A model generated the notes under the pieces. It did not search any database. It was not told the DNA's origin and worked only from the letters and a program-made list of their open reading frames with translations. This document shows, piece by piece, positions 1-64,000 of a stretch of DNA of 64,000 bases. The position numbers were made by a program, and so were the translations under genes. Numbering within the stretch: the stretch's first letter is position 1; every line of letters starts with the position of its first letter. This stretch comes from an uncultured Candidatus Poseidoniales archaeon (lineage in GTDB: Archaea; Thermoplasmatota; Poseidoniia; Poseidoniales; CAYMED01), in contig CAYMED010000006.1 in the NCBI GenBank assembly GCA_964389655.1, positions 4,679 to 68,678 of the forward strand, read 5' to 3'.

Positions 1-56
1 CAGAAGACGAAGATTCAGAAGACGAAGATTCAGAAGACGAAGATTCAGAAGACGAA
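1..56 (+). repeat. 15-bp coding tandem repeat CAGAAGACGAAGATT (3 full copies plus a partial; may continue left of the window)
   Basis: Exact copies at 1-15, 16-30 and 31-45, partial at 46-56; encodes SEDED. Confidence 0.95.
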
Positions 57-1994
57 CTCGCATTTGATGAGGAAGAAGATGAAGAGATAATTGAAGACGC
101 CATATTAGATCTGCAAGATGATGAAGATGAGGTTTTAGAAGCTTTATTTGAGATAGATGATGGGGAAAGGGGGGAAAATACGGATTTGGGGATTGAGTTT
201 GATGAGGAAGTAGCCCCCCAAGATAACGCCATTGCTGATGAAACTGCGGAAGAGGTTTCATCCCGGGTTCCCAGTATTGGCAAGAGGGAATTATCAGTTA
301 TTGGCATTGTATTCTTGCTTCTAAGCAGCACACTTGTTGTTTGGTGGTTTGTTGCCCCTCACCCATTCACCCCCGCCCCCCTTCGGTGGAATGAATCGAT
401 GACATATGCAATTGAAAACGGTCAGTTACGAGTTGAAGGTGATGAAGTAATTAACCTCGTAGTCGAAGGCACCGGCATGTCTCCTGAAAGGCCATTGTGC
501 CGAGAAATGGATATGTTATTTGATACAAGTAAGGCTCAAATTCAAATCATAGAAAGTCATAATTCAAGCACGGGTAAAGGAAGTTCAGCAAGCCCCACAA
601 ATTCAGCACATCCAGGGGCATCATGGGTTCGTGACGGGTGGGGGAGATGGCATCTAGCGATGCAACAAAAAACAACAATGAGCACATCAGGATCTATCGA
701 AGCATGGGTGAAAGAAGATGCAATTTCCGGAAAGTGTGCTTTTAAAGTTGAAACAGAAGGTAATATTGACCTTACTGCCACAACATATAGAGATCTTTCT
801 GATGAACAGGTTGTTCGCATCTCAACTGAAATGGACATAACTTCACCAGCACTCGACAAGCCAAGAAACATTGATGCCACTATTTTTGGAAGTGACAACG
901 CAATTCTTGACCTGCTACCTCGTCTCATCCAACCCGTCGAGCCAATTACTGTCGCAGATTTGGTCGGAAGTACGACCGAAATTAAAACCGGCGCTAATGG
1001 GACAGCTAATGGCTGGCGGTGGGAGGCAAATGAGCGTACTGAAATAATCGAGGAAATAACTACAATCCCCCTCACTGTTGATTTTCTCGAGTTTGAACAG
1101 CTATGTATAGGAAGGTTGCGCCTAAAAATTTGGGTTGCTGAAAATATTCCATGGGCTGTTCGTCAAGAAATGGACATGCTATACGAAGATGATCACGTGG
1201 GTGGGCCAGAGTGTGGGGGCTTACTTGGCCTAGCACGCTCGGCAACATTTCCTGAAGGAACGATATCATTCTCATACACTCTGCGAATGACAAGCCACAC
1301 CCCGGGAACAAACATTGTTCCAAAAAATATCCTATACTTGCCTCAGCCATCGTCATTTGGCATAGAAAGCCCATCAAATGATTGGGGTCAGAGCCCTGGA
1401 CATATGCCGGATGGCCGCAGTGGGCGCGTGCTCAATTTAGACAAAGCAATTCAGTGTAATCAAAACAACCTTTCTGCAAATGACTTGAAAGGTGCTCTTG
1501 ACTCCAATGGATATGTATGGAAAGCACTCGAAAACCGAAGTGACAATAGTTGGAATATCTCCTGGGTCAAAGGAGAAGGAGATGATCGAGAAGCCGGATA
1601 CACAATACTTGAGAGTGATGAAGGAAAACCTTGTAGGTTAAGGACTGAAAGATCAACATCTGCATCATTAGCTCCACCGACAGATGCAAGTGCATTGCCA
1701 GAAACTATTGACTTGAAAACCGCCGAAAGACGGTTGTCTGACGACAGCCTAGTCCCTGACTTAACATCAGTACTTAGCCACCAAAATGGGTCAATAAGAA
1801 CTGATGTGAAAATTGGATATGTAGCTGCGGGAATTGGTGGGATTGATTTGCCTTTGATTAGCAGTGATATTGGGTTTGTATCCATCGTCTTTGAGAGAGA
1901 GTGGACCGATTCAGCGGGAGAACATCATCTTCGCGGAGCAATGGATGGAACAACGGGACAAGTTGTAGCGTGGGTTGTGAGTAGTGAGGAATAA
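1..1994 (+). CDS. Single-pass membrane protein with a very acidic N-terminal region and a large, probably extracellular domain (5'-partial)
   Basis: Frame is open from position 3 (EDEDSEDEDS...) into the listed 186..1994 ORF; one TM (VIGIVFLLLSSTLVVWWFV); many Cys and NxS/T sequons downstream. Confidence 0.8.
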   Translation, partial: EDEDSEDEDSEDEDSEDELAFDEEEDEEIIEDAILDLQDDEDEVLEALFEIDDGERGENTDLGIEFDEEVAPQDNAIADETAEEVSSRVPSIGKRELSVIGIVFLLLSSTLVVWWFVAPHPFTPAPLRWNESMTYAIENGQLRVEGDEVINLVVEGTGMSPERPLCREMDMLFDTSKAQIQIIESHNSSTGKGSSASPTNSAHPGASWVRDGWGRWHLAMQQKTTMSTSGSIEAWVKEDAISGKCAFKVETEGNIDLTATTYRDLSDEQVVRISTEMDITSPALDKPRNIDATIFGSDNAILDLLPRLIQPVEPITVADLVGSTTEIKTGANGTANGWRWEANERTEIIEEITTIPLTVDFLEFEQLCIGRLRLKIWVAENIPWAVRQEMDMLYEDDHVGGPECGGLLGLARSATFPEGTISFSYTLRMTSHTPGTNIVPKNILYLPQPSSFGIESPSNDWGQSPGHMPDGRSGRVLNLDKAIQCNQNNLSANDLKGALDSNGYVWKALENRSDNSWNISWVKGEGDDREAGYTILESDEGKPCRLRTERSTSASLAPPTDASALPETIDLKTAERRLSDDSLVPDLTSVLSHQNGSIRTDVKIGYVAAGIGGIDLPLISSDIGFVSIVFEREWTDSAGEHHLRGAMDGTTGQVVAWVVSSEE

Positions 1995-2083
1995 TGGATG
2001 GCTTTCAAACACCCTTTAGACACTCCCACAAACCTTACATCGGTGCAGACACAGAGGTTAGTGCAAAAAAGAGGCGCTGAGGA

Positions 2084-2941
2084 ATGGCTGAAAGTAGGCA
2101 ACGCCGAAAAGCAACTGAATTTGTTGTTCTTGATTTGCCACCTGCACCAAGAACACCAGGTAATGGAGCAAGGATTGTCTCAATCTCAAACCAAAAAGGA
2201 GGGGTTGCTAAAACAACCACTGCTATCAATCTCAGCGCGCATTTAGCAGTTAATGGCATGAGGGTGTTGCTCGTAGACCTAGATGCACAAGGAAATTGTG
2301 CAACGGGATTAGGCATTGACAAATCCAACATCGAAAAGGGGGCACATACATGTTTGTTAGAACCCGAACAAAGCAGCGCATGCATACATGCCACCACATT
2401 AGAAAAATTGCACATCATTGTATCTGATCAGCGATTAGTCGATATCGAACATCGGTTACATGGAATGATGGGGAGGGAAAAACGTCTTGCACGCGCATTA
2501 GCGCCTTTGCGGGCACAATATGACCTGATATTACTTGACACACCCCCATCGTTGGGTGTTGCAACATTAAATGCATTAACTGCAGCACATGGGATATTAA
2601 TTCCTGTTCAGACTGAATTTTTTTCATTAGAAGGCCTTGCAATCCTATCACGCACGATCGAAGAGGTTCGCCGAAGGTTAAATCCGATTTTGGGTGTTGA
2701 TGCTATATTGTTAACAATGCACGCGCCCACGCGCTTGAATGCTGAAGTAGCAGAAGAAATTAGATCTACATTAGGTGCACATGTCATTGAACCACCCATA
2801 CGTAGGAATATTCGAATTGCTGAAGCCGCGGCTGAAGGATTACCAATTCATATTCATGCACCTGATAGTTATGGCGGAGAAGATTACGCCAAACTAGGAG
2901 TAAATTTGACACTCAGGTGGGGGATTTCCCGCTCAAGATGA
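2084..2941 (+). CDS. parA: ParA/Soj-family ATPase
   Basis: Deviant Walker A NQKGGVAKTTT; LLVDLDAQGN; LLDTPPSLG; IPVQTEFFSLEGL; IRRNIRIAEA. Confidence 0.93.
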   Translation: MAESRQRRKATEFVVLDLPPAPRTPGNGARIVSISNQKGGVAKTTTAINLSAHLAVNGMRVLLVDLDAQGNCATGLGIDKSNIEKGAHTCLLEPEQSSACIHATTLEKLHIIVSDQRLVDIEHRLHGMMGREKRLARALAPLRAQYDLILLDTPPSLGVATLNALTAAHGILIPVQTEFFSLEGLAILSRTIEEVRRRLNPILGVDAILLTMHAPTRLNAEVAEEIRSTLGAHVIEPPIRRNIRIAEAAAEGLPIHIHAPDSYGGEDYAKLGVNLTLRWGISRSR

Positions 2942-4108
2942 GCGACGGCGGCGCTTTGAAGAATAACGGCGGCGAAAATAAAGACGAGGAAATCGATGTC
3001 GCATAAGGACGGACAAAAGCGATACACTTTCTTTGCGCCGAATTGAATCCAGGCGGCGAATTTCCCCAAGGAGGGCTTGTGGGCTAAGGCTATGTTCATG
3101 TAACACTCTCCATCCTGCATGAAGGATAGGAGTGTGCATTCGGGCACGATCCACTAAACCATGGATTGCAGGCATCGTATCAAATCCTTCAACTGTGCGT
3201 GTACCTATTGATTCAAAGGCAATTTTTTCTGCACGCTCATGCTGATCATCTGATGAGTCAAGTTCTAGCCAAGCGCGGGACCAAGCATATCCAAATCGAT
3301 AATTTCGACTGCCATTCGTACATGTTATCGAGAGATCACCGATCCCTGATCGGCCGGAAAATGTAAACCACCTACCCCCCAGAAAAACTCCCAAGTCCCG
3401 CATTTCCACCATTGCACGAGATAAGAAATCGCCTTGTATTGATGCACCTAGTTCAAGACCATCTAGCATTCCAGATACAAGACCAAAGACATTTTTCAGC
3501 GCCCCCCCGAGTTCCACGCCCGCTACATCATGAGTCATTTTTACATCCATTTCAGATGAATTTAGGTAAGAAGAAATTCTTTTGCGGACTTGGCTATTAC
3601 GCGCAGCAACTGTCAATCCAATTGGGTTTCCCATGAGTAAATCCGATGCAAATGAAGGTCCTGAAAGAACAGCACTGGGGCGGTGCAGAACTTGGTGAAT
3701 TACTTCAGACATGCGAAGAAAAGTCATCCTTTCAACTCCTTTTGCCAAATTTAGCAATACAGCTCGCTCGTCAAGTAAATTACGAACTTTCTCACAAACA
3801 GCCCTCAATTGTTGAGAGGGGACTGAAAAGATCACCAGCCCCGCACCATCAAGGGCTTGTTCAAGATCATCTGTTGACTCTAGATTTGAGTGCAAGCGCA
3901 CATCTCCGGTATATTGTGGATTCAAATTTTCCTTCTGAATCGAAGAGATCACATCTGAATCTCTGCCCCAAAGTAAAACCCTCTCGTGTTTGGAAGATGG
4001 AAAACTCGCTAATCGATGTGCCATTGCAGTACCAAAACCCCCCGCACCAAGGACTACTACCCTCTGATATATTCCCAAAAAATCACGGCTCCAAATCCCA
4101 AAGGTCAT
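2933..4108 (-). CDS. gpsA: NAD(P)H-dependent glycerol-3-phosphate dehydrogenase (alternative TTG start at 4078)
   Basis: VLGAGGFGTAMA Rossmann motif, LSGPSFA, GVELGGALKNV catalytic Lys, GIGDLSITC..SRNYRFG. Confidence 0.93.
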   Translation of the reverse strand: MTFGIWSRDFLGIYQRVVVLGAGGFGTAMAHRLASFPSSKHERVLLWGRDSDVISSIQKENLNPQYTGDVRLHSNLESTDDLEQALDGAGLVIFSVPSQQLRAVCEKVRNLLDERAVLLNLAKGVERMTFLRMSEVIHQVLHRPSAVLSGPSFASDLLMGNPIGLTVAARNSQVRKRISSYLNSSEMDVKMTHDVAGVELGGALKNVFGLVSGMLDGLELGASIQGDFLSRAMVEMRDLGVFLGGRWFTFSGRSGIGDLSITCTNGSRNYRFGYAWSRAWLELDSSDDQHERAEKIAFESIGTRTVEGFDTMPAIHGLVDRARMHTPILHAGWRVLHEHSLSPQALLGEIRRLDSIRRKESVSLLSVLMRHRFPRLYFRRRYSSKRRRRSS

Positions 4109-4592
4109 CCCCTATCCAATGAATTGTCCTCACACCCTTACCTGATGCGCCTGCTATCAATTCTGGTGCATCTGCAAGAGCCCAACCTAAGGCTAGAGGT
4201 TTGCAGTGCACTTCATCACGTATCCACACAAGGTCACCTTTTCCAATGTTGGATTCTGCATCTTGTATGCCTGCTTTCATGCAATCAGCACCATTTAGCA
4301 AAAATGAGACTGCCCCTAAATCAACAGAAACCCATCGGCGGTTTGGCTGATGTGAAAGAAGACCACGCAGAGTCAGAAAGGCGTGAGGAATTGAATTTTC
4401 ATCGGTTATCTGCACAAAATCGGCCTTTTTATCGATTAATAGAATTGTCCAATCACCCCATTCGGCTCGTTCAATCATTGAAGCACCTTCTGCAATACGC
4501 ACGTCCAATGCATCTTCAAGAGTTGTCAACATCGCATTGACTCCTTTACGCCGCACGGCGTGCCGGTGGCGCAGCATCCGTTCCCCAGACAT
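4083..4592 (-). CDS. PUA-domain RNA-binding protein (archaeal MCTS1/Tma20-like)
   Basis: VDLGAVSFLLNGADCMKAGI, KPLALG, GKGVRTIHWIGDDLW. Confidence 0.85.
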   Translation of the reverse strand: MSGERMLRHRHAVRRKGVNAMLTTLEDALDVRIAEGASMIERAEWGDWTILLIDKKADFVQITDENSIPHAFLTLRGLLSHQPNRRWVSVDLGAVSFLLNGADCMKAGIQDAESNIGKGDLVWIRDEVHCKPLALGWALADAPELIAGASGKGVRTIHWIGDDLWDLEP

Positions 4593-4713
4593 CACATCTG
4601 GAAGAGGGTCGCGTTATAGCACTCTCCGTCTATATCTTGATAGATGAAATGGCATGAAAACGCTGGAGGTTTGAAATATACCCTTCTCCCGGGTCCGATC
4701 CCGAGGTGAGTAG

Positions 4714-5091
4714 ATGGCACAGTGGCATGGGGTCTCCAAACGTAAGCGAACGGGTGGAAGACGAACTTTTGCGAGGGGTAAAAGAAAATTTGAAATTGCA
4801 TCTGAAAAGCAATTGGCCTTCGTTGGTGAAGGAAAACGCAAGCATTACCGCATACGTGGAAAAAATAAGCGAGTAAGGATTCTTGCTGCACGTTCAATCA
4901 ACGTTTCTGATTCAAAAACTGGAAAAAGTCAAGTCGCAAAAATACAAACCGTAGTAGAAAGCCCTGCAAATCCAAATTATGTTCGTCGTAATGTTCTAAC
5001 ACGTGGCTCGGTAGTAGAAACAGATCTTGGATTAGTTCGTGTGACCAGTCGTCCCGGACAACATGGCGTACTCAATGGCGAGCGGCTGTGA
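4714..5091 (+). CDS. rps8e: 30S ribosomal protein S8e
   Basis: WHGVSKRKRTGG...RRNVLTRG..VTSRPGQHGVLNG; SD GAGGTGA at 4703-4709. Confidence 0.98.
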   Translation: MAQWHGVSKRKRTGGRRTFARGKRKFEIASEKQLAFVGEGKRKHYRIRGKNKRVRILAARSINVSDSKTGKSQVAKIQTVVESPANPNYVRRNVLTRGSVVETDLGLVRVTSRPGQHGVLNGERL

Positions 5092-5110
5092 TGTTTGGCG
5101 GCGAACTTAA

Positions 5111-5521
5111 ATGCAGCATAACCCAGATCGAATTGTCATTTGGACGGGTTATTTTGACGCACGTAAATCAAGAACGAATGGTAGGCGAGTATCAACAAAA
5201 TGTGCTATTGTAAATCCCACCCTTGAAGGGCTTCAACGCGCTGCAAGACGCACAGGTATTCGGAAAACCAAGAGAGATGAAAATGCATCCCATCCTAGTC
5301 GGGCTCACCTAAAGGAAGGAAGGCTATGGGTCTCTGCAAAAGATGCATTACAAGCGACTAATTCATCTTCGAAGGAAGGAATTCTTCAGGCAATTGGGCA
5401 AGCATGGAAAGCTGATCGAAAAGAGGCAAAGGAGTTGGAACAAAACGAAATGCAGCATTCGCGTTCTCGCTCTATGCGTCGTGGCAAGCGGCAAGGATCA
5501 AAGAGAAAGCGGTATCGGTGA
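5111..5521 (+). CDS. srp19: Signal recognition particle protein SRP19
   Basis: IVIWTGYFDARKSRTNGRRV, NPTL, HPSR; follows rps8e. Confidence 0.9.
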   Translation: MQHNPDRIVIWTGYFDARKSRTNGRRVSTKCAIVNPTLEGLQRAARRTGIRKTKRDENASHPSRAHLKEGRLWVSAKDALQATNSSSKEGILQAIGQAWKADRKEAKELEQNEMQHSRSRSMRRGKRQGSKRKRYR

Positions 5522-5567
5522 AGACTTCCATCGGCAGCATAAAATGAGGAATTGAAAAGACTCGATC

Positions 5568-5945
5568 ATGGAACTAATGGAATATTGTGTGGAACTACCT
5601 GATCAACCAGGGGAAATGGCGTCTCTTTGTGAAGCCCTTGCAGACCATGACATCAACATCATGACTGCGGCAGCCATGACTGCAACCGGTGCAGTGGTTG
5701 CAATTGTTACAGATGAAAAAGAGGATACTGAAAGAGTGCTCACAGGTCTGGGACTCGCGTATTCCACCAATGAAGTATTGTTGGTCTCACTACCCCATAA
5801 ACCAGGTGCATTAGCGGGAATGTCTAGAACAATGGCAAACGCAGGAATTAATATCAATTCAATCTACATCATGAGCAAAAATGACGAAGACGCCGTCATT
5901 GCATTTACTGTTGACAAACCAAGCGATGCACGAGCAATGATCTAA
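5568..5945 (+). CDS. Tandem ACT-domain protein
   Basis: Two ACT motifs: LPDQPGEMA..LADHDINI and LPHKPGALA..MANAGINI. Confidence 0.9.
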   Translation: MELMEYCVELPDQPGEMASLCEALADHDINIMTAAAMTATGAVVAIVTDEKEDTERVLTGLGLAYSTNEVLLVSLPHKPGALAGMSRTMANAGININSIYIMSKNDEDAVIAFTVDKPSDARAMI

Positions 5946-5950
5946 TTTAA

Positions 5951-6982
5951 TCATGATTTTATTGAAACTTCATGTATCCACCCAAATGGATCTATAGCCA
6001 ATTCAGTTTGAAGACCTACGAGAGCATTATACAATTCTTGGGTTATGTCCCCCACACCACCACCCACATACACTTTCTTCAGTTCACCATGTGTGATGGA
6101 CCCAATAGGGGATATTACTGCTGCCGTCCCACAACAAAAGGCCTCATCTGCGTCAAGAGCAAAATCTGCAGATACTTTATCCTCTATGACCTGATATCCA
6201 CGGTGCCTAGCAATTTTGATTACTGAATTTCTCGTAATTCCTGGCAAAATAGTTCCAGTCAATTCAGGTGTGTAAAGAGTGCCATCCTTGACGCAGAAAA
6301 AATTCGCGGCACCCACTTCTTCGACATATCTGTGGTGGACGGCATCGAGATAAATAACTTCAGCAAAACCACCTTTTTTTGCCATTTTAGATGGCATCAT
6401 TCCAGGAGCATAATTGCCAATTGCTTTGACACCGCCCGAACCACCAGGTGCTGCCCGGTGGTATTCTTCGGAAATTAGAAGATCAATGCAGGTTAATCCA
6501 CCTTTGAAATATGGGCCCACGGGAGTAACATAAACAACGAACGTATAGGATGGCGCTGGTGCCACACCCATGATTGGGCCTGTTCCCCACAAAACAGGGC
6601 GCACGTACATTGCCCCTTTCCCTGTTGGAGGCATCCAACGTATGTTGGCTTCAACAACACACTCGGCGGCCTTGAGGAATAGGGCCTCGGGCACGGGGGG
6701 CATGCCTAAGCGCAGGGCGCCGGAGATGAAGCGAGATGCATTTTGATCGGGGCGGAAAAGAATGACCCGATCTCGAACGGTTCGGTGGGCCTTCATCCCC
6801 TCAAAAATACCTTGCCCGTAATTGAGAACGGCTGCCGCAGGATCAAGCTCTAGGGCACCATATGGGCGAAGATTACCGGCCTTCCATTCCCCTCCCAAGT
6901 CACAGGTCGCCACATACATGTAATCCGTTGCCGTGAGGGAAAACGTTAGTGAATCCCAATCCATAGGGGCTTTTTCGACCAT
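5951..6982 (-). CDS. ilvE: Branched-chain amino acid aminotransferase
   Basis: LNYGQGIFEGMKA, YVRP, VKAIGNY (PLP Lys), EEVGAANFF, ILPGITR, GTAAVISP. Confidence 0.96.
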   Translation of the reverse strand: MVEKAPMDWDSLTFSLTATDYMYVATCDLGGEWKAGNLRPYGALELDPAAAVLNYGQGIFEGMKAHRTVRDRVILFRPDQNASRFISGALRLGMPPVPEALFLKAAECVVEANIRWMPPTGKGAMYVRPVLWGTGPIMGVAPAPSYTFVVYVTPVGPYFKGGLTCIDLLISEEYHRAAPGGSGGVKAIGNYAPGMMPSKMAKKGGFAEVIYLDAVHHRYVEEVGAANFFCVKDGTLYTPELTGTILPGITRNSVIKIARHRGYQVIEDKVSADFALDADEAFCCGTAAVISPIGSITHGELKKVYVGGGVGDITQELYNALVGLQTELAIDPFGWIHEVSIKS

Positions 6983-7106
6983 CAGACCACCCCCAAACTA
7001 TCTCCTATTATTTGGAATAAAAATGAGGTGACCTTCAATCATTTGGTCCTAGAACAATCTCAACCCCAAGGCGAAGTCTTTGTATCGCCGCGTTTATTCA
7101 TACTAC

Positions 7107-9716
7107 ATGATGGACCTTAATCTAGCCATCGTGGGGCTCTCGTATCAAGGACGTGGTGAGACAACAACTGTTGAAATATTTGCGCGTAGCCATAGTGGGA
7201 TCTCAACTGTAATTTTGGTTCAAGGTCTGCGACCTTGGCTTGAAGTTGCGCGTCCTGGACCACCGAAAGAAATACCGCTTGCCAAAAATGAGCTTGAGAG
7301 CATAGAAAAGGAATTGCTCTCAATCCCAAAGGTTCAGCGCGTTGAAGGCCCTACTGAAAAATGGACCGATTTGGGAAACAAGCCGGTTTGGCGTATATTC
7401 ACATCTCAGCCATGGGACGTGCCCGGGGTTCGACGAGAGATTGATGGGCGGTGGATTCCATTTTCATCAGATATCATTTTTGGACAGCGTCTGTTACTTG
7501 ATAGAGATTTAGGACCACATTTGCGAGCCAAGGTAAAGCCCATTCTATGGACTGAAAAAGCAAAAAAGGCACATCCCGAATTGGGGGATATTACAGAAGT
7601 CGATGCAAAATTAGGTCTTATTTCATCATACGGGGGTGCAGGTGATTATCCCGTAGACCTCATCGCTACATGTGAACTTGAAGATCTTGAAGATGCTGAA
7701 GTATTCAGTTCACCGTGGCGCATTTTATCATTCGATCTTGAAACAAGTGTTGAAACGGGAATCATTTTGTGCGCTGCAGCAGTAATTCAGCAAAATAATA
7801 AATCAGAAATACACCAATTTAATGGACCTGAAATTGAAATATTGAAGGAATTAACATCCCTCGTGAGAAAATTAGATCCTGACATCATAACGGGCTATAA
7901 CATTGAGAATTTCGATTTACCTGTATTATTTAGAAGAGCGTCAGCACTATCACCAGACGGGGAAAAATTGGCCGAATTATTTGGTTGGGGGCGCGTCCCA
8001 AACTCACCAAAGGGATGGAAGCGAACGCTACCTAATCGCCGAGAAAACAACCGCACCTGGAGAATTCCGGGAAGAGTTGTTATGGATGCTTGGTGGGAAG
8101 CAAGAAAATCCTTGCGGCCTCGTCGTGAATCACTCGCTGCAGTCTCTGCCCTAATATGGCCAGATGATGACGAAATGCGCAAAATGGAGGTTGATGCAAG
8201 CAAAATGGACGAGGAATGGGCAACCCGCCCTGAAACCGTCATGAAATACTGCATTCAAGATGCAAAATTGCCATTGAGAATATTGGAACATATTGATGCC
8301 GTGCGGCGTGCAGAGGCATTGGCTACGGTTGCAAAAATACCCCTTGAAACATCAGTGACTGGAACTACATCCCAATGGATAGATAGTTTGGTCATCCGAT
8401 TGGCTGATAAAGCAAATGTTGCCGTACCACGCTCAAAGCCGCGAAGGGATGAAAGTTCAATTGAAGGAGGCTATGTTCACGATGTAAAATCTGGTTTACA
8501 CACGTGGGTCGCTGTCCTTGATGTAAAATCGATGTATCCGAGCATCATGATCGAGAACAATATCTGTGCAACAACCCGTATTGACACCCATCATAGCGGT
8601 AGTAATAGAGAAGTTGACGCGCATGAGGCCCCAACAGGGGCAAGGTTCCTGACCAATTCTACACGGTTGGGGTTGGTTCCTCAACTCCTCATTGAATTGA
8701 TGAAGGCGCGAGACCATCACAAAAAAGCCGCATCGATGGCAGAAGATCATAGAACTGCTGCCTTCCATGATCGCTTACAGTATTCAGTAAAAATACTCAT
8801 GAATTCATTTTATGGCGTATTTGCATCCACATTCTATCGGTTCACGCATCCCGATCTAGGAGCGTCGATAACTGCTTGGGCACGACGAAATATTAAGGCC
8901 ATCATCTCAGGACTTGAAACAGAAGGGCACGAGGTGATCTATTCAGACACTGATTCAGTGTTTGTAGCCGCCCCGATGACGATTCGACCACCCCCCCAGA
9001 AGATTGGTGGAAAGGAGGAGGAGTGGAATAATGCAGTATCTACATTATGCACTTTCGGAGAAGAAGTTGCAGAACGGTTCAGTAATTCAGGAGCAACATT
9101 GGAATTTGAAAGTGGAATGTCGGCATTCTTCAGCCATGGTGCCAAAAAACGATATGTGGGGCAACTTGTATACCCACGTGAAGAGATGCTTGTGCGCGGA
9201 TATGAACCGCGTAGAACTGATTCATTTCAGATGCTGACAAATGGCCTCGAATCGATGTTTTCTGAAATACTAAATGGAAATACAGCAGGTGCTGTTCATT
9301 TAGCAAGGTCTAGAATCGAAGCACTAAAGAAAGGAGATATTGAAGTAAATGATCTTGTCATGAGTCGGTCGTGTAAAGGAAAAATGAATGATGATGGCAC
9401 GATTGATTTTACGATTGATTACGTTAATCCAGATGGATTGCCCTATGTTCAAGCTGCAAAAAAAAGAATTGCAAGCGGCCTCTCATTTACGCCTGGAATG
9501 AAAGTAAGTTGGATTGTCACTGATGCTTCATCATCACCAATGATTGTTGAGCCATGGTTGGTGGACGAAATTGATGCATCCCCCCCAACACCTGATCTGA
9601 ATTTTTATCTCCGACGAGTAACTTCATCCTGGGGACGCATTACTGAAGCATTTGGTTGGAGTGCAGAAGACCTCCGCCTTGGTAGTAGACAAGTATCGCT
9701 ATTCTCTTTTGGGTAA
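7107..9716 (+). CDS. polB: Family B DNA polymerase with proofreading exonuclease and C-terminal PIP box
   Basis: ExoI FDLET, ExoII GYNIENFD, ExoIII YCIQD; polymerase motifs DVKSMYPS, KILMNSFYG, YSDTDS, KKRY; C-terminal QVSLFSF; ATG at 7107/7110. Confidence 0.95.
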   Translation: MMDLNLAIVGLSYQGRGETTTVEIFARSHSGISTVILVQGLRPWLEVARPGPPKEIPLAKNELESIEKELLSIPKVQRVEGPTEKWTDLGNKPVWRIFTSQPWDVPGVRREIDGRWIPFSSDIIFGQRLLLDRDLGPHLRAKVKPILWTEKAKKAHPELGDITEVDAKLGLISSYGGAGDYPVDLIATCELEDLEDAEVFSSPWRILSFDLETSVETGIILCAAAVIQQNNKSEIHQFNGPEIEILKELTSLVRKLDPDIITGYNIENFDLPVLFRRASALSPDGEKLAELFGWGRVPNSPKGWKRTLPNRRENNRTWRIPGRVVMDAWWEARKSLRPRRESLAAVSALIWPDDDEMRKMEVDASKMDEEWATRPETVMKYCIQDAKLPLRILEHIDAVRRAEALATVAKIPLETSVTGTTSQWIDSLVIRLADKANVAVPRSKPRRDESSIEGGYVHDVKSGLHTWVAVLDVKSMYPSIMIENNICATTRIDTHHSGSNREVDAHEAPTGARFLTNSTRLGLVPQLLIELMKARDHHKKAASMAEDHRTAAFHDRLQYSVKILMNSFYGVFASTFYRFTHPDLGASITAWARRNIKAIISGLETEGHEVIYSDTDSVFVAAPMTIRPPPQKIGGKEEEWNNAVSTLCTFGEEVAERFSNSGATLEFESGMSAFFSHGAKKRYVGQLVYPREEMLVRGYEPRRTDSFQMLTNGLESMFSEILNGNTAGAVHLARSRIEALKKGDIEVNDLVMSRSCKGKMNDDGTIDFTIDYVNPDGLPYVQAAKKRIASGLSFTPGMKVSWIVTDASSSPMIVEPWLVDEIDASPPTPDLNFYLRRVTSSWGRITEAFGWSAEDLRLGSRQVSLFSFG

Positions 9717-9782
9717 AGGATCCCCCTGAAAGTGCCCAATAAAGCGAATCCTTCATGGGGATTGAATGATACCTAGAATTCA

Positions 9783-10967
9783 ATGAGACGACACGATATA
9801 GCGGCGGTGCTCATCTTGCTGCTAACTCCGATGGGGGGCTGCTTGGATTCATTTTCATCAAATCGTGCCCCTGTTGCCACTTTTATTGTAAGTGCCGATG
9901 GAACTTCTGTTTCTGAAGGAGCGTCCGTCAGGGTCAAGCAAGTCGTTACATTCGACGCTACTGCATCTGCAGATGATGATGGAGATGCCCTTGATTACCA
10001 ATGGGTAGTTGAGTTAAGTGGGAAACGCACTGAATTGACGAATGTCAAGGCAACATACACGCCATCCGATGAAGGAAATATGAAAATCACGCTTACAGTA
10101 AGTGATGGGAGTAAGTCTGCCACCCTTGAAAGAAGCATCAAAATTGTAGCTGAAGATACTGCAGCCCCCACTGCAGAGGCAGGTGGGAATGAGGGTACGG
10201 GAACTTCACGGCACTATCTCGTTGTGATTGATGTAGCCAAAGAAGATAGTGATCGTGTGATGGATGAAACAACATCAGTTGAAATTGATGCATCGGAATC
10301 AGCAGCAGATCCTGGAGAGATGAATGCTTACATTACGGATTGGATTTGGGACCTTGATACAACAACAGATTCAGATGGAGACGGAGTTACGGATAACGAT
10401 GACAATCAAAGAGGAAAAACATATACCATGGAAAATGTCGCTCCCGGATACTACCCAATCAAGCTTACAGTCATTGACAATAATGGGTTAACTGATGAGG
10501 ATGAAGTAGTGGTGTATGTCAATTGGAAAGCAACGTGGGAAGAAATGACAGTTGGAAGAAATCTCTCTAATTCAGATAATGATGTTGATTTCCAATTTAC
10601 TGCATTCTATACATCAGATAGCAAGACAAAGGAGCGTAATGTACGATCAGTTGAAGCATGGGTCGTGCATCCAGATCGTGATGATGATTGGAATGGTATT
10701 GGGGCTGTAGACGATAATCGTCTTGATTTGTTTGCGAAAAACGAATCTGACGAGGATGTTTCGAATACCACGCAACAGACGGATGAGCAGCGAAAAGGCA
10801 ACGGGATTTGTGATCTTGAAGATGGAGAAGAATGCGCTTACATTTATCTCTCAAGAAGTCAGTTTCGAATGTATGATGATGGAGAATGGACAATACTTGT
10901 AGTGAATGGTGAACGACATGACACAGAACTCACGCGGTTTGTCGTCAAAGTAACCTATAAATCATGA
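9783..10967 (+). CDS. PKD-domain lipoprotein
   Basis: Signal peptide ending in lipobox-like MGGC; NRAPVA..FDATASADDDGDALDYQW..ITLTVSDG; second PKD with DSDGDG loop and LTVIDNNG. Confidence 0.82.
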   Translation: MRRHDIAAVLILLLTPMGGCLDSFSSNRAPVATFIVSADGTSVSEGASVRVKQVVTFDATASADDDGDALDYQWVVELSGKRTELTNVKATYTPSDEGNMKITLTVSDGSKSATLERSIKIVAEDTAAPTAEAGGNEGTGTSRHYLVVIDVAKEDSDRVMDETTSVEIDASESAADPGEMNAYITDWIWDLDTTTDSDGDGVTDNDDNQRGKTYTMENVAPGYYPIKLTVIDNNGLTDEDEVVVYVNWKATWEEMTVGRNLSNSDNDVDFQFTAFYTSDSKTKERNVRSVEAWVVHPDRDDDWNGIGAVDDNRLDLFAKNESDEDVSNTTQQTDEQRKGNGICDLEDGEECAYIYLSRSQFRMYDDGEWTILVVNGERHDTELTRFVVKVTYKS

Positions 10968-11365
10968 GAAAATGGAATTTTTCCCGCCTCATCCATAGTT
11001 ACATGGTCTAAAGGAATGTCAAGTTCAAGAGCAAGATCGAATGCTAGAGGGACGCGCGCCTGTAGCATCGCTTGGCCCATCGTTTTCCCTTGTGCATCCA
11101 TGCGGAGAGATACCGTACCCCCCCCATCTAAAGCATGATGAAGCATCAAATTCAGGGCACCTATGCCGGGTAGTTCATAGAGCTCTATCTTACCTTGTAC
11201 ACGCGTTCCAAACCAAGCAATTGCACGCTTAACTGAAATGGCCTCTCGCAATGCCTCAAACCATTCACGACGGCGAGATACTAGACCAACATTAACGTGA
11301 TCGCCTTTGTCCCCACTACGTGCAATTGCGATAACATGCAGGGGTATCCAAACAGTGCCTTGCAT
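10955..11365 (-). CDS. AtuA C-terminal-like (ferredoxin-fold) small protein
   Basis: IARSGDKGDHVNVG, YELPGIGALN, ALDGGGTVSLRMDAQGK; TGATG coupling to the upstream gene. Confidence 0.88.
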   Translation of the reverse strand: MQGTVWIPLHVIAIARSGDKGDHVNVGLVSRRREWFEALREAISVKRAIAWFGTRVQGKIELYELPGIGALNLMLHHALDGGGTVSLRMDAQGKTMGQAMLQARVPLAFDLALELDIPLDHVTMDEAGKIPFSHDL

Positions 11366-12981
11366 CAAGTATCCCCCTTAAGGCGTTCTAGTATCGCACC
11401 AGATACACGCTTTCGGCGACCTTCAGGGGCACGGCGGTGCATTCGTTCTAGCCGATCTGTCAGTTCATGTTCAAGGGTGGATTGAGCTTGTCCAAGCCAC
11501 ATCCGCATTGAATTAAGTAATGGGCGCGGTAGATTTTCTATTTTAGAATCTAATAATTCAACTCGCACTTTACTTTCTACGTGTCCGCGCTCGATAAGAG
11601 AGGGCCAATACCGAAATTGAGAACGTGGGCGTGGGCGCGCGCTATAACCTGCAACGCCTGCTGGTCCGGTTAGGACCAAAGGTGCGATTTCACGGCCAAA
11701 ATCGATTACTTGACGCCTTGATTGACTGGAAACGGCCCAACGAATGATGACCTCAGGCGGTTCACATTCGTCTATTGGAATACCTGGTAAAACTGTTGCA
11801 CCCCCGCCATATATCTCGGTGCAAATGTTAAGTGAGTCAAGACCTTCTTCGTCAAGACGTGATCGAAGGGTTTCATCAGTTACTTGTGCACGGATCACTG
11901 CATTGGGGCCGGGAATTAGAAGTTGGGCTGAAGCAAACCACCCATCTTGATGTGATGCTGAAACCTTGAGTTTTGAGGGCATCTGACTGCCTTTTGCCCC
12001 TGATACCTTAACGCGGTTCACCCCCGAATCTTCAATCTGGACGTTGCTCAGGTCGACAATTACGTCTGGTGTCAAGTAAGCCTTCGGATCTGCTATTTCA
12101 TAGACAAGTTGCTCGCATACAGTCAATCTTGATAGACGGCCTCCGCTCCCTTTTGGCTTTGTCAGTTGAAGCGAACCATCCACACCAATTTCAGCGATGG
12201 GATAACCAAGTCGGCCCAAATCAGGCTGATCAATCCAACCCGTGTGATTGCCCCCACTAGATTGGGCACCACACTCGATTAAATGTCCTGCAACGGTCCA
12301 ACTTGCCAAGAGATTTAACGCATCATCACCAGCAACATCCGCCCATTCAGTAACTGGCCCGCATAGCGGAGACCCTGAAATTTCAGCACGGCTTGCCCAG
12401 CCAGATTCATAGATCATTGGCCCAACAACGAGTGAGGCATCTGCGACTCGGCCCGTGATCACAATATCAGCTCCTCGGTCAAGCGCTCGGGAAATACCAC
12501 CCGCACCAAGATACGCATTTGCTGAAGCGAGGCGGCGGCGGATTGCAGTAATCGGTTCGTCCGTCTCAAGGTGGCGTAAATACTCGCCAGATTCTAGTAA
12601 TTCACCAACCCGGCCGACTAAATCATCACCAATAACAACTGCAACTTTGCAGTCACTCCACCCATCCTCTATTGCCAGTGCAAGAACATGCTCGGCGCAT
12701 GCTCGGGGATTTGCTCCCCCTGCATTCGTAACAAGACGAACTGAACGATCGCGGAGTAATGTGATGCCACCAGATCCAAGCCAATCTGCAAGGTCAACTG
12801 CCCATCCACCTTCCCGCTCCCGCGCTCGTTGTTTGGCTAGAATGGACATGGTAAGTTCTGCGAGATAATCCAAGATTAGATAGTCAATTTGGGATGTTTT
12901 GAGTAAATTGATTGGCGCACTAACGCGGTCGCCATAGAAGCCACCACCGCCGCCGATCCGGATCGTCTTGGCTTTGCTCAA
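11365..12981 (-). CDS. Acyclic terpene utilization AtuA family (DUF1446) protein
   Basis: GFYGDR, DYLILDYLAELTM, TNAGGANP, SANAYLG, ITGRVAD, AGHLIECGAQ, YLTPDV. Confidence 0.92.
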   Translation of the reverse strand: MSKAKTIRIGGGGGFYGDRVSAPINLLKTSQIDYLILDYLAELTMSILAKQRAREREGGWAVDLADWLGSGGITLLRDRSVRLVTNAGGANPRACAEHVLALAIEDGWSDCKVAVVIGDDLVGRVGELLESGEYLRHLETDEPITAIRRRLASANAYLGAGGISRALDRGADIVITGRVADASLVVGPMIYESGWASRAEISGSPLCGPVTEWADVAGDDALNLLASWTVAGHLIECGAQSSGGNHTGWIDQPDLGRLGYPIAEIGVDGSLQLTKPKGSGGRLSRLTVCEQLVYEIADPKAYLTPDVIVDLSNVQIEDSGVNRVKVSGAKGSQMPSKLKVSASHQDGWFASAQLLIPGPNAVIRAQVTDETLRSRLDEEGLDSLNICTEIYGGGATVLPGIPIDECEPPEVIIRWAVSSQSRRQVIDFGREIAPLVLTGPAGVAGYSARPRPRSQFRYWPSLIERGHVESKVRVELLDSKIENLPRPLLNSMRMWLGQAQSTLEHELTDRLERMHRRAPEGRRKRVSGAILERLKGDT

Positions 12982-13060
12982 AGCGAGACCTCATGGCTAC
13001 GGTGATGCGCTCGCGCCTTCAGACCACCGATCATAACAGCAAAGCCCATATCTGATAAGG

Positions 13061-13066
13061 TTTAAA
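13061..13066 (+). promoter_or_regulatory. Probable TATA box (TTTAAA) with purine-rich BRE-like element, EF-1alpha/S10 operon
   Basis: GATAAGG-TTTAAA about 40 nt upstream of ATG 13107; SD GGAGG at 13092-13096. Confidence 0.6.
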
Positions 13067-13106
13067 TCACGCAGACATGCGGCCCTGCGCCGGAGGAGTC
13101 CAATTT

Positions 13107-14396
13107 ATGGGTTCGCAATGGGAAGATAAATCAAAACCACACCTGAATATCGTTTTCGTCGGTCATGTTGACCACGGGAAATCAACAACCGTAGGAAGGC
13201 TACTGTTAGATAGTGGTCATATTGAACCTCACGTCATCGAAAAATTTGAGAAAGAAGCTGCAGAACGTGGAAAGGCTGGATTCGGCTTTGCATATGTTAT
13301 GGACGGATTAAAGGAAGAAAGAGAAAGAGGAATTACAATTGATGTTGCACACAAAGAATTCTTCACTCCAAATTACTACTATACTGTCATTGATGCGCCC
13401 GGTCACCGGGACTTCGTCAAAAATATGATTACAGGGACAAGTCAGGCAGATGCTGCTGTCTTACTGTGTGCTGCGAATGATGGGGTAAATGCTCAAACAA
13501 AAGAGCACGCGTTTTTGGCACGTGTTCTTGGAGTTAAGCAATTGATCGTCAGCGTAAATAAAATGGACATCTCAGGAGTTGATTGGTCCGAAGATAAATA
13601 CAAATCAACTTGCGATGAAGTTGGAAACCTTCTGAAAATGGCTGGATTCAATCCCACGGATATCCCAATGATTCCATGTTCTGCTTTTGATGGAGATAAT
13701 GTATACAACAAATCCGATAAATCACCTTGGTACAAGGGGCCAACATTGTTTGAAGCCATCGATAAAATATCAATGCCCGGAAAACCCACTGACCGACCAT
13801 TGAGGTTACCAATCCAAGACGTCTACAAAATAAGTGGTATTGGAACGGTTCCTGTTGGGAAGATTGAGACTGGTGTACTTCACGCTGAGAAAACGGTCGT
13901 GTTCAACCCAAGTCAAAAATCGGCCAAAGTAAAATCGATTGAAATGCATCACACCCAAGTTCAAAAAGCTGAGCCAGGGGACAATGTTGGATTCAACGTA
14001 CATGGCCTTGCAGCCACAGATATTCGCCGTGGCGATGTTGCTGGATATGAGGACAAACCCCCTCAGTTTGTTCGCCACGACGAAACCTTTGTTGGCCAAA
14101 TCCAGTTGATGGACATCCCAAAAGCAGTGTCTATTGGATATACACCGGTATTCCACGCCCATACCTCCCAAGTTGCTGTTCGCTTCAATGCACTTCTAGA
14201 GAAGACAAAGGCTGGGCAGAAAACCCCTAATCCTGACTTCTTGTCAACAGGTGACGCTGCAATTGTAGAGTTTGCACCCACAAAGCCAATGGCAATTGAA
14301 GCAAATGAGGATTTCCCGGAATTGTCTCGCTTCGCCATCCGAGATATGGGGCGCACAGTTGCTGCTGGCGTCTGCTTCAAAATCAACAAGAAGTAA
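13107..14396 (+). CDS. tuf: Translation elongation factor EF-1alpha
   Basis: [44 protein letters not shown]; start moved to ATG 13107 behind GGAGG. Confidence 0.98.
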
Positions 14397-14400
14397 GAAC

Positions 14401-14748
14401 GTGAATGGAGGGAGCGGTCTGGCACAGGTCTTCACCATTCGCTTGACAAGTGAAGACCACAGGGCTCTTGATTCTGTTTGTGGAACGATTCGAGCAATCG
14501 CTGAACAAACAGGTATACGGATGCGTGGCCCTATTCCACTACCCACGCGACGATTAGTAGTTCCATGCAGAAAATCCCCTGATGGCGAAGGATGTGAAAC
14601 CTTTGATCACTGGGAAATGAGAATTCATAAACGAATGATTGAACTCGTATCATCGGGAAACAAGGAAGACAACGCTGTTCGTCAACTCACCCGATTGAAA
14701 ATTCCTGATTCAGTAACAATCGAATTCAACATGCGAATTGTAACCTAA
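14401..14748 (+). CDS. rpsJ: 30S ribosomal protein S10 (start GTG 14401 or CTG 14419)
   Basis: GPIPLPT, RKSPDGEG, WEMRIHKR; directly after EF-1alpha. Confidence 0.96.
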   Translation: MNGGSGLAQVFTIRLTSEDHRALDSVCGTIRAIAEQTGIRMRGPIPLPTRRLVVPCRKSPDGEGCETFDHWEMRIHKRMIELVSSGNKEDNAVRQLTRLKIPDSVTIEFNMRIVT

Positions 14749-14750
14749 GT

Positions 14751-15695
14751 TCACAAATCTGCTGCTTCTGCGAAACCCGCTTGAATTAGTGTAGTGGCGA
14801 TAGTAAAAGAGCAAACGCGCGTATCACCTTTCTTAAGTTCTATTTCGCCACCATTGTCATCGAGGATTGGCTCGGGGAGGTCAATTAATATCCTAATTCT
14901 CCTAGTTCCGTTTGGTTGATCCGGCGTATTCTCATCCGATGATGAGCTAGATGTGGGAGGGGTTGTTTCTATTGCTAATTGGGGGGGAATAAATCCATCT
15001 TCTGCATCCCGAACGCTAAGTTCAGCAATTGGGCCAGATAAATCCATTAACTCAGGAAATGGGTCCAAACTTGATTCATCTAGATTCAATTCTGGATCTT
15101 CCCAAGTTTCAGAGATACCTTCCTCGGTGGCCTCAGCAGGGGGCTCCATTCCAGTTAATTTACCAGTACCTCCTACAAAGTCATCAAGTGGTTTGATTCC
15201 AGATGGCCGAAGAGAAGGAATTGCCACATCAAGTATTTCAGACCATTTTATGCTCTTTTTGAAACTACGTATTACTTCGACCAATGCATCATGTGCAATC
15301 CGCTCAGCTCGGTCATGACGATTCCAATCTAGCGCAGGAACATCTTGAGATCTCGCAGTTGTATCGGCTGTTGAAGGAGGGGAACGCATTTCTCTTGCAG
15401 CTGCATTTGCCAACATCGCGCACAATCGGTCTCGCGCCAAGTCAGCTAAACTGGTACGTAAACGGTGCCTGCGCCGAACGAGTTCTTGTGTTTTCATTGA
15501 ACTATACCCCTCAACCTCAGCGGATACACGTATGCGCGCATCAAGATCTGCCGTCAATAACATAACATCATCCCAAAAAGATGGGGTCCCAACATCAATG
15601 GGGGCACGCCGTTTGGCTTGCGTGCGCGAAAGTGCATGGATCCGTTCCTCAAGAGCCGACCAATCACGGCGAGGGTTCGGGCTAGATTGGCTCAC
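14751..15695 (-). CDS. Probable GINS (Gins51/Gins15-type) DNA replication factor with long acidic linker
   Basis: N-terminal helical A-domain-like segment (SFWDDV...LARDRLCAML); C-terminal B-domain-like RIRILIDLPEPILDDNGGEIELKKGD..IATTLIQAGFAE; SD GAGGTG 5 nt before GTG 15695. Confidence 0.68.
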   Translation of the reverse strand: MSQSSPNPRRDWSALEERIHALSRTQAKRRAPIDVGTPSFWDDVMLLTADLDARIRVSAEVEGYSSMKTQELVRRRHRLRTSLADLARDRLCAMLANAAAREMRSPPSTADTTARSQDVPALDWNRHDRAERIAHDALVEVIRSFKKSIKWSEILDVAIPSLRPSGIKPLDDFVGGTGKLTGMEPPAEATEEGISETWEDPELNLDESSLDPFPELMDLSGPIAELSVRDAEDGFIPPQLAIETTPPTSSSSSDENTPDQPNGTRRIRILIDLPEPILDDNGGEIELKKGDTRVCSFTIATTLIQAGFAEAADL

Positions 15696-15799
15696 CACGG
15701 CACCTCGACATTTGCCGGGTGGGTGGAGGATCAAAGAGGCTTGCGACGGGAATTGCATATCGGGAGGGCTCAAGAACACATGGCCATAGCGAACGTTGT

Positions 15800-15881
15800 G
15801 CCGGGGTAGCGAAGCGGTCAAACGCGGCGGGCTCAAGATCCGTTCCCTAGGGGTTCGCAGGTTCGAATCCTGCCCCCGGCA
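15800..15881 (+). tRNA. tRNA-Leu (CAA), long variable arm, no intron, CCA not encoded
   Basis: Acceptor stem GCCGGGG/CCCCGGC plus discriminator A; anticodon arm GCGGG-CTCAAGA-TCCGT; variable arm CCCTAGGGG; T-arm GCAGG-TTCGAAT-CCTGC. Confidence 0.96.
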
Positions 15882-15923
15882 CCCACACAATTGTTCAAAT
15901 CTAGGAGTACCCTCCTTGCCCAC

Positions 15924-18617
15924 ATGGGGGACGAGGATGCAATCATCTTCGAAGAAGAGGATAGACATGAAATAGCCGATTCCACCCCTGATACGGTGGA
16001 AAATGAATACATGGCTGAAGTAGTCATTGGAGCAGACTTGCATAATGAGGTTACATTGACTCCAGCGGGGGTAGAAACATTTCAGTGGGGGCTCTATGGA
16101 ATGGATTGTCCAGATTGCGCACTTACGGCCACGCGTGCTGTGAACAAACTCAAAGGAATAGAAACTTGTCAAATATCTGTCACAGATGGCATGATGAAGA
16201 TGTCAGTAAACCTTGAAAAAAATACGGTTGCAGATGTAAACGATATCCTAGACAATTTAGGGCATGCTCCAAAAAAAGAATGGTGGGTAATAGAGGGGCA
16301 GCGGGCGTCGGTATTCTCACAGAGATTAGGATCGGACCAAAATGGGCTAATTAAGCAGTTACGGTCTGCTCTTGGTGTACTAGATGTTGATTTAAGCAAA
16401 TCAGATGAAATCCGGTTTCGTTGGGCTGCGCCAATTTCAAAACCAAAATCCACCCCATCTGGTTGCATATCAGATGTATTTGGCACAGAATTGGTTGTAC
16501 AGGAGATTAAACACCAAATCTTGAGGCCTGACCAAATGCGACTTGTTGGGGCAATAATTGCCCTACCGGTTCTTGCATTGATCCTTGTTGTGAATCAATT
16601 CTTCCCAAGTATTCTAGAGAAAGGCGGTTTGGGTGCTGGAATTATAATATTCATCGTATTCTCTGGAACATTGGCTGCCGGATGGCGGACATTTATCGAA
16701 GGCTGGCATTCTTTTCGATCTGCTCAATTTTCAATTCCAGTTCTGACAAGTTTGGCAATTATTGGTGCACTATTCCTGCAGGCATGGGTAGAAGCATTGC
16801 TAGTGGCCATATTAGTTGGGTTTGCTGGATCACTGGAGGGCTTAGCAATCGAGCGCGCTAGGAAGACGATGAAGGGGGGATTTGAAAGAAATCCCACAAT
16901 GGCACGGCCACACAATACAGCCAACAATAACAAACATGATGAGGAAGCTGATTCGCACAAAAAAGACCCTAAAGGCCTCGACCGCACCAATATATCGGCC
17001 AATTCGCACAACAACCATGATTCAAGTATGATACCCGTAGCGTTAGTGAAGAAAGGAGACCATATTGAAGTTCGATCATCTGAAATGGTCCCAGTTGATG
17101 GCGTAATCATAGGTGGAAAAGGGTCTCTTGACCGGTCCCCTTTGACTGGTGAACCACTCCCTGTTGCGGTGAAAAAAGGAGATGAGGTTCTGGCTGGCCT
17201 CATCCTAGCAACTGGGCCTGTGATTGTTAAAACCGAGAAAACGGGTAGGGATACCCGACTTTCAGAATTGATAAAGAAAGTTGGAGAAGAACGTACAAAG
17301 CCACCTAGGATCCACGGTGCGCTAGAATGGTTTACGACTATTTGGATCCCACTGGTCATCATCCTAGGCCCATTGGTTGCATTGCTTCAAGGAAATATTG
17401 AGAAAATGCTGCTAATTTGGATCGTGGCCTGCCCTTGCGCCCTACTACTCGCAGCCCCGATCCCACATGCCGCAGCACTTGCTTCCGCTGGGAAAAGGGG
17501 GATGGTATTGCGCGGTGGTGTAACTTTGGAGAGATGTGCAAAAATTGACAGAATCATTCTTGACAAAACGGGAACCCTCACAGAAGGCACACCCTCTATT
17601 GCTGAAATCCATTGTGCTAGAGGGTATGACGAAACAAAAGTGCTTGAACTTGCTGCTGGAATGGAAAAGGTCAGTAAACACGCATATGCCATTGCAATCC
17701 TTAAAGCCGCTGAAAGTCAAAACATCGACGCTAAAATTTTCGAAGACGTCAGTGAGGGGGAAGATGAAGTAAGGGCGAAATTCAATGGACATAGATGGAG
17801 ATTGGGGCGGCTTCGAGTAGATGAAGAAAAAGCACCAACTTGGCTTAGAAAATCCATAGATAGTTCGCGCGAGCAAGGAAGGGGAATGGTTACCTTAAGC
17901 AGAAATGACCGACCAATTGCATTACTTTCTTTTGAGCATGATGATCTACGTGAAGGAATGGCAGACATGATTCATCGATTCACTGAACTCGGCATTTCAG
18001 TTGAAATCCTATCTGGCGACGATAAAGAAGCGACAAAAATGCTTGGATCACGATTGGGGCTTCCACCAACTGCATGCCTTGGTGGACTTACCCCTGAAGA
18101 GAAAGCTGAGTATGTTCGAAAGTGTTCCATTCAGGAAGTCGTAATGATGGCTGGAGATGGGTTCAATGATTCAGTATCACTTGCCGCTGCTGATGTTGGA
18201 ATCGCGATTGGAACGGGTGATTCTGTGAGCATTGAAGCTGCCGATGTACTCATACCAAAGCGTAACCCTGAAGTGATTCCTGAATTAATTGAGTTGGCGC
18301 AGCGGACGCGAAGAACAGTAATGGTCAATCTATTTATCACAGTGCTCGTAACAATTATTCTTGCATCAATAGTTCTCAATCCAAACATCGAAGGCATCCC
18401 CTTAGCGGTAGGATTTCTAACTCATGAAATTGCAGTCATATTCACAATCATTTATGGCGTAACTCCAGTCAATAAAGGGGCACGATGGGAAGCAATGAAA
18501 GGGCTATGGAATGACCTCATTGGAGAAATCAAAGAAGTATTCACCTTGCTATTGCGCATTAATGTTGATGAGGAAGCACCAACGAGGAGAGCGGCCCCAT
18601 CAAGTACCCAAACCTGA
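15924..18617 (+). CDS. Heavy-metal-translocating P1B-type ATPase
   Basis: HMA motif GMDCPDC, LTGEP, CPC, DKTGTLT, LSGD, GDGFND. Confidence 0.95.
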   Translation: MGDEDAIIFEEEDRHEIADSTPDTVENEYMAEVVIGADLHNEVTLTPAGVETFQWGLYGMDCPDCALTATRAVNKLKGIETCQISVTDGMMKMSVNLEKNTVADVNDILDNLGHAPKKEWWVIEGQRASVFSQRLGSDQNGLIKQLRSALGVLDVDLSKSDEIRFRWAAPISKPKSTPSGCISDVFGTELVVQEIKHQILRPDQMRLVGAIIALPVLALILVVNQFFPSILEKGGLGAGIIIFIVFSGTLAAGWRTFIEGWHSFRSAQFSIPVLTSLAIIGALFLQAWVEALLVAILVGFAGSLEGLAIERARKTMKGGFERNPTMARPHNTANNNKHDEEADSHKKDPKGLDRTNISANSHNNHDSSMIPVALVKKGDHIEVRSSEMVPVDGVIIGGKGSLDRSPLTGEPLPVAVKKGDEVLAGLILATGPVIVKTEKTGRDTRLSELIKKVGEERTKPPRIHGALEWFTTIWIPLVIILGPLVALLQGNIEKMLLIWIVACPCALLLAAPIPHAAALASAGKRGMVLRGGVTLERCAKIDRIILDKTGTLTEGTPSIAEIHCARGYDETKVLELAAGMEKVSKHAYAIAILKAAESQNIDAKIFEDVSEGEDEVRAKFNGHRWRLGRLRVDEEKAPTWLRKSIDSSREQGRGMVTLSRNDRPIALLSFEHDDLREGMADMIHRFTELGISVEILSGDDKEATKMLGSRLGLPPTACLGGLTPEEKAEYVRKCSIQEVVMMAGDGFNDSVSLAAADVGIAIGTGDSVSIEAADVLIPKRNPEVIPELIELAQRTRRTVMVNLFITVLVTIILASIVLNPNIEGIPLAVGFLTHEIAVIFTIIYGVTPVNKGARWEAMKGLWNDLIGEIKEVFTLLLRINVDEEAPTRRAAPSSTQT

Positions 18618-18625
18618 TTCGGCAA

Positions 18626-19141
18626 ATGGAGAAGAGCAATATGTCAAAGATACGGGGCGATCCGATGGCCATGGCACTGTCTCACCCAACACGCAGGGAT
18701 GTTTACAACATACTCTTGGGAGTTTCTGAGATGGCGACGGTAGCCATACAAAATGCCATAGGAGTTAATCGCTATAATCTCTACCACCACCTAGACAGTT
18801 TGAAGAAAGTGGAACTTGTTGAAAATCATAGGGATGAAGGGCGGACAAGATGGTGGAGGGTGGCAAAGAGAGTTGATGGGCTAGAGATCAGCACCAAAAA
18901 CTTGCAAGTTCAAAATGCCCCAAATTTCACCGCCCTGCCTGCCGAGATTCAGCAGGCCGTCGAAGGAATGATTGCCACAGGGGCAGAGGCGCACGTCATC
19001 CATTCTGCGGGAGACATCATGAATGGCATACGCATCAAATTGCTATTGAAAGAGGCCGCAGAACTTTGGGATGATGATTTTGAACTCCCTATGACATTTG
19101 ACCCACAGACAATTTTAGTCATTGGGTCACCACGGAAGTGA
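18626..19141 (+). CDS. ArsR-like winged-HTH regulator
   Basis: ALSHPTRRDVYNIL...NLYHHLDSLKKVELV..RWW; 8 nt downstream of the ATPase. Confidence 0.8.
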   Translation: MEKSNMSKIRGDPMAMALSHPTRRDVYNILLGVSEMATVAIQNAIGVNRYNLYHHLDSLKKVELVENHRDEGRTRWWRVAKRVDGLEISTKNLQVQNAPNFTALPAEIQQAVEGMIATGAEAHVIHSAGDIMNGIRIKLLLKEAAELWDDDFELPMTFDPQTILVIGSPRK

Positions 19142-19157
19142 TCCCGTGAGAGGTTCA

Positions 19158-20189
19158 ATGATGGCTTGGACAAAAGTGCATCCGGTCAGAGGAGGTTTTG
19201 AATATATTGAACACCCCATTCCAATACCAAAAAAAGGAGAAGTTCTTGTTAAAACTGAGACAACTTCAATTTGTGGAACAGACCTTCATATTTGGGAATG
19301 GGATGATTGGAGTGCACAAAATGTCCCGCTAGGGACCATCACCGGCCATGAAACTTGTGGCAAAATAGTTGCGCTAGGGGATGACGTTACCACCCATTCA
19401 ATTGGAGACCATGTATCTGTTGAATGTCATTTGGCATGCTGGAAGTGTGACCGATGTAAAGAGGGAGATGCACATATCTGCGAAAATGGTTCCATATTTG
19501 GCGTCCATCGGAATGGGGCGTTTGCTCCTTGGTTCACAATTCCTGCCGAAAATGCACGAATTACGCCACTTAATATTGAACGGGAATTAGCATCGATACA
19601 AGACCCATTAGGAAATGCAATTCACACACTCACAGGCGGTCCCATCGAGGGCGCAACTGTTGCCATCTATGGTCTTGGGCCCATTGGACTATTTGCTGTT
19701 GATGTGGCAAAAAATCTTGGGGCAAAGAAAGTCATAGCATGTGATTGGGACAATGACATGCGCATGAAAATTGCCATCAATTTGGGTGCTGATCTTGTAC
19801 TTGGAAAAAATGACGATGTTCTAGCATCAATTCTAGAAGTTACAGGTGGGAAAGGTGTAGACAATTCATGTGAATTCAGTGGCTCCGAGATTGCCTTGAA
19901 AAATGCAATACAAGGCACGCGGATGGGGGGGTACCTGAACATCTTGGGAGTTTATGGAAATGATCCAGTTGTACCCATAAATGATGTAGTATTTCGATAC
20001 CTACACGTCAAAGGAATCAATGGTCGGCGAATGTGGGGTACATGGAACCTGATGCAGGATCTACTTTCGACACGCCGGCTTCGGCCCCAAGAAGTAATTA
20101 CACACCGCATGCCAATCGAGAAATTTGAAGTGGCAATCGAATTAATGCGGTCAGGGAATTGCGGAAAAATCATCCTAGAGGTGAGTTGA
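19158..20189 (+). CDS. tdh: L-threonine 3-dehydrogenase (Zn-dependent MDR family)
   Basis: [59 protein letters not shown]. Confidence 0.88.
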
Positions 20190-20218
20190 ACTACATCTCA
20201 CTCACACAGATATCCGGG

Positions 20219-20231
20219 GAAGGTTGATCAA
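20219..20231 (+). promoter_or_regulatory. GAAGGTTGATCAA upstream motif (copy 1, before pyrG)
   Basis: Identical 13-mer at 34396-34408; both lie 30-34 nt before a start codon. Confidence 0.45.
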
Positions 20232-20265
20232 TAAGACGTGTGGGCTGATAACCCCGTTGACACAG

Positions 20266-21918
20266 ATGCGATATGTCGTCGTGAGCGGCGGAGTCCTTAG
20301 TGGCCTTGGCAAAGGAGTCACTGCAAGCAGCATTGGGGTATTGCTTCGGTCAAGAGGAATGAGAGTTACTGCGGTGAAAATAGACCCATATCTAAATTCA
20401 GACGCAGGGACCATGTCACCTTTTGAGCACGGAGAAGTATTTGTCCTAGATGATGGTGGCGAAGTAGATTTGGATTTGGGGAATTATGAGCGTTTTCTTG
20501 ATGTTACATTAGCTAAGGATAACAATTTGACAACTGGAAAAGTCTACAGCGGAGTTATTGAAGCGGAAAGACGTGGTGATTATTTAGGAAAGACAGTACA
20601 AGTTGTCCCACATGTTACTGATTTCATTCAAGATTGGATTGAGAGGATTGCTGCAAACCCAGCTGATGATTCGGGAAAATCACCTGACATATGTATTATA
20701 GAGTTGGGAGGAACAATAGGAGATATTGAATCTGCACCTTTTGTTGAAGCGTTACGGCAATTCCAGTTTCGAGTTGGGAAAGAGAATATTGCCTTTGTCC
20801 ACGTTTCTTTGGTTCCCGTAGTAGGACCAGTAGGGGAGCAGAAAACCAAGCCAACTCAACACACGGTTCGAGATTTGAGGGCATTGGGAATATTGCCCGA
20901 CGCCTTGGTGTGCCGCTCAAAAAGGCCCCTTGAAGACGATGTGCGTGCAAAATTATCTGCTTTTTGTCACGTGACTCAAAATGCTGTTATGTCAGCACAT
21001 GATGTTTCAAATATCTATCACGTACCCTTAATACTTGATGAACAAGGACTAACATCAGTGCTATGTGATCGACTAGGTATCGCAGATGCAGTCAACGAGA
21101 AAATATTTGCAGACTGGGAAAAGCTAGCAGAACGAGCAGATAGGGTAGAAGGGATTGTTCGAATCGGTATGGTCGGAAAGTACACGGGATTAACTGATTC
21201 ATACCTCTCAATCATCAAAGCGCTTCTTCATGCCACGATTGAAGTAGGCCATAAATTAGAAGTCGAATGGATTGAGGCAAGCTACCTTGAAGATGAAAAT
21301 AATTCTGAAGAACACGCTAGCGCATGGGAAAGGCTACATTCTGTTGATGGGATTTTAGTTCCAGGGGGTTTTGGAGATAGGGGAATCGAAGGAAAGATTC
21401 TTGCAGCGGGTTATGCAAGAAAAAAGAAAATTCCCTATCTAGGGATTTGTTTGGGCATGCAAGTAGCAGTTATCGAGTTTGCCCGAAATGTATTGGGCTT
21501 TGAAGGGGCAAATTCAACTGAATTTGAGTCCGACACGCCCCACCCCGTTGTTGTATTTATGCCAGAAGTGGACAAAAAGAAGATGGGGGGAACAATGCGA
21601 TTAGGGCTAAAGAAGACATTAATAAAAGATATAACGAGTCTTGCTGGAAAGTTATATCAGTCATCAGAAGTTCTAGAGCGCCATAGGCATCGATATGAGG
21701 TGCAACCAAACCTAATAGAAATTATCGAATCGAATGGACTAAGGTTTAGTGGGAGAGATGAAAGTGGACTTAGAATGGAAATTGCTGAACTTGATGGGCA
21801 CCCATTTTTTATGGGGACACAATTTCATCCCGAATTCAAAAGTAGGCCACAGCGCCCATCACCACCATTTGTTGGATTTATTGGGGCAGCATCAAAATTC
21901 AGACATATCAAGAAATAA
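20266..21918 (+). CDS. pyrG: CTP synthase
   Basis: [49 protein letters not shown]. Confidence 0.98.
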
Positions 21919-21920
21919 TG

Positions 21921-23057
21921 TTAGCCAATCTCTATCGGCATGAGCCTTGTCGAATGATAGCCAACAAGAACTTCAATCCACTTTGATTTGGAGAATTTTG
22001 AATCTAAGATTAAGTCACCTGTTTCAATTCTAATTGCACGTATAGATGATGTTTTTGCTGGCGTGGCAATAGCAAGGATACGACCAATCCCAATCTCCGA
22101 AATCACCGAAGGACTGAGTTGTAAATTTCCCCTTCCAATCAAAAATCCTTGGCCACCCATAGGAGATAGAAGAAGGCATATTGATGAAAAAGACCTTACT
22201 GTGGACTCTAGAACTGCCGCATTCGCGTCTAAATGAAGGGGGCTTCGGCCAATTGTAGCATCAATTCCAAGTAATGTTGTTTCGATGCCCATTTTACTAG
22301 AAATTCTATGCAGCGTACTTCCACTACCCCACAAGTACAATGTCTTTGGCTCTTTTTCGATGAGATCCGATATGTGTTCTGCCATGCCCTCAAGAACTTC
22401 GTCATCTCCTGATGATTCTACCAGTTGCTTACTCCCCTGGATCCATCGAGGTGACGAAGGAGTCATAGCCTCGCCATGCATTGCGACTTTCCAATTTCCT
22501 TGGCGAAGGGATGCTTCATCTAAGTCGAGAACTTCCATTGGAGCAGAATGAAGTTGGCCTAAAGTGAAAGCGACTAATGCTTCAGTTGCTGCTTCAGGCG
22601 AAGATGCAAAACATCCCGAATACATTTTCACACCACATGGAATACCAATGATAGGCAAGTCTTGCCGGCCGGCAATTTGTAGCGCTTCTAGTATATCACG
22701 GGTAGTGCCATCACCACCCCCATATAGTATCAAATCAACTTCTTTTTCTAGAAATAAGCCCACAATTCGCTTTGTGTCCGATGCAGTGGTGTGAGCTGGA
22801 ACGGGTCCTATTTCTATGTATGAGGCAAATTCTAGCGGCCACCAGTCTACGCCCATTCGTCCTGCCGCTAATAGCCATCTAATGTTGTTCGTTCCATCTA
22901 GTGACTGAAGATGCCGAGCACTCCGCTCTAAACGTGGCCCTGCACGGTCTTCAATACCTGCAGATCTAGCGAATTTGGATTGCCCGTCACTCCCTTTCAA
23001 AGCAAGTGGGCCCCCAAGCCCAGCATCTGGATTAACAAATACACCCACTTTAATCAT
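21921..23057 (-). CDS. ATP-NAD kinase-family protein (COG3199-like)
   Basis: VNPDAGLGG..LKGSDG, GGDGTTRD, GIPCGVKMYS, GGQGFLIGRGNLQLSP. Confidence 0.85.
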   Translation of the reverse strand: MIKVGVFVNPDAGLGGPLALKGSDGQSKFARSAGIEDRAGPRLERSARHLQSLDGTNNIRWLLAAGRMGVDWWPLEFASYIEIGPVPAHTTASDTKRIVGLFLEKEVDLILYGGGDGTTRDILEALQIAGRQDLPIIGIPCGVKMYSGCFASSPEAATEALVAFTLGQLHSAPMEVLDLDEASLRQGNWKVAMHGEAMTPSSPRWIQGSKQLVESSGDDEVLEGMAEHISDLIEKEPKTLYLWGSGSTLHRISSKMGIETTLLGIDATIGRSPLHLDANAAVLESTVRSFSSICLLLSPMGGQGFLIGRGNLQLSPSVISEIGIGRILAIATPAKTSSIRAIRIETGDLILDSKFSKSKWIEVLVGYHSTRLMPIEIG

Positions 23058-23143
23058 CTAAGCACCATCACAAACAACATTTTCAATTCTAATTACGTCC
23101 CGAACTGCATAGATTATTTTCAACGGGAATCAGCATTCTACAC

Positions 23144-23293
23144 TCATAAAACGATACTAGCGACTGCAAAATGTAACTCTGTGCCATTCGCTTTTTTGAT
23201 GGGGGAAATGTGGATGCTCTGCCGGCCCTCGACTGCGAGAGTAGCGTACAGCAACAAGCCCACATCGGAAAATGAGATAGATGTCGCGTACAT
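23144..23293 (-). CDS. Possible small protein (49 aa), weakly Pcc1-like; not in the ORF track
   Basis: ATG 23293 to TGA 23144: MYATSISFSDVGLLLYATLAVEGRQSIHISPIKKANGTELHFAVASIVL; fills the largest intergenic gap. Confidence 0.25.
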   Translation of the reverse strand: MYATSISFSDVGLLLYATLAVEGRQSIHISPIKKANGTELHFAVASIVL

Positions 23294-23358
23294 GAAATCA
23301 AGGGGCTATCCACGCGCAGATATCAAGAGGTATGGACAAACGAGGGTGGATGAGATAC

Positions 23359-25380
23359 ATGGTGCTAGTCCAAGTTACTTGGTCTGATGGCGAGTCTGAA
23401 CCCATCGCTGAAGGCGTCACAATAGAAGATGTTCTACGTGCTAGATTTGGAAAAAGACACAAATGTGTTGCTGCTAAAATGGATGGGGTTCAAGTCGGTC
23501 TTTCAACACAGATTCGGCATGATGTTGAACTTGAGCCAATTGAAGCAGACTCAGATGATGGCGAACACATTATTCGACACTCTTGTGCTCATCTTCTAGC
23601 ACAAGCCGTTACTGAACTATTTCCTGATGCAAAACCAACAATTGGACCCGCTACAGAACATGGTTTCTATTACGACTTCGATATGGAACCAATCAGTGAT
23701 GAAGACCTCCGTCGAATTGAAAAAAGGATGAAAGAAATTGTTCGGTCAAATATACCAATTGCGAGAGAAGAACATAGCGATACAAGTTTGAAGAATTTAT
23801 TTCGACATAATCAATTTAAAATCGAGATTATTAACAACAGACTAGAGGCGGGAGATGGATCGACAATTTACAGGCAAGATGATTTCTATGATTTGTGTTT
23901 GGGGCCCCATGTACCAAGAACATCTGCTTTGCAGCATTTTCGCCTGATGTCATCATCTCAAGCATATTGGCGAGCTGATTCGACTCGTGAACGGCTTGTT
24001 CGGATACACGGGTTAGCCTATGCCTCAAAAGAACGCCTTAAGAGCCGCATTCTGCTTCTTGAAGAAGCAAAAAAACGAGACCACCGGCGCCTTGGACGTG
24101 ATCTGGAATTATTTCATATCGATGAAAAAGTAGGCCAAGGGCTCATCCTATGGACCCCACGCGGATCAATTCTGAGACAAGAATTACAGAATTTCATTAG
24201 TTATCACCTGCAACGACAAGGGTACAAACAAGTATTCACACCCCACATTGGAAAATTGAATCTTTATCGAACTAGCGGGCACTTTCCCTACTACCAAGAC
24301 TCACAATATCCACCCTTAATCGAGCGGGATTTGATGGCTAAATTAGCAGATGAAGGCTGTACATGTGGCGAACTGTCAAATCGAATGGAGAGTGGAAATA
24401 TCGAGGGTTATCTGCTAAAACCGATGAATTGTCCCCATCATGTGCAATTGTATAGTAGTAAAGCAAGGTCTTATCGGGATCTACCCCTAAGACTAGCAGA
24501 ATTTGGCACAGTGTATCGGTGGGAGCAATCTGGGGAGATTAGTGGCATGACCCGAGTACGGGGATTCACCCAAGATGATGCTCACCTCTTTGTCACAGAA
24601 GAACAAATTGCCGGAGAGTTACATGGTTGTATCGAACTCGTAGAGCACATATTCAGTACCCTTGGAATGACTGATTACCGAGTGCGAGTCGGTCTTCGAG
24701 ACTCTGATTCTTCGAAATATGTTGGAGAATCAGATAAATGGGACAAGGCAGAGAATGCTTGCGTTCGGGCCGCGGAAGGTTTGGGTGTTTCTTTCTCAAG
24801 AGAACCTGGCGAGGCTGCATTTTATGGCCCAAAAATTGACTTTGTAGTGCGGGACGTAATTGGAAGAGAGTGGCAACTTGGAACTGTCCAAGTTGATTAT
24901 AACCTCCCTGATCGCTTTGATCTCACATATATTGGAAAAGATGGAGGGAAGCACAGGCCAGTCATGATTCACCGGGCACCGTTTGGAAGTTTGGAGCGGT
25001 TCTGTGGAGTACTAATTGAGCATTTTGAAGGGAAGTTTCCGACATGGTTATCCCCAACCCAAGTACACATTTTGACTATTTCCGAGAAACACAAGAAGTC
25101 TGCACGCTCCCTCTTGGAGTTTCTAGAAAACAAGGGTTTTCGAGTTGAATTAGATGATACAGATGCGACAATTGGAAAAAAAATCAGAACACATCGCGCT
25201 ATGCGCCCTGCCTATATTCTTGTATTGGGCGATGATGAAATCGAGAATAAAACAGTATCTGTTCGAAACCGGTTGGGCAAGCAAGAGAGTGGAATACCTT
25301 TAGATCGGTTTGTTGAACTACTAGAGGAAGAAATCAAGTCAAAAGAAATAAATCAAACATTAGTACAAAGTCAAGAATGA
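23359..25380 (+). CDS. thrS: Threonine--tRNA ligase, bacterial-type (TGS + editing + catalytic + anticodon-binding domains)
   Basis: RHSCAHLLAQAV, DLCLGPH, RDHRRLG, KPMNCPHH, RVRGFTQDDAH, AFYGPKID, HRAPFGSLERF. Confidence 0.97.
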   Translation: MVLVQVTWSDGESEPIAEGVTIEDVLRARFGKRHKCVAAKMDGVQVGLSTQIRHDVELEPIEADSDDGEHIIRHSCAHLLAQAVTELFPDAKPTIGPATEHGFYYDFDMEPISDEDLRRIEKRMKEIVRSNIPIAREEHSDTSLKNLFRHNQFKIEIINNRLEAGDGSTIYRQDDFYDLCLGPHVPRTSALQHFRLMSSSQAYWRADSTRERLVRIHGLAYASKERLKSRILLLEEAKKRDHRRLGRDLELFHIDEKVGQGLILWTPRGSILRQELQNFISYHLQRQGYKQVFTPHIGKLNLYRTSGHFPYYQDSQYPPLIERDLMAKLADEGCTCGELSNRMESGNIEGYLLKPMNCPHHVQLYSSKARSYRDLPLRLAEFGTVYRWEQSGEISGMTRVRGFTQDDAHLFVTEEQIAGELHGCIELVEHIFSTLGMTDYRVRVGLRDSDSSKYVGESDKWDKAENACVRAAEGLGVSFSREPGEAAFYGPKIDFVVRDVIGREWQLGTVQVDYNLPDRFDLTYIGKDGGKHRPVMIHRAPFGSLERFCGVLIEHFEGKFPTWLSPTQVHILTISEKHKKSARSLLEFLENKGFRVELDDTDATIGKKIRTHRAMRPAYILVLGDDEIENKTVSVRNRLGKQESGIPLDRFVELLEEEIKSKEINQTLVQSQE

Positions 25381-25392
25381 AACGGTTGCGTA

Positions 25393-27138
25393 TCATATTC
25401 GCCGGCGCAGGCGTTCCATCTTTTGGTCGAGATCGCCTAATGCATGCAAACCACCATCTAAATCCCCTTGCTCAATTGCTTTCGTGGCATCAGAGAGAAC
25501 TTTCTGAGCATTTAGGCGTTCATCATCATCGAGTTCAAAACCTGCTGATTGAAAACGGCGGTCTAATTGGCCCCATTCTCCAGTGGCAAAAGTTAGCAAT
25601 TCTACAGCCTCATTTAATTCAGACCCTGCGAGATCTAAATCAGATAGCAAAGAGTCTATTGAGGAAGAGGCTTCGATCCAGCGCCCCTCATCGGCAGATT
25701 CCCTGATGCCATCAAACCGAGATTCCCAAGATGCTGCATCAGACATATTAGACCAACGGCTTGCATATTTGCGGCGTTGCTTAAGGCTCCGCAATGTTCG
25801 ATCTCTTGCTTCACGTGTAAAACGAACATCTCGTTCAATGCTTGAGGCAATTCCTTTTGCCAGACTTGGATCATCGGCAACAAGAGCATTGTGTGCTCTT
25901 TCAATGCCCTTCAACCACATTGACGTGTCAATCCCTTCCGTATCATCCACTACCTTCTGTGCAATTGAAATTGCTTCAATCGCCTCTTCACTACGTGCAC
26001 CAATTGATGAGACATGAATTGGAATCGGTGAGGATAATTCATATGCGCGCTTGGGCTTTTCACGGGATAATTCCTTGCGCGCTTGCGAAAGTGAAGCGCG
26101 CAAGGAATCGGCTTCTGACCCCGTTATTGAACCAAGAGACGCGGCTGCTTCAGAAATGGAGGATTCTGCTTTTTTCCACCAAGTTGCAATTTCAAGTGCT
26201 TGTTTTTTGGCTTGCCGGAAAAGCATCTCTGCTTCGCGGAGACTTCCCAAACTCAATTCACGTTCAGCTGTGTGGAAGGTTTTTCCCGGTTTTTTCACAG
26301 GATATAGATCTTGAGCAATTTGAATCGCAAATAATGCTGCTTGTTGCACTGCAAAAACATCCTCACTAAAACGGAGAGACCTATCAAGTTCATCGATTGC
26401 GTGAGAAATAATTTCCAACCCAACTAGTGGATCTCGAAAACCCTCTTCCTTAGCACGTTGCATCAGTGATGATGCTTGATCAACAGGGGCGTCTGTTTGG
26501 CGAAGAGTGAGTAATTGATCTTCCAATGAGTCGATTTTTTGCCTGAATTCTCTGCGTAAAGAGCGTGTCTTCGGGTCACCCCGCCAATCTTGGGAAGACA
26601 ATAGAATTGCAACAAGGATTGGTGCAGTTCCAAATAATAGGCTAAAGGATGTTGGTCCCATAGCAAGTAGTATGGATACACTAATTGCAGCACCGGACCC
26701 AGTCATGATGCCCCGGTATCGAATAACTTCTGTCCGTCCAGATAGCATTCGACGAGAAGTGAGAAATAACATAAATGCTACAAATAAACAAGCCAGAACA
26801 CCACAAATAACCCAAATGTCAGATATCGGTTGGGAAAGTGAAACTGCTGCAATGCAGGGCCAAATTAATGATGAGGCACCCGCGATTCTTGATCTAGTCA
26901 CAGGAGTGAATATCGTTAAATCTTGAAGTAGAATTGCCCAAGCAATGAGCACCAATGGTGGGCCAAATTCTGCCACAGTAACTACTTCAAGACCAGTAAA
27001 AGATGGCCACGCAACCCAAACTGCTGAAAATACTAGAAATAAGGCGCCCAACAATGCCATGTTCTCAACTGGACGTATTTGTTCGGTTGACACATCATCA
27101 AGAGCATAATCTGCCCCTTTTACATCTTGAGGAGGCAT
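25393..27138 (-). CDS. Membrane protein with about 6 N-terminal TM helices and a long helical/coiled-coil C-terminal region
   Basis: Hydrophobic segments in aa ~28-180, then Ala/Glu/Arg-rich helical repeats. Confidence 0.8.
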   Translation of the reverse strand: MPPQDVKGADYALDDVSTEQIRPVENMALLGALFLVFSAVWVAWPSFTGLEVVTVAEFGPPLVLIAWAILLQDLTIFTPVTRSRIAGASSLIWPCIAAVSLSQPISDIWVICGVLACLFVAFMLFLTSRRMLSGRTEVIRYRGIMTGSGAAISVSILLAMGPTSFSLLFGTAPILVAILLSSQDWRGDPKTRSLRREFRQKIDSLEDQLLTLRQTDAPVDQASSLMQRAKEEGFRDPLVGLEIISHAIDELDRSLRFSEDVFAVQQAALFAIQIAQDLYPVKKPGKTFHTAERELSLGSLREAEMLFRQAKKQALEIATWWKKAESSISEAAASLGSITGSEADSLRASLSQARKELSREKPKRAYELSSPIPIHVSSIGARSEEAIEAISIAQKVVDDTEGIDTSMWLKGIERAHNALVADDPSLAKGIASSIERDVRFTREARDRTLRSLKQRRKYASRWSNMSDAASWESRFDGIRESADEGRWIEASSSIDSLLSDLDLAGSELNEAVELLTFATGEWGQLDRRFQSAGFELDDDERLNAQKVLSDATKAIEQGDLDGGLHALGDLDQKMERLRRRI

Positions 27139-27140
27139 AA

Positions 27141-30100
27141 TTAACGATCACTCCCCTTGCGCACAACTATACTGAATCCAGCTACCAAAGTAATCACTGC
27201 TATCAAGGCAAATAAATTCGCCCAAGTAATCACCGAAGTGGATGGTGAATCCAGTGCTTTGCCGAATGGGGCAGTCAAAGTTGCAGTCCGATTGGAGGAA
27301 AATGAGTCATCAATAGTGATTACAACATCCCCTGTGGACACATTGGAGGAAAATGTGTGATTCCAAGATACTTCACCCAATCCCCATGGCGATGCGCCAT
27401 CTCCATCAAACGAAGGAGCACAAAGATCTCCAATACAAACCGTTATTCGTCCCAAACTCCGACCATAGTTAACCAAATCCAATTCCACAAAAGAATGGCC
27501 CTCTACATCAGTCACATTAAGGGAGTGGATGTAGTAGTCAGCCTCCAATGGGGGCTGTATTTCAATTGGAATATTTCTTGAACTTGTGAACGAATTTGAA
27601 TCAGAGGCATAGATGTGAAGAATTCGCACGCCAGAACCGCTAGGCTGATCAGTATGTGGAGAAAGGCATTCATCATTTTTCCAAGAAGAGGAATTCCCTA
27701 ATGACAAGTATCTGATGTATTCCCAATTTCTAATGAGATAGTAGCCTTCGCTCCAACTGCCATTAGTGTCGAGGTAGCAACCATCCAAATCAATGGTCCA
27801 TGTCAAATTAGCAATCGCATCAAAATCATCGAATGAGTCATTTAGACTGAGATATAGGTTCTCGTCTAAGGAATAGACCCCGTCATTTCCTTCGTCAACA
27901 AGGAGATGGTCAATTACTGGAGCGGCGGCATCACCAACAATGATCTTCCATGACCGTTCAACTGAATATCCTGCCTCATCCTCGATGCGTACCGAAAAGG
28001 ACCATGTGGTTGGGTTTTTTGCTTCATGACGGCTGGGGAATGGGTCATCCCAGCCATTTACATGACTATCATGGACAAAAGTTACTTCGGTGACTGGCCC
28101 TGTTCGTGTCCAACCAGTGCTCTTATTTGAAGTCCAAATCACAGTAGGGAGGGGTGTTTGATCATCATTTGCTTGAACGCGCGCTGTCAGAACACGTGAT
28201 GGGCGAATTTCAAATTGTGAAGCATTTGAATCAAGAATGCGGGTCGACATGTCATCTTGAGTAGGTAACATTGCAATATCAATAGAATGTATGGTAGGGG
28301 GATTACCATCAAGACTGTAATATCCAACCCATGCCCCTTCTAGCCCCTGATCATCAATGCAATTTAACCGCGCACTTAGATTGGTTTCTGGAGAAAGGCC
28401 ATGTGATTTCGGAGAAAATATGGCATTCTTACTTGCTATGTCAATCGACCAATTTTCATTTTCACCCACGGACCTGAGCCTCCAAGAACACACAACGGTT
28501 GCTGAATGAGCATCATTGATCCCAGTTAGATTTAGTTGCAAATCACCTGTAAGCCTGATGGGACCCGATGTCCGCCCGTCAATGGCACCTTGGGGGACTG
28601 GAGCTTGATTTCTTAGAATTTGCAAGGTCTTAGAATGCCCTGTTTCAAGGTTCAATTGAAGACTTCCTGCATTCCAAATGAGGTTTTGCCCTATGAGGGA
28701 GGCATCTAGAGTGTGATTTGGACCTAACTCCAAATTGAAGATAGAGCGACCAAAGTAGTTAGGGGCCGTTACTTCTAGAATGTGTAAAGACGTTGATGAT
28801 AAATCCCATGATATATTCCCTGAAAAGGAGATATTCCAACGAATTTCAGACCAATTTTGCGTATCTGAAACAATTGAAATATTGTGCTGGATTTTTGATA
28901 GTGATTCAGTCAGCGGGCGTTGTTCGCGGTCAATGATGCAGCAAGGCAGTATAGGGTCTTTCGATGAAATTCCCAGATATTGGGTCCAAGTGTTAAAGCG
29001 AGCGATTTCACTGGCGTTCAAGTTGTGGTCAAAATTCCCAAAGAAAAAGTCTATTTGAGCTGGAAGGCCGCCAAAAACAGGAGGGAGTATTGGCAATTCA
29101 TCCCACATGCCGCCTGAAAAATACGCAGTAGTTGACCCATTCCATTGGTCCTCACTCGCGGGTTGGTCAAAGAATGAAATAGATTGTGAAAGAACTGATG
29201 AATTTGCACGATTACTATTGAGGTCTGAAGCATTGACCTCAAGTGACCCGCTGTTATGATCTAAAAGAATCCCATCACCTAAGAGTCTTGAATAATTATC
29301 AGAAGGGTATATCCACCAAGTGCCAATCAAGGGAAATGGAATTGTTTGTGCTGGGTTTCTAAACACATCAAAATATGAATGTATGCCACTTGGTTTGTGG
29401 ATCAAAAGTGCGGAATAAAATTTCGCATCAGATGTGTTAAACGGGTGGAGAACGCGCAGCAAGAGGTCCGATTCTGGGACGTGATGGATATGTTCACCAG
29501 ATGACCAAAGCATAATCGATGAACCATTTATTCCAGTTATCTGAAGCCAACCAGTTGAATTCGCTGGCACGTAAAAGTTGGCACTCCCATTTTCATCAGC
29601 AAATGTCGAAGATAGAGAATTTCCATTGGATAGCCACGCATCTATTTCTGCATTGGCATCTGTTGTGAGCGTAACTAAATCTGTTAGAGTAATAAGTTCT
29701 ATTCGGCAGACCACAAAAGTAAGATTGGTTGCACAATCATCATCTATTTGCTGATCAAAATTACTTTTTGGCATGTTAGATAATGGTAAAGAGGGGCCAT
29801 CTTTCAGCAGAATTGGGAGGGCACTTAATGGGGCATAACCTTCAGCATTCGCTTCAATTCTTAGAGGCATGTCAATTTCAATATACCACCAATGCTGCAA
29901 ACTCGTTGATGATGAAAGGAGAGGAATCTCAACACCCATCCAACCAGCATATGCATTAGCCTCCACGCCATCAATTAATGCCCCATTTGAATCCTCAAAT
30001 ACTACTTCAAGAAGAAGGGATGTGGTTACTGTTCGTTGCGGATTGTTTTGAGCAAAAGTTTCGTCCTTCTGAAAATGGGTGAAATCAGCAAAAAGGGGGC

Positions 30101-30146
30101 ACAGGATGAGCAAAGCACTGGCTACGATCAAAATATTGATTTTCAC
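27141..30146 (-). CDS. Large secreted, C-terminally membrane-anchored surface protein with Ig/PKD-like modules
   Basis: Signal peptide; NQAPVP, DGNPPTI, DAAAPVI module starts; C-terminal TM plus basic tail; more than 20 NxS/T sequons. Confidence 0.82.
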   Translation of the reverse strand: MKINILIVASALLILCPLFADFTHFQKDETFAQNNPQRTVTTSLLLEVVFEDSNGALIDGVEANAYAGWMGVEIPLLSSSTSLQHWWYIEIDMPLRIEANAEGYAPLSALPILLKDGPSLPLSNMPKSNFDQQIDDDCATNLTFVVCRIELITLTDLVTLTTDANAEIDAWLSNGNSLSSTFADENGSANFYVPANSTGWLQITGINGSSIMLWSSGEHIHHVPESDLLLRVLHPFNTSDAKFYSALLIHKPSGIHSYFDVFRNPAQTIPFPLIGTWWIYPSDNYSRLLGDGILLDHNSGSLEVNASDLNSNRANSSVLSQSISFFDQPASEDQWNGSTTAYFSGGMWDELPILPPVFGGLPAQIDFFFGNFDHNLNASEIARFNTWTQYLGISSKDPILPCCIIDREQRPLTESLSKIQHNISIVSDTQNWSEIRWNISFSGNISWDLSSTSLHILEVTAPNYFGRSIFNLELGPNHTLDASLIGQNLIWNAGSLQLNLETGHSKTLQILRNQAPVPQGAIDGRTSGPIRLTGDLQLNLTGINDAHSATVVCSWRLRSVGENENWSIDIASKNAIFSPKSHGLSPETNLSARLNCIDDQGLEGAWVGYYSLDGNPPTIHSIDIAMLPTQDDMSTRILDSNASQFEIRPSRVLTARVQANDDQTPLPTVIWTSNKSTGWTRTGPVTEVTFVHDSHVNGWDDPFPSRHEAKNPTTWSFSVRIEDEAGYSVERSWKIIVGDAAAPVIDHLLVDEGNDGVYSLDENLYLSLNDSFDDFDAIANLTWTIDLDGCYLDTNGSWSEGYYLIRNWEYIRYLSLGNSSSWKNDECLSPHTDQPSGSGVRILHIYASDSNSFTSSRNIPIEIQPPLEADYYIHSLNVTDVEGHSFVELDLVNYGRSLGRITVCIGDLCAPSFDGDGASPWGLGEVSWNHTFSSNVSTGDVVITIDDSFSSNRTATLTAPFGKALDSPSTSVITWANLFALIAVITLVAGFSIVVRKGSDR

Positions 30147-31138
30147 GTGGATTCCAACCTTCTATTTGTATGGATCATGCGAGAACCCGAAGCGTCTACA
30201 TCAAGAGAGAGCATTTTCATGGATGGATATGCTGAATGGATGCGTGTGCGCATGCCTTCGTTGCCATGAATGAGGATGAAGCCACCACCACCTGCACCGA
30301 GGAGCTTTCCCCCCGTCGCACCAAGTGATAGAAGAGATTCGTAGAGGTCGTCGATTTCCTGGTTCGTGATATTTGGGGCGAGTGCACGCTTAAGGTTCCA
30401 GGCGTCATTGAGGAGGGAACCTATTGCTGAAAGGTCCCCTTTCTCAAGGTGCTTTCGCACTTCAAATGCTTGGTCTCTCATTTTTTGAAGACGAGGGATT
30501 TCATCGACAGTCCGCTTCTTTTGCTCTTCAAGAACAGAGTTTGCAGAGCGGGTGAGACCAGTGTAGACTAGTGTGAATTCATTAGAAATACGCAATTGCG
30601 TGGCTGCATCAATACGCACTGGTTCAACTACAACAGTCCCATCATTTTGGAAATGAATGGTATTTATTCCACCAAAAGCAGCAGCATATTGATCTTGCAT
30701 ACCTATTGGTTCACCCAGCCGCTCAATCTCAAGTTCACAGGCACTGGAAGCAAGTTCGGCTGCATCCGTCCATCTTCCCTCATAGACGTGTAGTGCATGC
30801 AAAAGGCCCACAGCAAGTGCTGATGAAGAACCAAGGCCAGTCCCCCGAGAAGGAATATCAGCAATAGTCGTAATTTCAATACCTTTACTAATTCCTGTCA
30901 TTTTCAGTGCTTCTTGAACAATGGCATGTTGAAGATCATCAACATGGTCTACAATTTCTGTTTTACTATAGGATAACCGGATCTGATTGTCAAAGCGGCG
31001 GTTGGCAGTTACGTAAATATATCTAGAAATTGCCATTGACGTAACTGCACCACCATTCGGGTCTTCCCCCCAAAAAGCCTCAAGGTCTGTGCCTCCGCCA
31101 CATAATGAGACGCGCACCGGTGTACGACTAATGATCAC
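30143..31138 (-). CDS. GHMP-family sugar kinase (HddA, heptose-7-phosphate kinase-like)
   Basis: RTPVRVSLCGGGTD, GTGLGSSS, GMQDQYAAAFGG, GKLLGAGGGG; GTG start at 31138. Confidence 0.88.
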   Translation of the reverse strand: MIISRTPVRVSLCGGGTDLEAFWGEDPNGGAVTSMAISRYIYVTANRRFDNQIRLSYSKTEIVDHVDDLQHAIVQEALKMTGISKGIEITTIADIPSRGTGLGSSSALAVGLLHALHVYEGRWTDAAELASSACELEIERLGEPIGMQDQYAAAFGGINTIHFQNDGTVVVEPVRIDAATQLRISNEFTLVYTGLTRSANSVLEEQKKRTVDEIPRLQKMRDQAFEVRKHLEKGDLSAIGSLLNDAWNLKRALAPNITNQEIDDLYESLLSLGATGGKLLGAGGGGFILIHGNEGMRTRIHSAYPSMKMLSLDVDASGSRMIHTNRRLEST

Positions 31139-31234
31139 ACTTCGCCGATTCGTATAACCCTCATGAACCCCGCGGGGGGGTGACGTCCCCATACGCCCGA
31201 AGGAATATCATCCGTGCGCGGCCGGGCAGGAATA

Positions 31235-32161
31235 ATGGCCGAGGGAATGATCCAGCTAGATGACTTCTCAGATGAGGAAATAATTCAATTGCTTGATGAT
31301 GCTGCCGCATTGCAAGATGTAGCAAGGGGTGAAAGAGTTACTCGCCCACTTGAAGGGCGTATTCTTGCTAATGTATTCTTTGAGCCATCTACCCGTACAA
31401 GAATGTCATTTGAAGCCGCAATGAAGCGTTTGGGGGGTTCTGTGATTAATATGGCAGAATTGAGTTCCACGTCCATAGCTAAGGGAGAGACGCTTCATGA
31501 CACAATTCGTGTGCTAGATGGTTATGCCGACATAATCGTATTGCGCCACCCACGCGAGGGTGCTGCAAGATTTGCTGATGACCTATCAATACGCCCAATA
31601 ATCAATGCAGGAGATGGTGCTGGAAGACACCCAACACAAACATTGTTGGATCTATCAACAATACGCTCCTCTCATGGGACATTGGATGTCCAAATTGCGT
31701 TAGTGGGTGATCTCAGATATGGACGAACCGCCCACAGTTTGGCAAAAGCCATGTCGAGGTTTGGAGCATCCATCATGCTCTGTAACCCTAAAGGGCTATC
31801 CATGCCCGATGAAGTCCTTCAAGACCTACGCAAAGATGGTACGACTGTCAAAACATATGATACATTAGATCATGTCATCGCAAATGCCGATGTCCTCTAT
31901 ATGACAAGAATTCAGCGTGAGCGTTTTCCCGACGAAGATGAATACTCAAGAGTTGCTGGGTCTTTCCGGTTAACTCAAGCAGACCTTGACAGTGCTCGAG
32001 AAGGGATGATCGTATTGCACCCATTACCTCGCGTGGATGAAATTGATGCAAATGTTGACGGAACCGAGCATGCCCAATATTTTGAGCAGGCATTTCATGG
32101 TGTAAGCACAAGAATGGCCATACTGTGCCATTTACTAAGTGTAAAAGGGGTGAATAAATGA
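31235..32161 (+). CDS. pyrB: Aspartate carbamoyltransferase catalytic subunit
   Basis: FFEPSTRTRMSF, HPTQTLLD, GDLRYGRT, RIQRER, HPLPR. Confidence 0.98.
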   Translation: MAEGMIQLDDFSDEEIIQLLDDAAALQDVARGERVTRPLEGRILANVFFEPSTRTRMSFEAAMKRLGGSVINMAELSSTSIAKGETLHDTIRVLDGYADIIVLRHPREGAARFADDLSIRPIINAGDGAGRHPTQTLLDLSTIRSSHGTLDVQIALVGDLRYGRTAHSLAKAMSRFGASIMLCNPKGLSMPDEVLQDLRKDGTTVKTYDTLDHVIANADVLYMTRIQRERFPDEDEYSRVAGSFRLTQADLDSAREGMIVLHPLPRVDEIDANVDGTEHAQYFEQAFHGVSTRMAILCHLLSVKGVNK

Positions 32162-32628
32162 GTTTGCCAGTGCGCCGCGTTGCTGCAATTAGAGATGGAA
32201 CGGTAATTGACCATGTGCCTGCTGGAATATCGATGATGGTGCTAAAAATGCTTGAAATTGATGGGAGAAGGTCAAACCCAGTTAGTTTATTGATGAATGT
32301 TCCATCTGATAAATTGGGTATGAAAGACATCATCAAAATTGAGGATCGTGAACTTTCACAACATGATTTAGATCGGTTAGCACTTATCGCAGGGGAAGCA
32401 TCAGTCTCGATTATACGAAACTTTGAGGTATCTGGAAAAAGGACGATTAGAATGCCAGATGAGTTTGTCAATGTCGCCAGTTGTGCATTCACGAATTGCA
32501 TCACCTTTTCTGGCAAAGAGCCCCTAACCCATCGGCTAAGGGTGATTTCAAGAGATCCCACTGAAATTCGATGCCACTATTGTGGCCGAATACAGCCATC
32601 TGAAGGAATAACAGAACGGCTTGGATGA
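32158..32628 (+). CDS. pyrI: Aspartate carbamoyltransferase regulatory subunit
   Basis: IRDGTVIDHV, KDIIKIE, Zn ligands CAFTNC and CHYC. Confidence 0.96.
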   Translation: MSLPVRRVAAIRDGTVIDHVPAGISMMVLKMLEIDGRRSNPVSLLMNVPSDKLGMKDIIKIEDRELSQHDLDRLALIAGEASVSIIRNFEVSGKRTIRMPDEFVNVASCAFTNCITFSGKEPLTHRLRVISRDPTEIRCHYCGRIQPSEGITERLG

Positions 32629-32680
32629 TTTACACACCATGCTTCTTTACTTAGAATGCAAATTGTACTTTGATGCAGCA

Positions 32681-33664
32681 TCATTGGGTCCAAGTTACCA
32701 TCTTACACGGCATACAAAGGCCTGGCAAAGAAATCGGAGATTGACACGAATCACAGTGGTGGTCCAACAAGCGGGGTTCTGAAAGGTTCATCACCTCCAT
32801 GAGCCTATTTCGAATTTCATCTGACGCGCGAATTAATCCGTTTCTTGTCCCTGGTGTCGATGACTCTAGTCGGTCAATGGCTTGCCGGTGTTGTTCGCGC
32901 ATGGCGCCTATTGAATGTGGGCAATCACCTAAATGTACTGGCAACCCTAATTCAGATACAGTAACATGAACTTCAATTTCAGGAATCCAGCGCATCGGCG
33001 TTATTCGAGGAGTCATTCCTTCAATTGGTCGTGAGGTGTGTGGGGCCATTCGCAAAAGGCGATTCACATCACCCCGTTGGAGGTTCATCAGTACCGTCTG
33101 AGCTGTGTCATCTAAATTGTGACCTAAAGCAATAACACCAGCCCCTACGTTGTTTGCTAAGTATTCAAGTGCTCTGCGCCTAAATACGCCACAGAAACTG
33201 CAAGGGCCGAGGCCTGAAGTTTCAGGGTGTCGGTTTCTAATGGAATGAATATCCGAAACAATATCATCGATCCCAACTAACCCGATTTCATGGAATCCAA
33301 TATAATGATGTTCCACCCCATATTTACGGCATAATTCGGCGGATGTATCAAGACCCTCTTGACGATAACCATCAATTGATTCATCGATTGTTCCTGCAAT
33401 TAGGCGCACATCAGGGCGCCTTTTGAGAATTGAATGTAATGCCCAAAGAAGCAATGTGGAATCTTTTCCTCCACTCAATGCCACTAAAATTACCAACCCA
33501 TCAGGGCCTGCTAGTTTTCGAATTGGTAATTGTTGGCGAAGCTCCTTGGAAATTCTCTTTCGGACCGATTCACGGAGATGAAGTGAACAGACATCAAGAC
33601 CAGACATAGATTGGTGCATCACAGATTCTCGTGAGCAACGCGAGCATGATGGTGTCTGAATCAT
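32681..33664 (-). CDS. tRNA 2-thiolation protein (Ncs6/NcsA/TtuA family)
   Basis: N-terminal CSRC..CSLH, PP-loop ALSGGKDS, CSFCGVFRR, GHNLDD, CPH, C-terminal CDSC..CMPC. Confidence 0.9.
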   Translation of the reverse strand: MIQTPSCSRCSRESVMHQSMSGLDVCSLHLRESVRKRISKELRQQLPIRKLAGPDGLVILVALSGGKDSTLLLWALHSILKRRPDVRLIAGTIDESIDGYRQEGLDTSAELCRKYGVEHHYIGFHEIGLVGIDDIVSDIHSIRNRHPETSGLGPCSFCGVFRRRALEYLANNVGAGVIALGHNLDDTAQTVLMNLQRGDVNRLLRMAPHTSRPIEGMTPRITPMRWIPEIEVHVTVSELGLPVHLGDCPHSIGAMREQHRQAIDRLESSTPGTRNGLIRASDEIRNRLMEVMNLSEPRLLDHHCDSCQSPISLPGLCMPCKMVTWTQ

Positions 33665-33696
33665 GTCAACCCTTGCTTAACCGAGAATCATTCACC

Positions 33697-34377
33697 TCAT
33701 GATATCTCTTCATCCATGGAGGACCAAACCATAACCTGATTTTGCCCAATAATTGATGACTCAACCAACTGCAAGCCACTAGAGTTCCATGTGCTGAGGC
33801 GGCGCTCAAGATCAACTAGGACATGGTATCGCTCTGCAAGAGTACCATTGGGTAATTGCCATGTAACCCAAGCCACGTCACCATCCCAACGCACGTTTTT
33901 AGGGGAATTTGGAGCCCAACAAGTAACATATATTCTTCCCCTTGGACGTAACAACCTTTTAGCTTCTGAAAGAGCAATAACTCCCTCATTCAAAGGAAGG
34001 TGGTGTAATGTCGCTACACAAAGAATTGCGTCGAAGGAAGAATCATCCCAAGGCATATTTCGTATATCACACACAAGTGGAGTAACTGAGGGGTGGGCAA
34101 GTTGCGCAAGCGCCACCATTTTGGGGCTCAAATCACATGCTTCAACGCGATGCCCTGCACTCAATCCAATTCCAATATGCCTGCCACTTCCACACCCTGC
34201 AATCAAAAGGTCGACTGATTTTGGAAGTTGATGGAGCCAGTCTACTACATGCGACCAAGGCTTGTTTCTTCGTTGGCTAAAATCATCCGCTATTTGGTCC
34301 CAAGTACGCTGCACGCTCTCAATGCCCGGAAATGATTGGTCTCCGGAGTCACGGGCCCGGGGCTCCAAATTGCTCAC
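33697..34377 (-). CDS. Class I SAM methyltransferase, Trm9/ALKBH8-like
   Basis: WDQIADDFSQRRNKPW resembles the Trm9 N-terminus; AGCGSG; FDAILCVATLHHL; RLLRPRG..TCWA. Confidence 0.75.
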   Translation of the reverse strand: MSNLEPRARDSGDQSFPGIESVQRTWDQIADDFSQRRNKPWSHVVDWLHQLPKSVDLLIAGCGSGRHIGIGLSAGHRVEACDLSPKMVALAQLAHPSVTPLVCDIRNMPWDDSSFDAILCVATLHHLPLNEGVIALSEAKRLLRPRGRIYVTCWAPNSPKNVRWDGDVAWVTWQLPNGTLAERYHVLVDLERRLSTWNSSGLQLVESSIIGQNQVMVWSSMDEEIS

Positions 34378-34395
34378 AGCATTGCCTTATCGTGC

Positions 34396-34408
34396 GAAGG
34401 TTGATCAA
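34396..34408 (+). promoter_or_regulatory. GAAGGTTGATCAA upstream motif (copy 2, before the roadblock gene)
   Basis: Identical to 20219-20231; 30 nt before ATG 34439. Confidence 0.45.
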
Positions 34409-34438
34409 GCCGTCGGACCGCCTCCGAAGAGGTTCGGC

Positions 34439-34741
34439 ATGATTGAACGAGTGATTCACTCCTTGACGCGACTTGAAGGCGTTCTAGATGCACGTGTTGT
34501 AAATATGCATGAAGTCAATGAATTGAGTACTCAAACGGCCATCTGCGCTGAAGACCTAGTCAAATCCTCCACAGATAGTGAATGGGTTGATGGCTGGATT
34601 GAAACAAAGGAAAAGAAAATCAGCATGCGAAGAATACACGGTGGCCGCACATTGTGGATTGAAAGCACAACGGCACTAGCAACTGGACGGATACTCCACC
34701 ACCTTCAGCGCTCTGCTGCATTAATTGAAGAAATCATATGA
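34439..34741 (+). CDS. Roadblock/LC7 (MglB-like) small protein
   Basis: 100 aa from ATG 34439: IERVIHSLTRLEGVLDARVV...WIETKEKKISM...ATGRILHHLQRSAALIEEII fits the roadblock helix/strand pattern. Confidence 0.62.
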   Translation: MIERVIHSLTRLEGVLDARVVNMHEVNELSTQTAICAEDLVKSSTDSEWVDGWIETKEKKISMRRIHGGRTLWIESTTALATGRILHHLQRSAALIEEII

Positions 34742-37700
34742 GTGAGTGATATGTTTAGCATGCCAACTGGCAAAATTGTCCCACGAGACACTGATTTGTC
34801 GATTGAAGTAACACAAATGCCATTTGACCACGGAGCAATTACTCATACAACCAATAGGGGGAGGAAGATAATTGCGCATCGGATTATTGCTGATGGAAAA
34901 GTTGTTGCTTGTATTGCAAATAGCGATTCAAAGACTGAAAATGTATATCTTGTTGGCGAGAGGGCAATAAGAAGGCTAACCCACATTGCACGTGATGGTA
35001 AACTTAATTCACGCGGTGTTATATGGACCCAAGCACAAGTTGAACTCGTACTTCGTAGGTTTCCCGACGCAATTATCGATAGAAGGAGGGTTCGGGGACT
35101 TGTCCTTGAAGATGACCCATTTTCGCACATAGAAGCAAGAGACCTAGCAGCACTAACGCGTGAAATCGCTGATAGGCCTGCGGTAATTGCTGCATTATCA
35201 GTAGAGTCAGGAATTGTAATCGAACATGCAGGAAGCCTCCCTCAATCCCCTGATGAAGCCGCTTCTGGGATTCAAGCCATGGTTGATGCATTTGATTCAG
35301 GGGTGGAAAAGGCACCCATTGATGTTCCACGCACATATATAATTGGAGGTAATGAGGCCACAATTGCCTTATTACGCGAAGGAAGTGCTAGCCTCGTACT
35401 ATGGGTTCAACCGGGAATGGATCCATCTGCAATTCTAGCAAATGCGTCAGCAGTATTGAGAATGACCCCCCCACCAGTTGAAGATTTAGTAGAGTTGGAA
35501 AGTTTGCCAAAAGGGATTGAAGTTACGAGGAAAAAAGGAGGTGTTGAATCACTTATCCGCCTTCTAGATCAAGCTGCAGAAATCGAGGTTTCAGGAGCAA
35601 TTGTTGCAAGAACGCCAGAACGTAATGCTGTCAGCCTTCTACTCGTTGGAGGGGTCCCAAGGGCACTCCATGGAGCACAAGACCTAGAGACTGGGTTACA
35701 AAAAATGACGGATTCTGCTGCAAATTTGGTTATTGAAAGAATTGATGGGGTGGCACGTCTCGCACTAGTTGCAGAAACAAGTGAAAACTTTGATTTACAA
35801 AATCTTCTCGAAATGCTCCCCTCTACACGAACAAAACGTGAAGACAAGATTAAACTGAGGCGGGCTTTACTAGAAGAAATCATTGGTTTCCATGTAGGAA
35901 TTGAGCGCCTTGATCGTGCCCGAACAAGTTGGAAACAAGCAGAATTGTCGGGATTGCCAGTAATGGTCCCAATGGAGCAAAATGATGGGGAAAAATCGCT
36001 TTTGATCGCTGATAAAACCGAAGAAAAAGTGCGGCTGGAAGAAGAATTAGTTGGCCTAGAACGCACAGTAGCTCGCAAAGACCGGCGCCTGAACGAGGCA
36101 TCTGCAACTCATACTCGTTTACGAGAGGAAACCGATGTCCTGCGAGATGAAATGGCATCATCTAAAGATAGAGCAATTCAATTAGAGCAAGAATTAGAAT
36201 TAAGCAGGGCTGCTACAAAGCAGGCTGAAAGCGCTGAAGAAGAAGCACAAAAACGTAATGAGCGCTTGGCAAGGCGTGTTTCTGAGTTAGAATTAGCTGT
36301 CGCTGAACGTGTTGAAGAAGTCGCGAAGGCAATTGCTGGTGCGGGATCTGCCGAAGAATTGGGTCGGACAATTGACCGTATGGCGCGAGAGGAAGCAGAA
36401 TTGCGAGCCGACGTTCGTGGACTTGAAGAAAACCTCAGAGACCTAACCTTAGCAAATGATTCTGCTGAGCGCCTGCATAGGGTGCTTGATGAACAAATAG
36501 AAAGTACAAGAAATCGGTTACGCGTATCTGGTGCCGAACTTGATGAAGCACTAGCCCGTTCGGATGGGGCAAGAGGAGATCTAGAAGTTCTAGAAGCAGA
36601 GATTGTAGCACTTCGACGGAGACACGGGGATGAAATAAATGCAATACGTGACCTTGAAATAAGGTCCGCGCACATTCAGAATGATTTGCGCGATTTACTT
36701 GAACAAAGACGAGTACTCCTACGTGAAATCGGTGATATTGAAGCGAGGCGCAGTAGAGAGGGGGCTGAATTACGAAGCCTTATTGAAGAAAGTAAAAACA
36801 TTACAGATGCTCATGAAGAAGCCTTGCGAGATATTTCAGAGGCTGAGAGGCTTCGAAGCAAACTTCTTGATGAGCCTTTGGGGCAAGCACTGCTTGGAGC
36901 AGATCATGGCTTTGCAGCACTATCTCCCGTCCTTCAGCGGATTGATGAGTCGCGTCAACGAGGATACAGCATTGTTTTGCTAGATAGAGCAGTAGAAAGA
37001 GGGCTTCGTGTAATTCAAGCAACAGTGGATGAGGTAGCAAGCACCCCCCGCAACCTTTTGGCACGTGAAGTGCTAGAACTTCTAGAAACGCAGGCGCCTG
37101 AAACTGCTGGTGCAGTACGCGGCCTTACGCGATGGTCGGTGCAAAATAGGTTACAATATCGTCTAGGAGAATGTGTGCAGTTAGTTGTCCTAGAAATTGA
37201 GGCAATTCTGGATGAATATGACGAAGCAATCACGATGTTACGAAGATTGAATGGAGTTATTGCTGAATTAGCACGCCTCGGAACATCTGAAGATATTCTT
37301 CACCCCCTAGAAGGAGCAACACATCGCCCAGAAGTGCTACCCATTATCGCGCGTCGTGTCCGAGAGCATGTGCAACGTGCATTGGATCGAATATATCTCG
37401 ACGCTGATCGACAAGATCGAGGAGAATTGGCATTAGACCAAACAGCTGATGCACTTGAAGCATTAATCGATCTGATGGATGCCAGTGGATTAACTGGTGA
37501 AATTCCCCCAGGCAGACTATGGTCATTTCAGAGGTCTGGAATCCTGTCCTTCGAAGAATTATCACTCACTGAGCGAGAAAGACCACCAGTAGACATAGAC
37601 ATGGTAGAAGACATGCGTCCATTTATCGAAGGATTAGATGAATCATCACTTGAAGGCGTACGTGAACGTGCTAATGATGTTGGTCAACAAGAAACACCAC

Positions 37701-38029
37701 GCATTGTGAGTGAAAATGAGGATTTGACGACACAGATTGATGACAATCACTTAAACGGATGGGATGACCTAGGCCCACCAGATGATCGATTAGGCGTCGA
37801 TGATGCATCTATTGCTATGCCAAAAGCACCTGTCTCAGCAATTGCATCTGCTGAAGAACTAGATGAACTTGCACAACTCGACTCTGAAATAGATCGGCTT
37901 GATCGTGAAGCAAAAGATAGAGTTCAAGAAGCATTAATGATTGACGAGTTTGAAGAATTACAGGAGGAAGAGGATGCGGATGAAGCAGTTGAGAACCTAC
38001 GTTCTGACCTTGAGGACATCGATCTCTAA
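34742..38029 (+). CDS. Multidomain protein: DUF2226-like + roadblock + DUF2226-like + long coiled coil + acidic tail
   Basis: MPTGKIV..DGKVVAC..GERAIRRL..QVELVLRRFPDA; LTREIADRPAVIAALSVESGIVIEHAG..SLVLWV; LPKG..VSGAI..GGVPRA; heptad E/R/L/A region; no Walker A. Confidence 0.7.
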   Translation: MSDMFSMPTGKIVPRDTDLSIEVTQMPFDHGAITHTTNRGRKIIAHRIIADGKVVACIANSDSKTENVYLVGERAIRRLTHIARDGKLNSRGVIWTQAQVELVLRRFPDAIIDRRRVRGLVLEDDPFSHIEARDLAALTREIADRPAVIAALSVESGIVIEHAGSLPQSPDEAASGIQAMVDAFDSGVEKAPIDVPRTYIIGGNEATIALLREGSASLVLWVQPGMDPSAILANASAVLRMTPPPVEDLVELESLPKGIEVTRKKGGVESLIRLLDQAAEIEVSGAIVARTPERNAVSLLLVGGVPRALHGAQDLETGLQKMTDSAANLVIERIDGVARLALVAETSENFDLQNLLEMLPSTRTKREDKIKLRRALLEEIIGFHVGIERLDRARTSWKQAELSGLPVMVPMEQNDGEKSLLIADKTEEKVRLEEELVGLERTVARKDRRLNEASATHTRLREETDVLRDEMASSKDRAIQLEQELELSRAATKQAESAEEEAQKRNERLARRVSELELAVAERVEEVAKAIAGAGSAEELGRTIDRMAREEAELRADVRGLEENLRDLTLANDSAERLHRVLDEQIESTRNRLRVSGAELDEALARSDGARGDLEVLEAEIVALRRRHGDEINAIRDLEIRSAHIQNDLRDLLEQRRVLLREIGDIEARRSREGAELRSLIEESKNITDAHEEALRDISEAERLRSKLLDEPLGQALLGADHGFAALSPVLQRIDESRQRGYSIVLLDRAVERGLRVIQATVDEVASTPRNLLAREVLELLETQAPETAGAVRGLTRWSVQNRLQYRLGECVQLVVLEIEAILDEYDEAITMLRRLNGVIAELARLGTSEDILHPLEGATHRPEVLPIIARRVREHVQRALDRIYLDADRQDRGELALDQTADALEALIDLMDASGLTGEIPPGRLWSFQRSGILSFEELSLTERERPPVDIDMVEDMRPFIEGLDESSLEGVRERANDVGQQETPRIVSENEDLTTQIDDNHLNGWDDLGPPDDRLGVDDASIAMPKAPVSAIASAEELDELAQLDSEIDRLDREAKDRVQEALMIDEFEELQEEEDADEAVENLRSDLEDIDL

Positions 38030-39326
38030 CAGGACGAGGAAATGGATCATCCCCCCATTGCTAGTTGTTCTAGCGATCAATTCTGTTTCCGCAATTGATG
38101 CAGATCTTGATGGATTTGAGTCTAACCGTGATATGAATGATATGAAAGATATGATACATTCAATGCCAAAAAAAGGATGGGATTCATCAATTTGGGCCGG
38201 TTCTTATGAGCAAATTTCCTCGTTTAATTCGAGTATAAATTCCATCGAAATCGGTGATATAAATGAAGATGGATTTATGGATTTAGCTCTTGCAATGGAT
38301 GGTTATGATGTTATCCTACCTGGCAAAAAAGATGGTTTTACATCCACCCCAATTTGGATTTCAAAAGATGATTCCATCACCGCTGATTTATCTATTGGAG
38401 ACATAAATGGGGATGGTTATTTGGACCTTGTCCGTACTCGATACAATGCACCAGTGGTTGCTCATTTATCGAATAATGGAAACCTGCCAATAGAGCCGTC
38501 TTGGACAGACCAGAGTGGAGGGAACATGGGAACATTTGTAGATCTCGTAGATGTGGACGGGGATCTAGACCTAGATCTGCTGCTCGGCTTTGACCTCCAG
38601 TTAGACCGCCTAGTTCTAAATGAGAACGGGACATTATCTAATGAGATAAGTTGGAGTTCTACCGATTCAATACGTACCCGCGCAATGGCTGTTGCGGATT
38701 TGGATGGCGATGGGGACTTGGAATTGGCAATCGCGCATGAAGATGGACCATTGCGGGTATACACGATGAATGCGAGGGGTGAGTGGAATCTCTCATGGTC
38801 TTCAGAGATCAAACACCATGCCAGGGACCTCGCTTTTGTACCTAAAAAGACAAATGAGGAAATTTACCTTTTTGCTGCCATTTCAGGAATTACGCACGGG
38901 TACCGGGTTGATCAAAAACTAGGGCTTGCCTATGATGATAAATTCCATGCTCCCTCATCGGACACGTTGGCATTTAGCGTAGTGGACCTTGATGGTGATG
39001 GGATGTTGGAAATTATTGAAGCAAATGCGGGAGGCATGAGCATATTAGAAGTCAGAGACGAGGGACTGAGAATGGAGTGGCACAGCAATGACTTCCCTGC
39101 AAATGACATTGAATTGTTCGATTTAGGAAATGATGGGGACCTTGACCTCATTTGGGCCTCTGATGAAAGAATAATGCTGATGGAACAAAAGCCGAGGTAT
39201 GTCGAGCGATTTATTGCAGCATCCCCTGTAATAATTATTCTAGGTTTAACAATCACAATGGCCTTCATCCTACACAAGCGGGAAACGAATAAACTGGTTA
39301 AGTACACAAAAACGAAAGAGAAATGA
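38010..39326 (+). CDS. FG-GAP/VCBS repeat beta-propeller surface protein with C-terminal TM (start uncertain: TTG 38010 or 38058)
   Basis: GDINEDGFMDL, GDINGDGYLDL, DVDGDLDLDL, ADLDGDGDLEL, DLDGDGMLEI, DLGNDGDLDL; C-terminal TM plus basic tail. Confidence 0.88.
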   Translation: MRTSISNRTRKWIIPPLLVVLAINSVSAIDADLDGFESNRDMNDMKDMIHSMPKKGWDSSIWAGSYEQISSFNSSINSIEIGDINEDGFMDLALAMDGYDVILPGKKDGFTSTPIWISKDDSITADLSIGDINGDGYLDLVRTRYNAPVVAHLSNNGNLPIEPSWTDQSGGNMGTFVDLVDVDGDLDLDLLLGFDLQLDRLVLNENGTLSNEISWSSTDSIRTRAMAVADLDGDGDLELAIAHEDGPLRVYTMNARGEWNLSWSSEIKHHARDLAFVPKKTNEEIYLFAAISGITHGYRVDQKLGLAYDDKFHAPSSDTLAFSVVDLDGDGMLEIIEANAGGMSILEVRDEGLRMEWHSNDFPANDIELFDLGNDGDLDLIWASDERIMLMEQKPRYVERFIAASPVIIILGLTITMAFILHKRETNKLVKYTKTKEK

Positions 39327-39339
39327 ATGGCGTGATTTG

Positions 39340-39618
39340 ATGAAAAAGTACCCTTTGTGGATTGAAAGGTCGGTCCTATTAACATTGTTAGCAATGACTG
39401 CATTTGCTGTTGGCAAAGCAGGCACCATCTTTGCATCAATTGCAACTGGATGCGGGGGGGTTCTAGTATCTCTAGTCATCACCGAAGCGATTGGAAGAAG
39501 AATTTACTCCAATTCAGCGGCGCCGAATGGGATTCATTTTCTCGAGGAATCCAAAGACACTTTGCCAAGGAACAACGAAGCGGAGAAGTGCAGCGGCTGC
39601 GAAGAAGAGGAGGGCTGA
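39340..39618 (+). CDS. Small two-TM membrane protein
   Basis: SVLLTLLAMTAFAVG and IFASIATGCGGVLVSLVI; fills the gap after the FG-GAP gene; 3' end overlaps the convergent gene by about 105 nt. Confidence 0.5.
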   Translation: MKKYPLWIERSVLLTLLAMTAFAVGKAGTIFASIATGCGGVLVSLVITEAIGRRIYSNSAAPNGIHFLEESKDTLPRNNEAEKCSGCEEEEG

Positions 39619-40743
39619 AATCACTAGGCCATAAGTCAATTCCAATTCAAGCGACTCTCCAAGTTGCAATGACCATTGACTCATAGGTAAACTCGATTGA
39701 ACAAGATCAAGAAGAATTTCATTGAAGCGCATGGAGATCATAGCAGCAATGGCTGCTATTGAGAAAAATCCTACTGTGTGCCAAAGATGGCCTGTGATCA
39801 AATTATCAAATTGACGAACATATTCTGGATCCTTCTTGCATGCTTCAGGAAGCTTAAATGCATAATCAAGATAGCGAACTGCGCCATATCCGGATTCAAT
39901 ATATATCAAAAAGAATACTGCAAATAGAACTAACTTAAACTGCTGTTCCCCGGCTAATCCAAGGCCAAACAAGGATATGTGGCTTGGATTATCAACTTGG
40001 CTATTCAAAGGCTGAATGGGGAGTGATTGCCCGTTTTGAGATATAAGTGCAGTGATGAAATCCCAAGTAATTAAGGCATGAATTGTAAGAAGAAGAAGAA
40101 GAATGATGAAAGCTGAGCGAATTGATGAGCGACGAAGGCCCCAGATCCCCCTTGTGCCCAACCATACAGGAAGTGTGTACACCAATAAAACAATGAATTG
40201 CACAAATAATAAGAGGGGCCAAATCAAAGTGAGAGCCTCTTCTTCGGTTGGAGGGCGAAAGTTAGCATTCCCAAACGGCCATTGAATCAATTCCCATAGC
40301 ATCACAAGCCCATATCCCATCAACAAACGACCAAGTAACAATAATAGGATTGTTATCGCAGTTATCATTCGAATTCGGCGCTTCCTTTTTTCTGTTTGAA
40401 AGCCTTTGACAGCAAGTGCATACCCATATATGGCAGCAAAAATAACTGGTCCAAGAAAAACTCCTTTGCCAACACCATTCATGCCAGAAAGCCATGCTGG
40501 AAGGGGAAGGCTTCTCTCACTCCCATCAATTGTATCTGCTTGATCATCAATTGTTTGGAGAAGGGTTGTATGCCCCATGAGGTCTGCTTGAGGAATGATA
40601 TAAAGATCAACAAATATGACAAACATCCAAATTAGTGATGCGGTCGCTACGCCCTGCAAAAGGAGAATTTGCCATGCTCTTCGCGTTTTATTGATGTGGA
40701 GGGTACGAGTTCCCTCTTGTTGAAGTGAGACCTCCTCTGCCAT
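39514..40743 (-). CDS. Multipass membrane protein (about 8 TM), unknown function
   Basis: Alternating hydrophobic segments; 1-nt gap after the DUF58 gene. Confidence 0.82.
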   Translation of the reverse strand: MAEEVSLQQEGTRTLHINKTRRAWQILLLQGVATASLIWMFVIFVDLYIIPQADLMGHTTLLQTIDDQADTIDGSERSLPLPAWLSGMNGVGKGVFLGPVIFAAIYGYALAVKGFQTEKRKRRIRMITAITILLLLLGRLLMGYGLVMLWELIQWPFGNANFRPPTEEEALTLIWPLLLFVQFIVLLVYTLPVWLGTRGIWGLRRSSIRSAFIILLLLLTIHALITWDFITALISQNGQSLPIQPLNSQVDNPSHISLFGLGLAGEQQFKLVLFAVFFLIYIESGYGAVRYLDYAFKLPEACKKDPEYVRQFDNLITGHLWHTVGFFSIAAIAAMISMRFNEILLDLVQSSLPMSQWSLQLGESLELELTYGLVISALLFFAAAALLRFVVPWQSVFGFLEKMNPIRRR

Positions 40744-40744
40744 A

Positions 40745-42010
40745 TCAATAACCCCTCACTTGAAGCAATGCCTGAGAAAGATCCATGTCGGGATGCCAAT
40801 CAATTACATGAGCACCAAATCCCGAAAGTGCAGTGAGGCGGTTATCGCGTTCTACCTTCATGACTTCATAGGACATTCGGGGAATACGGCTAACAAGACG
40901 TTCAAGATCCATGCTAGAAGGAGAAAGAATTGTGATGTCATGTTCCCTACCCGCCAAATCACGAACAGCATGGGGTACGGTTCCATCACCCTCAAGGCTG
41001 CTAATTAGGAAAATAGGAGATCCTCGGCTAAATCTCGCAGCCAGTGCGTTGGTAACTGCTTGAAGAGGCATGTTACCGCGCGGAGCAACGCCTGCAAGGC
41101 TGGATAATATCTTGAAATATTGCTTATCCCCTGTATCTGGAGGAAGATAAGATAAATGATCATCATATATTGCCATAGCAACACTATCCCTTCTTTTCAC
41201 AAAAAATGAGGCAAGTGATGCCGCTGCAACACTCCCCATTTCAAGAGGGTTCTTCAATACAGTTCCAATTCGAGTCACGTCTCGACTATCAAGGATTATG
41301 AACACGTCTGTAACTGCGTCTCGACATTTTTCATTCACCATTAATTTCCCTGCACGGGCATAGGCTTTCCAATTGATGTTCTTAAATGGGTCTCCTGGCA
41401 CATATTCCCGTAATGCATAGAATTCAGTCCCTGGGCCAGGGGAACGAAGAACTGTAGCACCAGTATACATTTTTGGAACGTTACTCTTCACTAGGGCTTC
41501 TTCAACATCCCGTACTTTAGGAAAGACAATCAAATCAGAGCGGTGGTCGATAAAGCGCTCACTGGTAAACAAATGAAATGTATTTCTAAAGCGAAGACTC
41601 GTTGGCCCAATGCTATAGTGCCCGCGCAAAGGACATCGCACAGCATAACGAATGGAAGCGGTTTCACCTGGCCCAAGGTTTAGGCGCATTTGATTCAAGC
41701 CACTTTTCAATTTCATCTCATGTGGTATATTATCATACAATTCTAGATGGTGGGTTCGACGAAGGGACCGGTTGGTAATGCGAAGTTCAATGTATAAGTC
41801 ATCTCCCTTGTACAGATTATCTGCGGAAAGTGAACGGAGAACTTCTACATCGCCATGTCCCGAAAGCCACGAATTAACTACAAGAAATGAAATAAGCATT
41901 AAACCAATGATCATGAATTGCTGATTTGAAATCATCATCCCGATTAAAAGCAATGCAATGCCGGATGTAAGATAGAAAGATGCTTTACGGGTCCACATTG
42001 CTTCCACCAC
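40745..42010 (-). CDS. DUF58-domain (vWA-like, normally MoxR-associated) membrane protein
   Basis: Two N-terminal TMs, CPLRGHYSIGP, GTEFYALREYVPGDPFKNINWKAYARAGKLMVNE, RRDSVAM. Confidence 0.93.
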   Translation of the reverse strand: MVEAMWTRKASFYLTSGIALLLIGMMISNQQFMIIGLMLISFLVVNSWLSGHGDVEVLRSLSADNLYKGDDLYIELRITNRSLRRTHHLELYDNIPHEMKLKSGLNQMRLNLGPGETASIRYAVRCPLRGHYSIGPTSLRFRNTFHLFTSERFIDHRSDLIVFPKVRDVEEALVKSNVPKMYTGATVLRSPGPGTEFYALREYVPGDPFKNINWKAYARAGKLMVNEKCRDAVTDVFIILDSRDVTRIGTVLKNPLEMGSVAAASLASFFVKRRDSVAMAIYDDHLSYLPPDTGDKQYFKILSSLAGVAPRGNMPLQAVTNALAARFSRGSPIFLISSLEGDGTVPHAVRDLAGREHDITILSPSSMDLERLVSRIPRMSYEVMKVERDNRLTALSGFGAHVIDWHPDMDLSQALLQVRGY

Positions 42011-42011
42011 C

Positions 42012-43607
42012 TCAGGTTTTTCCCCATGCTTTGATGCGTTTGACTATAGCTACTGTTTGTTCAATCGAATAATCTCGATCCTCAAATACGAATTTCGTCA
42101 GAATTGGGTCTTCAATCATCGTCGCTAAATCACGTGCAGGGAGAAGGTCAAACTCATCTCTAGTCAGACCGTTATTGTTTCGGACTTTTGAAAGAAATGT
42201 CGCACGTATTTTGGGAGTTTTGGCATAATATCCATATCGGTGTGAGTCACCAAATCCGTAGTAAATCACACTGAAAACATGCCGCCAATCCTCGGGGTCT
42301 CGTTTACGAATCATGACGGCTTCAAGTGCAACAAAAAGGGCAAGGAAAAGTAATAGCATGGCCGTTTTATCTGAAGTAAAATAGACCATCAAATAATAGA
42401 TGAAATTATACGAGTCTGCTAAGCCAAGTGGTGCTGGTTGGGCGTGCCTACTTTCTTCAAAAATGACTTGAGCGCCTTCTGGAACTGCTAAAACATCAAG
42501 ATGGGCACTTCCAACATCTAATTGCGAGATATTACGCCCCTCGACCAAAAGAGATTCGGCGATGAAGTCTAAAGCCCATATTCGATTGTCATTCACGGGT
42601 ATTTGGCCCCCGTATTTACCGCTATTTTGGCCATAAATTGCGTTAATGAGGAGGGATCCATCTGAAAGGAAAAAGATGCGGCCGGCGTTAGGTTGACTGC
42701 AATTACCATCGCAGCCTTCTATATAAAGGTCAAAAGGACCTTGTTTGTCGACAACTTGGCCGGGAAGTTCTGATTCCAAGACCAATTGCCCATCACCATT
42801 TACATCAAGATATGATTCCTGAGATGATTGTCCAATTGGTTCCATCGTCAGGGCAGCTGTTGGTTCAGTAGGTAGAAAACCAGAGGGTGTATTGAGAAGG
42901 ATGTGAAATTCAGCATTATACTCAATTTCGTTTGTTGTCGAATTCCATCGGTGTCGGCATAAGCCAGCATCCTCGGCAGACGTGACTGAAACATTGCTCC
43001 ATTTCACACATGGATGACTGCCATGCCACCTTTCGTGACCCACGAGGCCATCTGTTCCCGAAATATTCTCTGTGAGGTTCATCCAAGTAAAATTTGAATC
43101 TAATTCATGGGCCCATTCTTCATCGAATAAGCGCTGGCCCGAATAATCTACTCCAAATGCCACACCTAAGCTTGAAGCAAAACCATAATCTTCCATAACC
43201 AGCACGCTCCCACCCCTAGCAACAAAGCCAATTATTGCATTTATCTCAGAAGTTGAGTAACCCTGTCCCCCAGACAATGAAGAAGTACTAATTCCTGTGC
43301 TCCCAAAAGAAGGGATGTCAACGGCATCTCGTTCAAGTCCTGCAATAATCACAACAGTATGGGATGGGTCATCCACATCTTCCAATAATAACGGACTTGA
43401 AACAAGAGATTTTGTGGGTATTCCAAGGTCATTTAGTTCTTCTCTAAATTCAGATAGATCATCCCAATCATCACCATAAGCAGAGAGTTGACTAGGAATC
43501 GGGCGAAGATAAGTACTCAGCAAGGAGCCAAGCAGTAAGAGGAGAGATGCATAAAACGCACCTACTATGATTATGCGTCGAAATCGGCGCCTTGAACGTC
43601 GAGCCAT
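42012..43607 (-). CDS. DUF4350-like membrane-anchored extracellular domain protein
   Basis: N-terminal TM then SAYGDDWDDLSEF; EINAIIGFVARGGSVLVMEDYG; GRIFFLSDGSLLIN; VIFEESRH; second TM. Confidence 0.78.
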   Translation of the reverse strand: MARRSRRRFRRIIIVGAFYASLLLLLGSLLSTYLRPIPSQLSAYGDDWDDLSEFREELNDLGIPTKSLVSSPLLLEDVDDPSHTVVIIAGLERDAVDIPSFGSTGISTSSLSGGQGYSTSEINAIIGFVARGGSVLVMEDYGFASSLGVAFGVDYSGQRLFDEEWAHELDSNFTWMNLTENISGTDGLVGHERWHGSHPCVKWSNVSVTSAEDAGLCRHRWNSTTNEIEYNAEFHILLNTPSGFLPTEPTAALTMEPIGQSSQESYLDVNGDGQLVLESELPGQVVDKQGPFDLYIEGCDGNCSQPNAGRIFFLSDGSLLINAIYGQNSGKYGGQIPVNDNRIWALDFIAESLLVEGRNISQLDVGSAHLDVLAVPEGAQVIFEESRHAQPAPLGLADSYNFIYYLMVYFTSDKTAMLLLFLALFVALEAVMIRKRDPEDWRHVFSVIYYGFGDSHRYGYYAKTPKIRATFLSKVRNNNGLTRDEFDLLPARDLATMIEDPILTKFVFEDRDYSIEQTVAIVKRIKAWGKT

Positions 43608-43674
43608 AGGATACCCTGCGTGAATGGTATTCTGCTCAGCAACTCGTTATCTTATCACCGTTCCGAGCGCGAGT

Positions 43675-43920
43675 TCATATGGAAAGATGGACATCTGTCT
43701 CTATTCGATCCACTTCTGCGGCTGGAACATGCGTTCTTCCGCCTTCAAACGGCCAGGGAAGCCTTTCAGGATCAATATCACCTGCAGGCAAGACTAGCAA
43801 GTCCACCACATGGCCGGTAGCCGGGTCGATACTGAAATCTTCAATCCGGCCCAATTCATCACCTGCAGCGTCAAGAACGCGGCGGCCAACGATCTCGGAA
43901 CCAAATGTTGCTCGAACCAA
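43675..43920 (-). CDS. PRC-barrel domain protein
   Basis: SEIVGRRVLDAAGDELGRIEDFSIDPATGHVVDLLV. Confidence 0.9.
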   Translation of the reverse strand: MVRATFGSEIVGRRVLDAAGDELGRIEDFSIDPATGHVVDLLVLPAGDIDPERLPWPFEGGRTHVPAAEVDRIETDVHLSI

Positions 43921-43929
43921 AGGTGCCCC

Positions 43930-46152
43930 TCACATTGTTTCCATTCCTCTATTCGAATCTGAACGACGAACTGAAGAAAGTCCAGAGGTCAATTTTGTTT
44001 CGAGTTTTGTGTAATATTCAATCATATCAGGGGTAATTGTTGGGCGTACTGAACGCATTGCATCGATGAAATGAGATTTCTTCACATTCTTTGACTCGTC
44101 TCGCATAGCCCTTAGTGCTGCTTCTCGACAAATCGCTTCGACATCCGCACCAGTAAACCCACCCATCTGGTTTGTTAAATCAACCATCTTAAAACGGCCA
44201 AGGGGCATACTTTCCGAATGTATCTGAAGAATATCAACTAGAGCCTTTTTATCAGGGGGGGGAATATGGAGGATGCGTTCAAACCTACCTGATCGAAGCA
44301 ACGCTGGATCAATTAATTCCGGCCTATTTGTTGCCGCGATTACAATGACGTCTTCAAGTAATTCCACTCCATCCATGCTCGACAACAACTGGTTTACGAT
44401 TCGATTTCCAACTAAACTACTCTCGCCATCGCCCCCCGAACGAAAAGAAGCAATGGCTTCAAATTCATCAAAGAAAATGATCGAAGGAGATGCCTGTTTT
44501 GCTTTCTTGAAGATTTCGCGAACTCCGCGTTCAGACTCACCAACCCATTTTGAGATTAATTCGGGGCCTTTTACAGTTATGAAATTAGCAGACGCCTCAT
44601 TTGCCACGGCCTTCGCAATGAGGGTCTTTCCAGTCCCGGGTGCACCAAATAAAAGAATGCCACGTGGTGGTTTAATCCCAAATTTATCGAAGAGGTGTGG
44701 TTTAGTTAGTGGCCATTCGACAGATTCTTTCAGACGTTCTTTTACTTCATCTAACCCACCAACTTGGTCCCATGTCACTTCAGGGACTTCAACCCAAATT
44801 TCCCTCAATGCAGATGGTTCAATATCCTTAATCGCTAATCTAAAATCTTCCATTCGAACTTCCATTATTTCTAGAACTTCAGGGGGTATTGTTTCTTCTT
44901 CCAAATCAATATCTGGAAGATATCTTCTAAGCGCTTTCATTGCTGATTCACGGACAAGCGCAGAGATATCTGCACCTACAAAACCATACGTATTTTCAAG
45001 AATCCAATCTTCCTCAAAATCATCAGCAATGGGCATTCCGCGTATATGAACCTCGAGAATCTCTGCTCTTCCTTCACGGTCGGGGACGCCGATCTCAATT
45101 TCACGATCAAATCGGCCCGGGCGACGGAGGGCAGGGTCAATTGCATCACGGCGGTTTGTTGCACCGATAACAATGACATTGTCCCTCCCCTGCATTCCAT
45201 CCATCAAAGTGAGTAATTGTGCGACAACTCTGCGTTCAACTTCACCATGAACATCTTCTCGTTTCGGGGCAATACTATCCAATTCATCGATGAATATGAT
45301 CGAAGGACTCTTTGAAGCCGCTTCTTCAAAGACTTCACGCAATTGTTTTTCCGATTCACCATAGTATTTACTAATGATTTCAGGCCCATTAATCGAAGTG
45401 AAGTCTGCATTTGTTTCTGCAGCCACTGCACGAGCAATCATTGTTTTCCCTGTACCTGGGGGTCCGTGTAGTAACACGCCTTTTGGAGGGTCAATACCCA
45501 AACGGTGAAATAACTCGGGATGTTTGAGGGGTAACTCGATCATTTCACGAACCTTGAGCAATTGCTCCCCAATACCTCCAATATCCTCGTACGTTATTTC
45601 ATTGACTTCAAATTCACTATCGGCATCAACAATTTCCTCACGAATCACAATTTCTGTATCTGTTGAGACACGAACAATGCCTTTAGGAGTTGTTTGAACA
45701 ATCGCAAATGGCAAGGCTTCTGCAAAGAGCGTCATTCCAGGGATAAACACTCTATCGCCAGCAACAACAGGTCGCTTAATTAATCCACGACGGGCAAAGC
45801 CCTCAATTCCAGGTCCGAATTTAACATTGTGTTTGTGCTGCATTACTGGGCTGATCACAAGTTTTTGGCATGGATGCGCTTCTGCTTTGCGTATCGTGAC
45901 ACGATCAGTAAGACTCACGCCTGCATTTTTACGAATAATACCATCAACTCTAATGATGTCTGAAGAGGCATCTTCAGGGCGGCATCTCCAAACAACTGCT
46001 GCTGTTTTCTTTTTCCCCTCTATCTCAATGATGTCTCCGGGGGATAAATCAAGGTCGTTTTCGAACGGAACGCGTGCGCGGCCGTGCCCCACATCACTGG
46101 GAATTGCTTTGTGCACGCGCAACTCAATTGAGGGGGCTGACGTCTCACTCAT
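43930..46152 (-). CDS. cdc48: Cdc48/VAT (p97-type) double-AAA ATPase
   Basis: N-domain [19 protein letters not shown]; D1 [25 protein letters not shown]; D2 [23 protein letters not shown]. Confidence 0.96.
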
Positions 46153-46187
46153 CTGGCTCGACCGGATGACGACCTCCGGCGGGGTCA

Positions 46188-46193
46188 TTTAAA
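46188..46193 (-). promoter_or_regulatory. Probable TATA box (TTTAAA) for cdc48
   Basis: 35 nt upstream of ATG 46152; this argues against the longer ORF-track start at 46188. Confidence 0.5.
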
Positions 46194-46273
46194 CAGTCAA
46201 GGGTGGAAATGCCAAAACGGGCGGAACTGAGAGGGTGGAAGGGGCTATCAGGAGTGTTCATGTCGCGGGGACA

Positions 46274-47893
46274 ATGTCCTTCCTGAGCCAGCCATTAGAG
46301 ATCCTCCAAAACGAAGTGGGGCGGCAAACACTCCGCGCACGTAACATTATTGATGGAAAGCATGCTGATTCCTCAAATAACGAGGTTTTTGAGTCTCGAA
46401 ATCCCGCATATCTCTCAGATGTCGTCTGTGTTGCTCCAAGAAGTTCGAGTAACGATGTTAAGAGCGCCCTTAGAGCTGCACGAGCCGCACAACCTGCATG
46501 GGCAGCAACACCATCACCAATCAGGGGGAACATTATTGCAGAGATGGGGCATCAACTGACAAAGCACCTAGATGACCTTGTACAACTTGAAACACGAGAA
46601 ATTGGAAAGACCCTGAAAGAGGCAAGAGGATCCATACAAGAGGCAATTGACACATGCCATTTTTTCCATTCAGAGGGGAGGAGGTTGTATGGACAAACAG
46701 TGCCAAGTGAATTGCGAAACAAGGAATTGATGACTTATCGGCGGCCGCTTGGTGTTTGTGGAATTATCAATGCTTGCAATTTCCCCGCTGCAGTCCCATT
46801 TTGGAAAATAATTCCAGCAATACTGTGTGGAAATACTGTTGTTTGGAAGTCCCCGCAAGATGCGCCAGCACTATCATATGCCCTTTGCCGAATAATGCAT
46901 ATTTCAGGCATACCATCTGGTGTTGTAAATCTAATTCATGGAACAGGTTCTGAAGCGGGTCAAGCGATAATTGATGCTGTAGATGACGGCCTTATCAACA
47001 AAATATCCTTTACCGGAAGCACATCAGTGGGTAAGAAAATAGGCGAGGTATGTGGAAGAAACCTTGTATCTTGCTCTCTTGAATTAGGTGGTAAAAATCC
47101 ATTGGTCGTCATGCCGTCTGCAAATATTGAAAATGCCGTTGAAGGGGCTTACTGGGCTGCTTTTGGAACTGCAGGACAACGCTGTACAAGCCTTGGGAAC
47201 TTGATAATCCATGCAGACATCTACGATCAATTTCTAGAATTATTCATGGAAAAAGTAAGAGATACTAAAATAGGGGATAGTCAACGTACTGAAAACGTAC
47301 TCTATGGACCCATGCTCTCCCAACGATATGCAAATGAATTCCTCGCACGAATTAATTCCATATCGAAAGAAGGAGCGACATTGGCTTGGGGCAAGGGTCG
47401 CATAACTAGTGATTCAAAGCCGAGTGGTTTTGAGGGAGATGCGGAAGAAGGAGTCTACATGTGGCCACACGTATTTACAGAAGTGACTGAAGACATGCCG
47501 TGCTTCCATGACGAAATATTTGGGCCCGCAGTAACTATTGCTACGGCGACTGATTTTGATCATGCATTGCATCTTGCAAATGCAAGTCCATATGGATTAT
47601 CAAGTGGAATTTACACAAATGATCGCCTAGAGGCATATCGCTTCAAAACTGAAATTAAGGCAGGAATGACTGGTATAAATAATTCGACAACAGGGGCTGA
47701 AGCACACCTCCCATTTGGGGGAGTAAAGGGGAGTGGAAATGGCACGCGTGAATCCGGAATCTGGGTTATAGAGGCCTACACATACTGGCACGCAGTGAAT
47801 GATGAAATGTCAGGACAACTGCAACTAGCTCAAATGGATGTTGAATCGATAGACAATGCCCCCATTGAGATCGATTTTTCAGTTCTATCATGA
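46274..47893 (+). CDS. NAD-dependent aldehyde dehydrogenase
   Basis: CNFP, FTGST, LELGGKNP, GQRCTS (catalytic Cys), EIFGP, PFGGVKGSG. Confidence 0.95.
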   Translation: MSFLSQPLEILQNEVGRQTLRARNIIDGKHADSSNNEVFESRNPAYLSDVVCVAPRSSSNDVKSALRAARAAQPAWAATPSPIRGNIIAEMGHQLTKHLDDLVQLETREIGKTLKEARGSIQEAIDTCHFFHSEGRRLYGQTVPSELRNKELMTYRRPLGVCGIINACNFPAAVPFWKIIPAILCGNTVVWKSPQDAPALSYALCRIMHISGIPSGVVNLIHGTGSEAGQAIIDAVDDGLINKISFTGSTSVGKKIGEVCGRNLVSCSLELGGKNPLVVMPSANIENAVEGAYWAAFGTAGQRCTSLGNLIIHADIYDQFLELFMEKVRDTKIGDSQRTENVLYGPMLSQRYANEFLARINSISKEGATLAWGKGRITSDSKPSGFEGDAEEGVYMWPHVFTEVTEDMPCFHDEIFGPAVTIATATDFDHALHLANASPYGLSSGIYTNDRLEAYRFKTEIKAGMTGINNSTTGAEAHLPFGGVKGSGNGTRESGIWVIEAYTYWHAVNDEMSGQLQLAQMDVESIDNAPIEIDFSVLS

Positions 47894-47900
47894 CCAAAAA

Positions 47901-48935
47901 TCACCCTAATATTTGGTGAAGAACACTTCCGACAAGGAGAGGGAAGAGAATTGTAGCCTCACCCCAAACCATCACCTCATCAAAATCGTGAGCATTTTTT
48001 CCCCAACTAATTGCCTCACGAAGAGTTGACCCTGACAAGCCACCATCTCGCGTGTCTGCGACAGAAATTTGGATACCAAAGCGATGGCGGGAAACCACAT
48101 GGCCTAGCATTTCTGCAAGGACAACTGAATCTTGAGCATAATTTTTGGGTACACCACCACCACAAATAACAAGACCCGTATCTCCTACTTGTGCTTTCCA
48201 TTCTGCCAATTCAGCAAAGTCAGATATTGAATCAATTCGTACTGCCTTTTCTGCTCCACCAAGGCGTTGTTGTGCCATTGCAAGGCCGACGCCAACTGAT
48301 GAATCATTGAGGGCGGGAACAAAAATTGGAACATCATGAAGTGAAGCCACTGACATCACAGATTCTTCCACCCCATCAATTGCAGAAAGCCACGCACCGC
48401 ATTGCGAAAGGAAAGAACGACTTGACAATGTTGATGGAGATATCTGTTCAGCAAATGAGGCAAAAGTCAGGTCAACTTGCCGAATCGCCAATTCATCCAG
48501 AAGATGGTCCCAAACGCGATCGATGAGCAAGTCATTCAATTCGTCATCATCCGGAATCTCAGGTGGAATATAGTGCTGGTGACCTAATGCTTCAAGCATG
48601 TCTTGCTCAATCAGTGCGCCTGTGCAGACAATTGCATCAACCAGCCCAAATTTAATTGCCTGAATTGTCATCTTTCTTAGACCTGCACTAAAAATGGAGC
48701 CTGCCAAGGACCAAATTACACGAACATCGCGCTTTGCCCAGCGAATCCAACAATCAGATGCGGCCGAAAGTTGACCTGCTTGAAATGGAAGGGATCTCCA
48801 AGATTCCATTAACGAAGAGGAAACCGTAAATTTCTCTATATCGAGTTGTTTGATCGGATTAGAAAGAAGTTCAGAGCGGCGCTTTTTCTCATCTGGAGAC
48901 CATACATGTGAGGGGTATTCGGGAATTATATTCAT
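47901..48935 (-). CDS. dys: Deoxyhypusine synthase / DHS-like homospermidine synthase
   Basis: TGALIEQD, PALNDSSVG, GGGVPKNY, DGGLSGSTLREAISWGK (catalytic Lys), EATILFPL. Confidence 0.9.
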   Translation of the reverse strand: MNIIPEYPSHVWSPDEKKRRSELLSNPIKQLDIEKFTVSSSLMESWRSLPFQAGQLSAASDCWIRWAKRDVRVIWSLAGSIFSAGLRKMTIQAIKFGLVDAIVCTGALIEQDMLEALGHQHYIPPEIPDDDELNDLLIDRVWDHLLDELAIRQVDLTFASFAEQISPSTLSSRSFLSQCGAWLSAIDGVEESVMSVASLHDVPIFVPALNDSSVGVGLAMAQQRLGGAEKAVRIDSISDFAELAEWKAQVGDTGLVICGGGVPKNYAQDSVVLAEMLGHVVSRHRFGIQISVADTRDGGLSGSTLREAISWGKNAHDFDEVMVWGEATILFPLLVGSVLHQILG

Positions 48936-49939
48936 TCAATCATCTCCCATAATGCATGAAGGCGGAAGCACGGATTCGTTAGAGGGGGTTGTTCAATTTT
49001 AGTCACTCCTTTTTGTTGCACACAAGCAACTATTTTTACAGCCAATAGTGCCGCAGAAAATGGTGTTAACCGATCAGAAGATGTTCCAACAATCTCATTG
49101 ATATCTGCTGAAATAACTTCATTATTGGATGATGAAAAAAGTGTCTCAATGATTTCAATCACGTGCCAATATTGCAACCCACCCGGAACCGGCGTCCCAG
49201 TAGATGGAACCAAAGGGCCATCAAGACCATCAATATCTATACTAAGATGAACAGGACCATTCAATTCATCGAGCAATTGTAACATGGACTCCCAACCGTT
49301 ATCCTTGACTGGGCAAATCAAATTGCGGGCTTTGAAACAAGTTACCCTAGAATCATTATCGATTATCGTACGTTCTTCTTTGCTCAAGGCCCGAACACCA
49401 ATTTGTATTAAACGGCCAACGCCCAAATCTAGAGAACGGCGCGCTGCACATGCATGACTCATTTTTTCACCTAAAAGAGAATCTCTGAGGTCAGCATGTG
49501 CATCAATTTGAATGACTGTTAATTTAGAAAGATCTCCTGAAATTTTAGGATGGTCGGCAACCCCGGCTAATATGGCAGGTAACAGACCATGTTCACCACC
49601 CAAAACAAGAGGAAAGCTTGAGCCAATCAGATCTGGCGAGAGGGTTTCAGCAATCTCCAATAATTGGCCCTTTAAGTTTGGAGACTTAGGTATAAGCAAT
49701 GGGCGTGTCGCAATTTCCACTTGCCCTTCTAACTCAATTTTGAGGTCGTCATCCCAAGTTTCAACTTGAGAACTGGCTTCTAAGCATGCGAATGGGCCAT
49801 TTGCAGTCCCTTCACCCCATGACGTGGTTAATTCATATGCGACTGGGAGCACCACTACATCAACATCTTGTGATTGAGACTCGTTGCCGAGAAAGGGGGG
49901 CGTGTCTGTCAATGCGCCGTTCACGGCTTGTCCATTCAT
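48932..49939 (-). CDS. speB: Agmatinase (ureohydrolase family)
   Basis: GTANGP, GGEHG, DAHADL, SHAC, SIDIDGLD, TGTPVPGG. Confidence 0.9.
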   Translation of the reverse strand: MNGQAVNGALTDTPPFLGNESQSQDVDVVVLPVAYELTTSWGEGTANGPFACLEASSQVETWDDDLKIELEGQVEIATRPLLIPKSPNLKGQLLEIAETLSPDLIGSSFPLVLGGEHGLLPAILAGVADHPKISGDLSKLTVIQIDAHADLRDSLLGEKMSHACAARRSLDLGVGRLIQIGVRALSKEERTIIDNDSRVTCFKARNLICPVKDNGWESMLQLLDELNGPVHLSIDIDGLDGPLVPSTGTPVPGGLQYWHVIEIIETLFSSSNNEVISADINEIVGTSSDRLTPFSAALLAVKIVACVQQKGVTKIEQPPLTNPCFRLHALWEMIE

Positions 49940-50054
49940 CTAGTGCGGAAGGGCTTTTCGACAGTAATCACGTTTCATGAATAGAAAATGATACATATTT
50001 AGCACCGCATTTATCTATGAGGAGTCACACAATATCTTATCGGGTTGAGTACGC

Positions 50055-50450
50055 ATGGGGATGTCGCTGAGAGAATTAACGATCGCAATCCAACGCCATA
50101 TCGACACACAAATGGAGTACAATGTCGCTGAAGGAATGGCCGAACATGCACTTGGATTCTTCGGATATTACGATCGAATCATTGATAATGCACTTGAACC
50201 CACGGATCGAAATCTATTCTACATGTTCCAAGATTACGAGTTGCTAACGACTGAATCTGAAGAAACTACATTGTGGGATGGAAGAGACTGGCGCATACAC
50301 TATTGGAAGTTCAAACCAGATTTGAGAAGCAAGGTGCAGAAATATGCTGAAGAAGAAGAAAAAGACGAAGGCGATCCGTTTGCTGACATCTATTCCGAGA
50401 TTCCTGAATCAGTATGGGGCTTGCGGTCGGATGATGAAGACGAATCCTGA
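50055..50450 (+). CDS. Conserved hypothetical protein of Thermoplasmatota (recalled as DUF6015-like)
   Basis: AEHALGFFGYYDRIIDNALEPTDRNLFYM..EETTLWDGRDWRIHYW; family name from memory. Confidence 0.7.
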   Translation: MGMSLRELTIAIQRHIDTQMEYNVAEGMAEHALGFFGYYDRIIDNALEPTDRNLFYMFQDYELLTTESEETTLWDGRDWRIHYWKFKPDLRSKVQKYAEEEEKDEGDPFADIYSEIPESVWGLRSDDEDES

Positions 50451-53400
50451 AGTTCTACGTGTCCGTTCTGGAGCATTGCTGGGAATACTATTGCTGGCAA
50501 CCGTTTCTGCTGGATCTACTGAAAATAGTTCATCTAACCCCACGCTAGACATTCTTGTCGACTGGAGCATCGCTGCTAATGGGAGTCTAGATCCAGGAAT
50601 TATAATCGAGAGTAGTTCACAAATCGAGGGGAATTTATCAAATTGGATGCTCTCTGTTATTCGTTCTGGCGCTAATAATGAGGTCATATCATTCAATTCC
50701 AGTGATTCGAGCATTAGTGGTTATCGTTTCTCCCTATCCGAGCCACCTATTTATGGAGAAATCATCTCAATCCAAGTTCTTGAGAGTGGGATGAAAATTG
50801 CAGAGCGAGCATTCTCTGTTTCTCGATGGAATGAGCCAATTGGAGAACATGAAGTTGCTCTGCGAAGCGTTTGGGAGACAAAACAATCAGAGGCAATAAA
50901 TATTGAATCGTTTGCACTCTCCTTTGATGGACAAGGATGGCAAAAGCGCCATTCTAATGGTAAATTGACATTAGAAGAAAGGGGAATTGGATCTCTTCAG
51001 TTGAATGAAATAATTGATGGGCAAAATATCAGAGTAGATTTAGACCTAGATCGCGTGTGGAGAAACCTTAGCCTTTCCGAATCCGTTTTTGATTCTGAAA
51101 TCTTTGAAATGCATGGTAATGGGACAATCACATCTAGCCTATCAACTGTCGACCAACAGGAAGGGGCATTTGATGCAACAATATCTACTGCATCTTGGAT
51201 TCGAGAAACTTATCCCAATAGTACGCGTGAATGGGCACATCTCTCGGCATCTGGTGATTTAAGAATCACACCTTCATCGAATAATGAGGATAGACAGAAC
51301 GAGAAAGAGAGTTCTGAAAAAGAAGAGGATACCCAGAGAGGGTTAGATGTGAATGGGACAATTCATCGTTTTGCTGTTGAATTTGAAGATGTGAATGGCG
51401 AGCGCATATTTGATCGCTCTGCCCTTGAAGCTACAGCACAAGTCATATTCATAGACGGGGATCTCCGTTTTGTCTATGACCTTGAAGATATGACAATAAT
51501 TGAAGAGTGGAAAAATGGAGTTCGTGTAGAGCAAATTGATAGACAAACAGGGCAGGGCGTCTTTGGTGCAGTCATAGATGATGAAAATTCATCCATCATT
51601 GTGAATGGAACTATCGTGAATTTTCATCAGGAAAAAATCAATGGAAATACAACAGGGGACATATTACATGTTGATGGAACATTTTCAGGAGATATAAGTG
51701 GTTCATTTGGGACTCTCCGGGAACTTGAACGCCAAGGTCAAATGCAAAATAGCACCGGGGAACTTTTTGATGTCAACATTATTCGACATCAGGAATGGCT
51801 CAATTTATCAGGGGCAGGAGGGCTTCCTTCTCTTTTCGGTTCAATGGGGACCAGCCACAATGAAACTCTTTTCTGGGATGTTCGATCAACAGCATATGAT
51901 AATCGAACAATCCACCTAGAATGGGAAGAAACTGGTTCTGACCCGTCTTCAGGATCTGAATGGCCTGAACGGTCCCCCATACCATTTGATGAAAATCCAC
52001 CGAGAAGTGATTCTATTTTCGGATCGAGTAATACCACGCGAGAAAGAGGAATAATGCCCCTCCCCCTTCTACCCAAAGACAAAATATGCGTGATGGAAGA
52101 TTTAGTTGTCCGCCTTTGTATCACTGCAGAAGAAACTGATGAAGCCGACCTTGCAGGCCTCTCTGGGTTCAATGTGATTAAATGGAATGGGTCTTATGTT
52201 CAAGGAGGATCTGCTACCGGAGCGACAATCACATCTGGCCCATTAGCGGGGCTAATTGGATGGGTGGAACGTAATTTAGAAACTAGTTTTGGGGATATGC
52301 AAGAAACGATCACAGAAAATCAATCATTGATCAAGATTGTATACCCCCCTGTAGTAACTGCAGAAGAGAATGAGCCTCCAATCATTAGAAAAATTAGCTT
52401 GTCCGAAGGTGTTCTACTGAATGAGGGGGGATCTGCAGTGCTTGAAGTTCAAGTTGATGATCCAAATCATAATGTAATCGCTGTTGAGGTTGTAGTTGAT
52501 GGGAATAATTCAATTTCTCTTTCAGATAATGGATTAGATGGGGATCGTAATCCCGCAGATGATGTTTGGTCAATGAAGATTCATGCTGAAGGAATTAGAA
52601 CAGAACCCATTGAAATTACAGCCACTGCACGAGATGGATTTGCATTGAGTACACCACTGACAAAAATGATCCAAATCACCGATAGAGCACCTCGGTTAGT
52701 CTCAGCAACATTCATGCCAGTTCAGGCAGTTCGAGGTGAAAATATCAATACAACTATAATTGCAGAAGATGGACATGGAATCAGTGCCATCCAATTGGAT
52801 CTCAGATTATATGGTGGAGAATTGATTAATTTAAGTGATCATAAAAATACAGGAATGTGGATTGCTGAATTTACAATACCTTCAGGCATGCGCCCTGGTG
52901 TGCGCGATATATATTTGATAATGAGGGATGGCTTCGGCACAGAGGCTGCAACAACTGTATTTGGAGCATTAACAATTGACAATGAAGGGCCCCTCGTCAA
53001 CGCATCCCTCAACCCATATTCTGCAAAAAAAGAGAGGCAGGCAATGACGACGCTGCTAAGTGCGAGCCCAATTGATAAAGATGAAATTGTTTTAGTTGAA
53101 GCTCGCCTAGGTGTTTTTGATCCAAATGGCGATGAAACGAGATGGACACAATTGCATGATGATGGGCTCAACGGTGATTTGATTGCGAACGATGGTATTT
53201 GGACATTTGAAATAAATGTCAGGGAAGGAATTCCAGCGGGGAAATACCAAATTTGGATTCGAGCAACAGATGTATACGGGGGCACCGATTCAGAAGCGCT
53301 CGACTACATCCTAATTGAGGAAGATGCAAACCATACCACTGTCGAAGGAGCATTAGCGGGGATCACACCCATTATTGTTGGAGGGATATTGGTCACTGGA

Positions 53401-53475
53401 ATCATTGCAGCCACTATTGCAGCAGTCATAGCACTACCAAAATTGCGAAATGCCGTTAAAGATGACGATGTATAA
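50431..53475 (+). CDS. Large type-I single-pass surface protein with Ig-like / choice-of-anchor-X-like repeats
   Basis: Signal peptide from ATG 50431/50434; repeats LSDNGLDGDRNPADDVWS and LHDDGLNGDLIANDGIWT; C-terminal TM and short tail. Confidence 0.82.
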   Translation: MMKTNPEVLRVRSGALLGILLLATVSAGSTENSSSNPTLDILVDWSIAANGSLDPGIIIESSSQIEGNLSNWMLSVIRSGANNEVISFNSSDSSISGYRFSLSEPPIYGEIISIQVLESGMKIAERAFSVSRWNEPIGEHEVALRSVWETKQSEAINIESFALSFDGQGWQKRHSNGKLTLEERGIGSLQLNEIIDGQNIRVDLDLDRVWRNLSLSESVFDSEIFEMHGNGTITSSLSTVDQQEGAFDATISTASWIRETYPNSTREWAHLSASGDLRITPSSNNEDRQNEKESSEKEEDTQRGLDVNGTIHRFAVEFEDVNGERIFDRSALEATAQVIFIDGDLRFVYDLEDMTIIEEWKNGVRVEQIDRQTGQGVFGAVIDDENSSIIVNGTIVNFHQEKINGNTTGDILHVDGTFSGDISGSFGTLRELERQGQMQNSTGELFDVNIIRHQEWLNLSGAGGLPSLFGSMGTSHNETLFWDVRSTAYDNRTIHLEWEETGSDPSSGSEWPERSPIPFDENPPRSDSIFGSSNTTRERGIMPLPLLPKDKICVMEDLVVRLCITAEETDEADLAGLSGFNVIKWNGSYVQGGSATGATITSGPLAGLIGWVERNLETSFGDMQETITENQSLIKIVYPPVVTAEENEPPIIRKISLSEGVLLNEGGSAVLEVQVDDPNHNVIAVEVVVDGNNSISLSDNGLDGDRNPADDVWSMKIHAEGIRTEPIEITATARDGFALSTPLTKMIQITDRAPRLVSATFMPVQAVRGENINTTIIAEDGHGISAIQLDLRLYGGELINLSDHKNTGMWIAEFTIPSGMRPGVRDIYLIMRDGFGTEAATTVFGALTIDNEGPLVNASLNPYSAKKERQAMTTLLSASPIDKDEIVLVEARLGVFDPNGDETRWTQLHDDGLNGDLIANDGIWTFEINVREGIPAGKYQIWIRATDVYGGTDSEALDYILIEEDANHTTVEGALAGITPIIVGGILVTGIIAATIAAVIALPKLRNAVKDDDV

Positions 53476-53476
53476 A

Positions 53477-55630
53477 TCAAAAGCCAACGCCACTAGGTAT
53501 GAGCGCCATTGGGCCAATGACAATTATTGCAAATATGAGATGGCCAATGATCGATCCGCCATTTAGCAGGGGGAGACCTGGTTGTGGACGACCCATTGCA
53601 ACTGAAACCATGAGAAAAGAATAGCCAATTAAGCCACCAATGAGTGTTCCAATTGCAACCCACATGCCGGCACTTAAGCCGGCAGTGGGATCACTTGATA
53701 TCCAAGTAAGGGATGAAATCACCAACATCCCTGGAAATATAACATCACCCAACCCCATGAAAAGGGCATCTCGGTTTGAAGAAGAAGTGGATTCGGCTTG
53801 GTCAGTAGTGGGCTCAGTCCCTGCACGTTCTCTTAGATCTGAAGGGGATTTTGCATCACGGAAGGAATATCCTTTCTCTTGTGGAGATACCAATAATATA
53901 GGCAATTTGAGATCAATCATCGTGTCTGCAAGTTCAAGCATGTGTTTTGAACGGTGTACTGCCCAAAAATCATACACTGCTGCTAAAATCATAAACAATA
54001 TTACCAACCATGGAACAAAACTTACTCCAAGAATTGTCACAACTCCTGAACCGACAAGAATACCAACTGTATTCACAACCCACCACTCTGGATAAAATAT
54101 CAATGCCACCATCAAACTAACACATATGCCAAGTGCAATGATGTCCACAAGATAAACGCCCGCATCCCAAAGGAGAAAGACGGGTTTTTCAGTAGGAAGG
54201 TGAAGGCTTGCTGAGGTCCAATTCCCATTGAATACCAAAAACACATCTGAATCGTAAAGGCCCTCCTCTGACCACAATTCGTTAACATCATGACGCAATG
54301 AAAGTTGAGATTGATGTGAAGCGCCAAAATCATGCTTTAATGTCAAATGTTCTGTGAAAGAAGTACCTGAAAGCATTCGAAGGTGGGTCGAATCGGTCAC
54401 GAAAAGATCATTCCATCCACCCTGATTCCAATCGGCAAGTTTGAGCCCTAGAATCGGTGCATCAAATTCGTTTTTCACATTGAGGAGAGGTTTTTCTCCA
54501 AGAGAAAAATTTGAAAATACTTCAAAGCCAGTGACTGAGCCAGTACTATCTCCAAGAACAAGAATATTCGTCCCATCATCATCCACATGTGAGGACATTT
54601 CAGTGGTGGGTGAACGGCCAAATTCAATTGCAGTAAGAGAAATTGATTCACTCATATTTAATTGCCAATTTGTCTCAAATGGGACTCCACGTGACGCACC
54701 TTGGGGTCCAACCCCACAACGTGCACTCCACTGATCTGCAGGTGGGAGGTCAACAAGTGCTACCGATCCCGAATCTGCAATCATGAGATCTCCATTGTTT
54801 AAGAGTACTGCAGAAACCCAGGGTGCTCGCGTTGCCACACTTGATGGAAGACTACAAACAGTGTCTCCGTGTTCGTATTTTGGATCGAGCAGGGATATGC
54901 GCCGATGGTCAATTAACACGACTTGGCCTTCAAGTTCTAACGCATAATCGCAAGAAAATCGGCTTAGATCCCTGTCATCTCGATCTGCGTGCCCTTCAGA
55001 TCGCAAAGTTCCATTCTTTGCGTCAAGGATAGCCCAAGCATCTTCAGTACAGACTCCAATATAGCCATCACCCTGTGCGAGTAGTGGGGGTGCTTCGGGA
55101 GTCAAATTTGAAAGATTGTATGACCAGATAGTCTCTTTCTCTACCCCAATTGATGTTTTTGTTGGATTTCTTACTGCCTCAAGAGTGCTCCCATTCCACA
55201 ACAACATACCACTTCCATCGATTAAATCATCAAGGTATAGGTCTCCCTTGACTGGTTCATCAAAAGAGGGAGGATCTGTTGAATCTGATATCAAGAGAAA
55301 GGTGATTGGAGCAACTGAAGTCAGGAGAGCAAAGAAAAGAATGCCAAAAATCCCCCAGCGAATGATCCATTTGTGCCCTTTTTTAGCTAGCCAAATGATG
55401 AGCGCCGTAAATGCAAAAATAAGGAGTAATTCAAACCCAATCCACCTCACTTGTGAGGCGCCTTCTGTGCCAAATGCTCGGCTACTCTCGTTGTTGTGAT
55501 ATGGCTGTATCCAAATACCTAGTAGTATTGTTATGACAAACATGGTTGCCATACCAGCCATTGACACCCATTGTTCGCGTAGTAAAGCAAGCCGGTTGAG
55601 CGGGCCTCCTTCGGTTTGATTCTCGCTCAC
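53477..55630 (-). CDS. Presenilin/SPP-family (A22) GxGD intramembrane aspartyl protease with large inserted extracellular domain
   Basis: AVYDFWAV (YD), MGLGDV (GxGD), PGLP (PAL-like); 9 TM; about 375 soluble residues between TM3 and TM4; GTG start at 55630. Confidence 0.92.
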   Translation of the reverse strand: MSENQTEGGPLNRLALLREQWVSMAGMATMFVITILLGIWIQPYHNNESSRAFGTEGASQVRWIGFELLLIFAFTALIIWLAKKGHKWIIRWGIFGILFFALLTSVAPITFLLISDSTDPPSFDEPVKGDLYLDDLIDGSGMLLWNGSTLEAVRNPTKTSIGVEKETIWSYNLSNLTPEAPPLLAQGDGYIGVCTEDAWAILDAKNGTLRSEGHADRDDRDLSRFSCDYALELEGQVVLIDHRRISLLDPKYEHGDTVCSLPSSVATRAPWVSAVLLNNGDLMIADSGSVALVDLPPADQWSARCGVGPQGASRGVPFETNWQLNMSESISLTAIEFGRSPTTEMSSHVDDDGTNILVLGDSTGSVTGFEVFSNFSLGEKPLLNVKNEFDAPILGLKLADWNQGGWNDLFVTDSTHLRMLSGTSFTEHLTLKHDFGASHQSQLSLRHDVNELWSEEGLYDSDVFLVFNGNWTSASLHLPTEKPVFLLWDAGVYLVDIIALGICVSLMVALIFYPEWWVVNTVGILVGSGVVTILGVSFVPWLVILFMILAAVYDFWAVHRSKHMLELADTMIDLKLPILLVSPQEKGYSFRDAKSPSDLRERAGTEPTTDQAESTSSSNRDALFMGLGDVIFPGMLVISSLTWISSDPTAGLSAGMWVAIGTLIGGLIGYSFLMVSVAMGRPQPGLPLLNGGSIIGHLIFAIIVIGPMALIPSGVGF

Positions 55631-55715
55631 AGAACTGCACGGTGGACACTTCCCCTTTGAGACCTCGCCTGACAAACAAGGCGAGGTGTTGAAGCGAACA
55701 TGCTCATGCCAGCCC

Positions 55716-56966
55716 GTGAGCATTCGTGAGTGGCTCGAGTCACTGAAGGCGAAGGGAATGCGAAATAATCTAGACGCTGTAGAAAAAATCTACAGTGCTT
55801 TGGGAAGTCCGAGCAAATCATTGCCATCAATTCTTGTTATTGGAAGCAATGGAAAAGGTACTACTGCCGCCCTCATCGCTGCGGGACTTGAAATGGCGGG
55901 GATATCCTCAGGTCTTTACACATCACCACACCTAATTCATGTTGAAGAAAGAATACACATCAATGGCTATCAAATCAATTATAGTAAATTTGATTGGGCA
56001 TTAGAGAAAATCAGAGAAACCGTAGAAAAGGAAAAACTCGGAAAACCCACCTACTTTGAGGCAACATATCTTGCTGCAATGTTGCTCTTTAAGCACGAAA
56101 AAATAGCAAGTTTTGTTACTGAAGCCGGACTTGGGGGACGGTTAGATGCCACTCGGTTGAGTGACCCAAGAACTTCTGTTCTAACCAGCCTTTCACTTGA
56201 GCATACACAGATACTAGGTTCATCGCTAGAAGAAATTGCTCATGAAAAAATTTCTGCAGTGCCTAGCAAATCTGCACTAATTTATTTTGAAGAATATGGT
56301 ACTATGAATGCGATAAGAAGTGCTGGGCAGAGAGGAGTCACATTGGTTCCCGCACAGAAAATCATTAGTCAATATTGTCAAAATCAAATTAAGGGGATTG
56401 CTGCTGATTTAGCATATTCTGCACTCTGCATCGATTATCCTGAGATCGAATGGAAGAGTTACATAATGGATGCTGTTAAGCGACTCTATTGGCCAGCACG
56501 ACTAGAAAAAAGAGAGTTAATTGCTAATAATGGAGCTGCTTGTCCATGGTGGATCGACGCTGCGCATAATCCTGCGGGAATGAAGATGGCAGCAGCATGG
56601 ATTCATGATTCCACATTCAAACGGAGATGCTTCATCATCGGGTCTTCTTTGCGCAATGATATACATGAACATCTCAAACCAATTTCAGAATGTTTTTGTG
56701 ACAAGGACATAGTCATCATAGTTGAGCCAAAGAGCGGAAGAAATGCACCGACCTCGATAAAAGATATCAAAGATATATTCACCCAACAATGTAAAGGCAG
56801 AGAAATTAATTATGTCAGTGCAAAATGTCCAAATGATGCACTTGAAATCGCAAAGAAATTGATTGAAAAAGCGGAAATTGATCTTGTTGCCAGTTTGGGA
56901 AGCCTATACTTGCAGGGCGACCTTCTAGCTGCTGCTAAAATCAAGATCGAAGGCCGGCTTTGGTGA
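55716..56966 (+). CDS. folC: Folylpolyglutamate synthase/dihydrofolate synthase
   Basis: GSNGKGTT, YTSPHL..ERI, TYFE, EAGLGGRLDAT, WPARLE, DAAHNPAG, GSLYL. Confidence 0.93.
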   Translation: MSIREWLESLKAKGMRNNLDAVEKIYSALGSPSKSLPSILVIGSNGKGTTAALIAAGLEMAGISSGLYTSPHLIHVEERIHINGYQINYSKFDWALEKIRETVEKEKLGKPTYFEATYLAAMLLFKHEKIASFVTEAGLGGRLDATRLSDPRTSVLTSLSLEHTQILGSSLEEIAHEKISAVPSKSALIYFEEYGTMNAIRSAGQRGVTLVPAQKIISQYCQNQIKGIAADLAYSALCIDYPEIEWKSYIMDAVKRLYWPARLEKRELIANNGAACPWWIDAAHNPAGMKMAAAWIHDSTFKRRCFIIGSSLRNDIHEHLKPISECFCDKDIVIIVEPKSGRNAPTSIKDIKDIFTQQCKGREINYVSAKCPNDALEIAKKLIEKAEIDLVASLGSLYLQGDLLAAAKIKIEGRLW

Positions 56967-57006
56967 AGCCGGCAAACCTATGCACTCTCCTTGGGCTTCA
57001 AGGTAC

Positions 57007-57726
57007 ATGTCAAATCATGGCGACGGGCCAACGCGATACAGCCTCCTTTCAGATCGTGCAATAAATCACCGAATTAAACAGGGATCCATCGTCATAGAGC
57101 CATATCATTCAGCACAACTCGGCACCGCATCATATGATGTTACTTTAGGGCCCCATTACTTCCGAGAACAACAACCGGAAGTAGGACAAGGAGTGTATAA
57201 CCCCTATGATGAAAAGATGGTTCGGCGCGTTTGGGGCGAGTCACGTATAGCGCAGTCTGCTTCTGAATGGATGGAAAGTAACACAAAAAAACTCAACGGC
57301 ATATTTCAAAATGATCTAATTATATGGGTCGAACCTGGTGAAACGATCCTAGGTCACACGATGGAATTTCTTGGGGGAAGAGATACTGTAAATACAATGA
57401 TGAAAGCAAGGTCATCAATGGGTCGTAATTTTATTGAAACCTGCAAATGTGCTGGATGGGGAGATATTGGATATGTCAATAGATGGACAATGGAAATTAC
57501 AAACAATAGTAGACACTATTCCATCCCTCTCATTGTAGGGAGGAGAATTGCGCAGATTGTTTTTTTTGAAACTGATGGTCCTACAAAAGGGAGGTCTTAT
57601 GCAGATGAAGGAAAATATCAAGTTACACCAAATGTAGAGGAATTGAAATCTGCATGGGTACCTGAATCCATGCTACCAAAAATGTACCTTGACCGGGAAG
57701 TTCAAGATATGAAAAGCAATTCCTAA
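57007..57726 (+). CDS. dcd: dCTP deaminase
   Basis: LLSDRAI, SYDVTLG, ARSSMGR, AGWGDIGY..WTMEI, RIAQIVF, GKYQ. Confidence 0.9.
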   Translation: MSNHGDGPTRYSLLSDRAINHRIKQGSIVIEPYHSAQLGTASYDVTLGPHYFREQQPEVGQGVYNPYDEKMVRRVWGESRIAQSASEWMESNTKKLNGIFQNDLIIWVEPGETILGHTMEFLGGRDTVNTMMKARSSMGRNFIETCKCAGWGDIGYVNRWTMEITNNSRHYSIPLIVGRRIAQIVFFETDGPTKGRSYADEGKYQVTPNVEELKSAWVPESMLPKMYLDREVQDMKSNS

Positions 57727-60686
57727 GACCAGTATCGCCTTGTTCTAGCATATTCAAGTTCTGCACGGTGAATTGCTTCAAGCAAGGACCGTTCATCAGA
57801 ACCTTCAATCGATCGCAAAACACGCTGAGCTGTTGTTTCACCAATGCCTCTTCCCATCATTGTTAGAATTGCAATTCGGCCATGTCGTTTGACCAGTTCT
57901 GCATTGCGGGTCATGCGGTCACTATGTTCTGGATCATTCAGCCATTTTTTGAGCATGTCACAGAGATTTTCACGAACAGATACAAGCATTTTCCCTTTGC
58001 ACCCGTTACAAGAAAGAGGACCACCCTCAATTTTTGCCACTCGTTGACTGCGAACTCTTTCGCAATTCATGCAAATCATTACTGCACGCTCATTCTCCAA
58101 ACGACTACGTAATTGACTGATGACTTCATCATTGGTAAATTCAGGGAGGCGAAGCCCTTTACGATTTTTTGTTGAAAAGCCCAATGGGCCGGCTGGTGTT
58201 TTGAATACGCGTATTTTCCCTGATTGAATATCTAGGAGAATTTGCTCAGCAGTGATCAAATCAAGACGTTCGTGAATCACTTTATTCATGGATTCTTTCC
58301 ATAACGGGGTACCACGCATCGCTCGCATCATTCCCCCAATCTCTATGCGCCGAGGGTCTTTTACTGTACGAAGGTGACCAAATCCCCGCGCTACTTGCAC
58401 AAAGCGATGTCTCATTGCACGGCTATTGGGCAATACTGTTTCCAAAATAGGCCTTAGCGCGCTTGGAGGAATTGTATTCAACCATCCCTCGACGTCAGAG
58501 GTCGAACAGCCGGGGACATCTAGGTTAATTCTGACGGCATCACTAGACATTGATCCCATGCGTCCCTCACGCGTTGAAGCCATAGCTTGAAGGGCAAGGC
58601 CAAGAGTCTCATTAGCCCCATTACCAGCACAACAAAGTATGGATAATCCACTTTTTCGCCTCTCAATTGTTATTGTGCGGTCATCAGGGATGATTCCTCC
58701 TGTCAAATCTGCGTGCTCAGCGATCCGGGAAAGGATCACCCCTCGTGCTGAAGCATCAATTGGAAGGTCTTTCCAATATCTCATGGCCAGTTGGGAATTT
58801 AAATTCGATTCATCTTGAATTCCAATTTCGATTCCTGCAGCCCTCCTAATGGCTCCAATCTCAAAAGCCACCTCTGCTGGAACAAGGGGGACTTCGCCTG
58901 ACCAAACTGGCGCGTCTGCAAAACTTGTTCCGGGACTGACAACTAATTCACCTTCCTCAAGGTCAGCATCAATCACGGACCACACTCGACCTGCCATGAC
59001 AAATGCGCGTGAATCTGGGTCTGATTCATCTGGAAGGCTAAGAACAAATGATTCATCTACAACCCCAAGAATGCGGCGGCTGACGACATCTCGAACTCGA
59101 ACACGACGCTCATTATGGATCATTGAAAGAGAATGGATCGCTGTTCTCCACCCCCTCCCCGTAGCCTTAAACCAACCATTTTTCCAGCGAGGGGGGATTG
59201 CGCTATTTTCCATCAATTGTTCATCTGATTGGTTCAGATCTTTAGAAATCCATGGCCAATTAGATCGGTCTGCTGCCATTGGATCAGGAAATACATCTAC
59301 CAACCATCGTTCCTGCATTTGCTTAAGAATCTCGATAAGGTATCCACGATCTAAATATTCAAATTGCCCACTAGATCGTAAAAGAGAAACCATGCGCGGA
59401 AGAGGTACAGCACCCTCTGAACGTGAAACAAGTAAACATTGATTCAGAATTACAAGAGTGGGATTGGGACGTGGTGAGACTGGGTCGAGGTCCCCACACA
59501 TTGCTCGACGAGAAATCACTGATGATTCTAAGAGGTCATCAAAATCCCAGCAATAAATTGAACCAATTGCTGTTCCATTCACACAGTGATTAGACCTCCC
59601 AATGCGCTGGACTAGGCGACTAGCAGTTTTGGGTGAACGGAGTTGAACCACAGAACCAATTGTTCCGACATCCAAGCCGAGTTCAAGTGAACTTGTACAG
59701 ATCAGCGCATCTATTTCCCCATTCCGCAAGCGGTTTTCAGCATCTTCTCTAGTTTCATATGCCAAACTACCATGGTGAACATCAACTGTGTGATTAAGCG
59801 ATATTTTATCCAACCTCTGGCCTACTGTTTCTGCTTCTGACCGAGAGGTACAAAATACAAGAGACGGGCCATGATTCGAAATATGTTCTGAAAGTGCGAA
59901 TAAAGCAGCAGTTGCTTCCTTTGATGTTCGAAGTTCATGAGAAGACACTTCAGCCATCTCTGACGCTTCAATCCAACGAGTGGAGATTTGAATTGGGCGG
60001 GGTTTGGGGTCAATCCATACTTTGGCACCATTAGCTACCCAATTTGCAAGTTCTTTCGGATTTCCAACTGTTGCAGAAAGACCAATTCGTTGTAGAGAAT
60101 GACCTGCTAAATCTTCTAAACGAGAAAGGGCAACAGATAGTTGTGATCCTCGCTCTGAAGATGCAATTTCATGTACCTCATCCAAAATCACTGCTTGTAC
60201 TTTGGATATCATCGCACGAACCTTGGGGCCAAGGAAAAGTGCCTGCAATGTCTCAGGAGTTGTTACTAGAAGGTCAGGGGGATTTTTTGTTTGGCGTTGC
60301 CTTTGATAGGGAGATGTATCCCCATGACGGACTGATGTGCTAATATCCAGCACTTTGGCCATTTTGTCTAAGCGAAAACCTAAATCGCGGTTGAGAGACC
60401 TTAGGGGAGTAATATGGATAATTGAGCACGGCGCCCAATTATGGTCCATACGGCGCTGTAAAAGTGGTAACAATGCTGCTTCAGTCTTACCAGAACCCGT
60501 TGGAGCAATCAGTAAGGCATCATCACCATGAATTATTGATTTCATGGATATTTGCTGGATGCCTGTTGGTTTCCAATCCGAAACAATGGGGGAAAAGGCA
60601 GCATTTAACTGCTTGAAAGAGTCGATGATACGACCTCTGCAGGATTTACTGATAAGATTCTGTGACTTCTTCTTCGCTATCCTCAT
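57723..60686 (-). CDS. lhr: Lhr-family SF2 helicase with C-terminal Zn finger and HhH motif (start uncertain)
   Basis: Q motif PTGIQ, APTGSGKT, TTPET, DEVH, SAT, HHGSL, TSSLELGLD, QRIGRS; CMNC..CNGC; GRGIGETTA. Confidence 0.9.
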   Translation of the reverse strand: MRIAKKKSQNLISKSCRGRIIDSFKQLNAAFSPIVSDWKPTGIQQISMKSIIHGDDALLIAPTGSGKTEAALLPLLQRRMDHNWAPCSIIHITPLRSLNRDLGFRLDKMAKVLDISTSVRHGDTSPYQRQRQTKNPPDLLVTTPETLQALFLGPKVRAMISKVQAVILDEVHEIASSERGSQLSVALSRLEDLAGHSLQRIGLSATVGNPKELANWVANGAKVWIDPKPRPIQISTRWIEASEMAEVSSHELRTSKEATAALFALSEHISNHGPSLVFCTSRSEAETVGQRLDKISLNHTVDVHHGSLAYETREDAENRLRNGEIDALICTSSLELGLDVGTIGSVVQLRSPKTASRLVQRIGRSNHCVNGTAIGSIYCWDFDDLLESSVISRRAMCGDLDPVSPRPNPTLVILNQCLLVSRSEGAVPLPRMVSLLRSSGQFEYLDRGYLIEILKQMQERWLVDVFPDPMAADRSNWPWISKDLNQSDEQLMENSAIPPRWKNGWFKATGRGWRTAIHSLSMIHNERRVRVRDVVSRRILGVVDESFVLSLPDESDPDSRAFVMAGRVWSVIDADLEEGELVVSPGTSFADAPVWSGEVPLVPAEVAFEIGAIRRAAGIEIGIQDESNLNSQLAMRYWKDLPIDASARGVILSRIAEHADLTGGIIPDDRTITIERRKSGLSILCCAGNGANETLGLALQAMASTREGRMGSMSSDAVRINLDVPGCSTSDVEGWLNTIPPSALRPILETVLPNSRAMRHRFVQVARGFGHLRTVKDPRRIEIGGMMRAMRGTPLWKESMNKVIHERLDLITAEQILLDIQSGKIRVFKTPAGPLGFSTKNRKGLRLPEFTNDEVISQLRSRLENERAVMICMNCERVRSQRVAKIEGGPLSCNGCKGKMLVSVRENLCDMLKKWLNDPEHSDRMTRNAELVKRHGRIAILTMMGRGIGETTAQRVLRSIEGSDERSLLEAIHRAELEYARTRRYWS

Positions 60687-63600
60687 CAAAGAAATCTTCT
60701 TCATCGTGGTAATACCCTGTTAAATCATCAGGGGAAGTGCGGTTTGCGATAATGGCGACGAGGAAAAGGACAGAAATCATGCCTACAATGGCAAAAATCG
60801 GCAATGGACTTGAGCGGGCTGAGTCAACCCAACCAAATCCACGAGCATACGCAACATCAATTGTGACACAGCCACTATTGTCACCCACATCTTCATTGAC
60901 TTCTGGAATGTCATTTTGGCTATCAATCAGAACAAATACCCGGTCATGCCCTTCTTTGGCATTCCAAGTTGCAGAAATTTCAATCACCTCACCACTATCT
61001 AAACCATTAACAATCGGTCTTGAAGAAAATCGTTCAGTTTCTGTACAAGTCATCCCTGAAGAAAAGTCAACTTGGAACGTTGAATTTGTTTGACCACCCC
61101 GGTTGGTCAGTGTCGCTCGCACTTCAATCTCACTTCCTTCAGAAACAACTGAATCTTCAATCCACAAATTCACCACAGCTAATTCCGCAGACCCTCCTTT
61201 TTCATCTGAGTCCATGCGAGTACCTAATTTAATCCAAGCAGGGTCATTATCCCCCGCTAACGAGAGGGGAAGGCGAATAGGATCTGCCTCTGTATTCTGT
61301 AAACTTGGAAAGGGGTTTCCTGCATGATCTGTTCCCGTCACCCATATGCCAATCGTATTTCCAGAATTAATTTTCTCAACCCCGCATTCTGTGAGGTCAA
61401 TAGAACCTCCCCACTCTAATTCGTCATCAATCTGAGTAATAGACAAAGGAGATAATCCAGCACAAACCGGAAAAATTCCATCCCTCATAATCCAATGTAC
61501 ATTATGGCTTGCATCAATCATTGGAGCATCTTCCCACCCCATGATGCGCACTGGGACCGCTGTGAGGTCTGAAGGATTACTCACATCTAATACTGGAGGT
61601 GGTTCAATGCGATGAGAAACTTGAGGGGGGGAACGATCAACTTCCAACCGTAAAGTCGTTGCAACAAGCCCACCCGTCATATCTTCACCATTTTTAGGAA
61701 TTCCTGAAATTCTGCTGATAAATGTACGAATGGGCGCCCCTGCTTGCGATTCAGATGCATCTAGCGGAACTTCAACTAGAAATGTTCCATCTAAATCAAG
61801 GCTTGAGTCAAGCCAATTCTGTTCCCCATCAAAGATAGATACACGAATCCCTAAGCCAATAGGGGGGGCGATCGAAGTACCTTGGTAAAGAACGCGCCCT
61901 CGAAAGCGCAGACGATCATCTGTGCGAATTCGGTCTCCATCTTTGACAGGACCTATTCGCGGAGTTGAGACGTCTTCGACTAAATGGTCAACTGCAGAAA
62001 AAACAAGGTCATTTTCAACAGAAAATGTATGATCTTCCCAAATCATGACTCTAGGTTGTATTGAGCCCAACTCATGAATCGTAAGAGAAAGGTCTCCGAG
62101 ATCCTCATCGGGCCAATCCCATCCAAATTCAAAACGGAAATCAACAGTTATTAGAGGAAGGCCAGATTCATTCGTTGCAAGATTGATTGTGCTGCTTTGT
62201 AGTAAGCGTATCACTGAACTTTCAGACCAAAACGTCTGGTTGACACCGCTAAAGGCAATTTGTTGCGCATCTCTTTCGGGGTCTGGACCTTCAAAATCAA
62301 ATGTTAGGCCAATCTCCCTAAAGTCTCGCAATCCATTCGCATCTACTAAAGTAACCCGGACTGATTGTTCAATCCCTGAATGAAGGGCTTCGCCATCCAC
62401 GTGAGGAAGCCATCCATCTTTGGAGCATGTCAACATAGATATTTGATCTGGCACCATACACTCTAGCCATTCTAAGCCAAGGACCACGGTGGGGCTATCT
62501 TGTCGTGAACGATAAGTTACTAAGGGAGAATCAATGATGGGGTTTCCGGCCTGATCAGTACCAACAATGCGGTATACCACTCGTGCATTATTTGGGTTAC
62601 GGGAATCATCAATTATAGTTTCAAAGACTTTCTTTTCCGCTGATGTTGAATTGACCATTGTCTTATTGATAAATTCATTCTCTTCAGAAATTCCATTGCG
62701 GTTGATGTCATGTACTGACTCTACCCAGTACTCTAATTTCAGCTGATTTGGATCACCAACTGAATCTAAAATTACATGCTCTATCGTTTGGTCGGAACGT
62801 GCCTCAACGTAATCATTTTGACTAGGACTGGAATAAATCACACTCGGTGGTGTTGCATCGATAAGAAGTGTCCGGCTATGCTGGGGAGTTGGTGGCAAAA
62901 TCCATCTTGGATCTTGTTCATTATAGGTCATCACACTAAGGTCAATTCCCCCCGGCACATCTTGTTTTGGCATTTCCACACTGATGAAGAATGAGCCACC
63001 ATAATTTGAGCGGTCCCTCCAAGATGGATCTGCAATTCCATTTAGTGCAACTTGAACGTCATATACCGCATCTAATGGTGCATCATTGGTCCCATAAAAA
63101 GCAACGTCTCCTGCAAAATGAATCGTTTCACCGGCCATGACCCATTCACCATCCAATACATTCTCTCGTTGTACAAGACCTGAATCATCGATTACTTTCA
63201 CATCAGAGATTCCGTATGAATGATTGACCGATAGGCTTGTGGGGCCAGAAGATAATTCTGCTGGGATACGACCAATAGAGTCTTCACACGCTACTGCAAA
63301 TGCAATTCCGCTTTGCTGAGGAAAGGATTGTTTAACACGAAATGCCCAATGGATCTCAAGGATACCACCGATTTCTTCGGTTGAACTTTGATCGGGTACG
63401 ACTTCTATCCAATCTTGCCCATCTTCATATTCAGTGAATGAACTTGGTGAAGACCATTTCAACTTAGGCGAGTCTGGAAGCGGATTGGCAATAAAACGAA
63501 GATCTGCTTCTACGATCCCACCCGTTGCATCCTCGCCAATCACATGTCGGCTTGTTACAATGTATGGTTGTTCTCTAGCGTGTAGAGTTTCGTTAGATGG

Positions 63601-64000
63601 TACATTGATGTCAAGGTTGACAGTACTCATTACATATTTCATGTTAAATGAAGCAATAGATACCTTTCCGGCAGATTGAGAACCAACTGAAAAAGGAATT
63701 GTAACTACTCCTGTTCCAGTCCCAGGTATTGCTTTGTTTAAAGCAGAAATTAGGGTACTACTCTTTGCTTGTACTGTCCCAACAAGATTTCCTGACCGAG
63801 ACCAATCTTTGGTACCATCATCCCCTATATCTATCGAGACATCGCTTGGGGCATTTGAATATAAAGCAACATGAAAATCGTCAAGAATTGGGGTTGCAAC
63901 ACCAGAAGTTCCGCTTCGCAATTCAAAACATATACGAAGTGTTGTTGATGCCCATGTTGAAAGATCATGGTATTGTCCATTCGAAAGAGGGGTTGATGGA
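60646..64000 (-). CDS. Very large surface protein with Ig-like modules, C-terminal CARDB-like domain, TM anchor and acidic tail (5'-partial)
   Basis: Frame is open to the window edge; DATPP/DRSPP..TDQAGN/TDHAGN Ig motifs; TLTNRG..IDSQNDIPEVNE; TM LPIFAIVGMISVLFLVAIIA. Confidence 0.85.
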   Translation of the reverse strand, partial: PSTPLSNGQYHDLSTWASTTLRICFELRSGTSGVATPILDDFHVALYSNAPSDVSIDIGDDGTKDWSRSGNLVGTVQAKSSTLISALNKAIPGTGTGVVTIPFSVGSQSAGKVSIASFNMKYVMSTVNLDINVPSNETLHAREQPYIVTSRHVIGEDATGGIVEADLRFIANPLPDSPKLKWSSPSSFTEYEDGQDWIEVVPDQSSTEEIGGILEIHWAFRVKQSFPQQSGIAFAVACEDSIGRIPAELSSGPTSLSVNHSYGISDVKVIDDSGLVQRENVLDGEWVMAGETIHFAGDVAFYGTNDAPLDAVYDVQVALNGIADPSWRDRSNYGGSFFISVEMPKQDVPGGIDLSVMTYNEQDPRWILPPTPQHSRTLLIDATPPSVIYSSPSQNDYVEARSDQTIEHVILDSVGDPNQLKLEYWVESVHDINRNGISEENEFINKTMVNSTSAEKKVFETIIDDSRNPNNARVVYRIVGTDQAGNPIIDSPLVTYRSRQDSPTVVLGLEWLECMVPDQISMLTCSKDGWLPHVDGEALHSGIEQSVRVTLVDANGLRDFREIGLTFDFEGPDPERDAQQIAFSGVNQTFWSESSVIRLLQSSTINLATNESGLPLITVDFRFEFGWDWPDEDLGDLSLTIHELGSIQPRVMIWEDHTFSVENDLVFSAVDHLVEDVSTPRIGPVKDGDRIRTDDRLRFRGRVLYQGTSIAPPIGLGIRVSIFDGEQNWLDSSLDLDGTFLVEVPLDASESQAGAPIRTFISRISGIPKNGEDMTGGLVATTLRLEVDRSPPQVSHRIEPPPVLDVSNPSDLTAVPVRIMGWEDAPMIDASHNVHWIMRDGIFPVCAGLSPLSITQIDDELEWGGSIDLTECGVEKINSGNTIGIWVTGTDHAGNPFPSLQNTEADPIRLPLSLAGDNDPAWIKLGTRMDSDEKGGSAELAVVNLWIEDSVVSEGSEIEVRATLTNRGGQTNSTFQVDFSSGMTCTETERFSSRPIVNGLDSGEVIEISATWNAKEGHDRVFVLIDSQNDIPEVNEDVGDNSGCVTIDVAYARGFGWVDSARSSPLPIFAIVGMISVLFLVAIIANRTSPDDLTGYYHDEEDFFDEDSEEEVTESYQ

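Follow-up and report, generated by a model that had tools for sequence, protein, structure and literature searches.

A Poseidoniales-specific operon encoding a small Roadblock protein and a giant coiled-coil protein: a putative new variant among Roadblock scaffolds

Overview

The window, a 64,000-nucleotide stretch of a contig from an uncultured Candidatus Poseidoniales archaeon, contains an operon that is specific to Poseidoniales and in which a small Roadblock/LC7 protein is followed by a giant soluble protein of about 115 kDa (Table 1). The giant combines a three-domain head with a coiled-coil rod, a helical end domain and an acidic tail. On balance, this operon probably encodes a long, non-enzymatic scaffold or tether that acts near the membrane; it is read here as a putative new variant among Roadblock scaffolds. 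A fused architecture of this kind had been flagged as undescribed in the earlier note on this DNA, and this still holds: no description was found in the papers searched, and the N-terminal profile retrieves the giant family only.

Table 1. Coordinates of the operon genes and of the domains of the giant protein (window positions)
Feature	Coordinates	Strand	Remark
Small Roadblock/LC7 protein, P0001, 100 aa	34439..34741	+	operon gene 1; ORF seen
Giant soluble protein, P0002, 1092 aa	34751..38029	+	ORF open from GTG 34742
D1, N-terminal beta-rich domain, aa 1-118	34751..35104	+	AF2 pLDDT ~81-92
D2, internal Roadblock/MglB-fold domain, aa 128-242	35132..35476	+	AF2 model
D3, third alpha/beta domain, aa 253-362, then helix 364-393	35507..35836	+	AF2 pLDDT 83-95
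Coiled-coil rod, aa 395-706	35933..36868	+	3.5-residue periodicity
C-terminal helical domain, aa 707-955	36869..37615	+	best-conserved part of the giant; order-restricted
Acidic tail, aa 956-1092, poorly conserved, with conserved C-terminal motif AVENLRSDLEDIDL	37616..38029	+	
FG-GAP beta-propeller type-I membrane protein, ~450 aa	37974..39326	+	Pfam FG-GAP_3 8e-27
2-TM microprotein, 92 aa, P0086:31-122	39340..39618	+	microprotein HMM E 1.3e-4

Gene starts and operon layout

The ORF of 100 codons at 34439-34741 (+) was confirmed, and it is followed by an ORF that runs from GTG 34742 to 38029. The latter had been described as a 1095-residue protein abutting the small gene with a 0-nt gap. The open frame stands, but the start is almost certainly ATG 34751 (MFSMPTG), because an invariant N-terminus, M-F-x-x-P-x-G, opens the giant homologues in 23 of 23 aligned sequences. 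This start yields 1092 residues and an intergenic gap of 9 nt; residues of the giant are numbered here from the M of MFSMP.

Beyond 38029, outside the span covered by the earlier note, lie two more co-oriented genes, both for membrane proteins, which overlap their upstream neighbour or follow it at short gaps. The FG-GAP gene begins about 50 nt before the 3' end of the giant and encodes a protein with an N-terminal signal-like segment and a single C-terminal TM segment. It occupies the same place in a contig of the same genus (L001) and is missing there in 16 other loci, which identifies it as a lineage-specific insertion between the giant and the 2-TM microprotein. As it is confined to the source genus, it was rejected as a conserved partner. 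Matches of this protein to BBS2, BBS7 and Itfg2 fall below the cut-off and look like generic propeller similarity. The conserved third operon gene in other Poseidoniales is the 2-TM microprotein, which carries a YPLWIER motif and two hydrophobic segments and can be aligned in A5; a search with an HMM of 12 microproteins encoded downstream in other loci returned the ORF at 39340-39618 as the sole match in the genome below E 0.1. The third gene of the operon therefore varies among lineages. The microprotein is kept in three of the four giant-less genomes examined, indicating that it is more than an anchor for the giant.

Distribution, linkage and joint loss

Full-length homologues of the giant, with 34-51% identity, are present in 29 of 41 related genomes. 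The N-terminal query detected the family in 86 of 89 genomes of one family and 18 of 66 of another, and in 0 of 45 elsewhere in the class. The pair was found in Candidatus Poseidoniales only, where it occurs in nearly all sampled Poseidoniaceae and in the larger-genome Thalassarchaeaceae. A locus scan with the C-terminal alignment A4 recovered 285 loci; an earlier scan with a two-sequence alignment had recovered none.

In each of the 28 loci examined, which represent three families, the giant is preceded at a distance of 2-20 nt by an orthologue of the small Roadblock protein. In the four giant-less genomes examined, TtuA directly adjoins a gene for a 409-aa membrane protein, and exactly the two soluble genes are missing. 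This joint loss argues that the Roadblock gene and the giant form one functional unit. A third Roadblock paralogue, unlinked to the operon, co-occurs with the giant.

The earlier note had placed DUF2226 and roadblock genes near cell-division genes in some Euryarchaeota; no such link was supported for this operon, whose conserved neighbours are pyrBI, TtuA and a Cdc48-DUF4350-DUF58 cluster. Since these genes are divergent or on the opposite strand and stay put when the operon is lost, the synteny appears to be positional rather than functional.

The distribution also bears on a role as an archaellum-related organiser, in which the scaffold would position or regulate the motility apparatus. Motility polarity in bacteria is under the control of MglB-type Roadblock proteins, and within the 41-genome set archaellin (PF01917) is encoded in 23 of 29 giant-bearing and 2 of 12 giant-less genomes, although these counts come from related, hence non-independent, genomes and each of the two traits tracks genome size. 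Four of 15 genera are discordant, with the giant but no archaellin in g2, g4 and g15 and the reverse in g13, and the archaellum genes lie on another contig, unlinked to the operon. With a concordance that is only partial, the link was rejected, and such a role is highly improbable.

Two Roadblock units

The description of the small protein as Roadblock-like is borne out for its family, and it is at this level, not for the P0001 sequence by itself, that the assignment is valid: P0001 has no Pfam match at E<=1, whereas Robl_LC7 (PF03259) matches 11 of 24 orthologues (alignment A2; best E 2.2e-7). Searched against the PDB, the A2 profile retrieves the Asgard Roadblock protein 7f8m (5.4e-11), 7yh1 (3.5e-6) and MglC 7ct3 (4.5e-5).

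For the giant, the AlphaFold2 model of the head (m2bc107db8571) agrees with the domain boundaries proposed previously, and the predicted Roadblock/MglB fold extends across the whole of D2, as had been suggested for the internal domain. P0002 alone has no Pfam Robl_LC7 match; the model does match 7 of 24 giant homologues (best E 2.1e-5), and the giant profile A3 retrieves CvnB5 (3leq) from the PDB at 0.0046. The Roadblock assignment of both window proteins thus draws on family profiles and predicted fold.

Whether the two units pair, as the earlier note had supposed, was addressed by a fold test of the complex, which the heterodimer passed weakly. The score was 0.32 (runs 0.32, 0.41 and 0.31) and that of the best of three controls 0.00; the runs share at least 77% of contacts, with a partner pLDDT of at least 69 (69-73 for the small protein). 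Of 80 solved complexes 58 pass the mark of the test, as do 2 of 110 mismatched pairs. Passes with a score of 0.60 or lower account for only 7 of the 80 solved complexes but for both passing mismatches, counts that apply only roughly because the alignments supplied to the fold test were those made in this analysis. As Roadblock dimers have already been solved, the pass may also reflect resemblance to known structures. The models therefore lend weak support to a heterodimer of the small protein and the internal Roadblock domain.

This weak pass, together with the third paralogue encoded elsewhere, with which either unit might in fact pair, would fit two neighbouring genes whose products do not interact physically and whose adjacency stems from shared regulation or history only. 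Such an explanation is very unlikely in view of the tight adjacency in every locus across three families, the joint loss in the four giant-less loci and the characteristically dimeric state of Roadblock domains in solved examples.

Flanking domains of the head

The domains on either side of D2 had been described as two similar PxG domains and labelled DUF2226. D1 and D3 do share an L-P-x-G opening; their similarity beyond it was rejected, with an hhalign probability of 0.2% in two runs and a different order of secondary-structure elements in the AlphaFold2 model. No HMM test upheld the DUF2226 label: PF09987 has no match at E<=10 in the genome, matches 0 of 24 homologues and has nothing above the cut-off in 201 Thermoplasmatota genomes. 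Weak PF09987 matches elsewhere in Thermoplasmatota correspond to DNA ligase and GatE. PATAN/PatA_N (PF14332) likewise found no HMM support for D1 and D3, with no match at E<=10 in the genome, 0 of 24 homologues matched and nothing over the cut-off in the 201 genomes of the phylum.

D1 has neither a Pfam nor a PDB sequence match, and profile A8 of D3, searched among proteins of 63-207 aa, found only fragments of the giant family. A homologue search with the head returned itself and one relative, and the N-terminal profile, compared with 1.84 billion representatives, again returned the giant family only. In both fold searches with the 430-aa head the lists were filled by the Roadblock domain, and the ESM-Atlas fold search returned only its own family and Roadblock-containing clusters, with TM scores of 0.5 or lower. 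Language-model features offer a lead, since both D1 (PatA_N 0.85, DUF2226 0.84) and D3 (DUF2226 0.83, PatA_N 0.82) retrieve PatA_N, DUF2226 and the same two archaeal clusters at 0.82-0.88, all of which lie below the value of 0.9 at which the tool regards a score as more than a lead. As D1 and D3 have no family assignment, the head could hold an activity missed here.

Rod, helical end domain and acidic tail

The predicted coiled coil is well supported: hydrophobic periodicity is sharp at 3.5 residues (power 2.75; no other period exceeds 0.08), and residues 421-700 contain no proline and 44% charged residues. The rod is 307-313 aa long in 18 homologues from three families, which share only about 35% identity. 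The C-terminal domain is helical, as anticipated, and is the most conserved part of the giant; neither a relative outside the order nor a known fold match was detected for it. The 137-aa tail is indeed acidic, with 44 D+E against 11 K+R, and ends in L-x-x-L-E-x-x-L-x-x-[LIV]-[DE]-[LIMFW]-COOH in 17 of 18 homologues; from the remaining one, L040, no tail was extracted.

A long coiled coil with weak matches to SMC models, and a size and charge pattern like those of filament-forming coiled-coil proteins, might suggest a chromosome- or division-associated protein, either SMC-like or a cytoskeletal filament former. The NCBIfam matches, however, are confined to the coiled coil and very weak (TIGR02168, 17.7 bits, with the cut-off at 567). 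A search of the giant for Walker A was negative, in line with the earlier exclusion of an ATPase motif and of SMC identity; neither SMC_hinge nor SMC_N was found in Pfam, and no ATPase head, hinge or DNA-binding domain was detected, which places the giant outside the SMC/Rad50 proteins. Moreover, the identified neighbours of the operon include none of the division genes ftsZ, sepF, cdv and minD. An SMC-like or division protein is highly improbable.

The giant has no TM-like segment, and no hydrophobic or amphipathic membrane-binding stretch was seen in it; its proposed link to the membrane derives from gene order alone.

The question of a GTPase

Roadblock units can serve as GAP, GEF or platform for a GTPase, as in MglB/RomY or Ragulator, and the two units of the operon could act in this way on an NTPase encoded elsewhere, with the rod placing that NTPase at a pole or division site. 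In the source genome, Arf (PF00025), Ras (PF00071) and Gtr1/RagA (PF04670) had no match at E<=1, and Roc (PF08477) had none above the cut-off, its best hit (E 0.024) being in a frame with stops. The genome thus yielded none of these GTPases (Arf, Ras, Roc or Rag), although, being 93% complete, it does not prove their absence. For the GAP or platform role that the earlier note gives as known for roadblock/MglB domains, no small GTPase was found in the genome, and with no cognate MglA/Ras-superfamily GTPase found there the proteins would not qualify as MglB-type GAPs. Nor does a GTPase gene occur in the conserved neighbourhood of the operon or beside the third Roadblock paralogue. In addition, 328 of 749 surveyed MglB homologues were already classed as 'orphans' of unknown role, a class with no experimentally characterised member as of that 2014 survey (PMC4316618). 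A GTPase or NTPase switch is thus unlikely here. GTPases are the normal targets of Roadblock platforms; as the searches returned none here, the known logic may not carry over to this system.

Comparison with known Roadblock systems

The closest parallels are MglB, MglC and RomY of the MglA polarity module in Myxococcus and Thermus (PDB 6hjm, 6h5b, 3t1r and 7ct3). In contrast to these, the Poseidoniales operon comes from a genome in which no MglA-like GTPase was found, places one Roadblock unit inside a 1092-aa protein that has two further domains in its head, followed by a 310-aa rod and an end domain of a new type, includes membrane-protein genes and is restricted to hosts of one archaeal order. 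The Asgard Roadblock proteins (7f8m of Thorarchaeota; 7yh1, 9jue and 9jq8 of Prometheoarchaeum) consist of a single domain (about 115-130 aa), lack a coiled-coil fusion and belong to another phylum. The Ragulator/LAMTOR heterodimers (p14/MP1 and LAMTOR4/5; PDB 1veu, 2zl1 and 5x6v) are eukaryotic, serve Rag GTPases and have no rod domain, whereas the Poseidoniales genome has no Gtr1/RagA match. MglB homologues are also known near PATAN proteins (PMC4316618), and clusters with a PatA_N+Robl_LC7 fusion exist in Myxococcota; neither the PATAN nor the DUF2226 HMM matches the 24 giant homologues, and the likeness consists of sub-threshold feature scores.

Proposed function and significance

For the preferred reading, a scaffold or tether near the membrane, the small Roadblock protein and the Roadblock domain of the head would pair into the customary platform of two Roadblocks known from MglB dimers or LAMTOR2/3. 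Dimerisation of the rod would give a spacer of roughly 45 nm, and either the helical domain or the C-terminal motif might dock onto a membrane partner. Since no canonical small GTPase was found in the source genome, the platform would recruit a partner of another kind.

A more far-reaching version, possible but doubtful, is a GTPase-independent, Roadblock-based cytoskeletal system in which the small protein, the head of the giant and the third paralogue encoded elsewhere would supply two to three Roadblock units, assembled on a rod of fixed length (~45 nm). Here, the helical domain and the C-terminal motif would dock the rod on small membrane proteins and organise the envelope or the poles, and D1 and D3 would be very divergent PATAN-like modules. 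If true, archaea would have their own equivalent of the PATAN-MglB polarity machinery of bacteria, one that lost its GTPase or never had one.

Poseidoniales (Marine Group II) are widely reported to rank among the most abundant archaea of the plankton; as they are uncultured, their cell biology is almost entirely undescribed. The giant is conserved across nearly the whole order, carries a eukaryote-like Roadblock module on a rod of conserved length and has been lost as a unit from streamlined lineages; it offers a concrete entry point to cell organisation in this group. At the same time it represents a clear natural example of 'orphan' Roadblock proteins for which no GTPase was found, and could reveal what a Roadblock platform does when no small GTPase is involved.

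The Roadblock–giant gene pair

Judging from sequence comparison, the small Roadblock gene and the gene for the large soluble protein directly downstream, here called the giant, are a real and conserved pair belonging to one archaeal order. Full-length giant homologues with 34-51% identity are present in 29 of 41 related genomes. Each of the 28 loci examined has a gene of about 95-120 aa whose end lies 2-20 nt upstream of the giant. A query with the N-terminal 420 aa matched 86 of the 89 genomes in one family, 18 of the 66 in a second and none of the 45 in the remainder of the class. Across 301 genomes of the phylum, a profile of the C-terminal domain (alignment A4) found the family in its own lineage and nowhere else. 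Scanning GTDB species genomes yielded 285 giant loci, with records titled Candidatus Poseidoniales, Poseidoniaceae, Thalassarchaeaceae, Poseidonia or Marine Group II. Among 1.84 billion protein representatives, the profile of the giant head (A3) retrieved 81 proteins: about a dozen full-length giants (1020-1089 aa), family fragments and a small number of marginal single-domain Roadblock proteins, with no instance of the head in any other architecture. The literature search returned no paper describing the operon, which is undescribed in the literature searched.

The 0-nt gap between the two genes, reported in the earlier note, needs revision. Because an invariant M-F-x-x-P-x-G motif opens all 23 aligned giant homologues, the conserved N-terminus almost certainly places the true start at ATG 34751, giving a protein of 1092 aa and a gap of 9 nt. 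Residue numbers of the giant, as in the AlphaFold2 head model, start at this methionine.

Queried alone, neither protein matches a Pfam family at E ≤ 1; in NCBIfam, the giant has only a far sub-threshold SMC coiled-coil match. Pfam Robl_LC7 matches 11 of the 24 small-Roadblock orthologues (best E 2.2e-7), and their profile (A2) matches solved Roadblock proteins from Thorarchaeota (7f8m, 5.4e-11) and Prometheoarchaeum (7yh1, 3.5e-6) as well as MglC (7ct3, 4.5e-5). The window's small Roadblock protein is a divergent member, sharing 13-29% identity with the other orthologues.

Genomic features (window coordinates unless a contig is named)
Feature	Position	Strand	Remarks
SAM-dependent methyltransferase	33697-34377	-	between TtuA and Roadblock gene
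Small Roadblock ORF	34439-34741	+	100 codons
Giant ORF	open from GTG 34742 to 38029	+	directly after small Roadblock ORF
FG-GAP beta-propeller protein	37974-39326	+	between giant and microprotein; signal-like N-terminus, one C-terminal TM
2-TM microprotein	39340-39618	+	
Convergent cluster	39514-46188	-	409-aa membrane protein of no family, DUF58, DUF4350, Cdc48 (CDC48_N + two AAA); order-wide
Third Roadblock paralogue, unlinked	contig 18 of the window's genome, 16460-16888 (= L052:1309-1740)	-	143 aa; Pfam Robl_LC7 E 0.0013
Microproteins of giant-less Thalassarchaeaceae	L147:9389-9667; L148:2624-3073; L149:2493-2780	+; -; -	between TtuA and 409-aa gene

Architecture of the giant

An AlphaFold2 model of the head, built from a 24-sequence alignment (mean pLDDT 78, pTM 0.63), shows three domains and a helix. 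D1 (aa 1-118) and D3 (aa 253-362), which flank the internal Roadblock domain D2, are both confidently folded and have no match in Pfam and no sequence match in the PDB. They had been described as two similar domains of the DUF2226 family. The comparison of their profiles gives a probability of 0.2%, their structural elements follow different orders in the model, and the DUF2226 model PF09987 has no match at E ≤ 10 in the window's genome. A survey of 201 genomes of the phylum gave that model nothing above its cut-off, its weak matches there being DNA ligase and GatE. Neither description is supported at profile level. DUF2226 is not mentioned in the literature searched. PatA_N (PF14332) fails likewise in the genome and the phylum. 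In searches by language-model features, D1 and D3 both retrieve one and the same pair of archaeal clusters (114 and 118 aa) and also PatA_N and DUF2226 clusters, all at scores of 0.82-0.88, which the tool itself rates as leads only (<0.9). The beta-alpha-beta-beta-beta-alpha-beta order of D3 may resemble the PATAN core.

The head is followed by a rod (approximately aa 395-706) with 44% charged residues, no proline between 421 and 700 and a sharp hydrophobic period of 3.5 residues, in agreement with the coiled coil noted earlier. Across 18 homologues drawn from three families, the rod measures 307-313 aa; since its length is nearly constant at only ~35% sequence identity, selection on rod length appears likely. 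As a canonical coiled coil (rise of 0.148 nm per residue), ~310 aa would span ~45 nm. The helical end domain is the best-conserved part of the giant (column identity 0.70-0.83) and is modelled as long helices (pLDDT 82). The tail of 137 aa is acidic and variable, and terminates in L-x-x-L-E-x-x-L-x-x-[LIV]-[DE]-[hydrophobic]-COOH in 17 of 18 homologues. The giant contains no TM-like segment and, as previously observed, no ATPase motif, a Walker A sequence being absent.

Candidate partners

Co-folding of the small Roadblock protein with the head Roadblock domain scored 0.32, against 0.00 for the best of three controls; the runs share at least 77% of contacts, and partner pLDDT is at least 69. 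Of 80 solved complexes, 58 reach the mark for a pass, and of 110 mismatched pairs, 2 do; at ≤0.60 it is reached by only 7 of the solved complexes together with both passing mismatches. The heterodimer proposed in the earlier note thus receives weak support. Because Roadblock dimers have already been solved, likeness to known structures may explain the pass.

In the window's genome (93% complete), Arf, Ras and Gtr1/RagA have no match at E ≤ 1, and Roc has none over its cut-off. Archaellin is encoded in 23 of 29 giant-bearing versus 2 of 12 giant-less genomes, with 4 of 15 genera discordant. The third Roadblock paralogue (profile A7) tracks the giant better, occurring in 25 of 29 giant-bearing and none of 12 giant-less genomes, although these are related genomes and not independent; the losses may represent one or two events. 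Its conserved neighbours are a coiled-coil protein of 320-350 aa of no family, GNAT, DUF7121 and PurP, with no GTPase among them.

Gene order and membrane proteins

In 12 other loci, a 2-TM protein of 66-116 aa begins ~10-20 nt past the giant. An HMM of these proteins has a single match below E 0.1 in the window's genome (E 1.3e-4), a microprotein that carries the conserved YPLWIER motif along with two hydrophobic segments. The microprotein of the window lineage lacks the N-terminal 'TTLxGREExxG' cytoplasmic peptide found in most orthologues and is extended at its C-terminus by 45 aa, the last of which read CSGCEEEEG. The FG-GAP gene overlaps the 3' end of the giant by ~50 nt. The same-genus contig L001 likewise has this gene between giant and microprotein; it is not at that position in 16 other loci. 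The window's unit thus comprises four genes: Roadblock, giant, FG-GAP membrane protein and microprotein. Sub-threshold matches of the FG-GAP protein to the eukaryotic BBS2, BBS7 and ITFG2 propellers (E 2e-5 to 7e-4, none reaching the cut-off) most likely reflect generic propeller similarity.

Across the order, the operon is flanked by pyrB-pyrI and TtuA on one side and by the 409-aa membrane protein, DUF58, DUF4350 and Cdc48 on the other. The latter cluster, in which MoxR was not seen, is kept where the Roadblock operon is lost. The methyltransferase next to the Roadblock gene is missing at this site from 17 other loci, L001 among them; because it occurs there only in the window, the previously suggested Trm9-Ncs6 'module' is not a conserved linkage in the order.

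In four giant-less genomes, TtuA directly adjoins the 409-aa gene, and the Roadblock gene and giant are both absent. The pair of soluble proteins thus behaves as a single unit. A microprotein homologue is kept in the same place and orientation in three of these four genomes (E 1.8e-9, 2.1e-7 and 3.2e-5). The microprotein therefore has a role independent of the Roadblock gene and giant, which weakens the case for it as simply the giant's anchor.

A candidate scaffold

The Roadblock fold and a two-unit logic are common to this operon and to MglB/MglC/RomY, the Asgard Roadblocks and Ragulator. The operon differs from all of these in its long-rod fusion, two extra head domains, new end domain and membrane-protein genes, and in that no GTPase was found. 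The best-supported reading of the sequences is a Roadblock-headed, rod-bodied scaffold that is non-enzymatic and linked to membrane proteins by gene order. The Roadblock pair would constitute the platform of this scaffold, and the partner of the platform would be something other than a canonical small GTPase.

Follow-up and report, generated by a model that had tools for sequence, protein, structure and literature searches.

The window analysed here, a stretch of 64,000 nucleotides from an uncultured Candidatus Poseidoniales archaeon, encodes a predicted intramembrane protease of the presenilin homologue (PSH) type, in which a 372-residue domain, modelled as a seven-bladed beta-propeller, is inserted between the third and fourth transmembrane helices (TM3 and TM4). 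The propeller very probably lies outside the cell, and we propose that it may act in cis as a filter or receptor for substrates, a reading to which we assign a probability of about 0.45. As a minimal model of presenilin and gamma-secretase, PSH is the standard choice, and the selection of substrates on the outer side of the membrane is still debated for gamma-secretase (nicastrin) as well as for the SPPL proteases (PA domain). A long, one-chain PSH and the natural deletion variants found at the same locus in sister lineages form a ready-made pair for tests of ectodomain gating, in a host group (Marine Group II) that is among the most abundant archaea of the surface ocean.

The gene, its neighbour and its parts are placed as follows in the window, with P0001 denoting the protein-database form.
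53477-55723, minus strand: whole long PSH open reading frame, 748 residues from the first ATG, with profile and homologue matches
55686-56966, plus strand: divergent folC-like neighbour (TIGR01499, 228.7 bits)
55289-55576, minus strand: TM1-TM3, P0001 19-114 (helices 10-45, 61-83 and 87-114 in the full-length model)
54173-55288, minus strand: inserted ectodomain, P0001 115-486, 372 residues, between TM3 and TM4
54941-54961, minus strand: invariant cysteine, P0001 C227, insert position 116
54398-54439, minus strand: FG-GAP-like loop LADWNQGGWNDLFV, P0001 398-411, between the first two strands of blade 6
53945-54172, minus strand: TM4-TM6, including PEWWVVNT (54068-54094) and the catalytic YD (53957-53983)
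53771-53944, minus strand: predicted cytoplasmic TM6-TM7 loop, P0001 563-620, with nine K+R and two short strands
53480-53770, minus strand: TM7-TM9, with the catalytic GLGD and the PAL-equivalent PQPGLPLLNGG

The long PSH is a single uninterrupted open frame. A GTG at 55630, which gives the 717-residue form held in the protein database (P0001), is judged a likelier start than the first ATG, because the divergent folC-like frame begins at 55686. folC adjoins the PSH gene in 57 of 58 long loci and in all 20 short Poseidoniales loci, and only folC and a helicase are syntenic neighbours of the long form. The folC-like gene serves as a positional marker that places long and short PSH genes at one locus, and is not regarded as a partner in function. 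PSH is single-copy in the genome and the only presenilin-type protease there. The first ATG of the long gene overlaps the divergent folC-like frame.

Family membership is indicated by two profiles. NCBIfam NF041679 (PSH) reaches 210.7 bits against a cut-off of 125 and aligns to the protein in two stretches, while Pfam SPP (PF06550) matches at 2e-52 with 178.9 bits (cut-off 23.9) and covers only residues 521-733 of the 748-residue form, which correspond to profile positions 86-279. The YD, GLGD and PGLP motifs, described as complete in the earlier note, are all intact: YD lies in AAVYDFWAV (residues 550-558), GLGD at residues 626-629 (53744-53755), and PQPGLPLLNGG, the PAL-equivalent motif before TM9, at residues 682-692 (53555-53587). 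Among 73 long homologues both catalytic aspartates and their neighbours (Y553-D554; G626-L-G-D629) are invariant, as are Q683, L686, P687, L688, L689 and N690 of the PAL-equivalent motif. The TM1-TM3 region aligns weakly to residues 5-99 of 4hyc and has a mean identity of 48% to its relatives. The full-length AF2 model contains nine long helices (pLDDT 83.6, pTM 0.73), with a low-confidence stretch at P0001 611-617 in the TM6-TM7 loop. Judged from its sequence, the long PSH is the one intramembrane aspartyl protease of PSH type (MEROPS A22, presenilin orientation) in this archaeon, with an intact catalytic core and predicted activity. An SPPL2-type A22B enzyme with a PA domain was considered and rejected: at 21.5 bits PF04258 stays below its cut-off of 23.3, the additional domain lies inside the chain, and a PA domain profile gave no match to the protein.

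That the insert is real and occupies P0001 115-486 follows from the way the profiles align, because PF06550 spans only the C-terminal part and NF041679 is split in two. It had been described as a soluble, beta-rich and propeller-like TM3-TM4 insert of about 375 residues at 55288-54160, which agrees well with the 372 residues found at 54173-55288 and with a confident, seven-bladed, all-beta model. Modelled alone with AF2, the insert reaches a pLDDT of 85.6 and a pTM of 0.86, which speaks against an unstructured segment, and shows about 27 strands in seven groups and two short helices. In the full-length model TM3 ends at 114, the strands run from 131 to 476 and TM4 starts at 494, with short linkers of about 15 residues per side tethering the propeller to TM3 and TM4. 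VIA Z values of 19-21 were obtained over 275-320 residues to seven-bladed propellers (19.3-19.4 for integrin alpha chains), and an Atlas comparison gave a TM of 0.78 to a 693-residue PF06550 cluster. When the full-length model was submitted to Foldseek, the propeller filled the list, which gave no information on the membrane core. These models make the insert a beta-propeller with seven blades, which is probably a diverged form of the FG-GAP type.

To which propeller family does it belong? WD40, BamB, integrin and BBS propellers are tied in the structural ranking, so that no specific family follows from structure alone. A profile of the insert (positions 286-356) matches a true FG-GAP repeat at about residues 99-173 of a 1436-residue protein, with 2e-5 and over one blade only; at the matched place Pfam calls FG-GAP with 42.6 bits and FG-GAP_3 with 37 bits. 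FG-GAP_3 is also matched by two of 85 sister inserts (best 2.3e-4), and the nearest language-model clusters are all FG-GAP, with scores of 0.81-0.84 that have the standing of a lead. Within the FG-GAP-like loop two residues, D289 and G294 in insert numbering, hardly vary. A Pfam search of the window's own insert at E 0.01 returned no family and no FG-GAP match. The FG-GAP-like reading of DWNQGGWNDLFV put forward in the earlier note thus stands weakly, through the profile match and the two sister inserts, and finds no Pfam match in the insert that it was made for. The PQQ-like reading, connected with AILDAKNG at 55010-55033, is not supported: PF13360 matches one of 85 inserts, at E 0.009, and not that of the window. 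An eight-bladed PQQ/BamB-type propeller was also rejected, as the model has seven blades and BamB tops the Foldseek list at a TM of just 0.45-0.48. 'Nicastrin-like' has to be given up as a description of the fold, and would be a functional analogy at most. The insert is all-beta and lies within the protease chain, whereas nicastrin (PF05450) is a separate type I subunit of alpha/beta aminopeptidase-like fold, and its profile finds no match in the protein (E up to 1) or in the genome (E up to 0.1).

The TM3-TM4 loop with its propeller very probably faces the outside of the cell, as had been expected from presenilin topology, because the K+R bias, a covarying cysteine pair and an enrichment of sequons all point there; a cytoplasmic placement is not favoured. 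The predicted inner loops contain 16 K+R and the short outer loops one, and these counts would place the N-terminus and the TM6-TM7 loop in the cytoplasm. The 'several' cysteines and sequons reported earlier amount to four Cys and seven N-x-S/T sequons in the insert. Sister inserts hold a mean of 6.11 sequons against 3.33 after shuffling, a 1.8-fold excess, and 85 of 85 lie above expectation. The invariant C227 has its partner at insert position 83 in 36% and at position 104 in 64% of the sequences; in the window protein the partner is C194 (insert position 83, window 55040-55057), and the covariation of the pair suggests a putative disulfide. A net charge of about -50 was also counted toward an outside location. 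We strongly infer that the propeller sits right above the helix bundle on its outer side, and chain connectivity in the model argues for a position over the lateral gate.

The long form is the usual form in Poseidoniales and not special to this genome. Six genera of Thalassarchaeaceae carry it, as do f1 and every genus of Poseidoniaceae that was sampled. The query is covered to 92-97% by four database homologues with lengths of 743-792 residues, the best 80 of 297 related stretches in public genomes all span the insert, and the inserts of 83 relatives measure 338-414 residues. When the insert alone was compared with 1.84 billion representatives, eleven matches were obtained, all but one of 706-779 residues and hence of long-PSH size; the four that were scanned all carry PF06550, and no free-standing relative of the insert is among the eleven. 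In a single streamlined Thalassarchaeaceae clade (genomes of 1.3-1.5 Mb), a 12-residue loop replaces the insert at the same locus. A survey for TM3-TM4 inserts, suggested in the earlier note, finds them across Poseidoniales and, at the identical site, in other Thermoplasmatota families. A common origin is not supported by profile-profile comparison of the Poseidoniales insert (A2) with the other Thermoplasmatota inserts (A4), which gave a probability of 10.7% and an E of 0.003 over one blade. The A2 profile also did not find the PSH inserts in ten genomes with other long PSHs, its sole match being G123 at E 0.023. In a quick tree of the core, one branch parts short from long Poseidoniales forms (96* and 88), and gain and loss both fit.

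Within the locus the insert evolves fastest, with an identity of 19% against 48-57% for the core. Nucleotide identity shows a local trough at the insert, and this divergence includes synonymous sites. Over 87 pairs the insert has a median dN/dS of 0.125 and the core one of 0.044, which suggests that the insert is under purifying selection despite its fast evolution. Most of its conserved positions are occupied by Gly, Trp, Pro or Asp of a structural kind, and they form no obvious binding site.

What might such a propeller do? Type I membrane stubs would enter presenilin-type enzymes between TM2/TM3 and TM6, with the outer end of the stub beside TM3. Because this end would emerge next to TM3, a propeller in cis could filter or receive substrates: it might keep out membrane proteins whose ectodomains are bulky, or bind the outer stub of chosen substrates. 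The propeller would in this way set which transmembrane segments get to the active site, and the short relatives with a 12-residue loop would be ungated proteases. This gate or substrate-receptor role is one that we only infer, and the same goes for the sensor or gate and the regulated intramembrane proteolysis put forward in the earlier note. More tentative still is a wider version of it, a single-chain equivalent of gamma-secretase in Marine Group II and, separately or anciently, in several Thermoplasmatota families, whose outer propeller selects or excludes type I stubs; it seems to us possible but doubtful. If true, it would provide the simplest natural system for presenilin ectodomain gating, and the propeller would have diverged fast because it co-evolves with surface substrates that vary, or with viruses that land on it.

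The same fast divergence counts against a gate, and the insert is presumably not needed for core activity, because a whole clade lives without it. As a possible source of type I stubs, an exosortase/archaeosortase profile was run against the genome; its sole match is sub-threshold (18.4 bits), with a model that a control shows to be insensitive. To our knowledge no archaeal PSH has a known substrate, partner or ligand, and a review lists the function of the Haloferax homologue as unknown. In line with the earlier claim that the layout is undescribed, we found no paper on a presenilin with a propeller in the TM3-TM4 loop in the literature consulted. The likeliest place for an earlier mention of long forms is the 2021 survey of archaeal intramembrane aspartyl proteases by Raut, Glass and Lieberman.

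The propeller could instead be a sensor or docking module that binds a ligand or partner, such as a glycan, a peptide, calcium, the S-layer or a surface protein, and that switches or localises the protease with no steric filtering. The enzyme would then be a signal-regulated proteolysis device, or would simply be positioned in the envelope. Ligand binding is a classical role of FG-GAP and integrin-type propellers, and the insert profile matches true FG-GAP repeats in large surface proteins; the single motif that resembles a calcium loop (D289, G294 and the DL after them) is almost invariant, and fast divergence under purifying selection would fit co-evolution with a variable outer partner. We nevertheless regard this as rather unlikely, as the conserved neighbours, just folC and a helicase, suggest no partner, no clearly conserved surface patch was mapped, and a downstream signalling component is absent. 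Less probable again is a largely dispensable decoration or stabiliser without a part in substrate choice, which might protect or rigidify the outer face and which moderate selection would keep in large-genome lineages and streamlining would shed. The streamlined Thalassarchaeaceae clade with its short loop is what one would then expect, and so are an insert identity of merely 19% and conserved residues that look mostly structural. However, the dN/dS of the insert is far under neutrality, its fold, length and cysteine pair are kept across order-wide divergence, other Thermoplasmatota families have same-site inserts, and a secreted domain of 370 residues is costly for an oligotrophic plankter. 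Were the propeller to have no role in substrate choice, the finding would amount to no more than a known family with an unusual domain insertion.

An artefact, be it a chimeric assembly, two genes mis-called as one, or a segment that is disordered or cytoplasmic, is already refuted as far as sequence data allow. Nothing was found in its favour, the overlap of the first ATG with the folC-like frame being the sole oddity, while the frame runs unbroken through the insert, the identical architecture recurs in hundreds of independent assemblies, insert and full-length models fold confidently, and the positive-inside rule, the cysteine pair and the sequons point outside. We continue to favour a propeller that filters or receives substrates in cis.

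Among known systems, PSH/MCMJR1 of Methanoculleus marisnigri (PDB 4HYC, 4HYD, 4HYG, 4Y6K) has the family, the catalytic core and the nine helices in common with the long PSH. Residues 504-703 align to positions 112-292 of the 4hyc chain (E 4.6e-30) with the YD, GxGD and GLP motifs matched, and PQPGLPLLNGG aligns with PQAGLPPLNGG, so that GLP(P/L)LNGG precedes TM9 in both. The 4hyc chain has 301 residues, with TM3 aligning to about 99 and TM4 from about 103-112, which leaves room for some dozen residues at most between TM3 and TM4 and bears out the earlier statement that known archaeal PSHs have some 300 residues and a short loop; the long PSH has its 372-residue propeller there.

Gamma-secretase likewise combines a presenilin-orientation protease with a large domain that covers it on the outside. 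Nicastrin, which supplies this domain, is held to bar substrates with long ectodomains sterically. It is, however, a separate type I subunit, whereas the domain of the long PSH is in cis, all-beta and inserted into a loop, and the likeness would be one of analogy, not homology. The propellers of FG-GAP proteins and integrin alpha chains (PF01839, PF13517) have seven blades and a D-x-N-x-G-G-x-x-D loop between the first two strands of a blade, as in the insert, but there the motif is kept in one blade only, and WD40 and BamB score equally by structure. In prolyl oligopeptidase and the Thermoplasma tricorn protease a beta-propeller is likewise fused to a protease and is thought to filter or channel substrates. 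Both are soluble serine proteases with the propeller over a soluble active site, whereas the active site of the long PSH is embedded in the membrane. Enzymes of the SPP type sit in the membrane the other way round and cleave type II substrates. SPPL2a/b/c (MEROPS A22B) resemble the long PSH as A22 proteases with a built-in extracytoplasmic domain, the N-terminal luminal PA domain, which takes part in substrate recognition (PMC12043953); this domain is terminal and of another fold, whereas the propeller of the long PSH is inserted.

The presenilin homologue (PSH) lies among the following genes:

50055-50450, forward strand: DUF6015 gene (2e-57)
53477-55723, reverse strand: PSH open reading frame, a single unbroken frame of 748 residues from the first ATG
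55686-56966, forward strand: folC-like gene (TIGR01499, 228.7 bits), divergent from PSH
56980-57726, forward strand: dCTP deaminase-like gene
57723-60704, reverse strand: Lhr-type DEAD/DEAH helicase with a DEAD_assoc domain, syntenic in 28 of 58 loci

A GTG at 55630 yields the 717-residue form found in the public protein collection (P0001). This shorter start is likelier, because the first ATG would overlap the folC-like frame beginning at 55686, whose own GTG start falls within the 5' end of the 748-residue reading. NCBIfam model NF041679 identifies the product as an archaeal PSH (210.7 bits over two stretches; cut-off 125 bits), and the Pfam family SPP (PF06550, 2e-52) covers only its C-terminal 213 residues, starting at profile position 86. 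The sole solved sequence relative is the PSH of Methanoculleus (4hyc and sister entries; 301 residues, E 4.6e-30). Residues 504-703 of the window's protein align with residues 112-292 of its chain, and TM1-3 align weakly with residues 5-99. Judging from where these alignments end, the characterised Methanoculleus enzyme has just a short loop between TM3 and TM4, whereas the window's protein carries 372 residues there. The motifs YD, GLGD and PQPGLPLLNGG are unvarying across 73 long homologues and, together with the family score, bear out the earlier note's claim of a presenilin homologue with complete YD, GLGD and PGLP motifs. The genome (2.1 Mb, 93% complete) holds one PSH gene.

Convergent with this gene runs a frame of 1043 residues (50344-53475, forward strand), which has no Pfam family and matches 'choice-of-anchor X' over a short stretch near its C-terminus only (NF041940, 34.4 bits). 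A large surface protein is the probable product, and the frame adjoins PSH in none of 58 related loci. An exosortase/archaeosortase-like match at G000:C10:26492-26767 (genome and contig handle, forward strand), inside a 311-residue frame, stays below threshold (PF09721, 18.4 bits; cut-off 25.7); it was considered because such an enzyme might supply type I membrane stubs.

Is the large insert genuine? Four database homologues of 743-792 residues cover 92-97% of the window's PSH at 33-35% identity. A scan of species-representative genomes returned 297 related stretches, the best 80 of which all span the insert and come from records titled Poseidoniales, Thalassarchaeaceae or Poseidoniaceae; in 83 relatives the insert measures 338-414 residues. 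These full-length homologues and spanning stretches establish the insert as real, and sequence evidence, within its limits, rules out an artefact such as the assembly chimera named earlier as a risk.

The full-length model (pLDDT 83.6, pTM 0.73) comprises three helices, then strands over residues 131-476, then six helices. Short loops predicted to be cytoplasmic contain 16 lysines and arginines versus 1 in those predicted to lie outside, which indicates the topology of presenilin, in which the TM3-TM4 loop faces outward. Each insert contains two cysteines or more, one of them invariant with a partner in either of two columns (36% and 64%), the pattern that a conserved disulfide would leave. 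Inserts carry on average 6.11 N-x-S/T sequons, versus 3.33 in composition-matched shuffles, and all 85 exceed expectation. Predicted topology, cysteines and sequons combined make a cytoplasmic location very unlikely, in agreement with the outward orientation proposed at the outset.

An AlphaFold2 model of the insert from an 85-sequence alignment (pLDDT 85.6, pTM 0.86) is all-beta, its roughly 27 strands falling into seven groups. In a wide structural search, several seven-bladed propellers share first place with Z 19-21 across 275-320 residues, namely those of RACK1, WD40 proteins, BBS proteins and integrin alpha. With Foldseek BamB ranks first, yet at a TM score of just 0.45-0.48, and the best match in the ESM Atlas (TM 0.78) is a 693-residue cluster of Thermoplasmatota PF06550 proteins, that is, other long PSHs. 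A search of 1.84 billion representatives found 11 proteins, all but one of long-PSH size (706-779 residues); PF06550 is present in four scanned proteins among them. By sequence, the domain is almost an orphan. The only match outside the PSHs, the 1394-residue P0014 (E 4e-4), pairs with insert residues 90-157 in six stretches; it has no Pfam family and could consist of repeated blades of a similar kind.

What kind of propeller is this? Profile positions 286-356 of the insert contain a nearly invariant D-x-N-x-G-G-x-x-D-L loop and match (E 2e-5) a stretch of a 1436-residue surface protein in which FG-GAP and FG-GAP_3 exceed the Pfam cut-off. Among 85 sister inserts Pfam detects FG-GAP_3 in two, FG-GAP in one and PQQ_2 in one, and the nearest language-model clusters are all FG-GAP, with scores of 0.81-0.84 that amount to lead level only. 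On this evidence we take the insert to be a seven-bladed propeller of FG-GAP type that has diverged strongly. The earlier remark on FG-GAP likeness gains weak backing; that on PQQ likeness keeps barely any, a single sister insert, with the window's own insert matching no Pfam family.

Within Poseidoniales, 118 of 121 genomes have a PSH match. The long form (open frames of about 700-870 residues, Pfam match from profile position about 88-96) occurs in the window's family, all sampled Poseidoniaceae genera and six Thalassarchaeaceae genera; short forms of 350-420 residues occur in seven Thalassarchaeaceae genera with 1.3-1.5 Mb genomes. Of 58 long loci, 57 have the folC-like gene divergently next to PSH, as do all 20 of the short Poseidoniales loci that were fetched, so both forms are positional orthologues. 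A quick maximum-likelihood tree of the core, computed after removal of the insert columns, unites the Poseidoniales PSHs in one clade (support 100); a single branch (96) separates their short forms from the long ones, and the short forms of Marine Group III come out as the sister group (83). As Thalassarchaeaceae hold both forms, the most parsimonious interpretation is that the insert was lost once as genomes were streamlined. The site retains about 12 residues in short Poseidoniales forms; Marine Group III and most remaining short forms have 0-7, with two exceptions reaching up to 13.

Two short PSHs of one streamlined Thalassarchaeaceae genus, L116 (G054:C17:52900-54750) and L117 (G024:C53:1100-2900), have about 51 mostly hydrophobic residues there instead of 12; the segment ends in YRYP(K/E), resembling the PEW motif after TM4, and may represent two extra helices from a local duplication. 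A typical Poseidoniales long PSH, L015 (CAXRJJ010000003.1), sits on a contig assigned to a Yoonia sp. (alphaproteobacterial) MAG and clusters tightly with a UBA euryarchaeote copy; a binning error is most likely.

Inserts are also found beyond the order. In at least nine other Thermoplasmatota families PSHs reach 530-780 residues, with the Pfam match likewise starting at about profile position 90, and ten fetched examples (L092-L101; 532-767 residues) carry 211-388 residues at the same TM3-TM4 site. Most of these begin with an acidic E-(E/S)-W and end in a D-x-D-G-D...L-I-x-G FG-GAP-type blade; two reach a Pfam cut-off, L098 for FG-GAP_3 (29.4 bits) and L096 for a BBS7 propeller (27.4 bits). 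Neither profile-profile comparison nor profile search ties them to the Poseidoniales inserts. These other-family long PSHs fall in at least two places of the core tree, whose backbone is weak, and they could stem either from a single ancient insertion that was lost many times or from several independent insertions at a site that tolerates them.

The insert evolves faster than the core: mean identity to the window's PSH is 19% versus 48-57%. Median dN/dS values of 0.125 and 0.044, from 87 close and non-independent pairs, indicate clear purifying selection on the insert, about three times more relaxed than on the core. Several pairs whose cores are almost the same differ much more in the insert, at synonymous sites as well (in one, core dS 0.66 versus insert dS 1.68), and along the locus nucleotide identity dips over the insert. 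Between the PSH loci L064/L046, L049/L051 and L049/L078, flank identity of about 80-88% compares with 56-72% over the insert (about 4300-5100 of each locus), and at synonymous sites the insert is up to 2.5-fold more diverged than the core; L049/L078 has a similar trough in the folC-like neighbour. Two processes would fit: diverged alleles may have been exchanged, or an exposed domain may have diversified strongly.

The analyses show an intact presenilin-type core whose TM3 and TM4 are joined at their outer ends, by linkers of about 15 residues, to a folded propeller. Structures of presenilin with substrate place type I stubs among TM2, TM3 and TM5, where their outer ends emerge. Anchored on TM3, the propeller must sit beside or above this exit, and it could act in cis as a substrate filter or receptor, our preferred reading, to which we give a probability of roughly 0.45. 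That it would instead sense a ligand or partner, or tether the protease to the envelope, seems unlikely to us, and that it is a dispensable decoration less likely again. A 2022 review lists the function of the archaeal A22 enzyme as unknown, and full-text literature, one relevant survey lying outside its coverage, yielded no description of an inserted PSH.

The epithet 'nicastrin-like' survives as analogy only: the insert has a different fold, and a profile search of protein and genome found no nicastrin encoded. In function, a cis-acting propeller filter would be comparable to nicastrin, to the PA domains of SPPL2 proteases, which influence substrate recognition (PMC12043953), and to the propellers that act as filters in prolyl oligopeptidase and tricorn.
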